Shown: piece by piece, positions 1-64,000 of the stretch
Layout of the letters: each line of letters begins with the position of its first letter
Numbering within the stretch: position 1 is the stretch's first letter
Sequence record: OQ561750
Reading direction: 5' to 3' (one strand)
DNA from: Escherichia phage LHE83
Length of the DNA stretch: 64,000 nucleotides
Made by a program: the position numbers and the translations under genes
The notes under the pieces: model-generated
The model's database searches: none
Seen by the model: the letters and a program-made list of their open reading frames with translations, nothing else
Told to the model about the DNA's origin: nothing

Positions 1-144
1 CTGCGAGGCACTCGTAGTAATGTCGGAATTTTCTTCCTTAATCTCCTGTTAGGCTGGACGATGATTGGTTGGGTAGTGGCTTTAATCTGGGCTATCGTCG
101 CTGAACGTAAATCAAACGCACAAATCATTATTGTTAAGCAATGA
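1..144 (+). CDS. C-terminal fragment of a small hydrophobic protein (5' end outside window)
   Basis: Open frame from window edge to TAA at 142-144; hydrophobic stretch LLLGWTMIGWVVALIWAIVA; lies in the imm-region position of T4-type maps. Confidence 0.4.
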   Translation: MRGTRSNVGIFFLNLLLGWTMIGWVVALIWAIVAERKSNAQIIIVKQ

Positions 145-285
145 AAATAATTATTTTATTTCTTATAATGACTGCCTTTACCATTTATTGGGCAGTGGCA
201 ATTCCGCCAATGATTCCGACACTCATCATTGGATGGATTATTCTTATAGCACAAATTAAGTATAACTGTTTTAATTGAGGATATT

Positions 286-786
286 ATGAAAAAGTTAATT
301 ATCGCAATGAGTATGCTCCTATCAGGTTGCGCGGTCCAATATGGTGATACAGTTTCGGCTGATGAAGTTGGTAAAGCTCGTATCGCAGCTGAACAGAAAC
401 AATTCGATGGCGAAATGAAATTCCGTGCAGGTTCTGGACTTGTGTACACCCGAGCTAATAATCAATGCGGTAATAACTGTGCAAAATATGCTCAACAAGA
501 AATCGAATTCCAACGTGAACAAGAGTCCAAGCGTGAAGCGGTACTAGCCAAACACCAGGCAGAAATGAAGCGTCAAGATGATTTGTACAAAAAGCAGAAA
601 CTGTATGCGATGTGCGTAAACCATATCAATCTACAGATTTCCATCCACGAGGCTCGTTATTACGAAATGCTCGAAACCGAGAGCTTCGGTAAAGCTCGTG
701 ATTATAAGAAACAAATCGATAAGCTCAAGACCAAAGCACCGGCGGCAATAGAACAGTGTATTGAAATCGGTAAAGATAAGATTTAA
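286..786 (+). CDS. predicted lipoprotein, unknown function
   Basis: Signal peptide with lipobox LLSGC; SD GAGGA 6 nt upstream of ATG. Confidence 0.6.
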   Translation: MKKLIIAMSMLLSGCAVQYGDTVSADEVGKARIAAEQKQFDGEMKFRAGSGLVYTRANNQCGNNCAKYAQQEIEFQREQESKREAVLAKHQAEMKRQDDLYKKQKLYAMCVNHINLQISIHEARYYEMLETESFGKARDYKKQIDKLKTKAPAAIEQCIEIGKDKI

Positions 787-846
787 GCAATACCAATTTA
801 TTAAAAATAGTGTATAATGTACCTACATTCACTTGAGGAACAGATA

Positions 847-2520
847 ATGAAAAAGGTTGTTATTTTAGGCGCGGGTCTTGGCTCACGGTTGTATCCAATT
901 ACCAACGAAATCCCGAAGGTACTGGTTAACTACAAACAACATACTGTATTAAAACATTTGTATGATTTGTATAGTAATCAATCAGATGAAATTATTCTGG
1001 TTATTCACAGCAAATTTAACGACCTCGTTAAAGGCTATATTAAATCCATTAACATGATTAATAGTGATAAGCCTAAATTCACTATTCGTAACGTTGATGT
1101 TGCCAATGGTTCGGCTCATGCTATCGATTGCATTGCCGAAGATATCATTGGGCACAATGTCTTGTTTAACTGGTGTGATATTATTCCTGAAGGTCATAAA
1201 GTTGAGTGGGATAACGACTACTGTTATACCTATGGGACCGACTGTCGTTTTACATTTGAAGAACCGTACTTGCGTGAAATTGGTACCGGTGGTGGCGTAG
1301 TTGGCTTGTATCAGGTGGCTAATTGGACAGGTTTCGACCGTTCTAATTATGGTGAAGACCTTGCTGACAACCTGGATTCAATGGTCCATTTGACTGAACG
1401 TAAGTTAGACTTTGTAGTTGATGTTGGTGACAAACTGAAACTGGCTAAGGCCCATGAAGATTCTGAAATTAACCGTGAATTTAATAAATTAGAGTTCACT
1501 GAGAATCTAGCTATTAAAGTACCTACAAACGAATTAGGTAAAGAAATCCAATCTAAAGAAATCAATTGGTACAATTCTATTGATTCTGAATTCGTTCCTA
1601 GCATTGTAGACTTTGCTCCAGGTGAATTCATTAAAATGGAACGTATCTTTGGTCGAACCATGGCAGATGCCTACCGGTTTATGTCTAAAGAAACTAAAGT
1701 CCTAATGGTTTATAAGGTTATTAGTGCATTACGTTCGTTCGGTGGAACTATCGATAATCCGTCCGATGAGCAATGGTATTCTGATGTTAAGAAAGAAGTA
1801 TTGGACAAGGTCCTTATTCGTAATGCTTCTATTGCCGGATTGATTGAAGGCTTTGCTCCACAGGGTATTACCCATGTTAACGACTTCAAGGTAGGCGACC
1901 CAGAAAAACTTCTTCGTCACGCCTTAGAAATTCTGTCTGAACATAAAGAACCGTACCAACTTATTCATGGCGACCCGCACTACAGTAATATTATGTTGTC
2001 GGACGAAGGTAATATTAAAATCATCGACCCACGTGGTTATTTTGGTAATAGTTCTAAAGGCCCTGCGATTTATGATGAAGCTAAGGTGCTTTATTCTATC
2101 GATGGTTATGACAAATTTAACTCTGACCCTCTATGGGGTGGCTTAACTCGTAACGGAACTCGTGTATTCGTTGATATTGAAAAGGTTATGCCTTTAGATG
2201 ATATTCCGATGTGTACATTTAAGCACAAGCTCTGGATTGCCGTTATTTGGATGGCATTGGCAGGTTACTTTAAAAATAACCCTCTGAAAGCTCTGGGCGC
2301 TTATTACAATGGGCTATATCAACTGAGTGTGCTGCTGAAGCGGCATCCTCGTAAGCGTAAGCTTATCACAGGTGAATTCGTTGATGAAGTTCGCGACCCT
2401 ATCACGGCTCAAATTATCACTCGTTGTCCTGATAAGTGGGTTTTGCTTGACCAGGAAACTGGTGTAAAATATAAACCTACAGGTTCTACCGAACTCCACA
2501 AACAATGGAAGAAAATTTAA
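847..2520 (+). CDS. bifunctional sugar-1-phosphate nucleotidyltransferase / APH-like (anomeric sugar or choline-type) kinase
   Basis: N-terminal glycine-rich loop GAGLGSRLYPIT typical of GlmU/RmlA/MurU/LicC-type nucleotidyltransferases; C-terminal HGDPHYSNIM...IIDPRGY kinase motifs (APH/ChoK fold); start chosen at 847 (SD GAGGA), ORF-track start 817 lies inside the TATAAT. Confidence 0.75.
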   Translation: MKKVVILGAGLGSRLYPITNEIPKVLVNYKQHTVLKHLYDLYSNQSDEIILVIHSKFNDLVKGYIKSINMINSDKPKFTIRNVDVANGSAHAIDCIAEDIIGHNVLFNWCDIIPEGHKVEWDNDYCYTYGTDCRFTFEEPYLREIGTGGGVVGLYQVANWTGFDRSNYGEDLADNLDSMVHLTERKLDFVVDVGDKLKLAKAHEDSEINREFNKLEFTENLAIKVPTNELGKEIQSKEINWYNSIDSEFVPSIVDFAPGEFIKMERIFGRTMADAYRFMSKETKVLMVYKVISALRSFGGTIDNPSDEQWYSDVKKEVLDKVLIRNASIAGLIEGFAPQGITHVNDFKVGDPEKLLRHALEILSEHKEPYQLIHGDPHYSNIMLSDEGNIKIIDPRGYFGNSSKGPAIYDEAKVLYSIDGYDKFNSDPLWGGLTRNGTRVFVDIEKVMPLDDIPMCTFKHKLWIAVIWMALAGYFKNNPLKALGAYYNGLYQLSVLLKRHPRKRKLITGEFVDEVRDPITAQIITRCPDKWVLLDQETGVKYKPTGSTELHKQWKKI

Positions 2521-2879
2521 TGCATCTGTGTTTTGATATCGATAATACCATTACTCACTGGCAAGATGACCGTGATTACGAAAACTTTAAACCGGACACC
2601 GAAATGGTGTCCATGATTAATAAGCTTTATGATGAAGGGTACGAGATTACCTTGTTCACTGCCCGTGGTATGACTTCATGCGGCCCGGGTCGAATCTTGG
2701 TTGAAGTAGTTCCTGCATTAGTTAAGAACCTTGAAAAGATTGGATTGAAATATCACAATCTGCTTACACATAAGCCGAGTTATACTTTTATCATCGATGA
2801 CCGAGCAATCCGTCCTGACCACTTTAAAGAAATGGTTCGTGAAGGAACTCTTGAAACCTATAAGGCATATCATCCGTGA
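2520..2879 (+). CDS. HAD-superfamily phosphatase (small, capless type)
   Basis: Motif I FDIDNTIT near N-terminus, downstream T/K/DD motifs; TAATG overlap with previous gene (alternative start 2505). Confidence 0.7.
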   Translation: MHLCFDIDNTITHWQDDRDYENFKPDTEMVSMINKLYDEGYEITLFTARGMTSCGPGRILVEVVPALVKNLEKIGLKYHNLLTHKPSYTFIIDDRAIRPDHFKEMVREGTLETYKAYHP

Positions 2880-3412
2880 AACCAAAAATCATTGTTATCG
2901 ACGGCCCGGATAATTCCGGGAAGTCTACTTTAATTGAATCACTTTTATCTGATAAGAAATATCGTCTTATTGATTTCCCTAAAAAGATTAATGGCAAATG
3001 CATTTCATTAGGGACCGATAATGACAAGGCTTTAGTCGAGACGTTGTATAAGTTTTTAGACCCTAATTTCGTTTACATCCTTGACCGTGGTTATCCAAGT
3101 AATATTGTTTACTCGGGATTCCTTCGCGGTGAAATGGACCCTTATGTAGAACTGGAAGATTGGAAAAGGTTTAAATCTGAATTCAATATTATTGAGGTTA
3201 TTTTAACCCGTAATCCACTGGATAAAGACTTTGAAGATGACCTTATTAAATTAACCAAAGATGAGTTCAACCTAACTATCCGGCAATATGAAACATGTTT
3301 TGAAAACGTGTTTAAAATCTTAAATCACGACGGCCATAATAACTTGCTTAACGTCGATATGGTAGAATTAAAACGTCTGAATGAATATATTGAAAATAAG
3401 GTGAATAAATGA
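2876..3412 (+). CDS. thymidylate-kinase-like P-loop nucleotide kinase
   Basis: Walker A IVIDGPDNSGKST and DRGYPSNIVYSG resembling Tmk P-loop and DRxxxS..AYQG motifs; GTG start overlapping upstream stop (GTGA). Confidence 0.65.
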   Translation: MKPKIIVIDGPDNSGKSTLIESLLSDKKYRLIDFPKKINGKCISLGTDNDKALVETLYKFLDPNFVYILDRGYPSNIVYSGFLRGEMDPYVELEDWKRFKSEFNIIEVILTRNPLDKDFEDDLIKLTKDEFNLTIRQYETCFENVFKILNHDGHNNLLNVDMVELKRLNEYIENKVNK

Positions 3413-4107
3413 AACACATTACCGCTGTTAGTTTTGAAAACGCGTTTAAGCAAATGAACGAAGAAATCCTGGAAGCTCCACAGTTTGCAGTTGATTCTCG
3501 TATCGGCCGTTGTTATGAAATTGGTTCTGCTTCGGTAGAAGTACTGGATGCAAGCACCTATAAATTCACCGACCCTCGTATTAATCGTATCAACTATGAT
3601 TATGCCGAATCTTTCTGGAAGTTTATGATTTCTGGTGGTACTGACGCCGCCGAAGCATTTAAGGAATACCCTAATGTTGCTAAGTTCATTGATAAGCCGA
3701 AAAGTGACGTATTGCCTGCAAACTTCAACACTTTCTATGGACCTAGAATTGTGGCCCAACTCCCAGCCTTACTTAAAGAGCTTAAAGAGAAGCCTAACTC
3801 AAGACGAGTTGTGTTCCAAATTCTCCAAGAACAAGACCAAGCCCTCCTTGATTCTGACGAATCCTTAGAATATCCATGTACTGATTCAGTGACATATTAT
3901 ATTCGTGATGGACGTCTTTATGCACATACCCATATGCGTTCACAGAACTGTGCTATTGTTATGCAGCTGGATTTCTATCTGCAGGGTAAACTGATGGCCT
4001 TTATTGCTGAACAGTGTGGTGTTGGTCTGGGTACGTATTCCCATACTATGGTTAGTGCACACGTATTTGAACGTGATTTTGACTACGTTCGAGGATTCCT
4101 GAAATGA
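3409..4107 (+). CDS. thymidylate-synthase-fold enzyme, dCMP hydroxymethylase-like (divergent gene 42 homologue)
   Basis: SRRVVF, catalytic Cys in EYPCTD, HMRSQN and Asp (QLDFY) at the position of the TS specificity Asn as in T4 dCMP hydroxymethylase; only distant similarity to T4 gp42 by eye; ATGA overlap with upstream gene. Confidence 0.75.
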   Translation: MKHITAVSFENAFKQMNEEILEAPQFAVDSRIGRCYEIGSASVEVLDASTYKFTDPRINRINYDYAESFWKFMISGGTDAAEAFKEYPNVAKFIDKPKSDVLPANFNTFYGPRIVAQLPALLKELKEKPNSRRVVFQILQEQDQALLDSDESLEYPCTDSVTYYIRDGRLYAHTHMRSQNCAIVMQLDFYLQGKLMAFIAEQCGVGLGTYSHTMVSAHVFERDFDYVRGFLK

Positions 4108-4997
4108 GTTTGTTTATCGTTCCTATTTTCAGTATGCGTAGTTACGAAACAGGTGAATATGCCGTCCTTAAGGACGGTAATTTTCAACTCCATTTAAACC
4201 GTGCTTGCCCAGGTGATTATCTGGCTTATCCTAGAAATTCGAGCGATATCAAAGAATGCATTGAATTATTTCCTGAACTGAATTTTGTACCTCTTTGGTA
4301 TAAAGAAAATGCTTATGAAACTCGTAAACATTTTTGGTCTGAAAATGAGTTCGTTGTTGATTCGTTAATCGAATACTATGACTGCTCAGGATTGGTAACC
4401 GATATCACAGGTTATGATGGTGCTCATACCGTACAATTCAACTTTAACATTACAATGGACCCTGAAGTTCCTCGTTATTACATCGATGAGTTTATTGATA
4501 CCGACGTGGGTTCAGTTGAACGTTCGATTTATACCACAGTCCTGAATCAATGCCAGAAAGACGTCCTGGTGTCACGAGGTGCGTCCTCTGATAAGATTTT
4601 TGTAGACCAAAAGGTAATTAATCCGGCAGTAATTGAGCGTTACTCTGAAGGCCTAGCGCCTATTAAAATTGATGGTATTTTCCATCCATTCCGTATCTCT
4701 GATAAATGTTATCAATTCGAAAGAGTTGTAGACCAAGCTGCGGCTGAAGGTTCTCGCCTTTATATCACCGATCCGAATGATTCATTTAAGCGTGAAGACT
4801 ATCGTCCTGATGTAGAGATTATTAAATTCAAACCGAGTAAGGTTGAATATTATCAGATTCTGAAATCAAGACCTCATATCATTTATCATGAGAATCCCAG
4901 TTTAGTATTTCATCCTGGTCTAGCTGAATTCATTTATTTCGGTGCCCATATCCATTCTGAGCACGAAATGCCAAGTTATGAGGACGTGGTCCTTTAA
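4104..4997 (+). CDS. hypothetical protein at the beta-gt position (candidate DNA-modifying transferase)
   Basis: 297-aa ORF, ATGA-coupled to the 42-like gene and immediately upstream of uvsX; no motif recognised. Confidence 0.5.
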   Translation: MSLFIVPIFSMRSYETGEYAVLKDGNFQLHLNRACPGDYLAYPRNSSDIKECIELFPELNFVPLWYKENAYETRKHFWSENEFVVDSLIEYYDCSGLVTDITGYDGAHTVQFNFNITMDPEVPRYYIDEFIDTDVGSVERSIYTTVLNQCQKDVLVSRGASSDKIFVDQKVINPAVIERYSEGLAPIKIDGIFHPFRISDKCYQFERVVDQAAAEGSRLYITDPNDSFKREDYRPDVEIIKFKPSKVEYYQILKSRPHIIYHENPSLVFHPGLAEFIYFGAHIHSEHEMPSYEDVVL

Positions 4998-5074
4998 CGC
5001 TGTAAATGTGAAGTGATATAATTACCCTATCTTAAAACGTGAGTAAAATATAATGATGCCTATGGAAAAATATA

Positions 5075-6247
5075 ATGTCTGATTTAAAATCCCGTTTGAT
5101 TAAAGCTTCTACTTCTAAAATGACTGCCGACCTGACCAAATCTAAATTGTTTAATGGTCGTGACGAAGTTCCTACTCGTATCCCTATGCTGAATATTGCA
5201 TTAGGCGGTGCGTTGAATGCAGGCTTACAATCAGGTTTGACAATCTTTGCTGCTCCATCTAAACACTTTAAAACGTTGTTTGGACTTACCATGGTTGCGG
5301 CATATATGAAGAAATATCCAGACGCAATTTGTTTGTTCTACGACTCTGAGTTTGGTGCTTCAGAATCTTATTTCCGTTCGATGGGTGTTGATTTAGAACG
5401 TGTGGTTCATACACCAATCCAGTCAGTCGAACAGCTTAAAGTTGATATGACCAACCAATTAGAAGAAATTACTCGTGGCGAAAAGGTTATTATCTTTATC
5501 GACTCCATCGGTAACACTGCTTCTAAGAAAGAAACCGAAGATGCTTTGAACGAGAAAGTTGTAGGTGATATGACTCGTGCTAAATCACTGAAATCTCTGT
5601 TCCGTATCGTAACACCTTATCTGACCATCAAGGATATCCCTTGTGTAGCAATTAACCACACGGCTATGGAAATTGGTGGAATGTACCCTAAAGAGATTAT
5701 GGGTGGTGGTACTGGTATTCTGTACTCTGCTTCTACCGTGTTCTTTATCTCTAAACGTCAGGTTAAAGATGGTACTGAGCTCACTGGTTATGACTTCACA
5801 CTGAAGGCCGAGAAATCTCGTACGGTTAAAGAGAAATCAACGTTCCCGATTACAGTGAACTTCGAAGGTGGTATCGACCCATTCAGTGGATTGCTTGAAA
5901 TGGCTACTGATATTGGCTTTGTCGTGAAACCTAAAGCTGGCTGGTATAATCGTGCATTCCTTGACGAAACCACAGGCGAAATGGTTCAAGAAGAAAAAGC
6001 ATGGCGTGCTAAAGCTACTGATTGTGTTGAGTTCTGGGGACCACTGTTTAAACATGCTCCGTTCCGTGAAGCAATCGAGAATAAGTATAAGCTTGGTGCA
6101 ATTAATTCTATTAAAGAAGTTGACGATGCGGTTAATGACCTTATTAACTCTCGTGTCTCTAAGAACGTTGCTGTTAAATTAGGTGGTAATGCCCAAAGCG
6201 CCGCTGATATCGAAAACGATTTGGAAGAGATGGATTTAGATGACTGA
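5075..6247 (+). CDS. uvsX: UvsX RecA-like recombinase
   Basis: N-terminus MSDLKSRLIKASTSK... and RecA core closely match T4 UvsX by recollection. Confidence 0.95.
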   Translation: MSDLKSRLIKASTSKMTADLTKSKLFNGRDEVPTRIPMLNIALGGALNAGLQSGLTIFAAPSKHFKTLFGLTMVAAYMKKYPDAICLFYDSEFGASESYFRSMGVDLERVVHTPIQSVEQLKVDMTNQLEEITRGEKVIIFIDSIGNTASKKETEDALNEKVVGDMTRAKSLKSLFRIVTPYLTIKDIPCVAINHTAMEIGGMYPKEIMGGGTGILYSASTVFFISKRQVKDGTELTGYDFTLKAEKSRTVKEKSTFPITVNFEGGIDPFSGLLEMATDIGFVVKPKAGWYNRAFLDETTGEMVQEEKAWRAKATDCVEFWGPLFKHAPFREAIENKYKLGAINSIKEVDDAVNDLINSRVSKNVAVKLGGNAQSAADIENDLEEMDLDD

Positions 6248-6569
6248 TTTATCTGATTTAGATAATTTCGTTAAAGATACCGAAGAGGGTCCTAGTGACC
6301 CTCGTTATTATGAGAAATCGTTAGATATAATCCGTAAGTCAATGGGGTCTGTTAAGCAGGAAATTATGCTTACTTTACCCGATGGCACTGCTCACATCGT
6401 TTATGTGATGAATATTGTTATTGAGAAAGATGGAAAAGTGTCGGTTGATTTCGGAACACCTTCCGAAGACCGAAAAGAAGAGCTAGCGCTTCATGTAGAA
6501 AAATGTGTTACAATGCAAATACAAGAAGAACTGGATAAAATTAAATCTAAGAGGTGGTGGAAGTGGTAG
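6240..6569 (+). CDS. 40: gp40-like head vertex assembly chaperone
   Basis: Size and position between uvsX and 41 as in T4. Confidence 0.6.
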   Translation: MTDLSDLDNFVKDTEEGPSDPRYYEKSLDIIRKSMGSVKQEIMLTLPDGTAHIVYVMNIVIEKDGKVSVDFGTPSEDRKEELALHVEKCVTMQIQEELDKIKSKRWWKW

Positions 6570-7993
6570 AAACTATTTTGGCTCAACTGCTAGGCAATAG
6601 TGATTATTTCACTAAGGTCTGGCCTTATATGAATGATTCTTATTTTGACCAGGGTCCTGCAAAGACCCTTTTCAAAGAAATTAAAAAACACGTCAATGAA
6701 TATAATGCAGTGCCTTCTAAGAACGCGCTGAGCATTGCATTAGATAACAGCACGCTTTCAGAAGTTGAACACCAAGGCGCTAAAGAGCTTTTAAGTTCAC
6801 TGAATGCCGGACCTGAAGACCAAGAATGGTTGGTTAAAGAGACGGAGAAATACGTTCAGAAAGCAGCGATGTATAATGCAACTTCAAAAATCATTGAAAT
6901 CCAAACTAATGCAGACCTTCCGGTTGAGCAACAAAATAGAAAACTTCCAGGTATTGGTGCTATTCCAGATATCATGCGTGATGCATTATCGATTTGTTTC
7001 GATTCTGAATTAGGTCATGACTGGATGGATGACTATGAAGAACGTTTCAAAAGTTATTCTGATAAAGCACGTAAGGTTCCGTTCCGTCTTAATATTCTGA
7101 ATAAGATTACCAAAGGTGGTGCCGAGTTTGGTACTGAAAACGTATTGTTGGCAGGAACAAACGTAGGTAAGTCTCTTGGTCTTTGTTCATTGGCTGCTGA
7201 TTATCTTCAATCTGGTTACGATGTTCTTTATATCTCCATGGAGATGGCAGAGGAAGTATGTGCTAAGCGTATCGATGCCAACCTTCTGGATGTGTCACTG
7301 GATGATATCGATGACGGCCATGTCTCTTGGCCTGAATATAAAGCTAAGATGGATAAATGGCGTTCAACTGCTACTTTAGGTCGTTTAAAGATTAAACAGT
7401 ACCCTACCGGTGGCGCTAATGCCGATACATTCCGTGCATTATTAAACGAATACAAACTCAAACAAAACTTTGTTCCACAGGTCGTTATCGTCGACTACTT
7501 GGCCATCTGTGCATCATCTCGTACGAAAGTTTTCTCTGAAAACAGTTACGGATTGATTAAGATGGTAGCCGAAGAACTACGTGGACTTGCAGTAGAAAAG
7601 AAATTATTGTTGTGGACTGCAGCCCAGACTACTCGTGGTGCGAACGTTGCAGCCGAAATCGATATGGCTGATATTGCTGAATCCTTTGGTATTGCACATA
7701 CTGCAGACTTCATGTTAGGTGTGGTCGAGACAGAAGAGTTTGCTCAGATGGGTATGCAGATGGTTAAGCAGCTTAAATCTCGTTATGGTGATAAGAGCTA
7801 CTACAACAAATTTAAGATTGGTGTTAAGAAAGGAAATCAACGTTGGTACGAAGTTGAAGACGATTCCAACCCAGGCCAGGTGAACACCGTTCGTGAGGCT
7901 ACAGGTGAGATGAATCGTCAAGCCGAGGTCAATCGACAGACGCTTGTTAATAGAAGTGATTTGGACGATTTAGCAGCATCTATCAAATTTTAA
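6554..7993 (+). CDS. 41: replicative DNA helicase gp41 (DnaB-like)
   Basis: 479 aa; Walker A AGTNVGKS; strong match to T4 gp41 by recollection. Confidence 0.95.
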   Translation: MVEVVETILAQLLGNSDYFTKVWPYMNDSYFDQGPAKTLFKEIKKHVNEYNAVPSKNALSIALDNSTLSEVEHQGAKELLSSLNAGPEDQEWLVKETEKYVQKAAMYNATSKIIEIQTNADLPVEQQNRKLPGIGAIPDIMRDALSICFDSELGHDWMDDYEERFKSYSDKARKVPFRLNILNKITKGGAEFGTENVLLAGTNVGKSLGLCSLAADYLQSGYDVLYISMEMAEEVCAKRIDANLLDVSLDDIDDGHVSWPEYKAKMDKWRSTATLGRLKIKQYPTGGANADTFRALLNEYKLKQNFVPQVVIVDYLAICASSRTKVFSENSYGLIKMVAEELRGLAVEKKLLLWTAAQTTRGANVAAEIDMADIAESFGIAHTADFMLGVVETEEFAQMGMQMVKQLKSRYGDKSYYNKFKIGVKKGNQRWYEVEDDSNPGQVNTVREATGEMNRQAEVNRQTLVNRSDLDDLAASIKF

Positions 7994-8014
7994 GGAGCTT
8001 CGGCTCCTTTTTTG
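7994..8014 (+). terminator. intrinsic terminator after gene 41 (GGAGC-UUCG-GCUCC + U-run)
   Basis: Perfect stem with UUCG tetraloop followed by TTTTTTG. Confidence 0.8.
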
Positions 8015-8022
8015 TTTTAAGG

Positions 8023-8051
8023 GTTTACATCTCCTGTAGGCGTGATACTAT
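8023..8051 (+). promoter_or_regulatory. early sigma70-type promoter (GTTTAC -35, 17 bp, TGaTACTAT extended -10)
   Basis: Consensus hexamers and spacing; followed by CCTATCAAC and SD/ATG at 8076. Confidence 0.7.
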
Positions 8052-8075
8052 AGACCTATCAACTTGGAGAACAAA

Positions 8076-8393
8076 ATGAAAACCATCGACTGTAAAGCAG
8101 AATATAAAGTGTATTATCATGGAAGTTGTAGTGTCGCTAATATCGGTAATATGCTTTGTCCTCCTGAGGAAACAGGAGTTTTGTCTGAAACCGGTCGTAA
8201 GAAAAACCTAAATCGTGTGTTCTTTACTGAAGATATCGGTTTGGCTAAGATTTATGCTGGACGTGCAGCCCGTTCAGTGGGAGGAGAACCTCGTCTTTAT
8301 CGTGTAATTGCTCCGGTGGATGTGGTTTGTTTAAATGATACTAAAGGCGCTACGGTTTATCATGCTGAATGGGCCTTCTGTGAGGAAATCTAA
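8076..8393 (+). CDS. hypothetical protein
   Basis: ORF with SD GGAGA; contains YYHGS...E pattern (weak ART-like). Confidence 0.55.
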   Translation: MKTIDCKAEYKVYYHGSCSVANIGNMLCPPEETGVLSETGRKKNLNRVFFTEDIGLAKIYAGRAARSVGGEPRLYRVIAPVDVVCLNDTKGATVYHAEWAFCEEI

Positions 8394-8597
8394 ATGCCTA
8401 AATTAGAGAAAGTAGTGTTTATTGGTTGGTTTGAAAATGGTAATATGTTTACCAAAGAAACCGTTCTGGATGTTAGTGACCAAAATATGATTGAATGGGT
8501 TACAGTGCAGTATGCAGAAGTGAATAATGCGCTGGTGAAAGCCTTTGTTGATGACAATAAAGTTTTTGAGTGTGATTACCGTTCTAACGAAAAATAA
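8394..8597 (+). CDS. hypothetical protein
   Basis: ORF with SD GAGGA. Confidence 0.5.
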   Translation: MPKLEKVVFIGWFENGNMFTKETVLDVSDQNMIEWVTVQYAEVNNALVKAFVDDNKVFECDYRSNEK

Positions 8598-8657
8598 CAG
8601 TTTACATCAAAGGGATAATGCAGTATATTATCCCTATCAACTACCGAGGAGAACATT

Positions 8658-8951
8658 ATGAAAAAGTTATTAATCGCAGCAATTCTTGCCGTAGCATCAT
8701 GTGGTACAGCTCCAGTTACTGCTGGACTTGATAAAGACCTTTGTGAATGGTCTATGACTGCAGACCAAGAATCGGTCGAACATCAGATTTATGCTGATAT
8801 CATGAACATCACTAAACGTGACCGCCCTGATATGGTTAAAGAAGTGTCAGACCAATTGGCTTCAAGCGGCGTTATGCAGTATAACTATGTTCTGTATTGT
8901 GACGCTAATTTCGATAACAAAAACATCGTTAAAGAGGTGACAGGTGAATAA
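8658..8951 (+). CDS. predicted lipoprotein
   Basis: Signal peptide with lipobox VASC; SD GAGGAG; preceded by GTTTAC promoter. Confidence 0.6.
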   Translation: MKKLLIAAILAVASCGTAPVTAGLDKDLCEWSMTADQESVEHQIYADIMNITKRDRPDMVKEVSDQLASSGVMQYNYVLYCDANFDNKNIVKEVTGE

Positions 8952-9384
8952 GATTAACAGAAATTTGGTTATCAAAAAACTTCGTTGTAAAAATCCAAAT
9001 GCACAAGCATACAGGATGTTTTGGAGCGACGACCACCAATACCTAGGTTATTTTCTTGTTGATAGCGATGATCGAATTACAATGGCTCATAAACTTCTTA
9101 ACAGAGAATTAAACCATTGGCAAGAACTTATTGCGGTGAGGTCTAAATTATTTTCATGCAATACAATGCACCAATTGGTTTATTTTTTCGCCGATGGTAT
9201 TCCTGACAAGGTTGAGTTTGATGGGTTTGAATTTAAAGATATCCACCCGGACAACGAATTGAACGACCGCGTTAATATAGATATCCCTAGCAAGTATATC
9301 AAAAACAGTCTGTTGAAAATTCTGGAAGCTCCGGTTTATTCAATTGACGACCAGATTTTTAATGCCTTTATGAATCGAGGTTAA
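8944..9384 (+). CDS. hypothetical protein
   Basis: GTG start with SD AGAGG. Confidence 0.5.
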   Translation: MNKINRNLVIKKLRCKNPNAQAYRMFWSDDHQYLGYFLVDSDDRITMAHKLLNRELNHWQELIAVRSKLFSCNTMHQLVYFFADGIPDKVEFDGFEFKDIHPDNELNDRVNIDIPSKYIKNSLLKILEAPVYSIDDQIFNAFMNRG

Positions 9385-9385
9385 T

Positions 9386-9607
9386 ATGTTTGTTTTAACT
9401 CAATTCTCTAAAGCGGTATATGGTTACTCCTGCCAGTGGGAAGTCTTTATCGATTCTCCTTCACCTAAGTACGGTGTTTTTGGACGAGTAACTACTCAAG
9501 CTTATGTTGCACGGCCTACTAAGCGCCAGCTTCGTAAACTTAAAAAGGCCCATCGCCAACTGATTGAAAGAAGGGAACAATATGAGTGCAATGTGTACGG
9601 GCTCTAA
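9386..9607 (+). CDS. hypothetical protein
   Basis: ORF, SD GAGG. Confidence 0.5.
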   Translation: MFVLTQFSKAVYGYSCQWEVFIDSPSPKYGVFGRVTTQAYVARPTKRQLRKLKKAHRQLIERREQYECNVYGL

Positions 9608-9773
9608 GATTTCTGTATTCGAGTTATTCGAAGAATATGAAATCATATCAAAAGACCAAGAAGCTATCCATATTATTGCTGATGATGGTGTGACTTGGAT
9701 TATTCCACTTTACCACGAAGATACCTATGAAGTCACTGATGCAAATGGTGATAAAGCTATTTTCGTAATATAA
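9582..9773 (+). CDS. hypothetical protein
   Basis: Internal ATG of track ORF 9564-9773 with SD AGAAGGGA. Confidence 0.45.
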   Translation: MSAMCTGSKISVFELFEEYEIISKDQEAIHIIADDGVTWIIPLYHEDTYEVTDANGDKAIFVI

Positions 9774-9789
9774 ATAAGGCCAGGAGCCT

Positions 9790-9951
9790 ATGAAATCTTT
9801 TAAAGAAGTTATGAACGAAGATATGGTCGCAGGCGATGCAGGTGGTAATCCTACTGCTATTGCCTCCGGAACTACCTCAGGCGCAGTCGTCAATAAAGGG
9901 CCTGAACAAATCCCATCTAAAAAGCGTAAAGAAAAATCCGAAAACGAATGA
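9790..9951 (+). CDS. small hypothetical protein (53 aa)
   Basis: Below ORF-track cutoff; SD AGGAG 5 nt upstream; ends TGA 9949-9951. Confidence 0.35.
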   Translation: MKSFKEVMNEDMVAGDAGGNPTAIASGTTSGAVVNKGPEQIPSKKRKEKSENE

Positions 9952-9989
9952 TATAATGGCTCTATTAATTTAGAGCCTAAGGAAAAATA

Positions 9990-11018
9990 ATGTCATATGT
10001 CGATAGAGAATTTGCTGTACGTGCCTTGAATTACCAACCTAAATTCAGACAAGTAACTGGTAGTGATTTTAAATTAAACTGTCGTTGTCGTGTATGTGGC
10101 GACTCCCAAAAAGATGAGAACAAAGCTCGTTTTTGGGCCTATCCGGCTAATGACGGCTCCGTAATGCTGCACTGTTTTAACTGTGACTATTCAGCAGGAA
10201 TTAAGAAGTATCTATACGAATATGAGCCTGATTTATATCGCGAATATATTCTTGAGAAACATAAAGAGCAATCGTTCGGGAGACAAGCGGCACCTAAGGT
10301 GGAGATATCAGAAAAGATTAAAGCCAAGATGCCTGTCATCGAAAAGCTTAATTTCTGTGAACGTCTGGATAGAATGCCAAACGACCATCCTATTATCAAA
10401 TATGTAACACTACGTTGCATTCCTGAAAACAAATGGAATCGGCTGTGGTTTACTAAAGAATGGCCTGCATTAGTTAACTCTGTCAATCCAGGGACCTATT
10501 CTAAAGAAATGCCTGAGCCTCGTTTGGTTATTCCTATTTTCAATAAGGATAAACAAATAGAAAGTTTTCAAGGTCGAGCCTTGCGTAAAGATGCTCCACA
10601 AAAATATATTACAATAAAGGCTCATGACCAAGCTACAAAAATATATGGAATGGATACAGTTGACGAACGTCAGTTGGTGTGGGTAATGGAAGGTCCTATT
10701 GATTCATTATTCGTACCGAATGCAATAGCAATTACTGGCGGGTCGTTGGACTTGGCTATGGTTCCATGTAAAGAAACTCGTGCCTGGGTAATGGACAATG
10801 AACCCCGCCATCCCGACACAATTAAGCGTATGCAACGATTAGTTGATGCTGGCGAAAGGGTTCTATTCTGGGACAAGGCTCCATGGCCTTCTAAAGATAT
10901 AAATGATATGATTATGAAAGATAAAGCTGATATAAATGATGTACTGGCATATATGAAAGCTAATATAGCCCAAGGTCTAATGGCTAAAATGAGACTTTCA
11001 AAATATTCTAAAATTTAG
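9990..11018 (+). CDS. 61: DNA primase gp61
   Basis: 342 aa, zinc-ribbon CRCRVCGD...HCFNC, same length as T4 gp61. Confidence 0.85.
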   Translation: MSYVDREFAVRALNYQPKFRQVTGSDFKLNCRCRVCGDSQKDENKARFWAYPANDGSVMLHCFNCDYSAGIKKYLYEYEPDLYREYILEKHKEQSFGRQAAPKVEISEKIKAKMPVIEKLNFCERLDRMPNDHPIIKYVTLRCIPENKWNRLWFTKEWPALVNSVNPGTYSKEMPEPRLVIPIFNKDKQIESFQGRALRKDAPQKYITIKAHDQATKIYGMDTVDERQLVWVMEGPIDSLFVPNAIAITGGSLDLAMVPCKETRAWVMDNEPRHPDTIKRMQRLVDAGERVLFWDKAPWPSKDINDMIMKDKADINDVLAYMKANIAQGLMAKMRLSKYSKI

Positions 11019-11215
11019 GCAGGAACTCCGCTAAAGAATCCAATTATGCTTAATACGTGTTCCATTGTAACCGCTGGTAAAATTATCCCTTGGCTAGCGG
11101 CTACAGGGACTACTAGAAGATTCCAAAGGAATACGTCTAGCGCAAGAAAACCTAACATCATTTTCTTGTCTTTCTTTTCGGCCAATTTCCAGATTTGGTA
11201 AAAAATACTGCCCAT
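11015..11215 (-). CDS. small membrane protein encoded antisense to the early gene direction
   Basis: 66-aa hydrophobic ORF with strong SD AGGAGG 5 nt upstream of ATG on minus strand. Confidence 0.5.
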   Translation of the reverse strand: MGSIFYQIWKLAEKKDKKMMLGFLALDVFLWNLLVVPVAASQGIILPAVTMEHVLSIIGFFSGVPA

Positions 11216-11306
11216 GTTATCCTCCTGTTAAATTAATATTTATTCGCTTTAATCTAACAGTTTATAATTATCTAACTTACTAATGAATTGAAAAGGAAAA
11301 AATATA

Positions 11307-11828
11307 ATGGCACACTTTAACGAATGCTCACAACTTATTGCTGGTGTTGATAAAGCTGAGGAAGCTTATTTTAATGCTCTGATTCACGAAGATAAAGACC
11401 CTCTGCAGGTTATGCTTGATATGCAGAAATCATTACAGGTCCGTTTGGCTAAAGATAAACCTGAATATAACCGTCATCCTGATGACTTGGCTACTGCAGG
11501 TGAAGTTGTTGATTGGTTGCGCAATCAGAAAGATTATATTGATGATGAATTCCGCGAACTTCTGACTTCTCTTGGTGGCATGAGCAATGGCGAAAAAGAT
11601 GCGAGCGCTGTATGGAAGCCTTGGAAAGCTCAACATGCTGAACGTCGTGAAACCCTGATTAACGATTTGTCTCCTGAAGACCAGCTCGAAATTAAATTCG
11701 AAATGATTGATATTCTGCACTTTGTTCTGAATATGTTCCAAGGTCTTGGACTGACTGCTGAAGAAATCTTTAAACTGTATTACCTGAAAAATGCCGAGAA
11801 CTTTGCTCGCCAGGACCGAGGTTATTAA
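11307..11828 (+). CDS. 56: dCTPase/dUTPase (MazG-like) gp56
   Basis: Size, position and similarity to T4 gp56 by recollection. Confidence 0.8.
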   Translation: MAHFNECSQLIAGVDKAEEAYFNALIHEDKDPLQVMLDMQKSLQVRLAKDKPEYNRHPDDLATAGEVVDWLRNQKDYIDDEFRELLTSLGGMSNGEKDASAVWKPWKAQHAERRETLINDLSPEDQLEIKFEMIDILHFVLNMFQGLGLTAEEIFKLYYLKNAENFARQDRGY

Positions 11829-11830
11829 GT

Positions 11831-11838
11831 TATAAATA
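11831..11838 (+). promoter_or_regulatory. late promoter TATAAATA upstream of soc
   Basis: Exact TATAAATA ~30 nt upstream of soc ATG. Confidence 0.7.
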
Positions 11839-11869
11839 CACCTGTAATTAAACAACAAAGGAGTTAATT

Positions 11870-12103
11870 ATGGGTGGTTTCGTTAATATTAAAACCTTTA
11901 CGCATCCGGCTGGTGAAGGTAAAGAAGTTAAAGGTGTTGAAGTATCTGTCCCGTTTGAAATCTATTCAAACGAGCATCGTATTGCGAATGCACACTATCA
12001 GACATTTCCTTCTGAAAAGGCGGCATACACTACTGTAGTAACTGATGCAGCCGATTGGCGAACTAAGAACGCGGCGATGTTTACGCCTACCCCAGTAGTT
12101 TAA
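11870..12103 (+). CDS. soc: small outer capsid protein Soc
   Basis: GFVNIKTF...AHYQTFPSEKAAY matches T4 Soc by recollection. Confidence 0.85.
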   Translation: MGGFVNIKTFTHPAGEGKEVKGVEVSVPFEIYSNEHRIANAHYQTFPSEKAAYTTVVTDAADWRTKNAAMFTPTPVV

Positions 12104-12109
12104 TTATAA

Positions 12110-12131
12110 GGAACCTTCGGGTTCCTTTTTT
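12110..12131 (+). terminator. intrinsic terminator (GGAACC-UUCG-GGUUCC + U6)
   Basis: Perfect hairpin with UUCG loop and TTTTTT; identical copy at 32079. Confidence 0.85.
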
Positions 12132-12197
12132 GGTTTTAAGGGTTTACTTTCTAAGAAGGTTATGTTAAGATGGTCTTATCTTATAGAGGAGAATGCT

Positions 12198-12407
12198 ATG
12201 TTAAATCGTTGGATTAAACCAAATAAAACTTTAGATGAAATTATCGCTAACCACGTATTGAAAAAGTACTTTTATACGCCTTGGTATACCGAAGTTATTG
12301 TCCATTCATTTATGATGCATGAAGACGGTTCTATCGAATTTAATGCCGAAATCCGTCACGAGACTGATGATATTGATAAAGTTGAATTTAAACGAGGTTT
12401 CCTATGA
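12198..12407 (+). CDS. hypothetical protein
   Basis: SD GAGGAG. Confidence 0.5.
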   Translation: MLNRWIKPNKTLDEIIANHVLKKYFYTPWYTEVIVHSFMMHEDGSIEFNAEIRHETDDIDKVEFKRGFL

Positions 12408-12727
12408 TTCGTTGGCTTAAGAATTTTTTCAAGACCAAACCTGGTGAAGGGGTGGTTCCTATCTCAGGTCTGAAGGAATATGTTTATGTGGGCGATGGTA
12501 TGATGGAAGAAGTTATCCGTCAACCTGAAAAAGCCGGTAATGTAGGCCCGGGTGCCCTTCCTTTGAATTCTAAAAAGTTTAAAGAGCATCTAGAAGCTCG
12601 TCGCACAAGCCATATTGATACTACTCCTATTATGGTTGCGGCTGCTGTCAGTTCTTGGACTGGTGATTCTTCTTATTCGTCTTATGACTCAGGAAGCTGT
12701 GACTCATCGTCCGGCTCGTGTGATTAA
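12404..12727 (+). CDS. hypothetical protein (Ser-rich C-terminus)
   Basis: ORF. Confidence 0.5.
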   Translation: MIRWLKNFFKTKPGEGVVPISGLKEYVYVGDGMMEEVIRQPEKAGNVGPGALPLNSKKFKEHLEARRTSHIDTTPIMVAAAVSSWTGDSSYSSYDSGSCDSSSGSCD

Positions 12728-12927
12728 TGAAACCTTTATCATGGCTTAAAGATTGGCTGGACCGTCCTGGTGATTATCTTGATGACGGGTGGTTGGACCA
12801 AGCTAATGCAGAAATGAAACGCGAGTCCGAAGAATGGATTCTTAAAGGTATCCGTGAAGAACGCGAAAAGAAATTAGAACGCGAAGCTCTTAGAATTATG
12901 CGTGACATCTATGGGGATAAATCATGA
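12727..12927 (+). CDS. hypothetical protein
   Basis: ORF, start overlaps upstream stop. Confidence 0.45.
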
Positions 12928-13091
12928 CTACTGAAGAGGCCGAAAAACAAGCTAAAGAGGCACTGGATTTGCTTCTTAAAATTGGTAGTAAAATGATGAA
13001 AGAAAACGAGAAATACATCCAAGAAAATAAAATTCCGGATGGTCCTTTAGTAGGTAAACTAAGAAGAGGAAATCATAATGAAAGTTTATGA
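12924..13091 (+). CDS. small hypothetical protein (55 aa)
   Basis: Below track cutoff; ATGA overlap with upstream stop. Confidence 0.3.
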
Positions 13092-13566
13092 ACTAGAATT
13101 CCATGTACGTGATTCATCTGGACAGACACGTCCTTATGATGCTACAGTGTGTCTTATCTTTGTCGACAATGGTACGAATTCTATAACCCAGTTAGAAACA
13201 CGATTAAAAGATATTAAGCTTCCAGAAAATATTATGATGAAGGCTTACCATAACAAAAATGTTGATGTTGCTGAAGATTGTCCTTTTAGCCTGGCTGAAG
13301 CATTACATATCAAGGGTTATCGCCATCCGGACCCGTATGGCGAAGGAACAATGGACATTTTCTATAAAGATACCGATAGAATGTCCAACGAACGTCTTAA
13401 AGGTCGTACTTATCTTATTTCCGCTACCGAAGACCTTATTGAAGTTGAACGTCAGATTTGGAAGCACTTTGATATTGGATTGCGCTTTACCATGACTGAA
13501 GACGCTATTCGTGATGCTAAGGTACGAGCTCGTATGTACGAGTACGGTCCTATCGGTGGTTACTAA
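13078..13566 (+). CDS. hypothetical protein (mrh-region)
   Basis: ORF with SD AGAGGA. Confidence 0.55.
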
Positions 13567-13754
13567 TGGACTTATTTGATATGTTTGTCATTCCGGACCC
13601 TGAGCCTGAAACAACTCAGGAGCCGCCTGTTGACCTTGTCAACGAACTTGATATGATTATACAGAAGCATGGTTTTAAGTTGCCTAAAGATGTTCTTAGT
13701 GACCTAGCTTCTTATTACTTAGACCCTCCACCCTGGGCTCCTTGGGTAAAATAA
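13566..13754 (+). CDS. hypothetical protein
   Basis: ORF. Confidence 0.45.
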   Translation: MDLFDMFVIPDPEPETTQEPPVDLVNELDMIIQKHGFKLPKDVLSDLASYYLDPPPWAPWVK

Positions 13755-13756
13755 AG

Positions 13757-13785
13757 TTTTACACCTCCTCCCTTCATGTTATAAT
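13757..13785 (+). promoter_or_regulatory. early promoter (TTTTAC, 17 bp, TGtTATAAT)
   Basis: Hexamers/spacing; downstream hairpin GACCTC/GAGGTC contains SD. Confidence 0.65.
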
Positions 13786-13809
13786 GACCTCTAAATCACT
13801 GGAGGTCAT

Positions 13810-14379
13810 ATGAACATCGAACAAAAATGTCTTTATCAAGACCGAATCAATTCCAAATTCTCAAAACACGAACAGAATCTTTTAGAAAAATGTCTAGATG
13901 CTAAAAAGGACCCTAACTTCCATTACGACCTTGATAAGCTAGTTCGTAAGCATGTTACTTCAGCGGTTCCGGTAGAGCTTTATCGTGGGATTACCGCTAT
14001 GGAACTTGAGCAACTTGAAGTTCTTTCTGTTGGGTGCCAGTGGTCTCCTGGCCGGGTTACTTCTTTTAGTACACAATACTCACAGGCTCGTCAGTTCGCA
14101 GGGGCATGGGAATATGGAACCAGAACCATTTTAAGTCTCAGGAATGCACCGTTCATTTTCGACTACTATAACCATGCTATCGACCTTGTTCTTGCAGGGA
14201 ATGTAGATGAGCTTGAAATAGATGAAACCCGTATAGACCTCTACGATATGGTCGAAACTGAATGTGAGTTCATGGTCTCCAGCCAATCACGATTTGAGAT
14301 TGTGGAAATCGAAACTATCAAAAGGGACCCGTACGAAATCGAGTACAAAACAATTCATTTAAAAATGTTGGATTTTTAG
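13810..14379 (+). CDS. modB: ADP-ribosyltransferase, ModB-like
   Basis: TSAVPVELYRGI (Arg motif) and C-terminal acidic ExE-like region; paralog of next gene; position as T4 modB. Confidence 0.55.
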   Translation: MNIEQKCLYQDRINSKFSKHEQNLLEKCLDAKKDPNFHYDLDKLVRKHVTSAVPVELYRGITAMELEQLEVLSVGCQWSPGRVTSFSTQYSQARQFAGAWEYGTRTILSLRNAPFIFDYYNHAIDLVLAGNVDELEIDETRIDLYDMVETECEFMVSSQSRFEIVEIETIKRDPYEIEYKTIHLKMLDF

Positions 14380-14433
14380 TTTACAGGCAAGGAAGCTTGT
14401 GGTACTATCTTTCTATCAACTGAGGAGAATAAT

Positions 14434-15048
14434 ATGTTATATCCAAGCCATAAATTAGCAGAATTTATCAACAACGCCAAATGCGATGATTTCCGTGAGA
14501 ATACTCAGATAGAAATTGATGAGGTGTATTCTGATTTAGAACAGAGCACGCTCTGGCAGTGTATGGAAAATAAACCAGATACTATCCAGGAAACTCTGAA
14601 CAAAATTATTCGTAAGAACCTGACTTCTGCAGTGCCTGATAAGTTGTATCGCGGAATTTCTAAGAAGACTATGGCATATCTTGAATCTACGATGTGCGTA
14701 GGTGCTGTAATTGAATTCGACCGTGTGATGAGCTTCTCAAAAGATTTCAATGTAGCTCGTAACTTCGCATCTTATAACTTCTACGGCACATTTAATATCT
14801 TTTGTATTAATGATGCACCATTTGTGTACAATTATCAGGAAGAAATCTTTAAAATGTTATGTGCCGCGCCCCCTGAAGAGTTCCCAGGTGCATTTCCTGA
14901 ATCTACCCGTGTAGCAAACTTACAATTAATCAATGATGAAGATGAGATGATGTTCCCTGCGGGAACTACGCTGAGCGTAGACTCTATTGAGAGAAATCCT
15001 AAATGGAATAATTACACCATTTGGAATCTTTCCGTTCTTTCTTACTGA
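14434..15048 (+). CDS. modA: ADP-ribosyltransferase, ModA-like
   Basis: TSAVPDKLYRGI and EDEMMFPAG (ExE) motif resembling T4 ModA. Confidence 0.6.
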   Translation: MLYPSHKLAEFINNAKCDDFRENTQIEIDEVYSDLEQSTLWQCMENKPDTIQETLNKIIRKNLTSAVPDKLYRGISKKTMAYLESTMCVGAVIEFDRVMSFSKDFNVARNFASYNFYGTFNIFCINDAPFVYNYQEEIFKMLCAAPPEEFPGAFPESTRVANLQLINDEDEMMFPAGTTLSVDSIERNPKWNNYTIWNLSVLSY

Positions 15049-15186
15049 ACCACCCGGTTTAATTGAAAGGCAAAGTCCTTGATTCATTATACCGTCGAAA
15101 ATTTAAAGCAAAAAAGTGTTTACTTTACCGAGCAACATGATACTATAGACCTATCAGCTAATCGTCCGTAAGATGAGAAAAATATT

Positions 15187-15936
15187 ATGCCTACTATTAA
15201 AACTAACGATGAATTTGAGTTAAAGGTTTACAAACGTCGCGAACACACTAAAGCCTCTGCCAAAAAACGTGGTAAGGACTTTAACCTGTCTAGTAAGTAC
15301 GTTCGTAGACTTCTTGAACAAAAAGTGTGTGCATATTCAGGCGAGCGCTTTGATGAGAATTCAGATAAAGATAAGATTTCGTTTGAACGCTTTAACAACG
15401 ATATAGGTTATATCGAAGGTAATGTAATCCCGGTTAAAGTTAAGTACAACGGGTTGCGAGCTGATTTGTCTTTAGATGAATTGAAACGTGCACAGACTCG
15501 TTTAGCGTCCCGTATTTCAGGTGGTTCTAAAATGCCTAATAGTTTTAAAGTTACCCCAGATAATTATTATAAAATTCGTAAAATAGTTAAAAATATTAAA
15601 GATACCCAAAGAGGTCTTAAAAAGCGTGAAAAACGTCTTAAGGACCTTATTAAATCAGGAGCCACTGATAATACCCCTTCTGTCATCGCGGTTAAGGCCC
15701 GTATCCATGGTTCTAACGCTTCAATAGGTACTATGGAAAAGGGTCTTAAATCTTTAATTGGTGGGCCTGATTGGCGTGTCAAGTTTAAATTGTCTGAAGC
15801 AGAAACGCGTTACGATATGTATGATAAAATTATTCAAGGTCTGGAGCGTTTAGAACACCTTTCTTTTATTGACAAAATGAAGTTGAAAAAAGGTCTTCCG
15901 CTGAATGCTTCAATTTTTTCACTGATTAGAGGTTAA
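15187..15936 (+). CDS. Srd-like protein (by position)
   Basis: 249 aa between mod genes and dda; N-terminal CAYSGERF...SFERFNNDIGYIEGN HNH_3-like pattern. Confidence 0.35.
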   Translation: MPTIKTNDEFELKVYKRREHTKASAKKRGKDFNLSSKYVRRLLEQKVCAYSGERFDENSDKDKISFERFNNDIGYIEGNVIPVKVKYNGLRADLSLDELKRAQTRLASRISGGSKMPNSFKVTPDNYYKIRKIVKNIKDTQRGLKKREKRLKDLIKSGATDNTPSVIAVKARIHGSNASIGTMEKGLKSLIGGPDWRVKFKLSEAETRYDMYDKIIQGLERLEHLSFIDKMKLKKGLPLNASIFSLIRG

Positions 15937-15940
15937 CGTG

Positions 15941-16237
15941 ATGTACTATGCATACGTATTAGTTCACAAGGACAAAGACGGGTACGAAATTCCATTAGAA
16001 GAGGCCGGTGAAGTGACTTTGTATTCGACAAAGATTGGAGCCGATACCGCTCTATCCGTTTATGAAATGTCAACAAAAAGATATCTTCGGCTTGGACGCC
16101 TTGAAACGGTGTGCACACCTAGAAAATGGTGGTTTGATAAGTGGGAAACTAAAACAGTATATCCTACCGAAGAACGAGCCCGAGAACTTAAATTAGTTTT
16201 AGACACTTTATATGTTAAGCGAGTAAAATTGGCATGA
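15941..16237 (+). CDS. hypothetical protein
   Basis: ATG 3 nt downstream of track GTG start; SD AGAGG. Confidence 0.5.
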   Translation: MYYAYVLVHKDKDGYEIPLEEAGEVTLYSTKIGADTALSVYEMSTKRYLRLGRLETVCTPRKWWFDKWETKTVYPTEERARELKLVLDTLYVKRVKLA

Positions 16238-17565
16238 TTACATTTGAAGACTTGAACAACGGCCAGAGGACGGCCTTTAAAGAAATCATTGAAGCTATTA
16301 AACGACGTAAGGGTGAATGGATTACATTGAACGGTCCTGCTGGTACAGGTAAAACAACCCTTACCAAATTTATTCTTGACCATCTAGTCAAGAATGGTGA
16401 ACTCGGAGTTATTTTGACTGCGCCTACTCATGCGGCCAAAAAGGTATTGTCGAAACTCGCAGGTCAAGAAGCATCAACAATTCATAGAATTCTAAAAATT
16501 AACCCTACTACGTACGAAGACCAGGACATCTTTGAACAACGCGAAGCTCCTGACTTGAGCAAATGTAATGTTCTAGTTGTTGACGAAGGCTCGATGATTG
16601 ACGGTAAGCTGTTTAAGATTATTGAATCCTCCGTGCCACCATGGTGTACTGTATTAGGGATTGGCGACAGAGCTCAGCTACAGCCAGTGGAACCTGGAAG
16701 TGATGGTAGCCCTCAGTTGTCTCCATTCTTTACACATCCAAAAATCAAACAATTACATTTGACTGAAGTGATGCGTAGTAATGCTCCTATCATTGAGGTG
16801 GCTACTGAAATCCGTAATGGTGGGTGGTTTAGAGATTGTGTATTCGAAGGACATGGTGTCCATGGTTTTAAATCCCAAACAGCATTAAAAGATTTTATGA
16901 TGAATTATTTTTCCATTGTAAAAGATGCTGATGCCCTGTTTGAGAATAGGATGTTTGCTTATACCAATAAATCGGTTGAAAAGCTGAATAGCATTATTCG
17001 TAAAAAGCTTTATGAAACCGATGCACCTTATATCAAGGGCGAAATCCTAGTGATGCAAGAGCCTTTTATGAAGGAACTTGAATACGATGGTAAGAAATTC
17101 TCTGAAACCATTTTTAATAACGGACAAATGGTTCGTATTCTGGATGTGAACCATACCTCGTTGTTTTTGTCTGCTAAGGATGTAGGCACTCGTCAAATGA
17201 TTAATTACTGGGACCTGCAAGTAGAATCTGTTGATGAAGACGACGAGTACTATGTAGAGCATTTAAAGGTTATCGATGAGGCTTCAGTTGAGAAGTTCCA
17301 TTATTTCTTGGCTAAGGTTGCTACAGAGTACAAAGCCATGCGTGGTAGTGGTAAGAAACCTAAGTGGGCTGATTTCTGGAAAGCCAAGCGAATGTTCAGT
17401 AAGGTTCGAGCTCTTCCTGTGAGCACTGTTCATAAATCCCAAGGACTTACAGTCCAAAACAGTTTCATCTATACTCCATGCATGCATATGGCTGATGCGA
17501 ATTTAGCTTCACAGCTGGCTTATGTTAGTATTACTCGTGCTCGTACTGACGCCTACTACGTTTGA
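16234..17565 (+). CDS. dda: Dda SF1 DNA helicase
   Basis: Walker A LNGPAGTGKTT; 443 aa. Confidence 0.85.
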   Translation: MITFEDLNNGQRTAFKEIIEAIKRRKGEWITLNGPAGTGKTTLTKFILDHLVKNGELGVILTAPTHAAKKVLSKLAGQEASTIHRILKINPTTYEDQDIFEQREAPDLSKCNVLVVDEGSMIDGKLFKIIESSVPPWCTVLGIGDRAQLQPVEPGSDGSPQLSPFFTHPKIKQLHLTEVMRSNAPIIEVATEIRNGGWFRDCVFEGHGVHGFKSQTALKDFMMNYFSIVKDADALFENRMFAYTNKSVEKLNSIIRKKLYETDAPYIKGEILVMQEPFMKELEYDGKKFSETIFNNGQMVRILDVNHTSLFLSAKDVGTRQMINYWDLQVESVDEDDEYYVEHLKVIDEASVEKFHYFLAKVATEYKAMRGSGKKPKWADFWKAKRMFSKVRALPVSTVHKSQGLTVQNSFIYTPCMHMADANLASQLAYVSITRARTDAYYV

Positions 17566-17572
17566 GGAAAAT

Positions 17573-17812
17573 ATGATTAAAGTAACTAAAGACCAATTTT
17601 ATAAGTTGAAATTCGAAACCGAACATATTATTAAAGTCAACCAAAATAATATCAGCATTAGGCAAAAGGCCCATACTGTCCTGAACTCTCTTAAAGAGAT
17701 TGAAAGTGATTTTATTGCAGTACAAAATCTGATGGACGACAATATCTCTTCGGTTTATATTGAAGACTACACCGTTGGCCAAATCCGAGACCTTATGAGG
17801 TACGTTAAATGA
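17573..17812 (+). CDS. hypothetical protein
   Basis: SD GAGGA. Confidence 0.5.
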   Translation: MIKVTKDQFYKLKFETEHIIKVNQNNISIRQKAHTVLNSLKEIESDFIAVQNLMDDNISSVYIEDYTVGQIRDLMRYVK

Positions 17813-18483
17813 AAGATATAATTATTGACTTTGAAACCTTTGCCACTACTCAAAATGCAGCGGTTATCGACCTAGCCGTAATTGCTTACGACCCTAATCC
17901 AGAGGTTGTAGAAACGTTTGAAGAGCTTACTAAACGAGGCCTTCGTATTAAATTTGACCTCGCTTCTCAACGTGATAAACGACTGTTTTCTAAAAGCACG
18001 TTGCAGTGGTGGAAAGAGCAAGGGCCTGAAGCGCGTAAAAACCTGGCTCCATCTGAAATTGATGTGTCCACTTCTATTGGTCTCGGTAATTTCCTGGAAT
18101 ACTGTCGTAAAAACGAAGTAGACCAATGGAAATCCCAGATGTGGTGTCGTGGAATGTCCTTTGACTTTCCTATCTTAGTCGACCTTATTCGTGATGCTTA
18201 TCGTTCTGAAGGGGTTCCTGAGAATGAAATCGATACCAGTAAATTAGAACCGGTTAAATTCTGGAACCAACGTGACATCCGTACAGCTATTGAAGCATAT
18301 TCACTAACTCGTGGATTGAGCATGTGTCCTCTGCCTAACGGAACATTGAACGGCTTTGTTGCTCATGACTCCATCCATGACTGTGCTAAGGATATCTTGA
18401 TGCTGAAATATGCCCAACGTTATGCCTTAGGCCTGGAAGATGTCCCTGAGAATCCGGACCCATTAAGTATAAAAAATCGATAA
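17809..18483 (+). CDS. dexA: exonuclease A (DexA-like, DEDD family)
   Basis: IIIDFETF N-terminal exonuclease motif; size ~T4 DexA. Confidence 0.7.
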   Translation: MKDIIIDFETFATTQNAAVIDLAVIAYDPNPEVVETFEELTKRGLRIKFDLASQRDKRLFSKSTLQWWKEQGPEARKNLAPSEIDVSTSIGLGNFLEYCRKNEVDQWKSQMWCRGMSFDFPILVDLIRDAYRSEGVPENEIDTSKLEPVKFWNQRDIRTAIEAYSLTRGLSMCPLPNGTLNGFVAHDSIHDCAKDILMLKYAQRYALGLEDVPENPDPLSIKNR

Positions 18484-18487
18484 AAGT

Positions 18488-18516
18488 GTTTACTTCTCCT
18501 CATGACATGTTATTAT
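18488..18516 (+). promoter_or_regulatory. early promoter (GTTTAC, 17 bp, TGtTATTAT) flanked by 10-bp inverted repeat
   Basis: Arms TCTCCTCATG 18495-18504 and CATGAGGAGA 18529-18538; the 3' arm contains the SD. Confidence 0.7.
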
Positions 18517-18543
18517 CTACCCTATCAACATGAGGAGAACAAA

Positions 18544-19053
18544 ATGAAAATTTATCGAGTCGAGTCATCGTTCAGTATCTTAGATAACAGCGATGTTATA
18601 GCAATCACTCACCAACAGTGCCGCCAATTAACACCGTATAGAGGCTCGTTTGATGAATGGAGCGAAGGTTGGTTATTAGAAGTAGGTTTCGACAGACCCA
18701 ATTTTAGGCACCACCATACCAATAATAAAAATATTCCGCTACCAGGTCAAGACAAGTTGTTGGTGGAAAATTCTAATAAAAGCATTAGAACTAAGTGGAA
18801 CCAGCCTGATTATGAAGGCTGTGATGATTATATTCCAGGTTGGTTTGTTAATCTCTACCATTTTGCTTTTGCCAGTGAGTATGATATGATGCGCTGGTTC
18901 ACTCGTGAAGAGCGTGAAGAATTATCTTCTAAAGGATTCTATCTTGCCGTTTACGAAATCCCTGAAGATGAGGTTGTCATTGGTGGCCGCCAAGTAATGT
19001 TCCGCAAATCCCATGCTGAACTCGTAGATTTTATTGAATTGAGAACAATATGA
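18544..19053 (+). CDS. hypothetical protein
   Basis: SD GAGGAG. Confidence 0.55.
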   Translation: MKIYRVESSFSILDNSDVIAITHQQCRQLTPYRGSFDEWSEGWLLEVGFDRPNFRHHHTNNKNIPLPGQDKLLVENSNKSIRTKWNQPDYEGCDDYIPGWFVNLYHFAFASEYDMMRWFTREEREELSSKGFYLAVYEIPEDEVVIGGRQVMFRKSHAELVDFIELRTI

Positions 19054-19598
19054 AATTTAATTACAACCCTAAATACACCCCGAATCCGGCAGCTAAACTG
19101 ATTGATTTTGATGTTTTAAGCACTTATGTATGCCCTGTTAAACCACTGGAAATTAAGGAACCTGCTATGAATACTCAGACTATCGAAATCGGCAAAACCT
19201 ACAAACTGGTTGAACCTGAAATTAAAACTAAGGCCTTGATTTCCGGCCATAAAACCCTGACTGATGTTTTTGGTGAAGGCGAATTTATTGTTGAAGAATT
19301 TGCCAAAAGTGAGTGGTTCTCTAAAGCCTATATTCTCCACGGCCGTCGTTTAGACAATAACAAAATTGAGCAAACCCTGGTTTATGAAGATGAGTTCATC
19401 CTGTTCCAAGAAGTTGAAGAACAAGACCCTACCGACCTTCTAACTCGTGCTGTGTCTATCCGTCGTCCTTTTGATAATCCTATCTGTGGATGGGTAACAG
19501 ACCAGTGGGTTGAAGACGGTGTTGAGCTGCTGAACGTTGTACATGCTGGTGATTTTAGCGTAGTACCTCGTAGTGCAGTGGTTAATGTATTGAATTAG
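19050..19598 (+). CDS. hypothetical protein, tandem paralog A
   Basis: C-terminal GWVTDQWVEDGVELLNVV...VVP shared with next gene. Confidence 0.6.
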   Translation: MKFNYNPKYTPNPAAKLIDFDVLSTYVCPVKPLEIKEPAMNTQTIEIGKTYKLVEPEIKTKALISGHKTLTDVFGEGEFIVEEFAKSEWFSKAYILHGRRLDNNKIEQTLVYEDEFILFQEVEEQDPTDLLTRAVSIRRPFDNPICGWVTDQWVEDGVELLNVVHAGDFSVVPRSAVVNVLN

Positions 19599-19600
19599 TA

Positions 19601-19629
19601 GTTTACTTTATCGAGAGCCATGTTATAAT
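19601..19629 (+). promoter_or_regulatory. early promoter (GTTTAC, 17 bp, TGtTATAAT) embedded in 9-bp inverted repeat
   Basis: Arms GAGAGCCAT 19613-19621 / ATGGCTCTC 19628-19636. Confidence 0.7.
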
Positions 19630-19671
19630 GGCTCTCATGGAGAATAAACTTATTAACCAAGAGAGAAAATT

Positions 19672-20223
19672 ATGATTACTATCGGTGAAATTGTTCGTGT
19701 ATCCAAAGAATCTCGCTCAAAAGCCGCAGGTCGTTTTGTTGAAGTTGCAGGTATTCGTACTAATTTAGTAGGCGGAATTAAAGAAGTTAAAGTGCGTATT
19801 ATTCCTAAAAATGGCCATACCGAAACCGAATTTGCCTATGTGCATCCTAAATTCTTGGAATCGACTGAATTTACTGGACACATCGCTCCTGTAGTTGAAG
19901 AAGTTGAATCCCATGATGGGTATGTATGTGAAAGCAATGATATCCGTGGCGTAGTAGCTCAAGACGTTGAAACTATTGACCAATCTCATGTTGGTGTTGA
20001 TTTCAAATGGAAATTAGGTAAAGGTGTCTTTTTCGTTTCACCTAAACCGTTTGAATACAATTGCAAGTATGGCCCGACTTATGAAACCACTAGTATGTCC
20101 GGTTACATCACAGACCAATGGGTTGAAGAAGGTGTTAAGCTGTATAACATCGTGTTCCTTGGCACCTTTAAAGTAGTTCCTGAAAGTTTTATTGTTGAGT
20201 ACGCTGATATTCATTTTGCATAA
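19672..20223 (+). CDS. hypothetical protein, tandem paralog B
   Basis: C-terminal GYITDQWVEEGVKLYNIV...VVP. Confidence 0.6.
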   Translation: MITIGEIVRVSKESRSKAAGRFVEVAGIRTNLVGGIKEVKVRIIPKNGHTETEFAYVHPKFLESTEFTGHIAPVVEEVESHDGYVCESNDIRGVVAQDVETIDQSHVGVDFKWKLGKGVFFVSPKPFEYNCKYGPTYETTSMSGYITDQWVEEGVKLYNIVFLGTFKVVPESFIVEYADIHFA

Positions 20224-20295
20224 AGTTTAAAAACAGTATACACTATGGTAGGGTAGTGATACTATTACCCTATCAACAAATGAGAGGAAAATAAA

Positions 20296-20514
20296 ATGGC
20301 TAAAGTTACTGTGAACTCGACTCGTGAAGAATTTGAAGATGTTCTGTTCAACCCTGATTTAATCGTGGTTCAAAAGGAACATTCTGATACGTTTTCTCAT
20401 TTATCGTCGGTTTATGTATACGAAAACCAAGGTGACAAAAATCCTATCTATGCAGTGTTCCGTGAAATCACTGCTGAAGGCATTGACTACTGGAAGGAGA
20501 CTTATAATGTCTAA
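20296..20514 (+). CDS. hypothetical protein
   Basis: SD GAGAGGA. Confidence 0.5.
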   Translation: MAKVTVNSTREEFEDVLFNPDLIVVQKEHSDTFSHLSSVYVYENQGDKNPIYAVFREITAEGIDYWKETYNV

Positions 20515-20911
20515 TGAAGCTAAATTTGAAGCCGGTAAATGGTACTATTTTAAAGATGAGGCGGCCGAAGCTGAATTCCGTCGTAGAGATATCAATAATA
20601 TTGTAGCCGATGTTATTATTGAAGGTGAAGGTTTTTCCCCGGTTAAAATTTCAAATGGATGTGTAATCAACTTCGACCTGGTTTACGGCGATAATAAAGA
20701 TATGGTTATATACGCTAGTGAGAGGAAATTTTTTACCGAAATGGTTGAAGTTGAGTGCGACGAAGAATTGGATGAAGACCGTGATTATGGCTACGATGAT
20801 AGTGATGATCTGTCCGAACTAAGTGATTTCCCTTTGACTAAAATCACTATCTCTAATAATTCTGAAGCCTGGTCAGTTTACCAGATGTTGAAAGCTCACT
20901 TTAAGGAATAA
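20507..20911 (+). CDS. hypothetical protein with acidic C-terminus
   Basis: SD GGAGA; internal start of track ORF 20414. Confidence 0.5.
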   Translation: MSNEAKFEAGKWYYFKDEAAEAEFRRRDINNIVADVIIEGEGFSPVKISNGCVINFDLVYGDNKDMVIYASERKFFTEMVEVECDEELDEDRDYGYDDSDDLSELSDFPLTKITISNNSEAWSVYQMLKAHFKE

Positions 20912-20912
20912 T

Positions 20913-21089
20913 ATGCCACTTTATGATTACAAATGCCAATCTGAAGACTGTGCAAAAGAATACGAAAAAATCAAGAAAATCTCTGAAAGAGATAATGATG
21001 TTTGTCCTGATTGCCATCGGCTGGCTGTTCGGTTAGTCTCGGCTCCTAAACATGTTAATGGCGGTTTTTACGACCTGCTGACTAAGTGA
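20913..21089 (+). CDS. small zinc-ribbon protein (FmdB-like, 58 aa)
   Basis: MPLYDYKCQ..C...CPDC pattern; below ORF-track cutoff. Confidence 0.5.
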   Translation: MPLYDYKCQSEDCAKEYEKIKKISERDNDVCPDCHRLAVRLVSAPKHVNGGFYDLLTK

Positions 21090-21095
21090 GAAATT

Positions 21096-21356
21096 ATGAA
21101 ATATATTAATCGTTCTATTGCAGCTCTCGTATTAGCAGTTTCTTTGGTTGGATGTACTGATGCCGATAATGCTACCCGTGTATTGGATGCAAATGGCTAC
21201 GAACAAATCCAAATCACAGGATACAACCTATTTGGCTGCTCTGAAGATGATTTCCAACGTACAGGCTTTATTGCTGTGGGTCCGACAGGTAAAAGGGTTG
21301 AAGGAACTGTTTGTTCTGGATTATTCTTTAAAAAGTCGACCATTCGATTTGATTAA
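21096..21356 (+). CDS. predicted lipoprotein
   Basis: Lipobox LVGC. Confidence 0.55.
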   Translation: MKYINRSIAALVLAVSLVGCTDADNATRVLDANGYEQIQITGYNLFGCSEDDFQRTGFIAVGPTGKRVEGTVCSGLFFKKSTIRFD

Positions 21357-21372
21357 GGGCTTCGGCCCTTTT
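21357..21372 (+). terminator. intrinsic terminator (GGGC-UUCG-GCCC + U4)
   Basis: Hairpin plus T-run directly after stop. Confidence 0.7.
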
Positions 21373-21373
21373 A

Positions 21374-21398
21374 TGCTTTAAGTGAAATGGGATAATAT
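21374..21398 (+). promoter_or_regulatory. candidate MotA-dependent middle promoter (TGCTTTA box + TAATAT) upstream of gene 39
   Basis: MotA-box-like ATGCTTTA 12 nt upstream of -10-like TAATAT. Confidence 0.5.
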
Positions 21399-21422
21399 TC
21401 TCCTACTACATGAGGAAATAAC

Positions 21423-23240
21423 ATGATTAAGAATGAAATTAAAGTACTGTCCGACATTGAACATATCAAAAAACGTAGTGGGATGTATATTGGCTCAAGT
21501 GCTAATGAAGCTCACGGTCGATTCCTGTTTGGTAATTTTACACAGGTAAACTATGTTCCTGGACTGGTTAAATTAATTGATGAAATCATTGATAACTCTG
21601 TCGATGAAGCTATTCGTACCAATTTTAAATTCGCAAATAAAATTGATGTTCAAATTAAGAATAACCAGGTTTCAGTTTCTGATAATGGTCGTGGTATTCC
21701 ACAAGCAATGGTCACCGACCAAAATGGTGAACAGATTCCAGGTCCTGTAGCTGCATGGACTATTCCAAAGGCAGGTGGTAACTTTGGAGATGACGCTGAG
21801 CGTAAGACAGGCGGCATGAATGGTGTCGGTAGTAGTTTAACTAATATCTTCTCTGTTTTGTTCACCGGCATCACCTCTGATGGTGAGAATGAGATTACTG
21901 TTAACTGTTCAAACGGAATGGAAAACAAAGGTTGGTCTACTAAGAAATCTAAAGGTAAGGGTACTTCGGTTATATTCACCCCAGACTTTAATCATTTCGA
22001 AGAAAATAGCCTGTCACAAATTTATCTGGATATTACATTAGACCGATTGCAAACTCTGGCCGTAGTTTATCCTGATATTCAATTTACTTTTAATGGTAAA
22101 AAAGTAGATGGCAACTTTAAAAAGTATGCTAAGCAATTTGGTGAAGACTTTGTAATCCAAGAAACCGATAATGTTTCGATGGCATTTACTCCTTCTCCGG
22201 ATGGATTCCGTCAACTGACTTATGTAAACAATATCCACACCAAGAATGGTGGCCACCACGTTGAATGTGTATTCGATGATATTTGTGAACACCTTCTGCC
22301 AGGCATTAAAAAGAAATACCGTGGAATTGAAGTAACTAAAGCTCGTGTTAAAGAATGCCTTACGATGGTGATGTTCATTCGTGATATGAGCAACATGCGT
22401 TTTGATTCACAGACTAAAGAACGTTTGACCTCTCCTTTTGGTGAGATTCGCAATCATATCCAAATTGATGCTAAGAAAATTGCTCAAGCCATTCTTAAAG
22501 TTGATGGGTTGATTATGCCTATCGTTGAAGCTGCTTTAGCACGTAAATTAGCAGCTGAAAAGGCTGCCGAAACTAAAGCCGCTAAGAAAGCTTCTAAAGC
22601 CAAGGTCCATAAGCATATTAAAGCTAACCTATACGGCAAAGATGCTGATACAACCCTGTTCCTAACCGAAGGTGATTCCGCTATGGGTCCTTTCATTGAA
22701 GTTCGTAATAAAGACCTTCAAGGTGGTTACCCATTGCGTGGTAAGGTTATGAATACCTGGGGAATGACAGCAACAGATATCATGAAGAACAAGGAACTAT
22801 TTGATATCTGTGCAATCACTGGATTGGTTATTGGTGAACCCGCAGATAAAACCAACTATCGTAATATTGCTATTATGACCGATGCCGATGTGGATGGTAC
22901 TGGTTCGATTTATCCATCATTGCTAGCCTTCTTTAGTCAATGGCCCGAATTGTTCGAACAAGGCCGAGTACGGTTCTGTAAAACTCCGGTGATTATTGCT
23001 CAGGTTGGTAAAGAACAGGAATGGTTCTATGATGTGCCTAGTTATACCAAAGCTAAGGACTCTCTACCAAAACACTCCATTCGTTATATCAAAGGACTGG
23101 GTTCTCTTGAGAAGGCTGAATACCGTCGAATGATTCAAGACCCTAAATTTGATGTGGTTCAATTACCTGAAGATTGGAAAGAACAGTTCGAAATGCTCCT
23201 TGGTAATGACCCACAACTCCGTAAGGCCTGGATGTCGTAA
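21423..23240 (+). CDS. 39: topoisomerase II large subunit (GyrB-like), uninterrupted gp39+gp60-equivalent
   Basis: 605 aa, GHKL ATPase and TOPRIM motifs; no split/bypass as in T4 gene 60. Confidence 0.9.
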   Translation: MIKNEIKVLSDIEHIKKRSGMYIGSSANEAHGRFLFGNFTQVNYVPGLVKLIDEIIDNSVDEAIRTNFKFANKIDVQIKNNQVSVSDNGRGIPQAMVTDQNGEQIPGPVAAWTIPKAGGNFGDDAERKTGGMNGVGSSLTNIFSVLFTGITSDGENEITVNCSNGMENKGWSTKKSKGKGTSVIFTPDFNHFEENSLSQIYLDITLDRLQTLAVVYPDIQFTFNGKKVDGNFKKYAKQFGEDFVIQETDNVSMAFTPSPDGFRQLTYVNNIHTKNGGHHVECVFDDICEHLLPGIKKKYRGIEVTKARVKECLTMVMFIRDMSNMRFDSQTKERLTSPFGEIRNHIQIDAKKIAQAILKVDGLIMPIVEAALARKLAAEKAAETKAAKKASKAKVHKHIKANLYGKDADTTLFLTEGDSAMGPFIEVRNKDLQGGYPLRGKVMNTWGMTATDIMKNKELFDICAITGLVIGEPADKTNYRNIAIMTDADVDGTGSIYPSLLAFFSQWPELFEQGRVRFCKTPVIIAQVGKEQEWFYDVPSYTKAKDSLPKHSIRYIKGLGSLEKAEYRRMIQDPKFDVVQLPEDWKEQFEMLLGNDPQLRKAWMS

Positions 23241-23284
23241 TAAATATGTATGGTACTAATTGGTGCCATACAAAAGGAGACTTT

Positions 23285-23446
23285 ATGAGAAAGTACTGGG
23301 TTACGCTCGTCACCGGTGAATACGGTTATATCTGGACTGATACTAGACCTCAGTTTGCAGAATACGTGACTATTACAGTCGAGACATGGGACGGCGAAGT
23401 TTACCAAACCCGCGGACAAGTCTATAAGGTCGATTCAAGTAACTAA
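23285..23446 (+). CDS. small hypothetical protein
   Basis: SD AGGAG upstream of internal ATG of track ORF 23246. Confidence 0.45.
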   Translation: MRKYWVTLVTGEYGYIWTDTRPQFAEYVTITVETWDGEVYQTRGQVYKVDSSN

Positions 23447-23449
23447 TAA

Positions 23450-23467
23450 GGGCCTTCGGGCCCTTTT
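23450..23467 (+). terminator. intrinsic terminator (GGGCC-UUCG-GGCCC + U4)
   Basis: Hairpin + T-run. Confidence 0.7.
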
Positions 23468-23519
23468 CGGGGTTTACAACTGATTAAAAGTATGATACGA
23501 TTCTCTAAGAGGTGAGAAT

Positions 23520-23843
23520 ATGATTATGCAAGATAACAGTATAGTGAACACTGACAACCTGGCTCTATCCTTTATGGAAGCAGCCATTCGTAACTGTAAG
23601 GACGAAGGAGTAGTGACTACAAGCGGTAAGGGACTTGAATACCTTAAGGCTGTAAAATCTATTGCCTTAAAGATTAAAGATAACCAGGCGCTCTCTCCTG
23701 TTGTCCAGGAAAAGGTTTTAGAGATAATGTATCGCCACAGAGAGCACAAAAGTACAATAGGTTCTATGAGAAGAATTCTGGCTGAACTAGGTTCTACCAG
23801 AGAATATGTTCAACATGAGGTAGTTAAAAATGACAAACTTTAA
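23520..23843 (+). CDS. hypothetical protein
   Basis: SD AGAGG. Confidence 0.5.
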   Translation: MIMQDNSIVNTDNLALSFMEAAIRNCKDEGVVTTSGKGLEYLKAVKSIALKIKDNQALSPVVQEKVLEIMYRHREHKSTIGSMRRILAELGSTREYVQHEVVKNDKL

Positions 23844-24033
23844 AGTGAATATTGATTTGTTTGATAAAGCTGTTCATAAAGAATTCCGGTTAATCCAGCG
23901 ATTTTTTGATATCAATGCAGCTGAGGATTTTAAAGAACGCTTTAAAGAAATCAGATATAAAATACTCAACGACATCGCTACTAAGGACGAGCTCCTTGAA
24001 GTGGCAAATATTTTCAAACGTAACCTGAATTGA
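23830..24033 (+). CDS. hypothetical protein
   Basis: ORF. Confidence 0.45.
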   Translation: MTNFKVNIDLFDKAVHKEFRLIQRFFDINAAEDFKERFKEIRYKILNDIATKDELLEVANIFKRNLN

Positions 24034-24040
24034 GAAAAAT

Positions 24041-26251
24041 ATGATTATTGAAACCGAAAAAGAACAAATCATTGGTAATGGTGCTAAGTCCACAGGCTTT
24101 ACTATCCAGGCATCGCCTAAGGTCTTTAAAATTTTGTCATCAGACCTTTATAGTAATAAAGTACGTGCTGTAGTACGTGAACTAATTACCAACATGATTG
24201 ATGCCCATATTCTGAATGGTAATAAAGAACGTTGGAAAGTACAGGTCCCTGGTAAACTGGACCCTCGTTTCGTGTGTCGTGATTTCGGTCCGGGTATGAG
24301 TGATTTCCAAATTCGTGGTGATGAAAACGAAACAGGTTTGTACAACTCTTATTTCGCATCATCCAAAACGGCTTCTAATGATTTCATCGGCGGCTTTGGC
24401 CTTGGTTCAAAATCTCCGTTCAGTTATACCGAAACGTTTAATATCACCTCATGGCACAATGGCGAAGTTCGCGGTTATGTAGCATATATGGATGGTGATG
24501 GCCCGCAGATTAAACCTACTTTCGTAGAACCTATGCAGCCAGGTGATAAAACAGGTATCGAAATCACGGTTCCTGTTGATGAAGAAGATTTCCGTAAGTT
24601 TGAAACTGAAGTTCGTTATATCATGCGGCCTTTCATTGGTCTTGGTGATGTAGACGGTGTTGAAGTTGATTATTTCCCTGAATTTGACGATTACCATCCT
24701 GTAACCACTACAAATTATGGCAGCTTCGAACGTTCAGGACTTTATGCAGTTTATGGTGGTATTGTTTATCCATTGGATTCCGCCTATAATAAAGGCACGT
24801 GGATGCGTACTCGCCATGATGTAGTTTATATTAAGTTCCCTATGGGTTCACTGGATATTGCTCCTTCTCGTGAAGTGTTGTCTCTTGATAAACGTACGAT
24901 GGAAAATATTGCAACCCGTATCGAAGCACTGGACGCAGTGGTCTTTAAAAACGATACACAGGAATGGGTTGAATCTGATAATCCACGCCATGTTTATCGT
25001 GACCTTTCTAACCTTGGTTACAGTGCTCGTGACTATCTTACCAAAAAAGGTGGAACTAGCCTGTTTACTACAGAAAAATTGACATATGAGAAATTATACC
25101 AGCGTTATACCCTTCAAAACGACCTTATTAATTTAGGTGTGGTTTACGAAGTCGTTTCAGACCCACGTTTGAAACGAATTAAGTCAAGTGGTAATACTTC
25201 TTCGGTAGCAGGACTTAGTAATTTATTAGGCATTAATAAGAAAGAAATCCATGTTGTTTATGATGATGAAAAAGGTCGTGTGCCATTAGTTCGAGGTCTT
25301 TGGGCTCTGGCAATGGACAACAGTGCTTCGGCTAAGAAAATTGTTAAAGAGAACAATATTCCTAAATACGGAACTGACCTTATTTTTGTCGACCCAAATT
25401 CAATGTTGCAAATGCAACAACTTGAAAAGGTTAAAGAACTTTTTAAAGGTGACACAATTCATTTTTATAAAGTCTCTGAACTGAATAAAATTGTTAAGCC
25501 ATGGATTCCGGTTACTGTCCGTTCATCAGAACCGCGTCCTAAAACACCGAGTGCTTATCGTTGGTTCATTAAAGACGGGCGCTGGCAACAAGAGACCATG
25601 TATTTGACTGCTGCCGAAGCAGAAGAAATTACAGGTTATGTTCTGTTTGGCAGTCGTTCTGATATTATGGGAATGGATGAAGCTTATGGTATCTTTGACA
25701 TCAATACCATTACCATGTGTCGTATGGCTAATTTGATTGGTGCTACCGAATTCCATATCATTCGCCCTCAGATTGCCAAAAAGATTAAAAAGTTAGGCCA
25801 ATGCGAATGCTTGATGGAAGCTACATTAGAAGCTTATGCTGAAGCCTTAGACGCGGTAGATGTTGATGACTACCTTGGTAGCAATACTCGAGCTCGGTAT
25901 TACCTTGAAATCATTGCTAAGTTCCCTCAGCTTAATTTCATGACCAAGTATTTCAGTGATAAGCCGGTAACTGAAGCATATACTCGTCTGAGTAATTTCT
26001 ATGATATATTCCGTTATATGAATTTCCATGGTTATATCACTGATGATAAGCTTTCCGTTATCAAGAAAATTTGTAACAATACTTTTTTTAAGTTGACTGA
26101 TAATGCTTCAAGCAACAATGATAAAATGACTGTACAGTTTGAATCTGATTACCATTTAGTTTCGGACTACATGTATCGTCGTGGAACATCCATTACCGAG
26201 GCTTCTGTAGCTCAAATTGTTAAATTCATGAAAGCCGTGGAAGCGGCTTAA
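24041..26251 (+). CDS. rIIA: rIIA membrane-associated protein
   Basis: 736 aa; N-terminus MIIETEKEQIIGNGAKSTGFTIQ resembles T4 rIIA. Confidence 0.85.
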   Translation: MIIETEKEQIIGNGAKSTGFTIQASPKVFKILSSDLYSNKVRAVVRELITNMIDAHILNGNKERWKVQVPGKLDPRFVCRDFGPGMSDFQIRGDENETGLYNSYFASSKTASNDFIGGFGLGSKSPFSYTETFNITSWHNGEVRGYVAYMDGDGPQIKPTFVEPMQPGDKTGIEITVPVDEEDFRKFETEVRYIMRPFIGLGDVDGVEVDYFPEFDDYHPVTTTNYGSFERSGLYAVYGGIVYPLDSAYNKGTWMRTRHDVVYIKFPMGSLDIAPSREVLSLDKRTMENIATRIEALDAVVFKNDTQEWVESDNPRHVYRDLSNLGYSARDYLTKKGGTSLFTTEKLTYEKLYQRYTLQNDLINLGVVYEVVSDPRLKRIKSSGNTSSVAGLSNLLGINKKEIHVVYDDEKGRVPLVRGLWALAMDNSASAKKIVKENNIPKYGTDLIFVDPNSMLQMQQLEKVKELFKGDTIHFYKVSELNKIVKPWIPVTVRSSEPRPKTPSAYRWFIKDGRWQQETMYLTAAEAEEITGYVLFGSRSDIMGMDEAYGIFDINTITMCRMANLIGATEFHIIRPQIAKKIKKLGQCECLMEATLEAYAEALDAVDVDDYLGSNTRARYYLEIIAKFPQLNFMTKYFSDKPVTEAYTRLSNFYDIFRYMNFHGYITDDKLSVIKKICNNTFFKLTDNASSNNDKMTVQFESDYHLVSDYMYRRGTSITEASVAQIVKFMKAVEAA

Positions 26252-26265
26252 TCTAAGGAAATATT

Positions 26266-27231
26266 ATGTACAATATTAAGTGTTTGACCTCCGCTGAGCA
26301 AGTTGAAATCGTTAAGTTATATATTTCTGGTAATTATACTCAGAATGAGTTGGCTGACTGGTACAGTGTATCAGTTGATACAATCCGTAAAGTCCTGAAA
26401 AATGCTAAAGGAGCTGGACAGGCCCAGGTAGTTATTACCGGAAATATCAAAGTAACAGTTCCTAACGAGCCTCGTGAAGTTCCCGTTGAAGTTACTATTG
26501 GCGGCTCTCGCCCTGAAATTATCTGGAACGCGAGTTCTAAATTCGTATCCATCACTGAAGGTCGTACAGTATGGAACACCACTAATAAGAACAAACATTT
26601 TGATGCCATCGTACAGGCCCTTAAAGAATCCCGTTTTGACGACGCGATTAAACTGATTTCCATTAAAGAAGCTGTTAAGGCCTTCGTCAAAGGTAACGTT
26701 CGTATTGAAGGTGGTCGTCTGGTTTACCAAGGCATCGAATTGCGTTCAGGGTTGATTGACCGTATTATTACTTCAATGGAAAATGGTGAAGACTTCGAAT
26801 TCTACCTGCCTTTCCTTGAAAACCTGTTAGAAAACCCAAGCGAAAAAGCTGTACAACGTTTGTTCGACTTCCTGGTTGCAAACGACATCAAAATTACTGA
26901 AGATGGCCACTTTATTACGTGGAAGGTAGTTAACTCCGATTACACCGACTGCCGTACTGGTACGTTTGATAACTCACCAGGCAAACCGGTTAAAATGCCT
27001 CGTTCACGTGTAAACGATGACGATACAGTAACTTGTTCAAGAGGTCTGCACGTTTGCTCTCGTAGCTATATCGGTGCATTCGGTAATTCAAACAACCGTG
27101 TAGTTTCATGTAAAGTTAACCCACGTGATGTTGTTAGTATTCCTGTTGATTATGGTGATGCTAAAATGCGCGTATGTTATTATGAAGTTCTGGAAGACGT
27201 TACCGATCAGTTTAAATCAGATTTACGTTAA
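26266..27231 (+). CDS. rIIB: rIIB protein
   Basis: 321 aa directly downstream of rIIA. Confidence 0.8.
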   Translation: MYNIKCLTSAEQVEIVKLYISGNYTQNELADWYSVSVDTIRKVLKNAKGAGQAQVVITGNIKVTVPNEPREVPVEVTIGGSRPEIIWNASSKFVSITEGRTVWNTTNKNKHFDAIVQALKESRFDDAIKLISIKEAVKAFVKGNVRIEGGRLVYQGIELRSGLIDRIITSMENGEDFEFYLPFLENLLENPSEKAVQRLFDFLVANDIKITEDGHFITWKVVNSDYTDCRTGTFDNSPGKPVKMPRSRVNDDDTVTCSRGLHVCSRSYIGAFGNSNNRVVSCKVNPRDVVSIPVDYGDAKMRVCYYEVLEDVTDQFKSDLR

Positions 27232-27239
27232 AATTAAAC

Positions 27240-27255
27240 GGAGGCTTCGGCCTCC
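27240..27255 (+). other. GGAGGC-UUCG-GCCUCC hairpin without U-run after rIIB
   Basis: Perfect 6-bp stem with UUCG loop. Confidence 0.6.
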
Positions 27256-27267
27256 TAAGAGGAAATT

Positions 27268-27465
27268 ATGTTAGATTACCAAGCACGTGTAGTTGAAGAA
27301 TACGACCAGTTGGTTCTTAAAATTAATGCTCTCGAAGAGTTTATTAAAGGCGGTGTTTTTGAAACTCTTGATATCCGTCAACAAGGGTTACTGATTTCAC
27401 AACTGGATGCGATGGGTGCTTATGCTCATTGTTTAGAGGTTCGTATTTCTTATTTCGGTGAGTAA
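27268..27465 (+). CDS. hypothetical protein
   Basis: SD AGAGGA. Confidence 0.5.
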   Translation: MLDYQARVVEEYDQLVLKINALEEFIKGGVFETLDIRQQGLLISQLDAMGAYAHCLEVRISYFGE

Positions 27466-27466
27466 A

Positions 27467-27766
27467 ATGATTAATTACCTGAATGTCGGTGAACGTGATA
27501 TCAAGATTTCCAATTTGCGTGGGTTCCATCGTGCAGGTACTGTTTATTGTGCTAAGCTCGTTAAACACCCTGGTGATGTTCATTACGCTTTTCTAGAATG
27601 CGATGAGGTGGTTGAAGGCGAGTTTCCTTTAGTAGATTCTGATACTTTAGAACCCGACGACCGAATTTATTACGGTGAACTTCATATTCGAGGCATTTAT
27701 GGTGAAGACGAACCCGGGACTACTCCGATTGGCAGCGATGCCGACATTTACCCTGAAGACATCTGA
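27467..27766 (+). CDS. hypothetical protein
   Basis: ATG immediately after upstream stop. Confidence 0.5.
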   Translation: MINYLNVGERDIKISNLRGFHRAGTVYCAKLVKHPGDVHYAFLECDEVVEGEFPLVDSDTLEPDDRIYYGELHIRGIYGEDEPGTTPIGSDADIYPEDI

Positions 27767-27779
27767 TTTAACAGGCGAA

Positions 27780-28256
27780 ATGAAGGTCAAGATTAAGGAT
27801 ACCGTATTGTATTCCTTAAGTCAAGACCCGTCCCAAGATAAGAAAGAAGTATTGACTCGGTGTGTCATTGCAACGTACGCCGAGTACATGGTTGCAGATT
27901 GGTTGAAAGGATATGTTAACAGTGGTCTGGAAGACCATGACGACCCTTATACCTATGCATGGGATGTTTTAGCTCATCCTATGTACTGTGGACTACGCGT
28001 AGAGGTCAAGACCCATCAGTCGGATTCTAAGTGGATTTCCTGCACTACAGGATACTCCGGTGACTTCCCTTATGGAACAGGGATTAACCTGGGCCCGCTC
28101 TTGAATCATAAAGTTGCAGACTGTATAATTATATTCGACACTTCAGTAAATGAGGCAGGCGACGTCCTGTTCACTCCTAAGTTCTCTGGCGACAGAGAAG
28201 CCATCAAAAAACTAGTCCGTAAGAGTAATTTCAACGGCTGGTATCTCGCCTTATAA
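27780..28256 (+). CDS. hypothetical protein
   Basis: ORF; start uncertain (alternatives 27675/27699). Confidence 0.45.
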   Translation: MKVKIKDTVLYSLSQDPSQDKKEVLTRCVIATYAEYMVADWLKGYVNSGLEDHDDPYTYAWDVLAHPMYCGLRVEVKTHQSDSKWISCTTGYSGDFPYGTGINLGPLLNHKVADCIIIFDTSVNEAGDVLFTPKFSGDREAIKKLVRKSNFNGWYLAL

Positions 28257-28329
28257 ATTTTTTAAATAAGTGTTTACATACACCAAGGATGGTGTTACTA
28301 TCTTCCTATCAACTTGAGAGGAAAACAAA

Positions 28330-28587
28330 ATGAAATTCTATTACGCCAAACATAAAATTACCCGTGAGTTTGTATCGTTTTCAACCTTTTCAGATGAAGA
28401 AGACTTTTGCATCACTGGTCTGGATTTATCTAAATATGAAACCGACCAGCCTTATTTGACCACTCATGACGAGATTCAACGTTTGGTGAACGGTGAGCTA
28501 AATAATTCTTACTGCACTCAAATTTACCCTGCTTTGAAAAAAGCTATCAATGCTAATCAGATTGAAATCATTGAGGTGGAATTGTGA
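28330..28587 (+). CDS. hypothetical protein, small paralog 1
   Basis: KFYYAKHKIT...LVNGELNN shared with next ORF. Confidence 0.55.
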   Translation: MKFYYAKHKITREFVSFSTFSDEEDFCITGLDLSKYETDQPYLTTHDEIQRLVNGELNNSYCTQIYPALKKAINANQIEIIEVEL

Positions 28588-28850
28588 ATATCAAATTATA
28601 TTACGCTAAACACAAAGTTACGGGTACGGTTGTTGCCGCCATGTATGACGCGTCAGGTGATGGTGACGATATTACTACAGAGTTATCTCTTTCTGAATGT
28701 AAATTTCTCCGTCCTTTAATCGCATCAAAGGAAGATTTACAAAAACTTATCGATGGAAAACTGGATAATGTTGATGGCATAGATATTCTTTATGACCTTC
28801 GCACTGCATTGTACAGAGGATTGATTGAAATTAAAGAGGTAGTATTTTGA
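28584..28850 (+). CDS. hypothetical protein, small paralog 2
   Basis: GTG start, SD GAGGTGG; KLYYAKHKVT...LIDGKLDN. Confidence 0.55.
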   Translation: MNIKLYYAKHKVTGTVVAAMYDASGDGDDITTELSLSECKFLRPLIASKEDLQKLIDGKLDNVDGIDILYDLRTALYRGLIEIKEVVF

Positions 28851-28995
28851 GTAGCAAAATGTGGTGCCTTATTTGGTTGACCTGTATCCCAGTGATTTGC
28901 GTATGTTTTAGTTTATTGTTGTGAAAATTGGCATAAAACAGTGTACATCTCCATTAATCATGATATTATAGACCTATCAACTAATGGAGATGATT

Positions 28996-29106
28996 ATGAA
29001 AAACTTACTTAAAGCAATTTGGAACATGTTTGTGTTGTTAATGGTATTGAGCATTTTCCCAATCGTTTTTATGATTGACCATGTACGTGTATTCTTTAAT
29101 TTCTGA
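28996..29106 (+). CDS. small membrane peptide (36 aa)
   Basis: SD GGAGA; hydrophobic core; preceded by GTTTAC promoter. Confidence 0.5.
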   Translation: MKNLLKAIWNMFVLLMVLSIFPIVFMIDHVRVFFNF

Positions 29107-29116
29107 GGAAAATATT

Positions 29117-29329
29117 ATGAAACTTTTTAAAGATGTCGCAGTTGGTGAGAGCTTTGTATTACATAACGGCCAACAACTGATTCGCATTTCTCCTTTGCAA
29201 GTTGGTACTGAATTACAACCTGTTAATGCCACAGACCTTTATGATTCAACTAAGCGTTTTTGTGTAGGCCCTAGTGTGCAATGCCTTACTGTTGATGAAC
29301 TGATGGCTATTTCTGTTGACGCTGAATAA
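29117..29329 (+). CDS. hypothetical protein
   Basis: SD GAGGA. Confidence 0.5.
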   Translation: MKLFKDVAVGESFVLHNGQQLIRISPLQVGTELQPVNATDLYDSTKRFCVGPSVQCLTVDELMAISVDAE

Positions 29330-29339
29330 GGAAAATATT

Positions 29340-29684
29340 ATGTCTAAATTATTTTTTGGTAATCGCAACATTATGTTCTTTAAACAACTCAGCCTCCAAG
29401 ATGCATCGGTGGCATTCAATCAAAGTATGATTCCCGGTGTAGATTCAAAAATTATGACGAGTGCTGATTTCGTTTTCGTTCAAGACCCAGAAACAGGCTT
29501 TTATCGGTTCATTAAATTTCGTATGAGTATGGACCCAGGTTATCATAGTGCTTACTACGTGAGTTATGAAAACGTTATCAAAGAATTACGTGATACCTAT
29601 GGACGCGCTTTGAACCCGCTGAACAAGGTTTATAATGCTTCTTTTTATACGAGCGGATTTATTTTAGAACAGCTACAAAAATAG
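29340..29684 (+). CDS. hypothetical protein
   Basis: SD AAGGA. Confidence 0.5.
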   Translation: MSKLFFGNRNIMFFKQLSLQDASVAFNQSMIPGVDSKIMTSADFVFVQDPETGFYRFIKFRMSMDPGYHSAYYVSYENVIKELRDTYGRALNPLNKVYNASFYTSGFILEQLQK

Positions 29685-29712
29685 TTTACAACCTCGAGAA
29701 TCGTGTTATAAT
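29684..29712 (+). promoter_or_regulatory. early promoter (GTTTAC, 17 bp, TGtTATAAT) with flanking inverted repeat CGAGAA/TTCTCG
   Basis: Hexamers and spacing. Confidence 0.7.
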
Positions 29713-29761
29713 GGTTCTCGTTGACTGGATAACAAAACATTAATCTACTGAGGAAATTGAT

Positions 29762-30211
29762 ATGAATACTTATATGACTCGCCGTAACGTTCTGTCTGCT
29801 GGTGCTACTACTGTTGCTTATGTTAAGAACGGTGAATACCAAAATGGTAAACCTTCTAAAGAAATCTCTGCTCAGCCAGGCTTCTACTTCTTTGTTAAAG
29901 GTGGTGCTGATTCTCGTGTCGTAGCGGCTCGTTTTTATGTCGGTAATCAACGTTCGGCCCAAGGGCTCGACGGTATCGTGGCTAACATTCGTAAGAAACG
30001 TTCTCAATCAGCTCGCACTATGGCAGTGAACGGTGTTGTGTATGAAGTTCTTTATGTACCGGCTTCTAAGATGAAACCCCTGACTACAGGTTTTGGTAAG
30101 GGTCAAATTGCAATGGCTTTCACTCGTAATCATAGTTCCGACCTCCAGACACTGGAAGAAATGAACCGTATGTTGGCTGATAACTTTAAATTCATCCTGC
30201 AGGCTTACTAA
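29762..30211 (+). CDS. ndd: nucleoid disruption protein Ndd-like
   Basis: Size/position and C-terminus ...[17 protein letters not shown] resembling T4 Ndd by recollection. Confidence 0.6.
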
Positions 30212-30288
30212 TGAGTAATTTCCATAACGAGCATGTGATGCAGTTCTATCGTAACAATCTTAAAACTAAAGGCGTCTTCGGACGCTAA
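30211..30288 (+). CDS. stp: Stp peptide (25 aa)
   Basis: [25 protein letters not shown] matches T4 Stp by recollection; TAATG overlap with ndd. Confidence 0.8.
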
Positions 30289-30298
30289 TGAGGAAAAT

Positions 30299-30460
30299 AT
30301 GGTTATCCTAGTTTTTATTGAACTTATTATGGCTATAGTCTGTTCAGTTTGCTTCTTTTTAGGTGTGTGGGCCCCTCGTCCGATATTCTTAAGTTTTCTG
30401 CTTATTGGTTGGGTTCTTTCTACTTTTGTCGGTTTACTTAAGACGATTAAAAATGATTAA
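30299..30460 (+). CDS. small membrane protein (53 aa)
   Basis: SD AGGA; two hydrophobic segments; ac-region of T4 map. Confidence 0.5.
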   Translation: MVILVFIELIMAIVCSVCFFLGVWAPRPIFLSFLLIGWVLSTFVGLLKTIKND

Positions 30461-30593
30461 TAAAATCCTGGGCTACTCGTTAGCCCTTGCTGCTTTATTA
30501 GTAGCGCTGTATTACGGAGTAATGTTCGGACTTATCCAAGTTGTGCTTTTTATTTCCGATGTTATTATGGCTATTCATTCACTAGTATGGTAA
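30453..30593 (+). CDS. small membrane protein (46 aa)
   Basis: Hydrophobic ORF immediately upstream of gene 52. Confidence 0.45.
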   Translation: MINKILGYSLALAALLVALYYGVMFGLIQVVLFISDVIMAIHSLVW

Positions 30594-30597
30594 AATT

Positions 30598-31977
30598 ATG
30601 GCTGATGTAATTGATACCCTTTTTAAACAGGCTTTAGATGTTTACGATGATTCTTTCACTCGTCGTGACTTAAAAAGTATTATCGACAACGAAGCATTGG
30701 CTTATGCAATGTATACTGTCGAAAACCGAGCCATTCCAAATATGATTGATGGCTTTAAACCTGTACAACGTTTTGTAGTGGCTCGTTGTCTTGATATGGC
30801 TCGTGGTAATAAAGAAAAATTCCACAAACTGGCTTCTATCGCTGGTGGTGTAGCCGACCTCGGATATCACCACGGTGAAGGTTCTGCTCAGGAAGCAGGG
30901 GCTTTGATGGCTAACACATGGAACAACAACTATCCATTGTTAGACGGTCAAGGTAACTTCGGTTCTCGATTGGTTCAAAAGGCTGCAGCCTCTCGTTATA
31001 TTTTTGCTCGTATCGGAAGTAACTTTGCAAAAGTTTATAAGGACACAGAATATGCTCCGGTTCATGCGGATGTCGAACATAAGCCACCGGCTTTTTATCT
31101 GCCTATTATTCCTACTGTTCTTCTTAATGGCGTTTCCGGTATTGCAACTGGTTATGCAACTAATATTCTTCCTCATAGTTTTGATTCTGTTAAGAAAGCT
31201 GTACTGCAAGTTCTTCAGGAAAAACGAGTAACCAAACCCAAAGTGGCTTATCCTGAATTCCGTGGTGAAGTTGTTGAGATTGAACCTGGTAGTTATGAGA
31301 TTCGTGGAACGTATAAGTTCACATCCCGAACCCAAATGCATATCACGGAAATCCCATACAAATACGACCGTGAAACATATGTGGCTAAGGTATTAGACCC
31401 TCTGGAAGACAAAGGGTATATCACATATGATGATGACTGTGACGAGAACGGTTTTGGCTTCAAGGTTAAGATTCGTAAAGAATACGAATTGCCTACCGAA
31501 GAAAACAAGAAGCATGAAAAAATCATGAAGGACTTCGGGTTAATCGAACGTCGTTCACAAAACCTGACCGTCATTAATGAAAAAGGTAAACTTAAGGTTT
31601 ACGAAGATGCAGTTGAACTGATTCGTGATTTCGTTGAGGTCCGTAAGACCTTTGTACAAAAACGTATTGATGGTAAAATCATCGAAACCGAAGAAGCTTT
31701 TAAACTAGCATTGGCTAAAGCCACATTCATCAAAGATGTTATTGACGGGACTGTAGTTATCCAAGGTAAGACTCGTAAGGTTTTAACTGAGGAATTGGCT
31801 GGTAATAAAGTCTACGGCGAATACGCTGATAAACTGGTTGCAATGAACATTTTCCATATCACATCCGATGAAGCCAAGAAACTGGCCCTCGAAGCCAAGG
31901 CTAAGAAAGAAGAGCATCAATACTGGAAATCTACTGATGTGGTAACTGAGTATGTTAAAGATTTGGAGGCTCTATGA
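30598..31977 (+). CDS. 52: topoisomerase II medium subunit gp52 (GyrA-like)
   Basis: 459 aa; N-terminus and active-site region resemble T4 gp52. Confidence 0.9.
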   Translation: MADVIDTLFKQALDVYDDSFTRRDLKSIIDNEALAYAMYTVENRAIPNMIDGFKPVQRFVVARCLDMARGNKEKFHKLASIAGGVADLGYHHGEGSAQEAGALMANTWNNNYPLLDGQGNFGSRLVQKAAASRYIFARIGSNFAKVYKDTEYAPVHADVEHKPPAFYLPIIPTVLLNGVSGIATGYATNILPHSFDSVKKAVLQVLQEKRVTKPKVAYPEFRGEVVEIEPGSYEIRGTYKFTSRTQMHITEIPYKYDRETYVAKVLDPLEDKGYITYDDDCDENGFGFKVKIRKEYELPTEENKKHEKIMKDFGLIERRSQNLTVINEKGKLKVYEDAVELIRDFVEVRKTFVQKRIDGKIIETEEAFKLALAKATFIKDVIDGTVVIQGKTRKVLTEELAGNKVYGEYADKLVAMNIFHITSDEAKKLALEAKAKKEEHQYWKSTDVVTEYVKDLEAL

Positions 31978-32078
31978 GCCTTGGAGTCGAGTTCTTGTTA
32001 CTCTGTATCTTTGCTGTTATTCTGGGCCTGGCGACAGGCTTAGCTATAGGTTTAATAGCAGCTCACTTTAAAAAGTAA
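31974..32078 (+). CDS. small membrane peptide (34 aa)
   Basis: SD GGAGG; ATGA overlap with gene 52 stop; followed directly by terminator. Confidence 0.5.
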   Translation: MSLGVEFLLLCIFAVILGLATGLAIGLIAAHFKK

Positions 32079-32100
32079 GGAACCTTCGGGTTCCTTTTTT
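32079..32100 (+). terminator. intrinsic terminator (GGAACC-UUCG-GGUUCC + U6)
   Basis: Identical to the terminator at 12110. Confidence 0.85.
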
Positions 32101-32117
32101 GGTTTAGTGAAAAAAGT

Positions 32118-32146
32118 GTTTACTTCTGCTTTAAACATGATACTAT
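32118..32146 (+). promoter_or_regulatory. early promoter (GTTTAC, 17 bp, TGaTACTAT) upstream of motA
   Basis: Hexamers/spacing. Confidence 0.7.
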
Positions 32147-32184
32147 AGACCTATCAAAACAATAGAGTGAAATGGAGATACAAA

Positions 32185-32820
32185 ATGTCTAAAATTACTT
32201 ATATCATCAAAGCTTCTGAAGACGTCCTGAATGAAAAAACTGCTTCGATCTTAGTACATATCATCAAGCATAACTTCATCACTTCAGGCGAAGTCCGTGA
32301 AGCCCTGAGTGAGCAATTTAGTGCTGCGGTAGTTAACTCTAACATCGGTGTATTGATTAAGAAAGGATTCATCGAAAAATCCGGTGATGGTTTAGTGGCT
32401 ACGGGTGAAGCAATGGACCTAGTTCAAAAAGCCGCCGACCTGTTCGCTTCTGAAAATGCTCCAGAGATGTTGGAAAAACGTAAAACGCGTAGTTCACGTG
32501 GTGTTACTCCTGAAATGGTAACACTGGCTGATGAAGTTAAAGCTTTATTAGAAGACCGTATCGAGATTCGTGAAATTGCTGAAAACCGTAGCAACCTTGA
32601 AGTTCGATTCGCTAAACGTACCAACGGTATTCGTCAAATCGAAGTCCGTCGTGATGGAATGATGCGTATCTTCGGTTATAATATGACTGATAAAGAAAAA
32701 CAGGTATTTACTTCCTTGAATCTTGATGTTAAGATTAAGACTGGTGGTAAGAATACTTATATCGACTTCCAAAACGTATCATCTGAAGTTATCAAAACCG
32801 TAACCAACGCAATTATCTGA
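32185..32820 (+). CDS. motA: middle transcription activator MotA
   Basis: MSKITYIIKASEDVLNEKTA...NSNIGVLIKKG matches T4 MotA by recollection. Confidence 0.85.
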   Translation: MSKITYIIKASEDVLNEKTASILVHIIKHNFITSGEVREALSEQFSAAVVNSNIGVLIKKGFIEKSGDGLVATGEAMDLVQKAADLFASENAPEMLEKRKTRSSRGVTPEMVTLADEVKALLEDRIEIREIAENRSNLEVRFAKRTNGIRQIEVRRDGMMRIFGYNMTDKEKQVFTSLNLDVKIKTGGKNTYIDFQNVSSEVIKTVTNAII

Positions 32821-32834
32821 CTGAGGAAATTATT

Positions 32835-33164
32835 ATGAACAAGTTTAATATTCTGTGTGAATTACAGCGTTGTAAAGAAAACACCCAAGAAGGTTGGGAT
32901 ATCTGGTATCACGGTGCTTATCTTGGAAGTATCATAAAGGTTAAAGTCGGTAAATACTTAATCGTCCGTAATGATTCAGGCGCTCCATACGGTTCTCGTG
33001 ATACTTTTATGGCGGCATTAGGTTCTTTCGTTGATGCTGCTGGTGAGGTGTACCAAGCAGACTACAAAGAATACCAGGAATCACAACCTGTTATTCGTTC
33101 AATTGGTGTAAATAAAGCTCAACAGAAAACTTTATGGCAACGTGTTAAAGGATGGTTCAAATGA
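32835..33164 (+). CDS. hypothetical protein
   Basis: SD GAGGA. Confidence 0.5.
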   Translation: MNKFNILCELQRCKENTQEGWDIWYHGAYLGSIIKVKVGKYLIVRNDSGAPYGSRDTFMAALGSFVDAAGEVYQADYKEYQESQPVIRSIGVNKAQQKTLWQRVKGWFK

Positions 33165-33499
33165 TTCCGATGGAACTTAACTGGGACGGTGAAGGTCATT
33201 CCCTTAAATTGATTGAAGAACAACGTAATGATTGGGACGAGCGTGTAGCTTTGGTAAGCGGTATTAAGAAAATTTACCAACTCGATCTCCAGATTGATAA
33301 CGTTTATCTTGAATTTGGTATGCAGTTATTACGATTTCTTGAGATTATTTTTATTGAAAAGGTAAATATAACTTCGTATGGCGAGGGCCAAACAGTTAAT
33401 ATTAAATTATCATCCTATTATAAAGGTGATTTAATTGAAACTGCCACCAAAATTCAAGAATTTGCTAAAGATAATGGTCATAAGGTGATTTTCAAATGA
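33152..33499 (+). CDS. hypothetical protein
   Basis: ORF. Confidence 0.5.
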
Positions 33500-33984
33500 A
33501 TCCATTAAAAGGTAAAGCATTATCCTTTAAAGACCGTATGGCTTTATTAGATAAAGCTCTTTCTCGCGAGACGCCTGAAAGTCTAGCAGCTAAATTACGG
33601 GCATATGGTGATTACACCGAATATACAGAAGAGGATGTTTTAGAAGAGGTTCCTGAAATCTGTTGGCAAATCGCTCATTGGAACAATAATGAAAAATATC
33701 AGCGCAGGATTGTGTGCGCAGCCAACCGCTTTAAGTTAAAAGACGGTGGGACTCTGGTTATTCCTGGCGCTCGTCATTATTCTAAAGATATGGCTGAAGT
33801 TCTCGACCAGGTAAGTGATAAACTTGCATCAGACCATGTTTGTGGTGATGACCAAGGATTTATTGACCAATATTCAAACTATTGGACTCGCGAAGAAGCA
33901 ATGATTATTGCGACTTATGCTAATCAAGTTCGTATTGAACGTGATGGCAGTGAAAAAGAACTTTACTCTGAGGACCTTTACTAA
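33496..33984 (+). CDS. hypothetical protein
   Basis: ORF. Confidence 0.5.
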
Positions 33985-34265
33985 TGAATCTTAAACAACT
34001 CCAGATTGATGCAATCGAAGCCCATATTAATCATGTTAAACGTCTTAATGTCATGGTGGAAGACAACTGGGGAACTTATGTCAACCAACCGGCTTGGGAT
34101 GCCTTAGACCACGAATATATAAAGAATATTAGTTCTAAGACAATCCATGGTAATATGGAAGGGTTGAAGCCGTTCCTACGTGATATGTATATTGCAACTA
34201 ATAAAGAAATTATCAGCTCTCTTGAATATCAATTAAGGAAATTACGTGAACAATCCGGTAGCTAA
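33984..34265 (+). CDS. hypothetical protein
   Basis: ORF. Confidence 0.5.
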   Translation: MNLKQLQIDAIEAHINHVKRLNVMVEDNWGTYVNQPAWDALDHEYIKNISSKTIHGNMEGLKPFLRDMYIATNKEIISSLEYQLRKLREQSGS

Positions 34266-34354
34266 GCACGATTTCAATAAGGCTTCTGTCCATAAGGATA
34301 AGAAGAAAAATCTTAAAGAGTCTAAACGTAAACAGAAACATAAGGGTAAAGGCT

Positions 34355-34513
34355 ATGAGTCATAACTTAGAGAATACCGTAACAGGCATGCGTACACGTG
34401 AGCAGGAGTGCTTTGAGGAATTCCTGGGAGCTGATTTTAAGTTCCAGGAACCAATAGAAGAGATGTATCAGGAATATGTTAAAAAGAACGAAGAACATGT
34501 TTACAATCCCTAA
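34355..34513 (+). CDS. small hypothetical protein (52 aa)
   Basis: Below track cutoff; SD-like GGTAAAGG upstream. Confidence 0.3.
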   Translation: MSHNLENTVTGMRTREQECFEEFLGADFKFQEPIEEMYQEYVKKNEEHVYNP

Positions 34514-34568
34514 GGATATGTTAGTATAGCCCTATCAGATAATGACGTACTGAATTGAAGAGAATATT

Positions 34569-34844
34569 ATGACTAAAATTGAAATCGTTTCCGAAATTGC
34601 TACTATTGTTTCCATTTTGATTAAAACGGATTGTGAAGACATCATGCAACGTCGTGATGAGTTTATTGCCTTTTTGAATGAGTTGGGTATTCGTAATGAA
34701 CATGGAAAGGAACTTAATGGTTTGTCTTATAACAAATTATTTAAGTCATTAACTGAAGATGAACGTGACACTCTTATTGAGCAATTTAATGAAGGGTATG
34801 AAGATATACACCGTTACTTAATGATGTATACCTCCAATTTCTAA
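34569..34844 (+). CDS. asiA: anti-sigma70 protein AsiA
   Basis: VSEIATIVSILIK...FIAFLNELG...LIEQFNEGYE matches T4 AsiA by recollection. Confidence 0.9.
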   Translation: MTKIEIVSEIATIVSILIKTDCEDIMQRRDEFIAFLNELGIRNEHGKELNGLSYNKLFKSLTEDERDTLIEQFNEGYEDIHRYLMMYTSNF

Positions 34845-35494
34845 CGGGTTCGACCTAATGTCCTCCCAGCCTGACCGCACATAGACGAAAGTCTAGGAAA
34901 TCCTAAATCCGGTTTGATATCATACCAGTACAACGATATCGAGCCGGCGTAGACGTTATCCAAATTAAAAAACGGGCACGAAAACATATACGTGAATTGT
35001 GTTTTCTTCTTTGTAGGAAGGAATACAGTTTCGGTACTTGATTCAAAATAGTTCCCGTTAACTCCCGCCATATATTCTACTGACGTTTTGTCAATTGGAA
35101 ACCCTCCCGTGTTTTTTGCGTCTACCGTTTCCGGTAATTTACCCTCGTAAGCCACCATATCCACAAAATAATTCATGTTGGTTGGTCTAAAAGAATATAT
35201 TGCTGTGAAGTCTGCGCCTGAAGAAGAATGCACTATTCGGAGCTGCTCGATAGCCGCAATTTTAAATCTATTGTCCTGGCCTTGTCTAATCATTTCAGTA
35301 TAAGAGGCATAAGTTGTCTCTTTGTAAAAGTTTAGAATATACTCGCCTTTATACCAAACCAATGCCATAAAGAACAATAATATTACGACTAGGACCCGGG
35401 AAAAAACAACTTTCCCGGAAGAAGTATCTTTAAAAATTCTATCAAGAAGTCCAAAAAGTAGGTCTGATAATGATATTCCTACTTTTGGTTCCAT
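34841..35494 (-). CDS. t: holin T
   Basis: 217 aa; LSDLLFGLLDRIFKD..., single TM, matches T4 holin by recollection. Confidence 0.9.
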   Translation of the reverse strand: MEPKVGISLSDLLFGLLDRIFKDTSSGKVVFSRVLVVILLFFMALVWYKGEYILNFYKETTYASYTEMIRQGQDNRFKIAAIEQLRIVHSSSGADFTAIYSFRPTNMNYFVDMVAYEGKLPETVDAKNTGGFPIDKTSVEYMAGVNGNYFESSTETVFLPTKKKTQFTYMFSCPFFNLDNVYAGSISLYWYDIKPDLGFPRLSSMCGQAGRTLGRTR

Positions 35495-35512
35495 ACTTTT
35501 CTCCTTTAAAGA

Positions 35513-35520
35513 TATTTATA
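35513..35520 (-). promoter_or_regulatory. late promoter TATAAATA upstream of t
   Basis: Reverse complement of TATTTATA at 35513-35520; SD AGGAG follows. Confidence 0.7.
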
Positions 35521-35531
35521 GAGCTTATGCA

Positions 35532-36332
35532 CTATAGCCAGGAACCGTAGATAACACCTGTATTATGCCAAGTAGGAGAACTTCCAGCAACAGCAGCTCC
35601 TGCGCCGCCACCAGCGCCGACTTTTAGAACTTTACCACCATCAGACCATGCATTCTGACCTGCGCCGCCTGCATCGCCACCCTGACCAGAGTGGGCATTT
35701 CCGTATTGATAACCACCTCCTGGACCATCCAAAGAAGCTCCGCCACCTGAATATCCACCACCGCCGCCCGGGCCAAATGGACGTCCACCACCGCCACCGA
35801 TATCTTGCCAGTTAGCACCCGAGTGTACTCGATAGGCAATACCGCCACCGCCACCGCCACCGCCGCAGATAACCCCACCATTATTAATTCTTAAACGACC
35901 GCCAATATCATTTACAATACAAGTTCCACCCCATTGGCCGTTGCCATCGCCACCCGAGTGGGTCCATCCACCTTGACCACCTCGGCCCCATATATGAACC
36001 CCACCACCAATATTCAATTGAACATATTCGTTTGGAGTATCCCCATACATAAAGAACAATGGAACATCACGGGTATAAGATACTAATGTACCTGTAAGAT
36101 TAAACACAATAGGCGCACTACCGGCTTCAAGGCAACGGTCGCGGAACCATTGCCCATTAAAGTTATGGTCCGCTCCTAAAGTATGAATAATCTCACGAGA
36201 CCGACCAGCAAATTGTGACATCCAAGATGGGTTCCCTAGACGCAATTCTCTAGAAGCCGCAGACATCCAACGTTGACCTGTTTCAGCCACTGCTGATGTT
36301 CCAATCCAACCAGGTATTCCTACTACTGCCAT
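35532..36332 (-). CDS. 38: tail-fibre adhesin gp38 (T2-type, glycine-rich motifs)
   Basis: Conserved N-terminus [11 protein letters not shown] plus multiple poly-Gly blocks separated by variable segments. Confidence 0.8.
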
Positions 36333-36343
36333 AAAAACCTCCA

Positions 36344-36357
36344 GGGCCCGAAGGCCC
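36344..36357 (-). other. GGGCC-UUCG-GGCCC hairpin between genes 37 and 38, just 5' of the gene 38 SD
   Basis: Perfect stem/tetraloop on minus strand followed by UGGAGGUUUUUAUG. Confidence 0.6.
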
Positions 36358-36361
36358 TTTC

Positions 36362-39300
36362 TTATAATAATGATTTAATTAATGCTTTCAATTCAGCAAT
36401 TTCAGATTTCAATTCCTTGATTTCGTCAGTATGCTCGTTGATAGTAGCAGTATTTAAACCGATAATACCGTTATAGTTCAAACGAAGTAAGCCAGTCTCT
36501 TTATCTTCAGTCACAAGTTCAGGCAATACTTCTTGAACTTCCTGAGCGATTAAACCTGCGGATGGTTTAACTTCGTCTGTAACAGAGTTTTTAAGCAAAT
36601 AAGTATAACCACCTAAGAGTTTGGATTTCTCTTGAGCGTTATCAATAAGCTTAATTTCCGACTTACAGCGAATATCAGAACGGATATAAACGTCGTTAAC
36701 ATCGATATTATCACGAACATACATCCCGGCGTTAACGTTAAGGGCCACGTTGCCAAATGTCTGAGCAAGTCCGGCTCTAAAACTAAACACACCTTGACCG
36801 TTTGCATGTGCGTTGAAAATACCATCGGATTCCCAGACCAATCCAGTGTCAGCGTCACCAATAGCAATACACGGCGTAGTCCAGGCGGGTTCAACACCGA
36901 CACCAATACCAGCCCAACCAGAAACAATTCTTCCTGGGGAACTAAACTGACCGTTGGCCTTAAATTGATAAACCGCTGCAGGATGACCACTTTCCGGGGT
37001 ATTTTCTGATGAACGGACAATTATACAACCAGTACCCCATTCAGCATTACCACTGCGTAACGAGCCTAGTTCTACGCTTGTGTTATATCCATGCCCTGCT
37101 GAAGAACTTCGCCCTTTAATAATAGGATAGTACACGTTCCCGTTTAATTCGCCGTGTTCTACAAATATAGGGGCTTCAAGACCATACTGCGGGCTAATGG
37201 CACCCGGGTTTTGAGAGACCCATCTTGTGGCATTAACGTACATACGGTTTTCACTCATATTAACCAAACCAAACCCGCCCGGGCTAAATCCGATTGTCCT
37301 GTTATCTGATAAATCAATACCGGTAGTTGTTTTGTAGTTATAAAAAGATACTGAACCGCTTTCACCACCTTTACCAACAAACCAACTATTAGCACCACCA
37401 ACTTCTGAACGAATATGCGAACTATTAGTGGCATTAGGTGCTCTAATTACTAAAGCATCATCGGCCGCAGCAATAGTCAGCTTACCGGTCATCGTGTCGC
37501 CTTCTTTAGCCACACGGGAGGCAATAGCATCATGGATGTTGGTTATATCACCAGCAGAGCTAAATAATTTCCAAATATCAGAGAAGATATTACCATTTCG
37601 AGCAATAGTAGCTTCACCGCCGCCGACCTGTACGTTATCCGGGAAGTTAACTGTACCGTCAGCATTAAATCTTGAGGTATGACCTCCGGTCCCGTCTTCT
37701 TTAAGATGGTGTAAAACAAAAGTCCCGGAATTAATTTCAGTACCTAAAGACCAAACAGCTTTTCCTTGTAAGAATTTTTGCTTAACAATAGGATAATATT
37801 TACTTACTGCGTCATCATCAATTTCTTGGAAAACAGGAGCGGCCTGGGCATATTGAATATCATAACCACCTGCACCTGCACCATGTCCACCGAATTTAAT
37901 ATAGCCGTTTGCTGCAAAAGAAGCATAACTCAAATCTAGGTCAGGAATAACAACCTTACCTGTATCTAAAGCCATACTAAATGGACGGAGTGGGCCTATA
38001 TCACCGGTCATGCCCTCACCAAATGCAGTAGGAATAATGTGAAGACTTCCTTCTGAACGTCTAAAAATGACCCCGTAATCGTTGTTCCAGATGCGGAGCC
38101 CGTTAACAGCATTTGTAGTAATTTCACCAGCGGTGTGGACCGCTCTATCAACCAAAATATCTTTTTTAACAACAAGATTTTCGTTAATAGTTTGTTGCCC
38201 ATTTAATACAGCCTCAATGGTATTATCTTTATTGCGCTGGATATAATGCATCCAACTAATATCATCAGATATTTCCATCACGTTTTTACGAAAGCCATCT
38301 ACTGTATTAAAGGTGTTACCCCATACGGCAATAGACATATTATCAACAGAGCTCTGGCCGGTGGTATAACCTTTAAAAAGCAAAATCGAGTTGTTATTAC
38401 GACCGTCAATATTAACAGAACCACCAACAACATCAATATTACCAGGAGTAACTAACAAACCACCAGCGGTGTTAACGTTTGTAGTACCCTTACCACGGAA
38501 ATAGTGGTGATAATTGCCACCTTGGTAATAACCTAAAAGAGTTTGACCATCACCAAATGCGTTATTATCATGATAAGTAACAACAGTGGCTAATGCATAG
38601 TTTTCCGACGGAGGAGTGGTTAAATCGGTACCGTTTACAGAATAACCCATAACCATTTTTCTAAGACTGGTGGTTTCTGCAGGGCTGTACAGGAAAGTTC
38701 TCGTGCCGTTATTAACGCTGAAATAATATCCATCCTGATGCCATTTTAACCCGGTGTCATTATCGCCAAGAGCAATTGAAGCCGTTCCTAATTCAGAATA
38801 TCCTTTAGAGTTGCCTGGGGTGCCTACAGAAATAGAATGACCGGCTTTCAATCCGCCAGACCAGGTAAACGACCAAAGATAAGCTTCTAAGCCATCGCCG
38901 GCATACCAGGTTATTCCGTCGTTATCTTTAACTTCATGGAAAATGCTCGAACTAACTGCATTTCGCATAACACGAAGGTGGTTAATAGCCGTTTCACTTT
39001 CAGCCAATGGGTTATTATCGGCCATTGAATAGATATCATAATCGCCTGTCTTCTTCCCATTTGTAATAACTTTATCGGTCAGAATTTGTGGAGACGAAAT
39101 AGATTTCCATGCTGATACTTCAGGTGAAGTGAACAAACCATTACCTGAAAATGCATAAGTGCTTTCGCTTGCAGTAGAATAATCTTGTACACGAATATTA
39201 ACTACCTGATTGGTCAAACCTGCATTATTAGGAGAAAAGATAATACCACGCTCACGGTCATCGCCATCAAAGAAACGAAGGTGAGAAGTTGAAGCGCTCT

Positions 39301-39640
39301 TAGAAATAAGTTCGCCACCATGGGTCATTATCTGACCTGCAGCAATAATATCACGAGTTACGCGAGCAATACCGTTGAGATTAAAATCACCAATTTGAGT
39401 AAATACACCATTTAGGGTGTAATCGCCGGTCTGGTTGTAGTTACCGTTATGAATAACATTGCCGTCAATATTACCACCTTTAGCAAAGCCAAGGTCGATA
39501 ATCGCTCCAGTATCGTCTTTAGTAAAAAGTAATCGGTCCTTTAAGTTAATAGCCAGTTCACCTTCAGCCAACTGGGCCGGTGTCGGACGTACACCGGCTA
39601 CTTTACTTCTTTTAAATTGGATTTGCTTTAAAGTAGCCAT
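36362..39640 (-). CDS. 37: long tail fibre distal subunit gp37 with C-terminal intramolecular-chaperone-like domain
   Basis: 1092 aa; conserved N-terminus; C-terminus [13 protein letters not shown]...coiled coil. Confidence 0.9.
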
Positions 39641-39648
39641 AATGCCTC

Positions 39649-40296
39649 TTAATAATAACCAAAATCTTGAATAGAATCTTTAATAACAATCTGGTCAAAA
39701 CGAGGGACGTGTCCCGCGTCAGAGGCCGGATTCAGCGAAATAAAGTTAGGAGCAGCAAGCACTCCGGTCATTGTTTGCATGTTAGTATTATTTATTTGGA
39801 CCTGTTTTGCGTTATCTACTAACGATAATCCTACTTGAGCTTTAGTAGGGGTGTTGCCGGGGCTGAATACACGACCTGATTCGTCATATACTTGGCGGAA
39901 TAATGAATCACCCATTACTGTAAGGCGTTTAGCACCTACTACTGTACTTGGGTCAAATATAACGAACGGTGTACCATCTTCCGTTTCGTATCCAAAAGCA
40001 CCTTTAATACGGAAAGAAGCTGTGAACGGGGCTCCGCCAGTTCTTGCTCCTAATTTAATACCATATCCATTGGTATCATTAAAGGTCAGCCCTTTTTCAA
40101 AATACACGTTATTCTTATAATTACCACCATTTGCTTTTGAAACAAAATCGTTATCAGTGGCTTGTGGTTTATTATATTCGGTGTAAACTTTATATGTTTT
40201 GTAAAGAAGGTCATTTGATACAGGCGTTAAGGGAAAATTACCTTGGTGCCATAATACTGAACCTCCTGCTGTAGAACCTAATTTTAAATCTGCCAT
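39649..40296 (-). CDS. 36: long tail fibre subunit gp36
   Basis: 215 aa, position between 35 and 37. Confidence 0.8.
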   Translation of the reverse strand: MADLKLGSTAGGSVLWHQGNFPLTPVSNDLLYKTYKVYTEYNKPQATDNDFVSKANGGNYKNNVYFEKGLTFNDTNGYGIKLGARTGGAPFTASFRIKGAFGYETEDGTPFVIFDPSTVVGAKRLTVMGDSLFRQVYDESGRVFSPGNTPTKAQVGLSLVDNAKQVQINNTNMQTMTGVLAAPNFISLNPASDAGHVPRFDQIVIKDSIQDFGYY

Positions 40297-40339
40297 TTGA
40301 GTTTCCTTTGGGAGTTATAGCCTTTTATATATTTATGGT

Positions 40340-40371
40340 CGTAGAAAACGAAAAAGGAACCCGAAGGTTCC
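40340..40371 (-). terminator. intrinsic terminator after gene 35 (GGAACC-UUCG-GGUUCC + U-rich) on minus strand
   Basis: Same hairpin sequence as + strand terminators, in reverse orientation, abutting gp35 stop. Confidence 0.65.
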
Positions 40372-41493
40372 TTAATATTTTTCTCTAAATTCAGCGACCC
40401 AAACCTGACCAGGTTTAGTGCCTGTTTTATCATATAGCTGGGCTATGGTAGTACCCATATTTTTAGTTTCCGTACCAAAGTTCATACGAATACCGTTAAC
40501 ACCAAATTCAGCAGGTTTTGGCCGAGGTTCTGATTCAGATATCTCACCGAACATAACATTTCGAACTCCACCTTGTCCGGCCGAAGCTGTTTTTCTGGCA
40601 TAAAGGGTAAAGTCTGTAGTACCTTCAGGAACCATTACTACCCGTTCAAATGTCATCCATGCACCAGCAGGAACGTTGGAAGGAACGTCCATATTAACTG
40701 TCCCGGTTAAAGCGCCTGAGGCATTAAAAAATCTAACAGACATCTGAGAGGTCCCGACGTCTTTTAAAGCTTGGTCACACATTAATTGAAACTTAAGGTA
40801 AAAGAATTCACCTGGTTTCATATTATAATCTGTTAATGGGGTAGTAGGAGATTCGGTAGGAAATCGCTTAATTTCATCTCCATCATTGCTTAGATAAGTG
40901 CTTTCATCTTCAACAATTCTGACAGGATATCCTGTACCACCGACGTCGCTGATATCATCAAATACCACTTCTAACGGAGTAGAAACATCTTCGACAAATA
41001 CCCCATCATTATAAAGCACATGTTCCATTACTATGGTATTCCTTCCTGAAACATAAAATGCAGAATAAGACGGCTCGAAGCGGTCTATTAGCCATTTAGA
41101 TGGAAATGCAGTACTTCCTGCTGCACGGAACCAATCGATAAGTTTTTGTGAAGCATTTAATCTACCAGAAGATACTAAACAAACTATTCTATTAGCCGGT
41201 ATAGAATTTATATATGTTATAAAAGCTTCAGAGATAACATCAAAGTCTTTAGTAAAACTATAAGTTTTGTTAGCAACGATTTTAGGTTCGGCGCTAACAT
41301 CGATTTCTATAAGGTTTAATCCATTTTGAAAATTCTGGGAACCGAAGTTCCCATCTTGAAATTTAACATATGCTTTTGTGGTAGACTTAGTACAACTACC
41401 CGCTATACTAAGTTTATACCTCACAGCATTGTTTTCAGATAATGTAGGAACCTGGACATATCCTTGTCCAAATTCTGCCATAAATCTTTCCAT
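40372..41493 (-). CDS. 35: long tail fibre hinge gp35
   Basis: 373 aa; position. Confidence 0.8.
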   Translation of the reverse strand: MERFMAEFGQGYVQVPTLSENNAVRYKLSIAGSCTKSTTKAYVKFQDGNFGSQNFQNGLNLIEIDVSAEPKIVANKTYSFTKDFDVISEAFITYINSIPANRIVCLVSSGRLNASQKLIDWFRAAGSTAFPSKWLIDRFEPSYSAFYVSGRNTIVMEHVLYNDGVFVEDVSTPLEVVFDDISDVGGTGYPVRIVEDESTYLSNDGDEIKRFPTESPTTPLTDYNMKPGEFFYLKFQLMCDQALKDVGTSQMSVRFFNASGALTGTVNMDVPSNVPAGAWMTFERVVMVPEGTTDFTLYARKTASAGQGGVRNVMFGEISESEPRPKPAEFGVNGIRMNFGTETKNMGTTIAQLYDKTGTKPGQVWVAEFREKY

Positions 41494-41501
41494 AATACCT
41501 C

Positions 41502-44500
41502 TTATTCAATCCACTCAAACTTAACGGATTTAGTGACCGGGTCAGGAATAATACGAACGTTACCAATACGTAACCAATCAAGGATTGTAATGTTACCCAT
41601 TGTAGCGTTATCAGCAGGCAATGCACCAACCTCTTCTGCAGAAGGAGGGTTATCTGCGGTATAGACCATAGAGAACGTAGTCCACGCGTTTTTATTTTTC
41701 TGCCAGGTACGTGTATAACGAATAGTACCACCATTCAATCCTGTAGGATAGCACACCCAATCCTGATAACATGAATCCAGAGTATTACCAAACTGAGTTA
41801 ACGTACCAGGATATTTAACTTCCTTATCACGAACAGAATAATCAAACCAAGTACCACGTAATTTCTGACCTGATGTACTTAGAACTTCGTCACCAAAACT
41901 ACCGTCTTCGTTACGATAACGAATAGCCGGAGAACTAAATGCGCCTGTTTCTGTTAACCAACCAGAAGCATTCCATATCTCGTCAGAAACACCAGCAGGT
42001 TTAGTTTGGACCGTATCAATATTAACCTGACGTTTCGTTTTCATCGTCCAATAACCAGGGAACAGGTTAAATGTGGCCGAATCATTGATATCAACAGACC
42101 AGAATCCAACTGTTTCTGCAGTAGGGGCCTGGGATGCTAATGTAGGTTTAACACCAACAGAACGGACGTATTTTTGAGCAACCAAACCATTATTTGCCGA
42201 TACCTGTCCGGTGGAAACGATAGTACCTGAAGTAGTTACGTTTTGCAACGAAGACAGAGCAGAAGCATTTAGTGTGGTTGTAGAAACACCGTTAGAAGTG
42301 GTTATACCTGTGATATTAGCGTTCTTGGAAATACTAATAGAACCACTATTAACAGCAAAATCACCGGTCGTATTAAAGGTCCAGTAGGAAGATTTTAAAG
42401 CACCAGAAGCACTGCTGATATGATGGATTTTAAAATCGCCGGAACCGTCATTTAAAGTACCTAAAGAGAAAGTACCCTGCCCTAATCGTTGCTTAACAAT
42501 AGGGTGATAACTAGCATCAACAGTAGAATTTATCTCAGAGAAAATAGGTGCAAAATTAGTTGCCTGAGAATCCCAAGAACCTGCGCCAGACTGGGGTCCT
42601 ACAAATTTAATAGATTTACCTGAGCTAACAGATACATCATTTTTAAAAGTAGAATTTCCAGTTACTTCTAGAGAACCTAAAATAGTATTGCCAGTAATAT
42701 TAGCAGTACTAGAAGACACTAGAGGAGCTGCCAGGTTCAATTGTTTGGTCAGGGTTAAAGAACCATTAACCGTTTGGTCGACGTCTCTACGAATGAACTG
42801 AAGTGAATCCAGGCCATCCAATTTCTCGGAGTTCACAGCCGTAGCATTTATAGGTAAAAAGTTCTGTAAAGTTTTATTCATCTCGTAAGATGAAACAGCA
42901 TAACCCGTTTTAGGGTAGTTCGCTGCGTTCAGAACAGTATCATCGTTCTCATAAAGGCCTGTGCCTGAGTTAAATTTAACACCGGAACCGGTAACTTTAT
43001 TTCCTGAATGGGTTAAAGCACCTTCGGTTAGTTTAACAAATCCACGACGAAGTGCAGTAGCTTCCCAAGTGGTTTCGGTTTGTACTACATATTTTAAACC
43101 AGAAGGGCTTACAGCCAGAACTTTAGAAGTTCCTGCGGTTGTTTCGGTATTCGTTGCAACACGAATAATACCTTCAGAACTTTCAGTAGATTTTTTAGAA
43201 TGCAATTTCAAAGGAGTGATGATAGTTTTGTCATCAGTACCAACGTTGACTTCGGTCTGGGTTGCCAGGCGAGCAGTACCACGTTGTGTCTCATTTGCTT
43301 CTCTAATATCTAGTGTATAATGGTTCCATAAGGTTCCTGATTCAACCAAACCACTGGCTGCTGAGACAGAAGTTCTAGCAGTATCATTAAATCTTGTTTT
43401 AATTTTCAACGGAGTTGAAATAACATTATCTAACGTACCTGCATCAAATTCTACCTGTGTTGCAATTCTAGCAATACCAGTCAATCCTTCCGTAGCTTTC
43501 CTATCATTTAACGTCTTAGGCGTTACCGCACGAGTATAATCTGTTCCAGTATCAGTCTCTGTTTGCGTAGCAATTTCAATTAACCCTGTACGAGTATCAA
43601 GAGCCACACGAGCATGTAATGTTTCAGGAGAAACAGCACTGTTGGCAAATCCACTTGCCGATTGACCTGCGTTAACTTCAGATTGGTTAGAAAGATATAC
43701 TGTACCCTGTTGAACTTGGGTAGCTTTATACTGGTCGAGAGCTTTAGGAGAAATAACCAAATTGCCTACGTTCTTATTATAAACGTTAGTACCTACAGTG
43801 TCTCTAGCAGTCGCAGGAGTGGTTCCTACAGTAGAGGTATATGTTACAATACCTGAAAGACTTTCCGAACCCTGGCGTGCTTGTAGCTTCTTAGGAGTGA
43901 TGATTGTAGTATCATCTGTACCCGTGTTAGTTTCAACTTGCGTAGCAATTTCAGCAACACCACGGCGAGTTTCGGTTGCAGTACGTTCGTTTAATTTCTT
44001 AGGAGAAATAATCAAATCGTCCTGGAATGCGAAGGTTGTGTCCTGGTTCACCTGAGCAGTAGTAGCAATACGAGCAATACCACGACGAGATTCAGTCGCC
44101 ACACGATTAGCTAAAGTCTGCGGAGTAATTGCCAGTTCTTTTTCAGGATTATTTTCATGGTCAACGTTTGCTTGAGTCTGGGACGCAAGGGCAATAACAC
44201 CTAAACGAGCACGAGTTAAATCATCTTTAGAATCCACACGTTCTATAGTAGGAACGTTCTGGGCAACAACCCAATATTTGCCACCTGTAGTGGTGTCTTC
44301 GATATAACTCAGTTCAATAACCGGAGTATAACTTATATTGCCATTAAAGGTCAGTACGTCATTCAATACCCATTCGGTTTCTGGTGGATATTCTGAACGT
44401 TTAGGGAATTGAAGCAACTGGACGGATGAAGCAATCTTATCTCCTACGGCAGCCTTAATATTTACTGTCTGAGCTTTACGGAGATAGTTCAGAGCAATCT

Positions 44501-45554
44501 TAACGACATCGCCCTGGGCCACACCGGTAGGTAATGTGATATTAATTGTCTGGGGTGTCGTGTTATTAGGACCAAAAACAATAACACTTTCGTTAGCCAA
44601 GAGTTCAACATCGTCACGAATTACACGTAAACGAGTTTGTCGGTCGCCGTCCCAAACATACCATAATTTTTCGGTAGAGTTATAAACAAAGAATCCATCA
44701 CCTGAAGTACGGAATTCCATGCTATGCTGGCCAGGCTTACCTAATGAAGATGACGCATCAAATGTTTCAACGATTAAGTGGAATTTACTTCCTAAACCAT
44801 CGATATCAACGGTTTTAATAATATCACCTTGGTTCGCATACTTAGGAAGAGTAAACTTAATTACTGCACCTGAAGTATAACGACGTAAAACGTTATCACC
44901 CGCTTGTGATTGGAACTGGGCGGTGTTCGGTTCTACACGAATACCACGTTCTTCATTAGCTGCTTCCCAGAAATGCCATAAACGGTTGGCAAAGATAATC
45001 ATATTATAGGAAAAAGGCTTCGTAATTAAGGTCTCAGTGAACTGGTTACCGAAACGGACAATTTTCTGATTACCACCACCTGGAGCAGAACTAGACTGGA
45101 GCTTAATTTCATTATAACCTACACGGCCACCAATATCCTTGATTACGATGGTATCACCATCAGTAGGGTTCGGAGGCAGGGTAAATGTAGTAAAGCTAGC
45201 AGCAGAATCCACAGCAATATATTCACCGGAAGCCAGCTGGCGTGTAGGAGATGCTACGGTAATCCATTTAGGGTCAGTACGGGTAGCAGTCCAATAACCA
45301 GGTACAAAGGTTCCTGCTGGAGCATTGATATCACGTTGAGCAACCCAGATACGTTGGTCATGGATTACGGCAAACCCTTTCTTATATCCGCGCGTCTCGT
45401 CGTACGCCTGGATGGTGTTCTCATCTATAAAGAATTCAACGTTGACGCCGTCGTCTAATACATTGTAATCGGCTTTGGCAACATTGATAACTTTCTCGCC
45501 TGCAGCATCGAGTCCGGATGTAGCACGGAAGGCAGGTTTTAAAATATCGGCCAT
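41502..45554 (-). CDS. 34: long tail fibre proximal subunit gp34
   Basis: 1350 aa; repeated RRG.A.IAT-type motifs. Confidence 0.9.
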   Translation of the reverse strand: MADILKPAFRATSGLDAAGEKVINVAKADYNVLDDGVNVEFFIDENTIQAYDETRGYKKGFAVIHDQRIWVAQRDINAPAGTFVPGYWTATRTDPKWITVASPTRQLASGEYIAVDSAASFTTFTLPPNPTDGDTIVIKDIGGRVGYNEIKLQSSSAPGGGNQKIVRFGNQFTETLITKPFSYNMIIFANRLWHFWEAANEERGIRVEPNTAQFQSQAGDNVLRRYTSGAVIKFTLPKYANQGDIIKTVDIDGLGSKFHLIVETFDASSSLGKPGQHSMEFRTSGDGFFVYNSTEKLWYVWDGDRQTRLRVIRDDVELLANESVIVFGPNNTTPQTINITLPTGVAQGDVVKIALNYLRKAQTVNIKAAVGDKIASSVQLLQFPKRSEYPPETEWVLNDVLTFNGNISYTPVIELSYIEDTTTGGKYWVVAQNVPTIERVDSKDDLTRARLGVIALASQTQANVDHENNPEKELAITPQTLANRVATESRRGIARIATTAQVNQDTTFAFQDDLIISPKKLNERTATETRRGVAEIATQVETNTGTDDTTIITPKKLQARQGSESLSGIVTYTSTVGTTPATARDTVGTNVYNKNVGNLVISPKALDQYKATQVQQGTVYLSNQSEVNAGQSASGFANSAVSPETLHARVALDTRTGLIEIATQTETDTGTDYTRAVTPKTLNDRKATEGLTGIARIATQVEFDAGTLDNVISTPLKIKTRFNDTARTSVSAASGLVESGTLWNHYTLDIREANETQRGTARLATQTEVNVGTDDKTIITPLKLHSKKSTESSEGIIRVATNTETTAGTSKVLAVSPSGLKYVVQTETTWEATALRRGFVKLTEGALTHSGNKVTGSGVKFNSGTGLYENDDTVLNAANYPKTGYAVSSYEMNKTLQNFLPINATAVNSEKLDGLDSLQFIRRDVDQTVNGSLTLTKQLNLAAPLVSSSTANITGNTILGSLEVTGNSTFKNDVSVSSGKSIKFVGPQSGAGSWDSQATNFAPIFSEINSTVDASYHPIVKQRLGQGTFSLGTLNDGSGDFKIHHISSASGALKSSYWTFNTTGDFAVNSGSISISKNANITGITTSNGVSTTTLNASALSSLQNVTTSGTIVSTGQVSANNGLVAQKYVRSVGVKPTLASQAPTAETVGFWSVDINDSATFNLFPGYWTMKTKRQVNIDTVQTKPAGVSDEIWNASGWLTETGAFSSPAIRYRNEDGSFGDEVLSTSGQKLRGTWFDYSVRDKEVKYPGTLTQFGNTLDSCYQDWVCYPTGLNGGTIRYTRTWQKNKNAWTTFSMVYTADNPPSAEEVGALPADNATMGNITILDWLRIGNVRIIPDPVTKSVKFEWIE

Positions 45555-45586
45555 TTTATTTCCTTTTCGTTTTCAGGGTATAGAAC

Positions 45587-45594
45587 TATTTATA
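45587..45594 (-). promoter_or_regulatory. late promoter TATAAATA upstream of gene 34
   Basis: Reverse complement of TATTTATA ~30 nt upstream of gp34 ATG. Confidence 0.7.
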
Positions 45595-45601
45595 GCAAAG
45601 T

Positions 45602-45630
45602 GTTTACTTCTTCTAGGGTCGTGATATAAT
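45602..45630 (+). promoter_or_regulatory. early promoter (GTTTAC, 17 bp, TGaTATAAT) upstream of rnh
   Basis: Hexamers/spacing; downstream hairpin GAACCTCT/AGAGGTTC (45631-45659) includes SD. Confidence 0.7.
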
Positions 45631-45661
45631 GAACCTCTACACTAATTGGACAGAGGTTCAT

Positions 45662-46609
45662 ATGAACGATTTAGATTTTTTACTTCCTGAAGAAGACCAA
45701 CAAAAAGATGGATTTTTACTCCTAGATTTCAGCCAAATCATTATGGCTGCAGCTTTCCAAGAGTTTGGTGAGAATGCTGGATTTCCTAAAGTAACTACCG
45801 CAATGCTTCGACACCTCGTGTTGAATTCAATTAAGAAAAACATTAAAGACTTCCGTAAACAAGGTTACAACCAATTAATTATTTGTGTTGATAACTCCAA
45901 ATCAGGTTATTGGCGTCGTCGTTATTCTTCTTATTATAAGAAAAACCGTGCTAAGGCTCGTGACGAATCACCATTTGACTGGGAAGGCCTATTTACAGCA
46001 ATGCATATTATTGTCGATGAATTGGAACATAATATGCCTTATATTGTTATGAATATCGATACAATCGAGGCTGATGACCATATTGCTGTATTGACTCGTA
46101 TCCTTACGGCTTTAGGTCACCCTGTTATGATTGGTTCTTCTGATGGTGACTTTACCCAACTTCATAAATTCCCTGGTGTAAAACAATGGTCCCCAATGCA
46201 GAAAAAATTCGTCAAAACAAAATCTGGTGATGCATTGCTTGATTGCGTGACTAAGGTTGTTAAAGGTGACCGTAAAGATAACGTCGCGAGTATTAAAGTT
46301 CGTGGTGATTACTGGTTGACGATGGTTGAAGGCGAACGTACTCCTAGCACTCGTGCCAAGGAACTTGAAGCAATTGCTCTGAATTATTATGACCATGATA
46401 TAATTAAAACACTTCTTACTGAAGAACAATATGAACGTTTCTGTGAAAACCAAATCTTAATTGATATGGACTTTATTCCAGATGATATTGTTGCTTTAAT
46501 TACTGAAAGATATAATACGTATAACAAACCTTCGAAATCTAAAGTTTATCCTTATTTCGTTAAATCAGGTTTGTCTAAACTAACTGCTACAGTAGCTGAT
46601 TTTTATTAA
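45662..46609 (+). CDS. rnh: RNase H (5'-3' exonuclease/flap endonuclease)
   Basis: DFSQII...CVDNSKSGYWRR...SSDGDFTQLHK matches T4 RNase H by recollection. Confidence 0.85.
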   Translation: MNDLDFLLPEEDQQKDGFLLLDFSQIIMAAAFQEFGENAGFPKVTTAMLRHLVLNSIKKNIKDFRKQGYNQLIICVDNSKSGYWRRRYSSYYKKNRAKARDESPFDWEGLFTAMHIIVDELEHNMPYIVMNIDTIEADDHIAVLTRILTALGHPVMIGSSDGDFTQLHKFPGVKQWSPMQKKFVKTKSGDALLDCVTKVVKGDRKDNVASIKVRGDYWLTMVEGERTPSTRAKELEAIALNYYDHDIIKTLLTEEQYERFCENQILIDMDFIPDDIVALITERYNTYNKPSKSKVYPYFVKSGLSKLTATVADFY

Positions 46610-46619
46610 GGTGAATATA

Positions 46620-46889
46620 ATGGCTAAAGAAAAAGTGAAAGTTGAATTCAATCAAGAAGAACACGGTAACACATTGGCACAACTGATTAAGTCTGCTTCC
46701 GATACTAAATTAAAAATGGAAGCTTATGGCGACGAAATTAAAGATATCAAAGACCGTGCTAAGACTGAACTTGGTGTAGACGGTAAAATGTTTAACCAGC
46801 TGTTCTCACTGTACCATAAAGGCACTCGTGAACGTTTCGAAGACGAAAAAACTGAAGTGGTAGAACTGTATGACACAATCTTTGAATGA
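46620..46889 (+). CDS. dsbA: dsDNA-binding protein DsbA
   Basis: 89 aa; ...ELGVDGKMFN...EVVELYDT matches T4 DsbA. Confidence 0.8.
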   Translation: MAKEKVKVEFNQEEHGNTLAQLIKSASDTKLKMEAYGDEIKDIKDRAKTELGVDGKMFNQLFSLYHKGTRERFEDEKTEVVELYDTIFE

Positions 46890-47172
46890 TTTTGATGGAG
46901 CGGTTAATACCGCTTCCGAACCTGTCCATGTATTAGTAAACAAACAACAGAATGGCCTTGATATTGAGGCCTTTGTTGAAGCTGAAGGTTGTAGTTACCT
47001 CGAAGCGGCTACCGCATGGTTGGAAGAGAATAGCATCCCTGAAGGTAACTTTGCTCGTTATTTGCCTGCAGGAATTATTGATAAAATTATGAACGAAGCC
47101 ATTGATGATAACTTGCTTCGACCTTCAATGGCTCGAACGCAAAAAACTAATACTCTGGATTTCTTGTTATGA
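46870..47172 (+). CDS. 33: late transcription co-activator gp33
   Basis: Position between dsbA and 59; size. Confidence 0.65.
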   Translation: MTQSLNDFDGAVNTASEPVHVLVNKQQNGLDIEAFVEAEGCSYLEAATAWLEENSIPEGNFARYLPAGIIDKIMNEAIDDNLLRPSMARTQKTNTLDFLL

Positions 47173-47822
47173 TTAAGATTCGCATGCCACCAAACAATAA
47201 CCGTATGGTGAATGGTAAGAGCGTATATTCACTATACTTAATGCTCAAACATCACTTCAATGCCAAATACGACGTTATAAAATATAACTGGGTCATGCGA
47301 ATCTCTGATACGGCTTATCAAAAACGTCGTGACAAATATTTCTTTGAGAAATTGAGTGATAAATACACTTTGAAAGAGCTTGCTCTTATCTTCATGAGTA
47401 ACTTGGTGGCTAACCAAGATGCATGGATTGGCGATATCAGTGATGCTGACGCCTTAGTCTTTTACCGAGAATATATCGGTAGACTTAAAAGAATAAAACA
47501 AGTTTTTGAGGATGATATCAAAAACATTTATTATTTTAGTAAGAAAGTGGAAGTTCAAGCGCTTTCTGAAATTTTTGATTATAATAAAAAAGTTAACTCG
47601 AGCTATATTTTTAAGCTCCTTCAATCGAATGTTATTTCATTCGAAACGTTTATTTTGCTTGATTCATTTATGGATATAATTGATAAACATGATGAACAGA
47701 CCAACGATTTAGTGTGGTCTAAGTATTCGACTAAATTAAATGCTTATAAGAAAATTCTTATAATTGATAATTTAGAAGCTCGTAAATTGTTCATCGAAAC
47801 AATTAAGGGTTGCAAATTTTGA
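47169..47822 (+). CDS. 59: helicase loader gp59
   Basis: 217 aa; MIKIRMP...KYDVIKYNW...LVANQDAWIGDISDADALVFYREYIGRLK matches T4 gp59. Confidence 0.9.
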   Translation: MIKIRMPPNNNRMVNGKSVYSLYLMLKHHFNAKYDVIKYNWVMRISDTAYQKRRDKYFFEKLSDKYTLKELALIFMSNLVANQDAWIGDISDADALVFYREYIGRLKRIKQVFEDDIKNIYYFSKKVEVQALSEIFDYNKKVNSSYIFKLLQSNVISFETFILLDSFMDIIDKHDEQTNDLVWSKYSTKLNAYKKILIIDNLEARKLFIETIKGCKF

Positions 47823-47836
47823 ATATAGTTTATAAA

Positions 47837-48454
47837 ATGACTTGGATTAATCGTCAGGCTAATAATATTAAGCCGTTTTCGTACATAGGTTCTAAAACTA
47901 ATTGTACTTTTGAAAATGGCGTGATTATTGACTGTAAAGGTAAAGAGTATTGGACCTCTTGCGAGCAATCAAGATTTAAAGAGGCCATCGAAGAAGAAAA
48001 ACCTATTGTTGAAATTTTGGCTATAACGCCATTTGATATTGTTATTAATATTGAACGTTCAGAACAATTGGAAGTTCAAGCTAGAGATAATGATGATTAT
48101 TTTAATTTGGTTTATGCCGGTGGCGGATTTGGAGTCTTTGGATGCACTCACCCAGCCAAACGTCCTGAAGTTAGAGCCCATATGAAAGCTGCTAACTATA
48201 TGAATCAACCCGATTACCGTCCTTGGAAAACTTCTAGAGCAAACCCTTTAGATTGGATGCTTAGTGATATTGCTTATACTAATTATTGTATAATTAATTC
48301 TAGTGGAAGAGCTTGTGGATGGAGGCGTCTCATTAACTCTGGTATAAATGTTAGTGAAACTACATCAAAGAGTATGATTAAACAATTTAATGAGGGTTGG
48401 GTTCCTAATGATGACCCTGAATTCATTAAGTTAAAAATGCTTTATTCGAAGTGA
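47837..48454 (+). CDS. hypothetical protein in AT-rich insert at the segG position (possible mobile/homing-endonuclease-related gene)
   Basis: Lies between 59 and 32 where T4 has segG; AT-rich; YIGSKT-like motif; no SD. Confidence 0.4.
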   Translation: MTWINRQANNIKPFSYIGSKTNCTFENGVIIDCKGKEYWTSCEQSRFKEAIEEEKPIVEILAITPFDIVINIERSEQLEVQARDNDDYFNLVYAGGGFGVFGCTHPAKRPEVRAHMKAANYMNQPDYRPWKTSRANPLDWMLSDIAYTNYCIINSSGRACGWRRLINSGINVSETTSKSMIKQFNEGWVPNDDPEFIKLKMLYSK

Positions 48455-48552
48455 TATATAATTACTTCATCTTCAAAACCTAGTTATCAAGGTAAACGTG
48501 ATAACAACAACTGTTAATAAATTTATTAAATATATCAAATAAGGTAAATAAT

Positions 48553-49464
48553 ATGTCTATGTTTAAACGCCGTAATCCTGCTGAACTTGCTGCTCAACTG
48601 TCTGCAATGAAAGGCGGCTCTTCTTTCTCGTCTGATGACAAATCCGAATGGAAATTGAAAGATGACAATGGCGTAGGAACCGCAGTTATTCGATTCCTTC
48701 CTTCGAAAAACGAAGCTAATCCATCCCCATTCGTTAAGCTTGTTAACCATGGTTTTAAGAAAAATGGTCAGTGGTATATCGAATCATGTACGTCTACTCA
48801 TGGTGATTTCGATTCATGTCCTGTATGTAAATACATGAACCAGAATGATACCTTTAATACTAATAATGCCGAATACAAACTGATGAAACGTAAAACTTCC
48901 TTCTGGGCTAACATCCTTGTTATTAAGGATAGTGCAGTACCTGCTAACGAAGGTAAAGTGTTTAAATTCCGTTTCGGTCAGAAAATTATGGATAAAATCA
49001 ACCAGATGGTTGAAGTTGATACTGATATTGGTGAAGTGCCGGTTGACGTAACATGTCCGTTTGATGGTGCGAACTTCGTACTGAAATCTAAGAAAGTTGG
49101 CGACTTCAAGAACTACGACGATTCCAAATTCATGGGTCAGTCTGAAATTCCTAACATCAATGATGAAGCTTACCAAGCTAAATTGATGGAAGAAATGCAC
49201 GACCTTTCTAAACTGCTCGATTTCAAATCATTCGAAACTAACGAAGCTAAGTTTAAGAAAGTTGTTGGTACAGCTGCTCTTGGTGGTGCTGCCGCTAAAG
49301 CTTCTGCAGCCGCTGATAAGATTGGTGATGACCTGGACGCATTCAGTGCAGACCTTGATGCATATGACTCCAAACCATCTACACCGACTCGTTCCACTAC
49401 TCCTGAGCCGTCAGTAAGTCCTTCTGATGACGATGGTCTGGACGACCTGTTAGCTGGTCTATAA
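48553..49464 (+). CDS. 32: ssDNA-binding protein gp32
   Basis: [12 protein letters not shown]...VIRFLPSKN...[10 protein letters not shown]...; acidic C-terminus. Confidence 0.95.
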
Positions 49465-49480
49465 GTTATTGATTTATAAT

Positions 49481-49505
49481 GGGAAGACTTCGGTCTTCCC
49501 TTTTT
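49481..49505 (+). terminator. intrinsic terminator after gene 32 (GGGAAGAC-UUCG-GUCUUCCC + U5)
   Basis: 8-bp stem, UUCG loop, T-run. Confidence 0.85.
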
Positions 49506-49516
49506 GGCATTTAACG

Positions 49517-49545
49517 GTTTACAATGCCTTTAAACGTGATACTAT
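49517..49545 (+). promoter_or_regulatory. early promoter (GTTTAC, 17 bp, TGaTACTAT)
   Basis: Hexamers/spacing; CCTATCAAC follows. Confidence 0.7.
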
Positions 49546-49573
49546 AGACCTATCAACTACATGAGGAAATAAA

Positions 49574-49963
49574 ATGGAAATCGGTAAAACTTATGAACTT
49601 CGTCCTGAATGCATTAAAGACTTTATTGAAATGGACGAATATGAAAATAATAAAAGCATGGTCAACCTTATCCAAGACAACGGAGGTTGGTTTGAAGTAA
49701 AGGATATGTTGACTATGGATGGCGACAAATTTGTGACTGAAATCGAATGTGCTAACGGCGAGATTTATAATGCATTTGGGTTGGTGCCAAATTATTTTGA
49801 GTTGCATGAAGATGAGTTCTATTGCTTCCGTGAATATGTTGTGGAAGATAAAGAAATCGATGAGCCTATTGCTAAGGCCGGTGTGACTCAAATCCATTGC
49901 ATTGTCACCGAACAGAACGTTGACCAAATCATTGAACTTTTGCAAAAAACTTTTAAGGCCTAA
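49574..49963 (+). CDS. hypothetical protein (frd.x-type), paralog of 50576-50953
   Basis: GKTYEL...YFEL...TQIHC...LLQKTFKA. Confidence 0.55.
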   Translation: MEIGKTYELRPECIKDFIEMDEYENNKSMVNLIQDNGGWFEVKDMLTMDGDKFVTEIECANGEIYNAFGLVPNYFELHEDEFYCFREYVVEDKEIDEPIAKAGVTQIHCIVTEQNVDQIIELLQKTFKA

Positions 49964-49964
49964 T

Positions 49965-50225
49965 ATGACTAAAGATGATTTCCTGGATGCAGTAGAAAAA
50001 GCCAGTGAGAAATTTGAAGTGATGGGTGTACGGGTTCATAAAGACCGAAATTACGGGCTCGATATCCAAACTTATTCATTATGGCTTGTAGGTGAACATA
50101 GTCTTGTAACCACCTTAGTTATGGGTGTTGATGCCCAACCTTTACTGGTTAAATTTAGAAGTATGGAAAAAGCTACCAAAGAAATGATTAAACTTGGTAA
50201 ATGGCTTGATAAAATTCAAAAATAA
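49965..50225 (+). CDS. hypothetical protein
   Basis: ORF. Confidence 0.5.
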   Translation: MTKDDFLDAVEKASEKFEVMGVRVHKDRNYGLDIQTYSLWLVGEHSLVTTLVMGVDAQPLLVKFRSMEKATKEMIKLGKWLDKIQK

Positions 50226-50227
50226 AT

Positions 50228-50256
50228 GTTTACAACGCCTTTAAACATGATACTAT
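50228..50256 (+). promoter_or_regulatory. early promoter (GTTTAC, 17 bp, TGaTACTAT)
   Basis: Near-identical to promoter at 49517. Confidence 0.7.
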
Positions 50257-50288
50257 AGACCTATCAACTAATGAGTGAGGAAAATAAA

Positions 50289-50516
50289 ATGGCTAAGGTT
50301 AATATTGATATCGTTGATTTTGAATACACTTACGAAGTTATCCGTAATCGTTATCCTTCTTTAGTTATGACCCATATTAAAGATACCCAATTCTGTAGTA
50401 TGCAAATTGAAGTCCAAGGTCCTCTTGAAGACCTTACCCGCTTTATGGCTGACGAGTATTGTGACGGTATGCACCCGGAAGACGCTAAATTTTATATGGG
50501 CTTGATTCAAGCTTAG
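50289..50516 (+). CDS. hypothetical protein
   Basis: SD GAGGA. Confidence 0.5.
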
Positions 50517-50575
50517 TGTACAAACCAACGGGAACATATTATCATGTTCCCTCAATTGAATATGAGGAAATTAAA

Positions 50576-50953
50576 ATGATGGAAACTGGTAAATTTTACG
50601 TATTAGACCCTGCCGCTAAAAAACAATTCATCGCGGGTAGTCCTGATGATAATTATAATTCGTGCATAGTCAAGTTGATGGAACAGCATGGCAATTCCTT
50701 CAAAGTCCTGGATATGTGTTATATTGAAGGCAGTTATTTTGTTGAAAAAGTTGAAATGAAAGATGGTACCATCCTGAATAGTATGGGCGGTGCTGATGAG
50801 TACTTTGAACTCGGTGAATGGGAATTCTGTCACTTCCTGGAAGTTGATGGCGATGTTCCTGATGTTGATACCCAAACCATTCATGTACAAGTCAATCACA
50901 AAAATGCCGCTGAAGTCATTGCCCTGATTAAAGCAACTTTTGATATTCAGTAA
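50576..50953 (+). CDS. hypothetical protein, paralog of 49574-49963
   Basis: GKFYVL...YFEL...TQTIHV...LIKATFDIQ; SD GAGGA. Confidence 0.55.
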   Translation: MMETGKFYVLDPAAKKQFIAGSPDDNYNSCIVKLMEQHGNSFKVLDMCYIEGSYFVEKVEMKDGTILNSMGGADEYFELGEWEFCHFLEVDGDVPDVDTQTIHVQVNHKNAAEVIALIKATFDIQ

Positions 50954-51029
50954 AAAGTAGTATACACCCAAATGGGGCTATGATATAATGGTCCCATACT
51001 GAGATAACAACTAAACACCGGAGAATAAA

Positions 51030-52712
<1,683 letters not shown>

Positions 52713-52840
52713 AAATTCAAATAATCTGTACTCTGTTTTTGGTTATTATGGTCGGACTGAATTTCATTCTATAAATATCAGTCCATGCTTAACAGGTTCT
52801 ATGATAGAATAATTGTAGAACCTAACACATTGAGGAAATT

Positions 52841-55096
52841 ATGCAAGTACAAAAAAGTAGTGGTGTATCCCAAGATTTTGACGCACAAAAAATTATTAAA
52901 GTTCTGACTTGGGGCTGTGAAGGAACCCAAATCGACCCCTATGAATTATACGAAGAAATCAAATCTCACCTTCGTGATGGTATGACTACCAAAGATATCC
53001 AGAATCTGACTGTTAAGGTCGCAGCCAACCTTATTTCGGTTGAAGAACCTGACTATCAGTATGTTGCTGCAAAGCAATTGATGTTTGCACTGCGTAAAGA
53101 AGTTTACGGCCAGTTCGAACCACGTAGCTTTATCGACCATATTTCCTATTGTGTTAACGAAGGTAAATATGACCCTGAATTGTTGTCTCGATATTCTGCA
53201 GAAGAAATTACTTTCTTAGAATCTCATATAAAGCATGAACGCGATTTCGAATTGACTTATGCTGGTGCGATGCAGCTTAAAGAGAAATATCTGGTTAAAG
53301 ATAAAACAACCGGTAAAATCTACGAAACCCCTCAGTTCGCTATCATGTGTATTGGTATGGCCTTACACCAAGACGAGCCAGGTAATCGTTTAGCACATAT
53401 TATTCGTTTTTATGATGCTGTAAGTACCCGTCAGGTTTCATTACCAACTCCTATTATGGCTGGAGCACGTACACCAACCCGTCAATTTAGTTCTTGTGTG
53501 GTTATTGAAGCAGGCGACTCACTGAAATCTATTAACAAAACTGCTAACTCAATAATTGAATACATTTCTAAACGTGCCGGTATTGGTATCAACGTTGGTA
53601 TGATTCGTGCTGAAGGTTCTCGTATTGGCATGGGCGAAGTCAAGCATACCGGTGTTATTCCATTCTGGAAACATTTCCAGACTGCTGTTAAATCATGTTC
53701 ACAAGGTGGAATCCGTGGCGGCGCTGCTACTGCTTATTATCCTATTTGGCATTTGGAAGTTGAAAATCTGCTCGTTCTGAAAAACAACAAAGGTGTCGAT
53801 GAGAACCGTATTCGCCATATGGACTACGGAATCCAGATGAACGACCTTATGATGGAACGTTTCGGTAAAAATGATTACATCACGTTGTTTAGTCCTCATG
53901 AAATGGGTGGTGAGCTTTACTATTCTTATTTCGAAGACCAAGACCGTTTCCGTGAATTGTATGAAGCCGCAGAAAAAGACCCTAGTATTCGTAAGAAACG
54001 TATTAAGGCACGCGACCTTTTCGAATTGTTCATGACTGAACGTTCAGGCACTGCACGAATTTATCCTCAGTTCGTTGATAACACTAACAACTTCACACCA
54101 TTTATTCGTGAAAAAGCTCCTATTCGTCAGAGCAACTTGTGTTGTGAAATTGCTATCCCGACTACTGACGTGAATAGTCCTGACGCTGAAATTGGTTTGT
54201 GTACGTTGTCTGCATTCGTATTGGATAACTTCGATTGGCAGGACCAAGACAAAATCAACGAGCTGGCTGAAGTACAAGTACGTGCACTTGATAACCTGTT
54301 GGACTATCAAGATTATCCTGTTCCTGAAGCTCTGAAGGCTAAGAAACGTCGTAACCTGGGTGTTGGTGTTACGAACTACGCCGCTTGGTTAGCAAGCAAC
54401 TTTGCTTCTTATGAAGACGCTAACGATTTAACTCATGAATTGTTTGAGAGATTACAATATGGACTTATCCGAGCATCCATCAAGCTGGCCGAAGAAAAAG
54501 GACATTGCGAGTATTATTCAGACACTAAATGGTCTCGAGGCGAATTACCTATCGACTGGTACAATAAAAAGATTGACCAAATCGCAGCCCCTAACTATGT
54601 TTGTGACTGGACGTCGTTGCGGGAAGACTTGGCTAAACATGGCATCCGTAATAGCACATTATCAGCACTTATGCCGTGTGAATCAAGCAGCCAGGTTTCC
54701 AACTCTACAAACGGTATCGAACCTCCACGTGGTCCGGTAAGTATTAAAGAATCTAAAGAAGGTAACTTCCGTCAGGTAGTTCCTAATGTAGAACATAACC
54801 AAGGACTCTACGATTACGCTTGGAGCCTCGCTAAGAAAGGTAATAAACCTTATCTTACCCAAGTGGCAATAGCGTTGAAATGGGTGTGTCAATCGGCATC
54901 AGCTAATACATATTATGACCCACAGATTTTTCCAAAAGGAAAAGTTCCGATGTCGGTAATGCTTGACGACCTGCTGTATTTCTGGTACTACGGTGGTAAG
55001 AACCTTTACTATCATAATACCCGTGATGGCTCTGGTACTGATGACTATGAAATCGAAACTCCTAAAGCCGATGATTGTGCAGCTTGTAAATTGTAA
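52841..55096 (+). CDS. nrdA: ribonucleoside-diphosphate reductase alpha subunit
   Basis: 751 aa; ATP-cone, NLCCEI active site. Confidence 0.95.
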   Translation: MQVQKSSGVSQDFDAQKIIKVLTWGCEGTQIDPYELYEEIKSHLRDGMTTKDIQNLTVKVAANLISVEEPDYQYVAAKQLMFALRKEVYGQFEPRSFIDHISYCVNEGKYDPELLSRYSAEEITFLESHIKHERDFELTYAGAMQLKEKYLVKDKTTGKIYETPQFAIMCIGMALHQDEPGNRLAHIIRFYDAVSTRQVSLPTPIMAGARTPTRQFSSCVVIEAGDSLKSINKTANSIIEYISKRAGIGINVGMIRAEGSRIGMGEVKHTGVIPFWKHFQTAVKSCSQGGIRGGAATAYYPIWHLEVENLLVLKNNKGVDENRIRHMDYGIQMNDLMMERFGKNDYITLFSPHEMGGELYYSYFEDQDRFRELYEAAEKDPSIRKKRIKARDLFELFMTERSGTARIYPQFVDNTNNFTPFIREKAPIRQSNLCCEIAIPTTDVNSPDAEIGLCTLSAFVLDNFDWQDQDKINELAEVQVRALDNLLDYQDYPVPEALKAKKRRNLGVGVTNYAAWLASNFASYEDANDLTHELFERLQYGLIRASIKLAEEKGHCEYYSDTKWSRGELPIDWYNKKIDQIAAPNYVCDWTSLREDLAKHGIRNSTLSALMPCESSSQVSNSTNGIEPPRGPVSIKESKEGNFRQVVPNVEHNQGLYDYAWSLAKKGNKPYLTQVAIALKWVCQSASANTYYDPQIFPKGKVPMSVMLDDLLYFWYYGGKNLYYHNTRDGSGTDDYEIETPKADDCAACKL

Positions 55097-55737
55097 TGAA
55101 TTATCAAAAAATCTATAACAACCTAATTTCCCGAGCTCAGGCTCGGGAACCTTTATCTGAATATAAAGAGAATCATCACATAATCCCTAGATGTTTAGGT
55201 GGTTCTGATGATAAGGAAAATCTGGTTTATCTTACTGGGCGCGAGCACTTTATTGCACACTGGCTTCTTACAAAGTTTAATGATTATCCAGGCCTCAACC
55301 AAGCCTTTGGCATGATGTGTCTCACTAATAAAAATAGGCAATATAATGTTTCTTCTAGGTTATACGAAATAGGTAAAAAGCTTTTATCGGAAGCCATGAC
55401 TGGTAAAGAAATGGCTGAAGAGACTAAGAAGAAAATTAGTGAGACTATGAAAGGAAGGGAATTTACCGAAGAGCATTTGGCTCGCATGAGAAAGCCTAAA
55501 ACCGAAGAAGCTAAAAAGAATATAGCTTCTGCCAAAGTTGGTGCGCTTAATCCTATGTATGGTACAATTTCTCCTACAAGAGATGTCCCTCATACTAAAG
55601 AGACATGTGATTTAATTTCTTTGAAGACCAAAGAGAGAACAGACTATCCACCTTGCCCACATTGTGGCAAGAAAGTTAACAAAGGTAATGCTTTAAGATG
55701 GCATTACGATAAATGCAAATTTAAGGATTCTAAATGA
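55096..55737 (+). CDS. mobE: HNH homing endonuclease (MobE-like) with NUMOD-type repeats
   Basis: HHIIPRCLGGSDDKENLVYLTGREHFIAH HNH motif; repeated ...KKNIASAKVG / ETKKKISETMKG; between nrdA and nrdB as T4 mobE. Confidence 0.7.
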   Translation: MNYQKIYNNLISRAQAREPLSEYKENHHIIPRCLGGSDDKENLVYLTGREHFIAHWLLTKFNDYPGLNQAFGMMCLTNKNRQYNVSSRLYEIGKKLLSEAMTGKEMAEETKKKISETMKGREFTEEHLARMRKPKTEEAKKNIASAKVGALNPMYGTISPTRDVPHTKETCDLISLKTKERTDYPPCPHCGKKVNKGNALRWHYDKCKFKDSK

Positions 55738-56912
55738 GTACAGTTTTTAATACCGAACAGGTTGATGTTTTATCAGAACCTATGTTCTTTGGTTCAGGAT
55801 TAGGATTGGCCCGTTATGACATCCAGCGCCATAAAGTATTTGAAGAACTCTGTGAAAAGCAACTCGGATTTTTTTGGAGACCCGAGGAAGTTAACTTGAT
55901 GATGGACGGTGCTCAATTTAATAAGCTTCCACAATTCCAACAAAATATTTTTACCAATAACCTGAAGTATCAATCACTTCTGGATAGTATCCAAGGACGT
56001 GCTCCTTCTGCTGCACTTCAAGCCTTGATTTCAGACCCTAGCCTTGATACATGGGTGGCTACATGGACCTTTAGTGAGACTATTCACTCTCGTTCATATA
56101 CCCATATCATGCGTAACCTCTATACAGACCCGTCAAAGGTATTTGATGAAATTCTGTTAGATGACGCTATTATGAAACGTGCTGAATCTATTGGTCGTTA
56201 TTACGACGACGTTATTGAGAAAACTCGCTATTGGCAGAATGCTAAAGCTGATATCGAATACCAAAAAGAAATTAATGCAGACGAAGACGATATTGAAGAT
56301 GCTATTGAGCATGAGATGTATTGGAAGCGTGAGCTAATGAAATCCCTTTACCTTTGCCTTCATGTAATCAACGCATTGGAAGCTATTCGTTTTTATGTAT
56401 CTTTCGCATGCACCTTTAACTTCCATAAAAACATGGAAATCATGGAAGGTAATGCTAAGATTATGAAGTTCATTGCACGTGATGAACAGCTTCACCTTAA
56501 GGGTACCCAGTACATTATTCGTCAACTTCAACTTGGTACTGATGGTGATGAATGGGTTAAAATTGCTCAAGAGTGTGAACAAGAAGCAGTTGATATTTTC
56601 ATGGAAGTTAACCGTCAAGAAAAAGAATGGGCAGCTCACCTGTTCAAAGATGGTACTTGCCCTGGATTAAATACTCAGAACATGGGTGCTTTTGTCGATT
56701 ACCTGACAGTTTCTCGTATGAAGCAATGTGGCTTACCGTGTCCTATTACCGATGCTCCTGCCCGCCATCCTTATCCTTGGATTCGCGAATACCTGAACTC
56801 TGATGCTGTACAGGCTGCTCCTCAGGAAGTGGAAATCAGTTCTTACCTTGTAGCACAAATTGATAACGATGTCGATGAAAAAGTAATGGCATCGTACAAG
56901 AAATATTTTTAA
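55734..56912 (+). CDS. nrdB: ribonucleoside-diphosphate reductase beta subunit (intron-less)
   Basis: 392 aa; di-iron ligands, continuous ORF. Confidence 0.9.
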   Translation: MSTVFNTEQVDVLSEPMFFGSGLGLARYDIQRHKVFEELCEKQLGFFWRPEEVNLMMDGAQFNKLPQFQQNIFTNNLKYQSLLDSIQGRAPSAALQALISDPSLDTWVATWTFSETIHSRSYTHIMRNLYTDPSKVFDEILLDDAIMKRAESIGRYYDDVIEKTRYWQNAKADIEYQKEINADEDDIEDAIEHEMYWKRELMKSLYLCLHVINALEAIRFYVSFACTFNFHKNMEIMEGNAKIMKFIARDEQLHLKGTQYIIRQLQLGTDGDEWVKIAQECEQEAVDIFMEVNRQEKEWAAHLFKDGTCPGLNTQNMGAFVDYLTVSRMKQCGLPCPITDAPARHPYPWIREYLNSDAVQAAPQEVEISSYLVAQIDNDVDEKVMASYKKYF

Positions 56913-56917
56913 GGAAT

Positions 56918-56931
56918 GGGGCTTCGGCCCC
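56918..56931 (+). other. GGGGC-UUCG-GCCCC hairpin between the SD (AAGGA) and start codon of denA
   Basis: Perfect stem/tetraloop 9 nt upstream of ATG at 56940. Confidence 0.6.
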
Positions 56932-56939
56932 TTATTGCT

Positions 56940-57353
56940 ATGAAAGAAATCGCAGACGAATTTAGCTTTATCAAGTACGTCACCCTAGAACTCCAAGATG
57001 ACGCCAGCATTGCTCCACTCACAGTACCAAATAAACAAAATGTCATATATGCTATAGCGGTTGATGATATACTAGTCTACATCGGGAAGACTAAAAATCT
57101 TCGTAAGCGCATCAACTACTACCGAACCGCTATTAATCGTAAGGACCAAACGTCAGATTCGACCAAGTCCATTCTGATTCATGAAGCATTAATGGCAGGT
57201 AAAAAGGTAGAGTTCTATGCACGGCAGTGCTTTAATCTGTCGATGACTAACGAACTTGGAACTATGTCAGTTGAGACCATGTCTCTTGAAGAGCCAATGT
57301 TCATAAAGAAATTTAATCCACCTTGGAATACCCAACATAGGATAAAGCAATGA
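56940..57353 (+). CDS. denA: endonuclease II (GIY-YIG family)
   Basis: MKEIADEFSFIKY...VIYAIAVDDILVYIGKTKNLRKRINYYR matches T4 EndoII. Confidence 0.85.
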   Translation: MKEIADEFSFIKYVTLELQDDASIAPLTVPNKQNVIYAIAVDDILVYIGKTKNLRKRINYYRTAINRKDQTSDSTKSILIHEALMAGKKVEFYARQCFNLSMTNELGTMSVETMSLEEPMFIKKFNPPWNTQHRIKQ

Positions 57354-58498
57354 TTGAATTATATGATAACTTGATGGCCCTGGTTAAAAACTCGACTAAA
57401 TCTAAGTTCTTCTTTAAAGACTTTCAGAGTGCGCTAGGAGTCAACTATCGCATCTTTAGTTATAACTATGCATCGTACAGTGATTGGTTGGAAGACGGCG
57501 CACTAGAGTGCCGAGGCATTATGTTTGAAATGGACGAGAACGGTCCAGTACGTATTGCTGCTCGTCCTATGCAAAAGTTCTTTAACCTTGACGAAAACCC
57601 TCTGACCATCGGTCTAGATTTGTCACCAGAAAATATTGACCTCGTAATGGCTAAGGAAGATGGTTCTCTGATTTCTACATTCATGGACCGACAGTATCTT
57701 TCTGTTAAATCTAAAGGCTCTATCCATTCATCAATGGTGCATGATTCTTTACGGTTCCTTCGTCTCCCTGAGAACGAGGCCTTTGCCGCACGTCTAGAAG
57801 AAATCACCAAAGCTGGGTATACCTGCAACCTTGAATATGTAGCACCTACCAACCGTATCGTTCTGGCTTACCAAGAAACAAACCTCATCCTGTTGAACGT
57901 TCGTAATAATGAAACAGGTGAATATATTCCGTATGCTGAATTGTTTAAAGATGGTGCCCTGCGTAAGCATTTGGTTGAAAGCTATGACCTCGCTGAAGGT
58001 GATTTCGTAGAAAACATCCGTAAGAAGGAAGGCATTGAAGGTTTCATCTTTGTACTGAAAGATGGTACGTTCTTTAAACTCAAAACCGCCTGGTACAGTG
58101 CACTGCATCATACCAAAGATTCCATTAACAACAACGAACGTTTGTTTGAAGTTGTAGTGGCTGGTGGAACTGATGACCTTCGTGGTCTGTTCAGTACAGA
58201 TTCCTTTGCTATCGAGAAAATCGATGCCTTTGAACGCATCCATTTAGATTACCTAGAACAATCATTAGCCTTGTTAGAAGCAGCTTACTCTCAACTCAAA
58301 GGTCGCGACCGTAAAGACTATGCCGTTACTGGACAGCTAATCCTTAAGGACTTCCCAGGGTTGTTCTCTATTCTTATGCAGGCGTACGTAGGTGGTATTA
58401 ATTACGATACGGTTGTAGACCAGATTAACTCTGTGTTCTTGAAAAATCATAAGGCCCAAATCCCTGAAAAATATTTGAAAGAAATTGTGGTAGAGTAG
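57350..58498 (+). CDS. rnlA: RNA ligase 1
   Basis: FFFKDF...YRIFSYNYASYSDW...ECRGIMFE matches T4 RnlA (gene 63). Confidence 0.85.
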   Translation: MIELYDNLMALVKNSTKSKFFFKDFQSALGVNYRIFSYNYASYSDWLEDGALECRGIMFEMDENGPVRIAARPMQKFFNLDENPLTIGLDLSPENIDLVMAKEDGSLISTFMDRQYLSVKSKGSIHSSMVHDSLRFLRLPENEAFAARLEEITKAGYTCNLEYVAPTNRIVLAYQETNLILLNVRNNETGEYIPYAELFKDGALRKHLVESYDLAEGDFVENIRKKEGIEGFIFVLKDGTFFKLKTAWYSALHHTKDSINNNERLFEVVVAGGTDDLRGLFSTDSFAIEKIDAFERIHLDYLEQSLALLEAAYSQLKGRDRKDYAVTGQLILKDFPGLFSILMQAYVGGINYDTVVDQINSVFLKNHKAQIPEKYLKEIVVE

Positions 58499-58526
58499 TT
58501 TACATCTCCTCATGATGTGTTAGTAT
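58498..58526 (+). promoter_or_regulatory. early promoter (GTTTAC, 17 bp, TGtTAGTAT) with 9-bp inverted repeat sequestering SD
   Basis: Arms TCTCCTCAT 58505-58513 / ATGAGGAGA 58541-58549. Confidence 0.7.
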
Positions 58527-58556
58527 AGACTTACCAACTAATGAGGAGAAAACAAA

Positions 58557-59057
58557 ATGAATATGCAAATGATTACTAACGAAATGGTTGTTAAGGCTTT
58601 TGGTGACTCTACTGACGGTATCCAAGTTTTTAAAGGTTCTCGTGCAGTAGGTTACCTGACCGATCTTCGTGTTACTTTAGCCAAAAATGCTAAAAAGAAA
58701 ATCAAGCAAAAAGAATACTCTACCCGTTATGCTGAAGAAAAGCGTGAAGCCATGCCTGAAGCTGTCAACTCTATGGTTGAGTTTCTCCAAAACAACCTTT
58801 CCAAGTACGATGCCGAGGTATTCATTAACATCAGCCAGCCTAATGTTAAAATCTCAGGCATCACGTTCTATTTGATTTGCGACCCATTAAGCGACAAGTT
58901 TAATCGCCTTGGCATTTCAAGTCCTTACCATACCGCTGAAGAATTGTGTTTTATGTTCGAAACGTACAAAATTCAGTGTGAAAATCCTAAAACAGTTCTT
59001 ATTAATTCCCTGTCACGTGATGACATCATCGAGATTATTACCAAATGTCTAAATTAA
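58557..59057 (+). CDS. alc: Alc-like protein (transcription terminator on cytosine-DNA)
   Basis: 166 aa, position downstream of rnlA as in T4. Confidence 0.6.
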   Translation: MNMQMITNEMVVKAFGDSTDGIQVFKGSRAVGYLTDLRVTLAKNAKKKIKQKEYSTRYAEEKREAMPEAVNSMVEFLQNNLSKYDAEVFINISQPNVKISGITFYLICDPLSDKFNRLGISSPYHTAEELCFMFETYKIQCENPKTVLINSLSRDDIIEIITKCLN

Positions 59058-59398
59058 GTATTTACCTTTTAGCTGGAGCCATTGCAGTAGGTGCTTACGG
59101 TTTTATTTCGTATCAATCAAGTCGTATTGATACCCTTACTGAAGAACTGAAAACTACCCAGCAAACGGCAAAACAGAACGCTGAAGCTGTAGAGGACCTT
59201 CGTGGTCAATACTCTGATATTGAATTCCGTACTACTGAAATGAATGCCCTAATGGATAAAATTAAGGTAGAAAATGAAAAGCTCCGTAAAGATTCGAAGA
59301 AGGCGCACGTGGTGGCAAGTAAGCCAGGACTGGTCGAAAAACAAATCAACAAGTCCTTCGATTCCTTTACAGAAGACTTCAGGAGCATTACAGAATGA
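59045..59398 (+). CDS. i-spanin (Rz-like inner membrane spanin)
   Basis: N-terminal TM helix + coiled-coil; followed by lipoprotein gene with overlapping start (T4 pseT.3/pseT.2 arrangement). Confidence 0.65.
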   Translation: MSKLSIYLLAGAIAVGAYGFISYQSSRIDTLTEELKTTQQTAKQNAEAVEDLRGQYSDIEFRTTEMNALMDKIKVENEKLRKDSKKAHVVASKPGLVEKQINKSFDSFTEDFRSITE

Positions 59399-59685
59399 TT
59401 AAATTATCTGTAGTAGTATTATCTATTGGCTTGTTAGTTGGATGTGCTCAGGAGCTTCCTGTAGTGCCTAAGCAACAACTACATCCTTCATGGCCACAAC
59501 CTATTGCCGAACATAATGTTAAATGGCAGGTTAAGGTAATCGATGGTAAAGCTTGGGTTGGGATGCCGTTTGAAGACTCCCAAGAACATCGTATTTGGTT
59601 GAATGACGTAAAAAGATATGTACAAGACCAGAAATCTATGTTATGTTATTATCGTTCCGGTCTAAAAGAGGAGAAGTGCAAATGA
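59395..59685 (+). CDS. o-spanin (Rz1-like outer membrane lipoprotein)
   Basis: Lipobox LVGC; Pro-rich N-terminal region; ATGA-coupled to i-spanin. Confidence 0.65.
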   Translation: MIKLSVVVLSIGLLVGCAQELPVVPKQQLHPSWPQPIAEHNVKWQVKVIDGKAWVGMPFEDSQEHRIWLNDVKRYVQDQKSMLCYYRSGLKEEKCK

Positions 59686-59789
59686 TTGAGACATGTGTTT
59701 GCGGTTGGGATGCCGTTAGATTTGGCGCTGCATTCTTTTGTTTTGGGATTGTGTTCAGCATGTGTATGCATGGTCTTTTCGGAAAGTAG
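59682..59789 (+). CDS. small membrane peptide (35 aa)
   Basis: SD GAGGAG; ATGA overlap with o-spanin stop; Cys-rich hydrophobic. Confidence 0.45.
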   Translation: MIETCVCGWDAVRFGAAFFCFGIVFSMCMHGLFGK

Positions 59790-59852
59790 TTTACAAACTC
59801 TTGGGAGCAGAGTATAATGCTCCTACGGATTATAAAAATTGAGGAAATTATT

Positions 59853-61056
<1,204 letters not shown>

Positions 61057-61057
<1 letters not shown>

Positions 61058-61254
61058 TGAATAATATCGAAAAGATTTTTCGTACAATCGAAGAAATTGA
61101 AAAACGTAAATGCTTTTTCTTCGGCGTATGGCCTTTAACTGATGGACGTATTGGCCTGGATGTTATGGACTATAGAGATGAAGACAAGGTCGATGGTGGT
61201 ATTTTTAAATCCGCTCCTGAACTCCTTGCCTTCTTGGAAGAACATTATGTATAA
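61057..61254 (+). CDS. hypothetical protein
   Basis: TAATG overlap with pseT. Confidence 0.5.
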
Positions 61255-61462
61255 CAAACACCACGAAGTTGAAGAAGAAGCTTATAAAGAGCTTCAGAAA
61301 CTGGTAGGTCAGAATATGTCTCCTACCCTCATTAACTCACTAGCAGCCCTTCGTAATGACCTCAATGAACGTTACAAAGGCGAGTACTATGTTGAGTTCG
61401 CTCCTCTGACTGAAGTCGTTGACCGGTTTATTGTTAACGTGAAGGTCCATACAGTACACTGA
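61247..61462 (+). CDS. hypothetical protein
   Basis: ORF. Confidence 0.45.
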   Translation: MYNKHHEVEEEAYKELQKLVGQNMSPTLINSLAALRNDLNERYKGEYYVEFAPLTEVVDRFIVNVKVHTVH

Positions 61463-61469
61463 GGTAATT

Positions 61470-61748
61470 ATGTTCCCTACTTATTCTGAAATTGTTAAAG
61501 TAGTTTTTAGTCAGATTGTATCTGATTACCTATACGAACCCGTCGACACGTCGACTGAACTAAAGGTGCATGGTCGTTTGTCTGCTATTCTGGAAATCAT
61601 GTTCCCGGATGCAGTTGATGCAATCACTGTTCAACTCACGCCTGGTGCAGCAATTGCAATTGTCCCATTTAAAATTGATAACCACATTTTGGCTATTTCA
61701 TGCAAAATGGACTTCCAGAAACAAACGGTAGTTGTCGAAGCAATTTAA
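61470..61748 (+). CDS. hypothetical protein
   Basis: SD GAGG. Confidence 0.5.
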   Translation: MFPTYSEIVKVVFSQIVSDYLYEPVDTSTELKVHGRLSAILEIMFPDAVDAITVQLTPGAAIAIVPFKIDNHILAISCKMDFQKQTVVVEAI

Positions 61749-61810
61749 GTGTTTACACTATGGTAGGACTGTGGTATAGTAGTCCTACCGAAACAAATGA
61801 GGAAATCGAA

Positions 61811-62365
61811 ATGAGCCAGTTCTTTGAAGAGCGTAAGTTTTATAAGTTCGTTGGTGAATACACTAAAAACAAATTCACTAATAACGGTGCTTATGGCCTC
61901 AATACAGCTTTTGCTAAGTATGTGGGTATGAATCCGTTTGAAGTTGAAATTGATTACCATAACGGGAAGCCACGTGTAAGCCGAATTCGTGTATATGACG
62001 AGATGATGTTTGTCGACCCGAGCAAAATGACAGGTAATCCTAATGATGCAAATAGTGTTCTTTTTAATTCGTCAGGCTTTTTTAGCCATGAATTCGAATA
62101 CTTTATCGAAGTGGTAGACCCTAAAGAACTGCAGTTAGTTTTCCAGAACCCTGAAATCAAACCTATTAAAACTCCGGCCGATTGGAAAGTGCTTATTGTT
62201 AAAAATGGTAAGATTGAAGTTCATTCTCGCCATAACACAAAGGAACAAGCCGATCGTCAGGCTGAAGAGCTTTTGACCAGTTCGTTCCAACAAGTGTGTT
62301 ATATTGTTAAAGGCGACGTTACCCAAGCTACCACTACCAAACAACTTAAGTTGGAGACCATCTAA
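61811..62365 (+). CDS. hypothetical protein
   Basis: SD GAGGA; preceded by GTTTAC promoter with 9-bp inverted repeat. Confidence 0.55.
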   Translation: MSQFFEERKFYKFVGEYTKNKFTNNGAYGLNTAFAKYVGMNPFEVEIDYHNGKPRVSRIRVYDEMMFVDPSKMTGNPNDANSVLFNSSGFFSHEFEYFIEVVDPKELQLVFQNPEIKPIKTPADWKVLIVKNGKIEVHSRHNTKEQADRQAEELLTSSFQQVCYIVKGDVTQATTTKQLKLETI

Positions 62366-62598
62366 TGCTGAGCGAACAACCTATTACTGTAGAGCAGTTC
62401 CAAGTTAAAGTTAAAGAATTTGCTCAGGCCCTGATTAATAAGGTTTCTGTACGTTTTCCTGACGCAACTCTGCGAGTAATTCAGGAATCACCACGTGCGG
62501 TATTGGTTATCGTTAATCCTAAAAATGGCGGCCAGATTACCCAGTTGAAACTTGGTTCTGATGGTCTGGTCGAAGCGCAGCGAGTGTTCATAGAATGA
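62365..62598 (+). CDS. hypothetical protein
   Basis: ORF. Confidence 0.5.
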   Translation: MLSEQPITVEQFQVKVKEFAQALINKVSVRFPDATLRVIQESPRAVLVIVNPKNGGQITQLKLGSDGLVEAQRVFIE

Positions 62599-63140
62599 AA
62601 GCAAGCACATACCTTCAGATTGCATATCTGATTTCTCAAGAATCAAAATGTTGTTCATGGAAAGTGGGTGCGGTTATCGAAAAGAATGGTCGCATTATCT
62701 CTACAGGCTATAACGGTTCACCGTCCGGCGGTGTTAACTGTTGTGACCACGCTGTGGAACAAGACTGGACCCGTGTTGTGTATGACCCAGCGCGGATGTC
62801 GCATAAATCTGTTCTTCTTAAAGAACACCGCATGGCTCACGCTGCATGGTCATCTAAAAATGAAATCCATGCTGAACTGAATGCTATTTTGTTTGCAGCT
62901 CGTACCGGAAGTTCTATTGATGGCGCTACGATGTATGTGACGTTATCTCCGTGCGCCGATTGTGCTAAGTCTATTGCGCAGTCTGGAATTAAAACATTGG
63001 TTTATGCTGAGCTCTATGACCGAAATCCTGAAGGGTGGGACGATATCCTCCGTGAATCAGGCATCGAAGTTATCCAGTATAATCGTACAGGTCTCCGTTC
63101 TTTGAACTGGGAATCAATTCAAAACTATTGTGGTGAATAA
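62595..63140 (+). CDS. cd: dCMP deaminase
   Basis: HAELNA...PCADCA zinc-binding deaminase motifs. Confidence 0.85.
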   Translation: MKASTYLQIAYLISQESKCCSWKVGAVIEKNGRIISTGYNGSPSGGVNCCDHAVEQDWTRVVYDPARMSHKSVLLKEHRMAHAAWSSKNEIHAELNAILFAARTGSSIDGATMYVTLSPCADCAKSIAQSGIKTLVYAELYDRNPEGWDDILRESGIEVIQYNRTGLRSLNWESIQNYCGE

Positions 63141-63373
63141 TGAAATTTCGTCTAGTTAAATTTTCAGGTCTGAACTCAAAAGGTGAAAGCTTAGTAGCCT
63201 ATTCAGTAGAATATAAAAAGTACTTTTTCTCTCGATGGAAATCGTACTATAAATCTGAGTGGGATTATGCCAACATGAATTACAAAACAGTACCTATTCT
63301 TGAAAATTGCCATAGCCTATTAAGAGCTCTAAAAGAGCGTAATGCAACCACTATCAAAACTATTCTGGAATAA
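63140..63373 (+). CDS. hypothetical protein
   Basis: ORF. Confidence 0.45.
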   Translation: MKFRLVKFSGLNSKGESLVAYSVEYKKYFFSRWKSYYKSEWDYANMNYKTVPILENCHSLLRALKERNATTIKTILE

Positions 63374-63375
63374 TT

Positions 63376-63675
63376 ATGATTTTAACTGAACAAGAAACTA
63401 TTCGTCTGCGTGAAAAAGTCAAGACTATTTTGTCTGTCGGCTTTCATGAAGTCATGTTTGAAAAGGCAGATGGCAGCGTTCGTCGTATGACTTGCACTCG
63501 TGACTTAGACCTGCTTCCATATAAAGAAGTCCAGGCCCCTGGCCCAGAAGCTAATAAAGAACCAGTTAATTATATTCGTGTATTTGATACCAAGGTTAAT
63601 GACTGGCGCTCATTCCGTTTCGATAAGCTGGTTTCCGTTAATGGGCTTCAGACTGAAACTCTGCTTGTCCTGTAA
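63376..63675 (+). CDS. hypothetical protein
   Basis: ORF. Confidence 0.5.
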   Translation: MILTEQETIRLREKVKTILSVGFHEVMFEKADGSVRRMTCTRDLDLLPYKEVQAPGPEANKEPVNYIRVFDTKVNDWRSFRFDKLVSVNGLQTETLLVL

Positions 63676-63733
63676 TATGCTTTAAGAATAGCGTGTTATT
63701 ATTAATCTATCAACAAAACAATATGGATTAAAT

Positions 63734-64000
63734 ATGGAACTTCCTATTAAAGCGGTCGGAGAATATGTTATTCTCGTTTCCGAACCAAAACAAGCTGGTG
63801 ATGAAGAAACTACTGCATCTGGTATCGTTATTGGCAAACTCCATCAAGGTGAAATCCCTGAACTTTGTGAAATTTATTCTGTAGGACCTGATGTCCCTGA
63901 AGATTTTTGTGAAGTAGGTGATTTGACTCCACTTCCTGTTGGTAAGATTGCTAACGTGCCTCATCCGTTGGTTGCATTGGGTATTAAACAACCTAAAGAA
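63734..64000 (+). CDS. 31: co-chaperonin gp31 (GroES-like), 3' end beyond window
   Basis: [22 protein letters not shown]...VGPDVPE.FCEVGDL matches T4 gp31; MotA-box-like TGCTTTA upstream. Confidence 0.85.

Follow-up and report, generated by a model that had tools for sequence, protein, structure and literature searches.

A T6-type mobE gene between nrdA and nrdB of the Dhakavirus LHE83 and the probable recombination scar of its arrival

In the 64,000-nt stretch of the Escherichia phage LHE83 genome analysed here (the window; GenBank OQ561750), an intact open reading frame of 213 amino acids lies between nrdA and nrdB (55096-55737, + strand, 642 bp, ATG start). We consider it, with good confidence, to be a functional ortholog of the mobE genes of phages T4 and T6, encoding a predicted nuclease in a Dhakavirus-type genome. 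The same explanation, held with the same confidence, includes that the flanking DNA still bears the recombination scar of the gene's arrival, and parsimony together with the known biology of the element suggests that the exchange was a gain in LHE83 rather than a replacement in its relatives. LHE83 is a Dhakavirus with a genome of 170,464 bp.

The assignment of the ORF as a T6-type free-standing HNH homing endonuclease gene draws on domain matches, on homologs in protein collections and on its pattern of substitution. The product matches PHROG 655 ('homing endonuclease') with E 4e-63 and the Pfam HNH family PF01844 with 23.7 bits, above the cut-off of 21.4. Its top matches in the protein collection are T6-type MobE proteins, at 80-82% amino acid identity and 100% coverage, while T4 MobE is 74% identical with an insertion on the T4 side. 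Full-length orthology and the nrdA/nrdB location support the ORF as a genuine ortholog of MobE, located where T4 and T6 carry mobE and where the initial annotation, made from the letters alone, had placed a free-standing endonuclease; an assignment to Hef was dropped, the ORF being a full-length MobE ortholog. With a dN/dS of 0.03-0.14 for the gene and of 0.06-0.12 for residues 1-62, which include the HNH domain, the whole protein appears to be under purifying selection. The GenBank entry for the protein (WEY10237.1, 100% identical) is annotated 'homing endonuclease', and homing endonucleases go unmentioned in the LHE83 paper (PMC10987938).

The catalytic motif HHIIPRCLGGSDDKENLVYLTGREHFIAH spans residues 27-55 (H27 H28 ... 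N42 ... H51 ... H55; 55174-55260, +), and these five residues are invariant across 38-39 homologs down to an identity of 39%, so that the clear HNH motif noted initially is borne out, with none of its residues missing on alignment. Since a single-sequence phmmer search against the PDB gave only a marginal match (E 0.24), a profile search was needed to reach HNH domains there; the MobE family profile then found the HNH domains of McrA (6ghc, E 5e-4) and of a group II intron maturase. An AF2 model of this part of the protein places strands at 25-28 and 43-46 and a helix at 48-61. Further along, residues ~101-156 (55396-55563, +) form a region in which GKEMAEETKKKIS-type units (G-x-E-E-T-K-x-K-I-S) are visible. 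The initial description of C-terminal NUMOD-like repeats holds in so far as these units are present and homologs carry faint precomputed PF07460 matches, but the LHE83 protein itself scores 18.2 bits against NUMOD3 (PF07460), short of the gathering cut-off of 20.4; the repeats thus resemble NUMOD3 with no qualifying match, and the region is presumed to be a DNA-binding module. Close to the C-terminus lies a CPxC-x12-H-x3-C motif (C187 P188 C190 H203 C207; 55654-55716, +), again invariant in all 38-39 homologs. Searched as a profile against the PDB, it shows a weak and non-significant likeness to zinc-finger and zinc-ribbon structures, and we regard it as a putative zinc-binding DNA-contact element.

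The gene is tightly interlocked with its neighbours. Upstream, nrdA (751 aa, 52841-55096, +; Pfam ATP-cone, Ribonuc_red_lgN and Ribonuc_red_lgC) ends in the TAATGA at 55094-55099 in which its stop overlaps the mobE start, exactly as first noted, and the mobE stop in turn overlaps the ATG of nrdB through an ATGA. Both nrdB (392 aa, 55734-56912, +; Ribonuc_red_sm), the MobE target gene, and td (285 aa, 51855-52712, +; Thymidylat_synt matched over 1-266 of 266 in a single stretch) are intron-less single ORFs, and nrdA is likewise continuous. No RNA family, and hence no group I intron, was found by Rfam at gathering thresholds in the whole 64 kb. The earlier reading of td and nrdB as intron-less thus stands, and the intron-encoded arrangement of the I-TevI/I-TevIII type is not what is seen here. 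That mobE is the only mobile-element signature is true within frd-td-nrdA-nrdB-denA, where no other homing-endonuclease ORF was found; it is slightly overstated for the wider region, where a second free-standing homing-endonuclease-like ORF is found at 47810-48454, 3.4 kb upstream of td (phrog_7504, E 4.5e-113). It represents an endonuclease cassette of sporadic occurrence, situated between genes 59 and 32. Other cassettes are seen elsewhere in the group: IME281 has an extra endonuclease-cassette ORF between denA and rnlA, and Bp7 has an nrdB intron with I-TevIII. The GIY-YIG gene denA (56916-57353) was examined as a possible further mobile element, but it encodes the conserved endonuclease II found in every relative and was set aside.

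Among close relatives the presence of mobE is sporadic, which is the distribution of a mobile element and not that of a gene occupying the identical site in all relatives. QL01, IME281, MX01, KIT01, AnYang, JS98 and Bp7 have an nrdA-nrdB spacer of 52-54 bp with no mobE (six mobE-less Dhakaviruses were fetched and read in detail). Of a 3.5-kb query across the locus, the top Dhakavirus records, whose flanks are 94-98% identical, cover only 81%; mobE is likewise missing from the other top Dhakavirus matches, and no Dhakavirus name occurs among the mobE matches in the phage collection. The gene is present in the metagenomic contigs L099-L108 and L087, and at least 35 collection blocks contain the Dhakavirus-type MobE protein (P0122). 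Clades of mobE roughly track genera, with LHE83, the L099-type contigs and L087 constituting the Dhakavirus-associated one. A recent arrival from Tequatrovirus was rejected, since the identity of the gene to T6-type copies is only ~80% and does not exceed that of the flanking genes.

Comparison of the nrdA-nrdB junction with relatives lacking the ORF, suggested initially as a check, gave a short spacer in those relatives and, in LHE83, divergent tracts with sharp limits to the left and right of the insertion. Over ~1.8 kb of nrdA (53149-54966) LHE83 is 100% identical to QL01/IME281, and the last 130 nt of the gene then hold 5 mismatches to IME281. On this side the junction falls within 55049-55095 (+), as judged from the alleles of IME281, QL01, MX01 and L099-type contigs: at 55033 and 55048 LHE83 agrees with IME281 and the L099-type contigs differ, while at 55090, 55091 and 55093 it agrees with the L099-type contigs and IME281, QL01 and MX01 differ. 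Through the last three changes LHE83 lacks the AAGCTTTA box found in the mobE-less allele. On the other side, the 5' end of nrdB carries a putative co-conversion tract (55738-55912, +), delimited by mismatches to QL01 and to the mobE-containing contigs. The mismatches to QL01 nrdB are concentrated in nt 4-176 (35 of 42; P ~1e-22) and are followed by none for ~590 nt. Contigs L099-L108 match LHE83 mobE at 632 of 642 nt, and L099-L101 and L103-L107 have no mismatch to LHE83 over nrdB nt 1-176. Since these contigs are identical through nt 176 and diverge from 55913 onwards, their first mismatch, the crossover is bracketed at 55910-55912. The imported segment would thus measure ~820-860 bp, from ~55049-55089 to 55909-55912, comprising mobE with ~180-225 nt of flanks in a local backbone that is otherwise 100% that of mobE-less QL01/IME281. 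At 54967 and 55072 LHE83 is unlike every compared genome, and the exact donor is therefore not among them; a scan of IMG/VR for relatives returned nothing above 55% identity, leaving the donor absent there, and an exact-protein look-up in the contig index gave no match. The right edge of the tract falls at 55909-55913 in MX01, L102 and L099-type backbones alike, and what is seen there may be an old boundary between haplotypes instead of a set of separate repair end-points.

These positions can be set against the target site known from T4. The nick made by T4 MobE was mapped in T2 nrdB at nt 122-126, and in T4 x T2 crosses three of four mobE+ I-TevIII- progeny had recombined inside the first 189 nt of nrdB (PMC2790892). 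Aligned to the T2 site, nt 122-126 correspond to 55855-55859 in LHE83 (within 55840-55880, +), and the right crossover lies ~52 nt past this position; the LHE83 junctions agree with the recombination interval of the laboratory progeny. The mobE-less T2, QL01, IME281, AnYang and JS98 share GAAAAGCAGTTG at the nick site, with GAGAAGCAGTTG in KIT01, and in all six mobE+ genomes the site or the sequence just 3' of it is altered. The LHE83 allele is GAAAAGCAACTCGGA, encoding S44G, and the substitutions leading from QL01-type to LHE83-type nrdB turn CAGTTGAGT into CAACTCGGA. Presumably, this allele is resistant to MobE.

MX01 is mobE-less and has an empty spacer, yet carries the target-site allele of LHE83 (nt 49-176 identical). 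One could speculate, as a tentative possibility, that the mobE-linked nrdB haplotype sometimes moves without the endonuclease gene, MobE nicking itself driving short gene conversions from which endonuclease-free and presumably resistant nrdB alleles arise. If so, such short conversions would diversify the NrdB region beside an essential Trp, S44G being an example, and the homing cycle, from invasion through resistance to loss, could be seen in nature at all these stages within a single phage genus.

The same MX01 allele could also be a post-loss remnant, as would fit an exchange of reverse polarity, in which mobE is ancestral to this Dhakavirus lineage and QL01, IME281 and others acquired the mobE-less spacer and the QL01-type nrdB 5' end by recombination. 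The frequency of the Dhakavirus-type clade in metagenomes and the rough correspondence between clades and genera, suggestive of long residence in each gene pool, can be read in this way too. We nevertheless find this history unlikely, because LHE83, which differs at 0-1 positions in the ~1.8 kb of nrdA, nests within the QL01/IME281 group and does not branch outside it, and all Dhakavirus records examined are without mobE, so that loss would require mobE to have been replaced several times unless LHE83 is basal. We know of no drive toward mobE loss comparable to the one that favours its gain. MobE drives its own gain, its inheritance in crosses exceeding 95% (PMC2790892).

A gain could in principle also have come about with no break made by MobE, the cassette being exchanged through ordinary homologous recombination between the conserved nrdA and nrdB flanks in the manner of T4-like mosaicism. 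The region is generally mosaic, with divergence patches in td, frd and gene 32, and ordinary recombination could therefore contribute; patches with no relation to mobE lie nearby in td, in frd and in nrdA (52966-53110), accompanied by indels at 50510-51020 and 52767. As a full account of the arrival, however, it appears very unlikely, given that the junctions sit tightly on the cassette (no more than 47 nt away on the left and 176-179 nt away on the right) and that the right tract both covers the experimentally mapped nick position and repeats the recombination interval of the MobE-dependent laboratory progeny. Homing by MobE remains our preferred explanation.

Expression of the gene appears to be constrained in the way known from T4. 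No Shine-Dalgarno sequence was seen upstream of mobE and no sigma-70-like site was detected by a scan of 55000-55096; mobE is probably co-transcribed with nrdA and translationally coupled to it. Inside the ORF a terminator scan found a hairpin with a 9-bp stem and a 4-nt loop followed by CCUUUAUCU (55128-55158, +; stem and loop 55128-55149), the stem starting 32 nt after the A of the mobE AUG, with a fold energy of -19.1 kcal/mol (z -4.3). Its sequence is that of T4/T6, and in L087 and L088 the pairing is preserved despite changes; in T4 the hairpin terminates ~30-50% of transcripts (PMC2790892). At the 3' end of mobE (55689-55727, +), motif conservation points to putative nrdB expression signals: TGCTTTA, resembling a MotA box (55689-55695), followed after 12 nt by the -10-like GATAAAT (55708-55714), and a Shine-Dalgarno AAGGA (55723-55727). 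The MotA-box-like and -10-like elements are common to T4, T6 and L087, and are not conserved in L088, the Gaprivervirus copy. In T4 the nrdB middle promoter is situated in the 3' region of mobE (PMC2790892), and we infer a putative promoter and Shine-Dalgarno for nrdB in LHE83.

By homology to T4, mobE would have no promoter of its own and would be transcribed from nrdA transcripts, its translation being kept low by termination-reinitiation at the UAAUGA and its expression damped further by the weak terminator hairpin, with the promoter-like and Shine-Dalgarno signals in the 3' end restoring that of nrdB. Repair of a nicked nrdB off a mobE+ genome would copy mobE plus short flanks, and the substitutions at or beside the target site would protect the carrier's own nrdB. 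That the ORF is instead a domesticated or inactive relic, no longer mobile and kept for the nrdB expression signals it carries or for some other role in the phage, seems hardly credible: the T4 nrdB middle promoter inside mobE has been argued to select against deletion and in vitro cleavage by T4 MobE was never demonstrated (PMC2790892), but purifying selection extends to every part of the protein, the HNH domain among them, every catalytic residue is invariant, and the patchy distribution, fresh conversion tract and target-site substitutions are what an active element would be expected to produce.

In vivo evidence exists for few free-standing HNH homing endonucleases; for MobE it was obtained in laboratory T4 x T2 crosses. 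LHE83 provides a natural counterpart of these crosses, forming a near-isogenic pair with QL01/IME281 in which the import is bounded within a few nucleotides, and the QL01/IME281 alleles, as sensitive substrates, and the LHE83/MX01 alleles, as putatively resistant ones, are at hand for mapping what MobE recognises. Dhakaviruses, in which mobE circulates, are in use as therapeutic and biocontrol phages.

Compared with the MobE literature on T4 and T6 (Wilson & Edgell 2009, PMC2790892; Edgell et al. 2010, PMC2988022), the LHE83 gene illustrates a known mechanism cleanly in nature and is no new element type. It is ~82% identical in amino acids to T6-type MobE, and with T6 it shares the length of 213 aa and 642 bp, the nrdA/nrdB locus and the UAAUGA and ATGA overlaps, and with both T6 and T4 an identical terminator hairpin sequence, an identical stretch of the last 31 residues, including CPHC...H...C, and a target-site polymorphism in nrdB around nt 122-135. 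It differs from them in its backbone, Dhakavirus rather than Tequatrovirus, in a nucleotide divergence of ~20%, in belonging to a separate, Dhakavirus-associated mobE clade, and in having no neighbouring nrdB intron or I-TevIII to trans-mobilise. T4 MobE, at 232 aa, is 19 residues longer owing to an insertion in the repeat region, where the alignment also contains a 2-residue gap. The mobE genes of the Gaprivervirus P479 and of contig L088 have the same locus, length and overlaps as the LHE83 copy, to which they are 86% identical in amino acids and 80.5% in nucleotides, but form a distinct genus-level clade. I-TevIII, found in the nrdB group I intron of T4/RB3 and in Bp7, resembles MobE in its HNH family, nrdB target and gene cluster; it is encoded by an intron inside nrdB, whereas the LHE83 ORF is free-standing and has no intron.

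The ORF that we examined between nrdA and nrdB of Escherichia phage LHE83 (55096-55737, + strand; 213 aa, with an ATG start in both the ORF listing and the raw sequence) overlaps the nrdA stop by one base in TAATGA (55094-55099), so that two in-frame stops close nrdA, as in T4, and its own stop overlaps the nrdB start in ATGA (55734-55737). Together with td (51855-52712, 285 aa, covering the full Thymidylat_synt profile, 1-266/266), nrdA (52841-55096, 751 aa), nrdB (55734-56912, 392 aa), denA (56916-57353, GIY-YIG, PHROG 1111) and the neighbouring rnlA, it forms a cluster; the locus is co-linear with T6 and T4, and the initial annotation was right in placing it at the mobE position of T4 with its ATG overlapping the nrdA stop. 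Since Rfam at gathering thresholds matched no family anywhere in the 64 kb, td and nrdB are intron-less, as had been claimed.

The product carries the HNH motif that had been noticed (residues 27-55), and the domain scores 23.7 bits in Pfam, above the gathering score of 21.4; the NUMOD-like repeats proposed alongside it were not upheld by Pfam, where NUMOD3 reached 18.2 bits, under the gathering score of 20.4. The protein matches PHROG 655 “homing endonuclease” (E 4e-63), and, in the PDB, the family profile finds the HNH domains of two proteins, McrA (6ghc, E 5e-4) and a group II intron maturase. Fold searches with a full-length AF2 model returned nothing informative. Residues H27, H28, N42, H51 and H55, whose presence was to be checked by alignment, are invariant among 38-39 homologs down to 39% identity, as is a C-terminal motif, C187-P188-x-C190...H203...C207. 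Against four other mobE copies, dN/dS (Nei-Gojobori) is 0.03-0.14 and stays low whichever third of the protein is considered; mobE is an intact gene under selection, and the view that it is a domesticated relic is a less likely one.

A 3.5-kb query spanning the locus matched Dhakaviruses (including IME281, FB, QL01, PSD9, ABTNLS3, WG01, MX01, E33, KIT01, UGJNEcP3/4, IME540, Bp7, C6 and AnYang) at 94-98% identity over only 81% of its length, the uncovered part being mobE. The comparison of nrdA-nrdB junctions suggested at the outset revealed a 52-54 bp spacer in place of mobE in the six relatives fetched (QL01, IME281, MX01, KIT01, AnYang and JS98) and in Bp7. Within Dhakavirus, mobE is a minority allele. 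In the phage collection, the top full-length matches, in T6 and other Tequatroviruses, reach about 81% identity, mobE of the Gaprivervirus P479 is 80.5% identical, and an IMG/VR search found distant relatives only. In the larger protein collection, the cluster of the window's MobE includes, besides the LHE83 protein, numerous variants from metagenomes; one of them, P0122, differs by a single residue and is indexed in at least 35 blocks. The mobE copies form three groups by host genus (T6-type; P479 with the metagenomic contig L088; and the window with the metagenomic contigs L099-L108 and a further copy, L087), and the divergence between these clades is about that of the flanking genes. From this grouping, the flank-like divergence and the pattern of presence, mobE has therefore long been resident in several Tevenvirinae gene pools.

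An ungapped comparison of the window with QL01 and IME281 delimits the footprint of the element. The window is 100% identical to both in nrdA at about 53149-54966 and in nrdB at 55910-56500, and of its 42 mismatches to QL01 in nrdB, 35 lie within nt 4-176 (55737-55909; binomial P ~1e-22); IME281 has five mismatches in the final 130 nt of nrdA. Contigs L099-L108, with 10 differences to the window over the 642 nt of mobE, share its nrdB nt 1-176 exactly in L099-L101 and L103-L107 and with one difference in L102. Because the last mismatch to QL01 lies at 55909 and the first to the mobE-bearing contigs at 55913 (55910 in L102), we place the right crossover in 55910-55912 (nrdB nt 177-179). The left junction falls in 55049-55089, since the window still has the bases of IME281 at 55033 and 55048 and already has those of the contigs at 55090-55093. 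The imported segment, about 820-860 bp long, consists of mobE flanked by no more than 47 nt of nrdA on one side and by 176-179 nt of nrdB on the other. The window has bases of its own at 54967 and 55072, and its mobE differs from the L099 type by 1.6%; the donor was a relative of these contigs and none of them itself.

Gain of mobE by homing is the favoured explanation, since at this locus the window is nested inside the QL01/IME281 group, mobE is missing from the isolates examined, and MobE has a known ability to skew inheritance in its own favour. That mobE is ancestral and the relatives had their region replaced, which its long residence in Tevenvirinae might accommodate, is less likely given this nesting; also less likely is recombination without a nuclease in a generally mosaic region. 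As a separate matter, frd and td (51400-52800) contain patches of 64-90% identity to QL01 and MX01 in genes otherwise 95-100% identical (for example 52052-52152 and 52552-52642, td being one codon shorter); the ancestry of these genes is mosaic, independently of mobE.

In T2, MobE-dependent nicking was located on the non-coding strand at nrdB nt 122-126 (PMC2790892). The equivalent site in the window, 55855-55859, is part of the tract and lies about 52 nt short of the right crossover. Target alleles split by mobE status: the mobE-less T2, QL01, IME281, AnYang and JS98, from two genera, have GAAAAG|CAGTTG(AGT/TCA)TT(T/C)TTCTGGCG, and KIT01, also mobE-less, differs by one base inside the nick pentamer (AGAAG), while all six mobE-bearing genomes (window, L087, P479, L088, T6 and T4) have substitutions in the pentamer itself or in the 12 nt that follow it on the 3' side. 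The expected reading, which we infer, is self-immunity of mobE-bearing genomes through variation of the target site. The window's nick region, CAACTCGGATTTTTTTGGAGA, codes for S44G beside the conserved FFW (codon 44, 55863-55865, in LSFFWRPEEV), the neighbouring Trp having been described as functionally critical (PMC2790892); S44G belongs to the mobE-linked haplotype, which the window has in common with MX01 and with contigs of the L099 type, and among 14 genomes compared it is missing from the ten other nrdB sequences. In mobE-less Bp7 (L096 2652-4917), nrdB is interrupted by an intron-like insertion with an ORF annotated I-TevIII, and the MobE-site region is partly changed (CAACTATCA).

MX01 lacks mobE and has a spacer and nrdB nt 1-48 of QL01 type, yet its nrdB nt 49-176 (L092 2996-3171; window 55782-55909) matches the window at 128/128 positions, compared with 104-105/128 for QL01 and IME281, in a backbone elsewhere 2-3% diverged. 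This fits MobE-initiated repair that converted the target region alone, and it fits later loss of mobE through a crossover between nt 48 and the cassette. Either way, a mobE-linked, presumably resistant nrdB allele circulates without the endonuclease, and the MX01 tract is a candidate for such an allele.

Other sites in the window and its relatives are polymorphic as well. A second free-standing homing-endonuclease-like ORF (47810-48454, + strand, 214 aa; phrog_7504, E 4.5e-113; no Pfam match) lies between genes 59 and 32; it is missing in QL01 and 99.5-99.8% identical in MX01, Bp7, FB, IME540, AnYang and PSD2002. The adjoining gene 32 5' end (flank 48400-48800), 71-86% identical to QL01 and 99% to MX01, looks like another co-conversion tract. 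The denA/rnlA junction is a further polymorphic endonuclease site in the same cluster: IME281 (L001 5764-6414) and contig L102 (2356-3006) have a 216-aa ORF there (phrog_314 “homing endonuclease”, E 4e-16) that is missing from the window (57337-57350), QL01 and MX01. A ~293-bp nrdA.1 (DUF4326) between td and nrdA in QL01, IME281, JS98, KIT01 and Bp7 is missing in the window (~52767), whose short 128-bp spacer (52713-52840) recurs in MX01 and AnYang. Segment 50510-51020 (~510 bp), lacking in QL01 and MX01, carries the gene for a second FRD2-family protein (50516-50953, PF03197, E 8e-32) besides the frd.2 homolog at 49574-49963. Relative to QL01, the window lacks ~475 nt at ~59852 (QL01_227 homolog) and ~188 nt at ~61057, has a replaced segment near dmd (8414-8591), and is strongly diverged in the distal tail-fibre and adhesin genes (36559-39394).

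T4 mobE lacks a promoter and is transcribed together with nrdA, has a weak intrinsic terminator 27 nt past its AUG, and holds the nrdB middle promoter in its 3' region (Wilson & Edgell, PMC2790892); the UAAUGA overlap suggests translational coupling (Edgell et al., PMC2988022). The sequence correlates of this regulation all appear to be present in the window. A terminator-like hairpin (55128-55149; 9-bp stem, 4-nt loop, then CCUUUAUCU) has the same sequence in T4/T6, and its pairing is maintained in the diverged L087 and L088 by a G-U pair and compensatory changes. The final 50 nt of mobE contain a MotA-box-like TGCTTTA (55689-55695), a -10-like element (55708-55714) and an AAGGA Shine-Dalgarno for nrdB (55723-55727); the box is kept in T4, T6 and L087 but not in L088, and the nrdB promoter assigned here is for that reason putative. 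In mobE-less relatives, a AAGCTTTA box, a 12-nt gap and TATAAT span the nrdA stop, and the window's substitutions at 55090, 55091 and 55093 abolish the box and preserve the Lys-Leu codons. The mobE-less spacers of Dhakaviruses (QL01, L002 4098-4150) and T2 (L091 4115-4165) have in common an 8-bp inverted repeat, TTGACTCATGG(A/C)(T/C)GAGTCA, without a U-tract and conserved across genera.

The element is a Dhakavirus clade of mobE whose protein is already deposited under a generic annotation: it is 100% identical to WEY10237.1, labelled “homing endonuclease”, from LHE83 (OQ561750), a 170,464-bp Dhakavirus whose paper leaves homing endonucleases out of its discussion (PMC10987938). To a specialist it will be no surprise; what it adds is a natural footprint at base level and a series of sensitive and apparently resistant alleles. 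As far as sequence can tell, it has all the defining features of MobE, and nicking and super-Mendelian inheritance would be expected by analogy with the T4 enzyme. The closest matches in the protein collection are T6-type MobE (80-82% aa); T6 mobE is likewise 642 bp, with a one-base nrdA overlap and a four-base nrdB overlap, and its product aligns without gaps and is identical over the final 31 residues, whereas the main differences in T4 MobE are confined to the repeat region, where it has a 19-residue insertion and a 2-residue gap. In T4 x T2 crosses, the recombination point lay in the first 189 nt of nrdB in 3/4 mobE+ I-TevIII- progeny (PMC2790892), the same tract geometry as in the window.

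Follow-up and report, generated by a model that had tools for sequence, protein, structure and literature searches.

According to the accounts given in PMC3014915 and PMC7297116, a split Shine-Dalgarno (SD) mechanism is accepted for two genes of bacteriophage T4, gene 38 (Gold 1988) and gene 25 (Nivinskas et al. 1999; Malys & Nivinskas 2009). As reported there, a hairpin shortens the distance between SD and AUG from 22 to 5 nt at gene 38 and from 27 to 11 nt at gene 25. Tuerk et al. (1988, PNAS 85:1364), as cited in PMC8948821, described extra-stable C(UUCG)G hairpins between the cistrons of T4. Furthermore, T4-like phages carry promoter-early stem-loop (PeSL) cassettes, which pair a terminator with a promoter (Arbiol et al. 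2010, PMC2839356; Comeau et al. 2014, PMC4122927), for which the published promoter consensus is TTTACW-N17-TAYWAT, with the stem-loop upstream of the -35 box (PMC4122927, PMC2839356).

Here, we compare these systems with hairpins found in Escherichia phage LHE83 (OQ561750). The window, by which we mean the whole 64,000-nt stretch of DNA that was analysed, belongs to a Dhakavirus, a JS98/WG01-type T4-like phage, and is 99% identical to Dhakavirus WG01; insertions specific to the window are seen relative to WG01. Roughly 680 T4-like genomes in GenBank have a match to the region. For the most part, its UUCG hairpins are ordinary, textbook T4 biology. Considered as a whole, they are probably best explained as a mixture of terminators, hairpins that protect 3' ends, and a denA ribosome-binding site built around a hairpin. 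The hairpin at the nrdB-denA junction looks like a further conserved split ribosome-binding site of the kind known from T4 genes 38 and 25, and apparently an undescribed member of that kind; a literature search, from which Gold 1988, Tuerk 1988, Miller 2003 and Tseng 1990 were out of reach, found no paper on a split site for denA.

The nrdB-denA junction and its conservation

The nrdB stop codon TAA (56910-56912, + strand) overlaps the proposed distal SD of denA, UAAGGA (56910..56915, +; AAGGA at 56911-56915), which has a predicted anti-SD pairing energy of -6.1 kcal/mol and lies 23-24 nt from the AUG. In the gap between them stands a 14-nt hairpin, GGGGC-UUCG-GCCCC (56918..56931, +), with a folding energy of -9.6 kcal/mol and pair probabilities of 0.97-1.0. 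This is followed by a U-rich single-stranded spacer, UUAUUGCU (56932..56939, +), which contains no SD by sequence or by a scan of anti-SD pairing, and then by the denA start codon ATG (56940-56942, +), 8 nt past the hairpin. The first-pass annotation had described this arrangement, placing AAGGA about 25 nt from the ATG at 56940, and had proposed folding-energy calculation as a check. The layout was found as described, with a measured distance of 24 nt, and the calculation returned a stable stem (-9.6 kcal/mol, pair probability at least 0.97). From the last SD base to the A of the AUG, the linear distance of 24 nt falls to approximately 10 nt (2 + 8) when the stem is folded. The best proximal anti-SD pairing at denA is -1.7 kcal/mol and is located within the hairpin itself. 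A scan of 100 gene starts in the window, in which the proximal pairing of denA scored -2.1 kcal/mol, found no split-SD candidate other than denA, the sole gene where a strong distal SD is separated by a stable hairpin from a weak proximal one. ORF271 (27467) was considered as a second candidate and rejected: it has a distal SD, but its start forms a UAAAAUG coupling junction, and the proximal GGUGAG there is weak.

We infer from comparison that the hairpin bridges the denA SD and AUG. In the proposed mechanism the sole SD of denA overlaps the nrdB stop, the hairpin begins 2 nt later and the AUG follows 8 nt beyond it; folding would shorten the distance from 24 to about 10 nt, and an SD-bound 30S subunit could then loop out the hairpin and position the AUG in its P site. 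As the window contains no promoter of denA's own, the gene would be read from the nrdB mRNA. A ribosome ending at the nrdB stop would have to melt the hairpin, and a fast-folding tetraloop would restore the geometry after each ribosome passage.

The SD-hairpin-AUG layout is present in 26 of 27 distinct nrdB-denA junctions of T4-like phages, including T4 itself, where the loop is GCAA. Across these 26 hairpin-bearing junctions, distal anti-SD pairing averages -7.4 kcal/mol (range -4.4 to -9.3) and proximal pairing -1.9 kcal/mol (range -1.7 to -3.7), and the AUG always lies 3-9 nt from the stem and never has an SD of its own. The stem covaries. Among 21 sequences 95% of cells are paired, four of the six pairs have changed on both sides, and the number of cells changed on both sides of the stem is 24 compared with 7.1 in shuffles, none of 500 shuffles attaining the observed score; controls with partners slid sideways collapse. 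Since the loop varies among relatives (UUCG, GCAA/GUAA in T4, UUAG, UUGA), it is the stable hairpin that appears to be kept. The denA site thus unites an SD more than about 13 nt from the start, the lack of a usable canonical SD, a stable stem that fills the gap and brings the spacing to about 5-11 nt, and compensatory changes in that stem, features by which a split ribosome-binding site is recognised. The bridging proposed for denA in the first-pass annotation is consequently favoured by the 26 junctions, the covariation and the likeness to the layout of T4 gene 38; as set out below, its extension to gene 38 and rIIB of the window is not.

Several observations temper this reading. The distance between SD and AUG is 21-28 nt linearly across relatives and 4-10 nt with the stem removed; the linear distance is as well conserved as the folded one, and spacing by itself therefore gives no means of choosing between the models. 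At denA, about 10 nt of effective spacing plus the width of the helix end lies at the long end of the functional range. In the naked-RNA fold, the SD region pairs weakly with the spacer and AUG region, which also counts against a split site. A longer 'lower helix' formed by these regions is unsupported: it is 70% paired in the alignment, mostly through purine-U pairs, and its covariation is unconvincing.

Termination, coupling and the denA start codon

The chief competing explanation, possible but in our judgement rather doubtful, is that the nrdB-denA hairpin acts mainly as a leaky intrinsic terminator or 3'-end stabiliser of nrdB mRNA. Low-level DenA would then arise by termination-reinitiation or by SD-independent initiation on the U-rich spacer, and AAGGA would be a by-product of a 'UAAGG-stem' terminator design. 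Consistent with this, the denA hairpin with UUAUUGCU passes a lax terminator scan, although it is only marginal as an intrinsic terminator (5 U in 8). U5-U6 follows the hairpin in the relatives L008 and L009 and in T4 (AUUUUAUU), and the denA hairpin may therefore mainly attenuate transcription; against this, U-runs are poor at several junctions (AUAAAGCU, GAUUUCAU, ACUUUAGU). UAAGG heads six of the seven terminator-type hairpins in the window and is thus no specific mark of an SD, yet at the nrdB-denA junctions AAGG is unpaired, is at least 90% conserved upstream of the hairpin (21 distinct junctions), and has its core maintained even where the offset from the stop codon has shifted (UAAGGA, UAAAGGA, UAAAAGG, UAGGAG). 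Distance from the start codon also speaks against a simple terminator: the next AUG lies 35-89 nt away at the window's terminator-type hairpins, compared with 3-9 nt from the stem for the denA AUG, which has no SD of its own. At the gene 37/38 junction, hairpins persist with the SD either 5' (T4) or 3' (T2-type), which favours a role for the hairpin that is independent of bridging. Here the hairpin seems to have come first, with the ribosome-binding site adapting to it.

One relative, L029, has neither hairpin nor SD, and its nrdB and denA genes overlap as AUGA. This indicates that DenA can be made by pure coupling, and lends weight to the terminator and coupling account. The DenA relatives L083 and L084 (53% identity) show a terminator with a GAAA loop and, downstream of it, a separate SD; they were set aside as evidence because the upstream gene there is not nrdB, and they are uninformative on this junction. 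The leaky terminator and the split site are in any case compatible, and both can hold: besides any bridging, the denA hairpin may terminate transcription leakily, and translation of denA may be coupled to that of nrdB. More tentatively still, the two functions could be joined in a dual-purpose module, derived from ordinary terminators and consisting of a stop-overlapping SD, an ultra-stable tetraloop hairpin, 3-9 nt and an AUG. Such a module would attenuate or stabilise the upstream transcript, and would hand the terminating 30S subunit, held by the SD, to an AUG brought near by the refolding hairpin. It may have originated independently at nrdB-denA, in nearly all T4-like phages sampled, and at 37-38, in the T4 lineage only, and may set a fixed low DenA:NrdB ratio.

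The position of the denA start codon bears directly on the split site. From 56940, denA (56940..57353, +) encodes a 137-aa endonuclease II with a Pfam GIY-YIG domain, a start that is conserved in all relatives compared. An in-frame upstream ATG (56916..56918, +) adjoins the SD and is the start used in the WG01 RefSeq record (438 nt, 145 aa). In T4 (AF158101), denA is likewise given as 435 nt, beginning with a GTG 3 nt past the nrdB stop. If denA began at 56916, the hairpin would fall within the coding region and the distant SD would vanish. The frame is indeed open from 56916 and both records use such a start, but we consider this very improbable. The SD would adjoin the start codon with 0-nt spacing; among junction types only those of the window group (ATG) and the T4 group (GTG) offer an in-frame start upstream, the frame elsewhere being different or lacking a start codon; and the 8 extra codons amount to the hairpin only and are not conserved as protein. 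Furthermore, the N-terminus encoded from 56940, MKEIADEF, aligns with the MKEIATEY from which the solved T4 EndoII (2wsh) aligns. ATG 56916 is thus probably not the real denA start, and was rejected as such. The split site probably explains why denA is annotated 8 codons too long in the T4 and WG01 records: the ATG or GTG next to the SD draws gene callers, and the T4 GenBank record, to a start inside the hairpin. A likely annotation error would thereby find its explanation.

UUCG hairpins elsewhere in the window

As the first-pass annotation had claimed, stems closed by UUCG loops recur throughout the window; every site it cited was found, its positions falling 0-3 nt inside the full stems. 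The 64-kb window contains 12 perfect C(UUCG)G hairpins with a stem of at least 5 bp against 0.56 expected; in 100 shuffles, fully Watson-Crick stems of this length with a TTCG loop averaged 0.56 and never exceeded 4. CTTCGG itself occurs 45 times compared with 19.5 +/- 4.5 in dinucleotide shuffles, none of 100 shuffles reaching 45. In the same hairpin scan TTCG is the commonest 4-nt loop by a wide margin (runner-up, n=4), and it accounts for 11 of the 25 stable sense-strand intergenic hairpins. Intergenic spacers make up 7.2% of the window yet carry 10 of the 12, and in all 12 it is UUCG, not CGAA, that lies on the mRNA-sense strand. Every one has the closing C-G pair and Watson-Crick stem on the transcribed strand that characterise the C(UUCG)G extra-stable tetraloop, and their over-representation and concentration between cistrons are those of the C(UUCG)G hairpin class. 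An Rfam scan of the whole window found no family at gathering score.

Seven of these hairpins are followed by a U-run. Each begins 0-17 nt past a stop codon and couples a G+C-rich stem to an immediate U-tract, and five of the seven have an early promoter (GTTTAC-N17-TAnnAT) 8-23 nt downstream. They lie after gene 41 (7992..8009, +, with UUUUGUUUU, then an early promoter), after soc (12108..12127, +, then a promoter), between 39.1 and gene 39 (21355..21370, +), after ORF4 (23448..23465, +, then a promoter), between the motA.1-like ORF261 and motA (32077..32096, +, then a promoter), after gene 32 (49481..49500, +, then a promoter) and, on the late strand, after gene 35 (40354..40373, -, starting at 40373). 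At the gene 35 junction T4 also has a CUUCGG-containing terminator. The earlier suggestion that the U-run hairpins terminate transcription agrees, at the level of sequence, with their adjacency to stop codons (7/7) and to early promoters (5/7). A U-run hairpin placed directly after a stop codon would act as an intrinsic terminator, and would usually form the stem-loop half of a PeSL-type cassette in which one transcription unit ends and the next starts. The five with promoters are stem-loops that adjoin or overlap an early promoter between a stop codon and the next SD, as in a PeSL; stem-loops overlapping the -10 box are seen at further promoters in the window. A literature search found no T4 Term-seq paper. 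The terminators at 12110 and 32079 had been reported as identical 22-mers, which is correct but understated: AAGGAACCTTCGGGTTCCTTTT occurs exactly three times, at 12108, at 32077 and on the minus strand at 40352-40373. A mobile cassette was rejected as the sole reading of the three copies, the exact 22-mer being present in 81 IMG/VR stretches.

Three further hairpins sit just 5' of a normally spaced SD. After rIIB, GGAGGC-UUCG-GCCUCC (27240..27255, +) lies 2 nt upstream of the SD (AAGAGGAAAUUAUG) of a denB.1-like ORF, with the spacing GAGG-5 nt-AUG; T4 has a UUCG mini-hairpin at this junction. GGCGUC-UUCG-GACGCU (30271..30286, +) covers the last five stp codons (GVFGR, stop), is followed by the SD and AUG of ac, and is also present in T4 stp. 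AGGGCC-UUCG-GGCCCU (36343..36358, -) separates the stop codon of gene 37 from gene 38, a T2-type adhesin; it directly precedes GGAGG, 5 nt and the AUG, and is kept in 12 relatives with changes in stem and loop. The hairpins at gene 38 and rIIB had been likened to that of denA. They are present, but there, as at stp, a normally spaced SD follows the hairpin on its 3' side, and the hairpins thus bridge nothing. Hairpins of this type, without a U-run, most likely shield the 3' end of the upstream cistron, and may also hold the adjoining SD unpaired; we infer 3'-end protection or stabilisation as their role. The stp hairpin is absent from the first-pass annotation, as is UGGGAAC-UUCG-GUUCCCA (41353-41336, i.e. 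41336..41353, -), which lies inside gene 35, 140 nt into the coding sequence.

A reading in which these repeats act not as RNA but as DNA, as palindromic sites for protein binding or recombination, or have arisen by chance, is scarcely credible. In its favour, three copies in the window are identical, and recombination at terminator/promoter cassettes has been proposed for T4-like genomes (PMC2839356). Against it stand the sense-strand orientation in all 12, the 20-fold enrichment over shuffles, compensatory stem changes that keep pairing and not sequence at nrdB-denA and 37/38, and the occurrence of the exact 22-mer in numerous viral contigs with no relation to this phage, a pattern suggestive of convergence on an efficient terminator.

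Relation to tetraloops, PeSLs, coupling and split sites

The hairpins of the window resemble the T4 C(UUCG)G hairpins, as these are summarised in PMC8948821, in their closing C-G pair, their UUCG loop, their intergenic position and their abundance in T4-type phages, as well as in being linked with termination, with the stability of mRNA and with sites where translation starts. They differ in degree only: this Dhakavirus has UUCG at the gene 32 and motA.1 terminators and at denA, where T4 uses other loops (GCAA at denA). Five window sites share the PeSL order of stop codon, stem-loop with U-run, TTTACW-N17-TAYWAT, SD and next gene, and window stems are of the A2-4G3...C3T3-4 type. In contrast, no promoter accompanies the hairpins at denA, stp, rIIB and 37/38, and these are not PeSLs. 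As in AUGA translational coupling, denA depends on the nrdB mRNA and its SD overlaps the nrdB stop, and L029 has a true AUGA overlap. Unlike AUGA coupling, the stop and start codons in the window are 27 nt apart with a hairpin between them, and any coupling would require the SD to hold on to the 30S subunit.

If the split-site reading holds, denA would be a third and widely conserved example of a split ribosome-binding site. The 26 junction variants, with their natural compensatory changes, would also provide a ready mutant series for studying how a 30S subunit makes room for the hairpin that separates SD from AUG. Compared with T4 genes 38 and 25, the putative denA site differs in lying at the nrdB-denA junction, upstream of an early and not a late gene; its effective spacing of about 10 nt also exceeds the 5 nt of gene 38. 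As in both T4 genes, the SD of denA is found 21-28 nt upstream of the AUG, a stable hairpin would restore a functional distance, and the structure is conserved among close T-even relatives. The resemblance is closest to T4 gene 38, where the SD (UAAGGAG) also includes the stop codon of the preceding gene and the hairpin has a C(UUCG)G loop: the T4 37/38 junction, UAAGGAG-hairpin-AAAU-AUG, has the same module as the nrdB-denA junction of the window.

Hairpins with C(UUCG)G loops on the sense strand

To judge from its sequence, LHE83 is a JS98-type T4-like phage of the genus Dhakavirus, and it matches Escherichia phage WG01 with 99% identity over a 2-kb region around the denA junction. A full gene map, obtained by locating 107 WG01 proteins in the window, has early and middle genes on the plus strand (imm ... 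gene 41 ... soc ... rIIA, rIIB ... motA ... asiA, then rnh ... gene 32 ... nrdA, nrdB, denA ... gene 31), and t plus the tail-fibre genes 38-34 on the minus strand, from ~34.8 to 45.6 kb. Between nrdA and nrdB lies a 213-aa HNH/NUMOD3 homing-endonuclease ORF (mobE-like; 55096-55737, +) that is not in WG01; 32 nt past its ATG is a terminator-like hairpin (55128-55149, 9-bp stem, 4-nt loop), in agreement with the internal terminator reported for T4 mobE (PMC2790892). Genes 59 and 32 are separated by a 736-bp gap, likewise not in WG01, that holds a plus-strand ORF of ~205-214 aa (47810-48454) with no match in Pfam, at the position where T4 carries the homing endonuclease segG. The 145-aa ORF between ORF239 and frd.1 (50516-50953, +), missing from WG01, has a Pfam FRD2 domain and is a second frd.2-like gene of the phage.

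CTTCGG occurs 45 times in the window versus 19.5 +/- 4.5 in shuffles. Twelve hairpins have a TTCG loop on a fully Watson-Crick stem of 5 bp or more (100 dinucleotide shuffles: mean 0.56, maximum 4), and every other 4-nt loop gave at most four by the same stem criterion. The recurrence reported by the first-pass annotation is therefore real, with a hairpin of the type it described at each position it cited. UUCG, never its complement, lies on the mRNA strand of the neighbouring genes in all 12, a strict orientation that points to an RNA-level role. Intergenic spacers make up 7.2% of the window, yet hold 10 of the 12, and C(UUCG)G accounts for 11 of the 25 stable (dG <= -8 kcal/mol) sense-strand intergenic hairpins. 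Of the other two, one overlaps the final codons of stp and one is within gene 35. The gene 35 hairpin (41336-41353, -) lies 140 nt from the gene start, has a C(UUCG)G loop on a perfect 7-bp stem and lacks a strong U-run; a search of the equivalent stretch of T4 gene 35 for TTCG-loop hairpins with 5 bp or more gave none. By context, seven hairpins carry a U-run, three precede a normal SD, one separates SD from AUG and one is that within gene 35.

Putative terminators and hairpins preceding an SD

Each U-run hairpin starts 0-17 nt past a stop codon: on the plus strand at 7992 (after gene 41), 12108 (soc), 21355 (39.1), 23448 (ORF4), 32077 (the motA.1-like ORF261) and 49481 (gene 32), and on the minus strand at 40373 (gene 35). 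Five of the seven are followed, 8-23 nt downstream, by GTTTAC-N17-TAnnAT, which fits TTTACW-N17-TAYWAT, the T4/PST early-promoter consensus given for promoter-early stem-loop (PeSL) cassettes (PMC4122927); the order of stop, hairpin and promoter is among the stem-loop arrangements reported for these cassettes (PMC2839356). At the sequence level, this stop-codon adjacency and promoter association support the proposal that they act as terminators. T4 has terminators at matching junctions (after genes 32, 35 and motA.1), with differing loops at two. Two of the hairpins had been called identical 22-mers, correctly (12108-12129 and 32077-32098, +), and a third exact copy lies at 40352-40373 (-). 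This 22-mer occurs three times per genome in Dhakavirus relatives and in 81 IMG/VR stretches in all, including dozens of unrelated contigs, which suggests repeated convergence on one sequence. Separately, 8-12-bp inverted repeats, with GTTTAC or a Mot box (TGCTTA) ahead of them, enclose the TATAAT-like -10 box of early or middle promoter-like sites (8611-8635, 19613-19636, 20246-20275, 29695-29720, 50972-50997, 52794-52823, 59802-59825 and 61761-61790, all +), fitting the PeSL subclass with a stem-loop over the -10 box.

Three hairpins have no U-run and are followed within 0-2 nt by an SD at the usual distance from its AUG: those after rIIB (GGAGGC-UUCG-GCCUCC-UAAGAGGAAAUUAUG), at the gene 37/38 junction (AGGGCC-UUCG-GGCCCU-GGAGGUUUUUAUG) and at stp/ac. 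The first two had been likened to the hairpin bridging SD and AUG at denA; none of the three shows the order SD-hairpin-AUG, the SD being 3' of the hairpin. In the rIIB hairpin (27240-27255, +), SD-like GGAGG pairs with anti-SD-like CCUCC and GCCUCCUAA is akin to the 16S rRNA 3' end, a likely chance effect of a G+C stem rich in purines. The stp hairpin, at 30271, occupies the last codons (GVFGR, then stop) of a 25-aa ORF (30211-30288, +), a homologue of T4 stp unannotated in WG01, and the SD and AUG of ac come next. T4 stp carries the same hairpin in its last five codons; as these codons form the hairpin, peptide C-terminus and RNA structure share bases.

The nrdB-denA junction and its relatives

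The junction reads UAUUUU-UAAGGA-AU-GGGGC-UUCG-GCCCC-UUAUUGCU-AUG, the UAA of UAAGGA being the nrdB stop, and its hairpin (56918-56931) is the only one of the 12 placed between SD and AUG. Proximal SD pairing is negligible (-2.1 kcal/mol) and distal pairing reaches -6.1 kcal/mol at 23 nt; the core stem has a predicted dG of -9.6 kcal/mol and pairing probability of at least 0.97. Out of 100 gene starts in the window, a weak proximal SD, a good distal SD and a stable hairpin between them come together only at denA, so the distant SD with intervening hairpin that had been proposed is present in the sequence. Just upstream of denA there is no promoter-like site, and the gene would accordingly be read from nrdB transcripts.

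The start codon is almost certainly 56940. WG01 RefSeq begins denA at the ATG equivalent to 56916 (145 aa) and T4 AF158101 at a GTG in the same place (144 aa). We reject 56916 because this codon adjoins the SD, an in-frame upstream start occurs only in the WG01-type and T4 lineages among the junctions compared, and alignment with the solved T4 EndoII (the denA product) starts at MKEIATEY. The denA start thus appears to lie 8 codons too far upstream in NC_031928 (140886, WG01) and AF158101 (137951, T4), with the split ribosome-binding site (RBS) the likely cause of the mis-call.

Two IMG/VR scans with DenA yielded 49 loci which, with T4, gave 27 distinct junction sequences. In 26 of these the stop codon is followed by AAGG(A/AG), then by the hairpin, a stretch of 3-9 bases (mostly U-rich) and the AUG. 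Stems vary (GGGGC, AGGGC, GGGAGAC, GGGAC, GGGCC, GAGGGC and others), and loops are UUCG in most, GCAA or GUAA in T4 and close kin, and UUAG, UUGA or UUUG elsewhere. Across 21 aligned sequences, 95% of stem cells are paired and four of six pairs changed on both sides, covariation that neither shuffle nor slid-partner controls came near. Conservation is at least 90% for both G of AAGG and complete for both preceding A; the spacer 3' of the hairpin is unconserved. The AAGG core is kept at differing distances from the stop codon (UAAGGA, UAAAGGA, UAAAAGGU, UAGGAG). In 26 of 26 junctions the strongest anti-SD pairing up to 12 nt from the AUG is weak (mean -1.9 kcal/mol) and falls inside the hairpin, against a distal mean of -7.4 kcal/mol, and the SD-AUG distance of 21-28 nt shrinks to 4-10 nt with the stem removed.

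Recognition of the denA AUG and the T4 precedents

On this comparative evidence we favour a split SD, with reasonable though far from full confidence, as the likeliest way in which the denA AUG is found. The bridge claim is supported at denA by the relatives and the T4 gene 38 precedent, fails at gene 38 and rIIB here, and is weakened by possible terminator and coupling roles. The main alternative, termination-reinitiation from nrdB, is a less probable route that may act alongside the split SD: at one relative's locus (L029), with neither hairpin nor SD, nrdB and denA overlap as AUGA, so coupling alone can serve denA. The hairpin with UUAUUGCU also passes a permissive terminator scan, some relatives have a U run of five or six after it, and UAAGG starts six of the seven U-run hairpins here, its AAGG simply pairing with CCUU before the U-run. 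We conclude that the denA hairpin is probably gene-end punctuation, giving 3'-end protection and perhaps leaky termination, with the denA RBS built around it. The 37/38 junction also weakens the bridge reading: the hairpin covaries in T2-type phages with the SD downstream and is kept in T4 with the SD upstream, which indicates a role of its own, independent of bridging, around which the RBS there appears to have been fitted.

The CUUCGG hairpins of T4 intercistronic regions (Tuerk et al. 1988, as cited in PMC8948821), their terminator use, PeSL cassettes and split RBSs are already known. We found no mention of denA as a split RBS in the literature searched, and it appears to be an undescribed further case with unusually good comparative support. 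According to reviews, a hairpin brings SD and AUG closer at T4 gene 38 (22 to 5 nt) and T4 gene 25 (27 to 11 nt), and destabilising mutations lower translation (PMC3014915; PMC7297116). The T4 37/38 junction, UAAGGAG-AGAGGGGC-UUCG-GCCCUUCU-AAAU-AUG, has the same module as denA here, down to the UUCG loop and the SD overlapping the stop codon.
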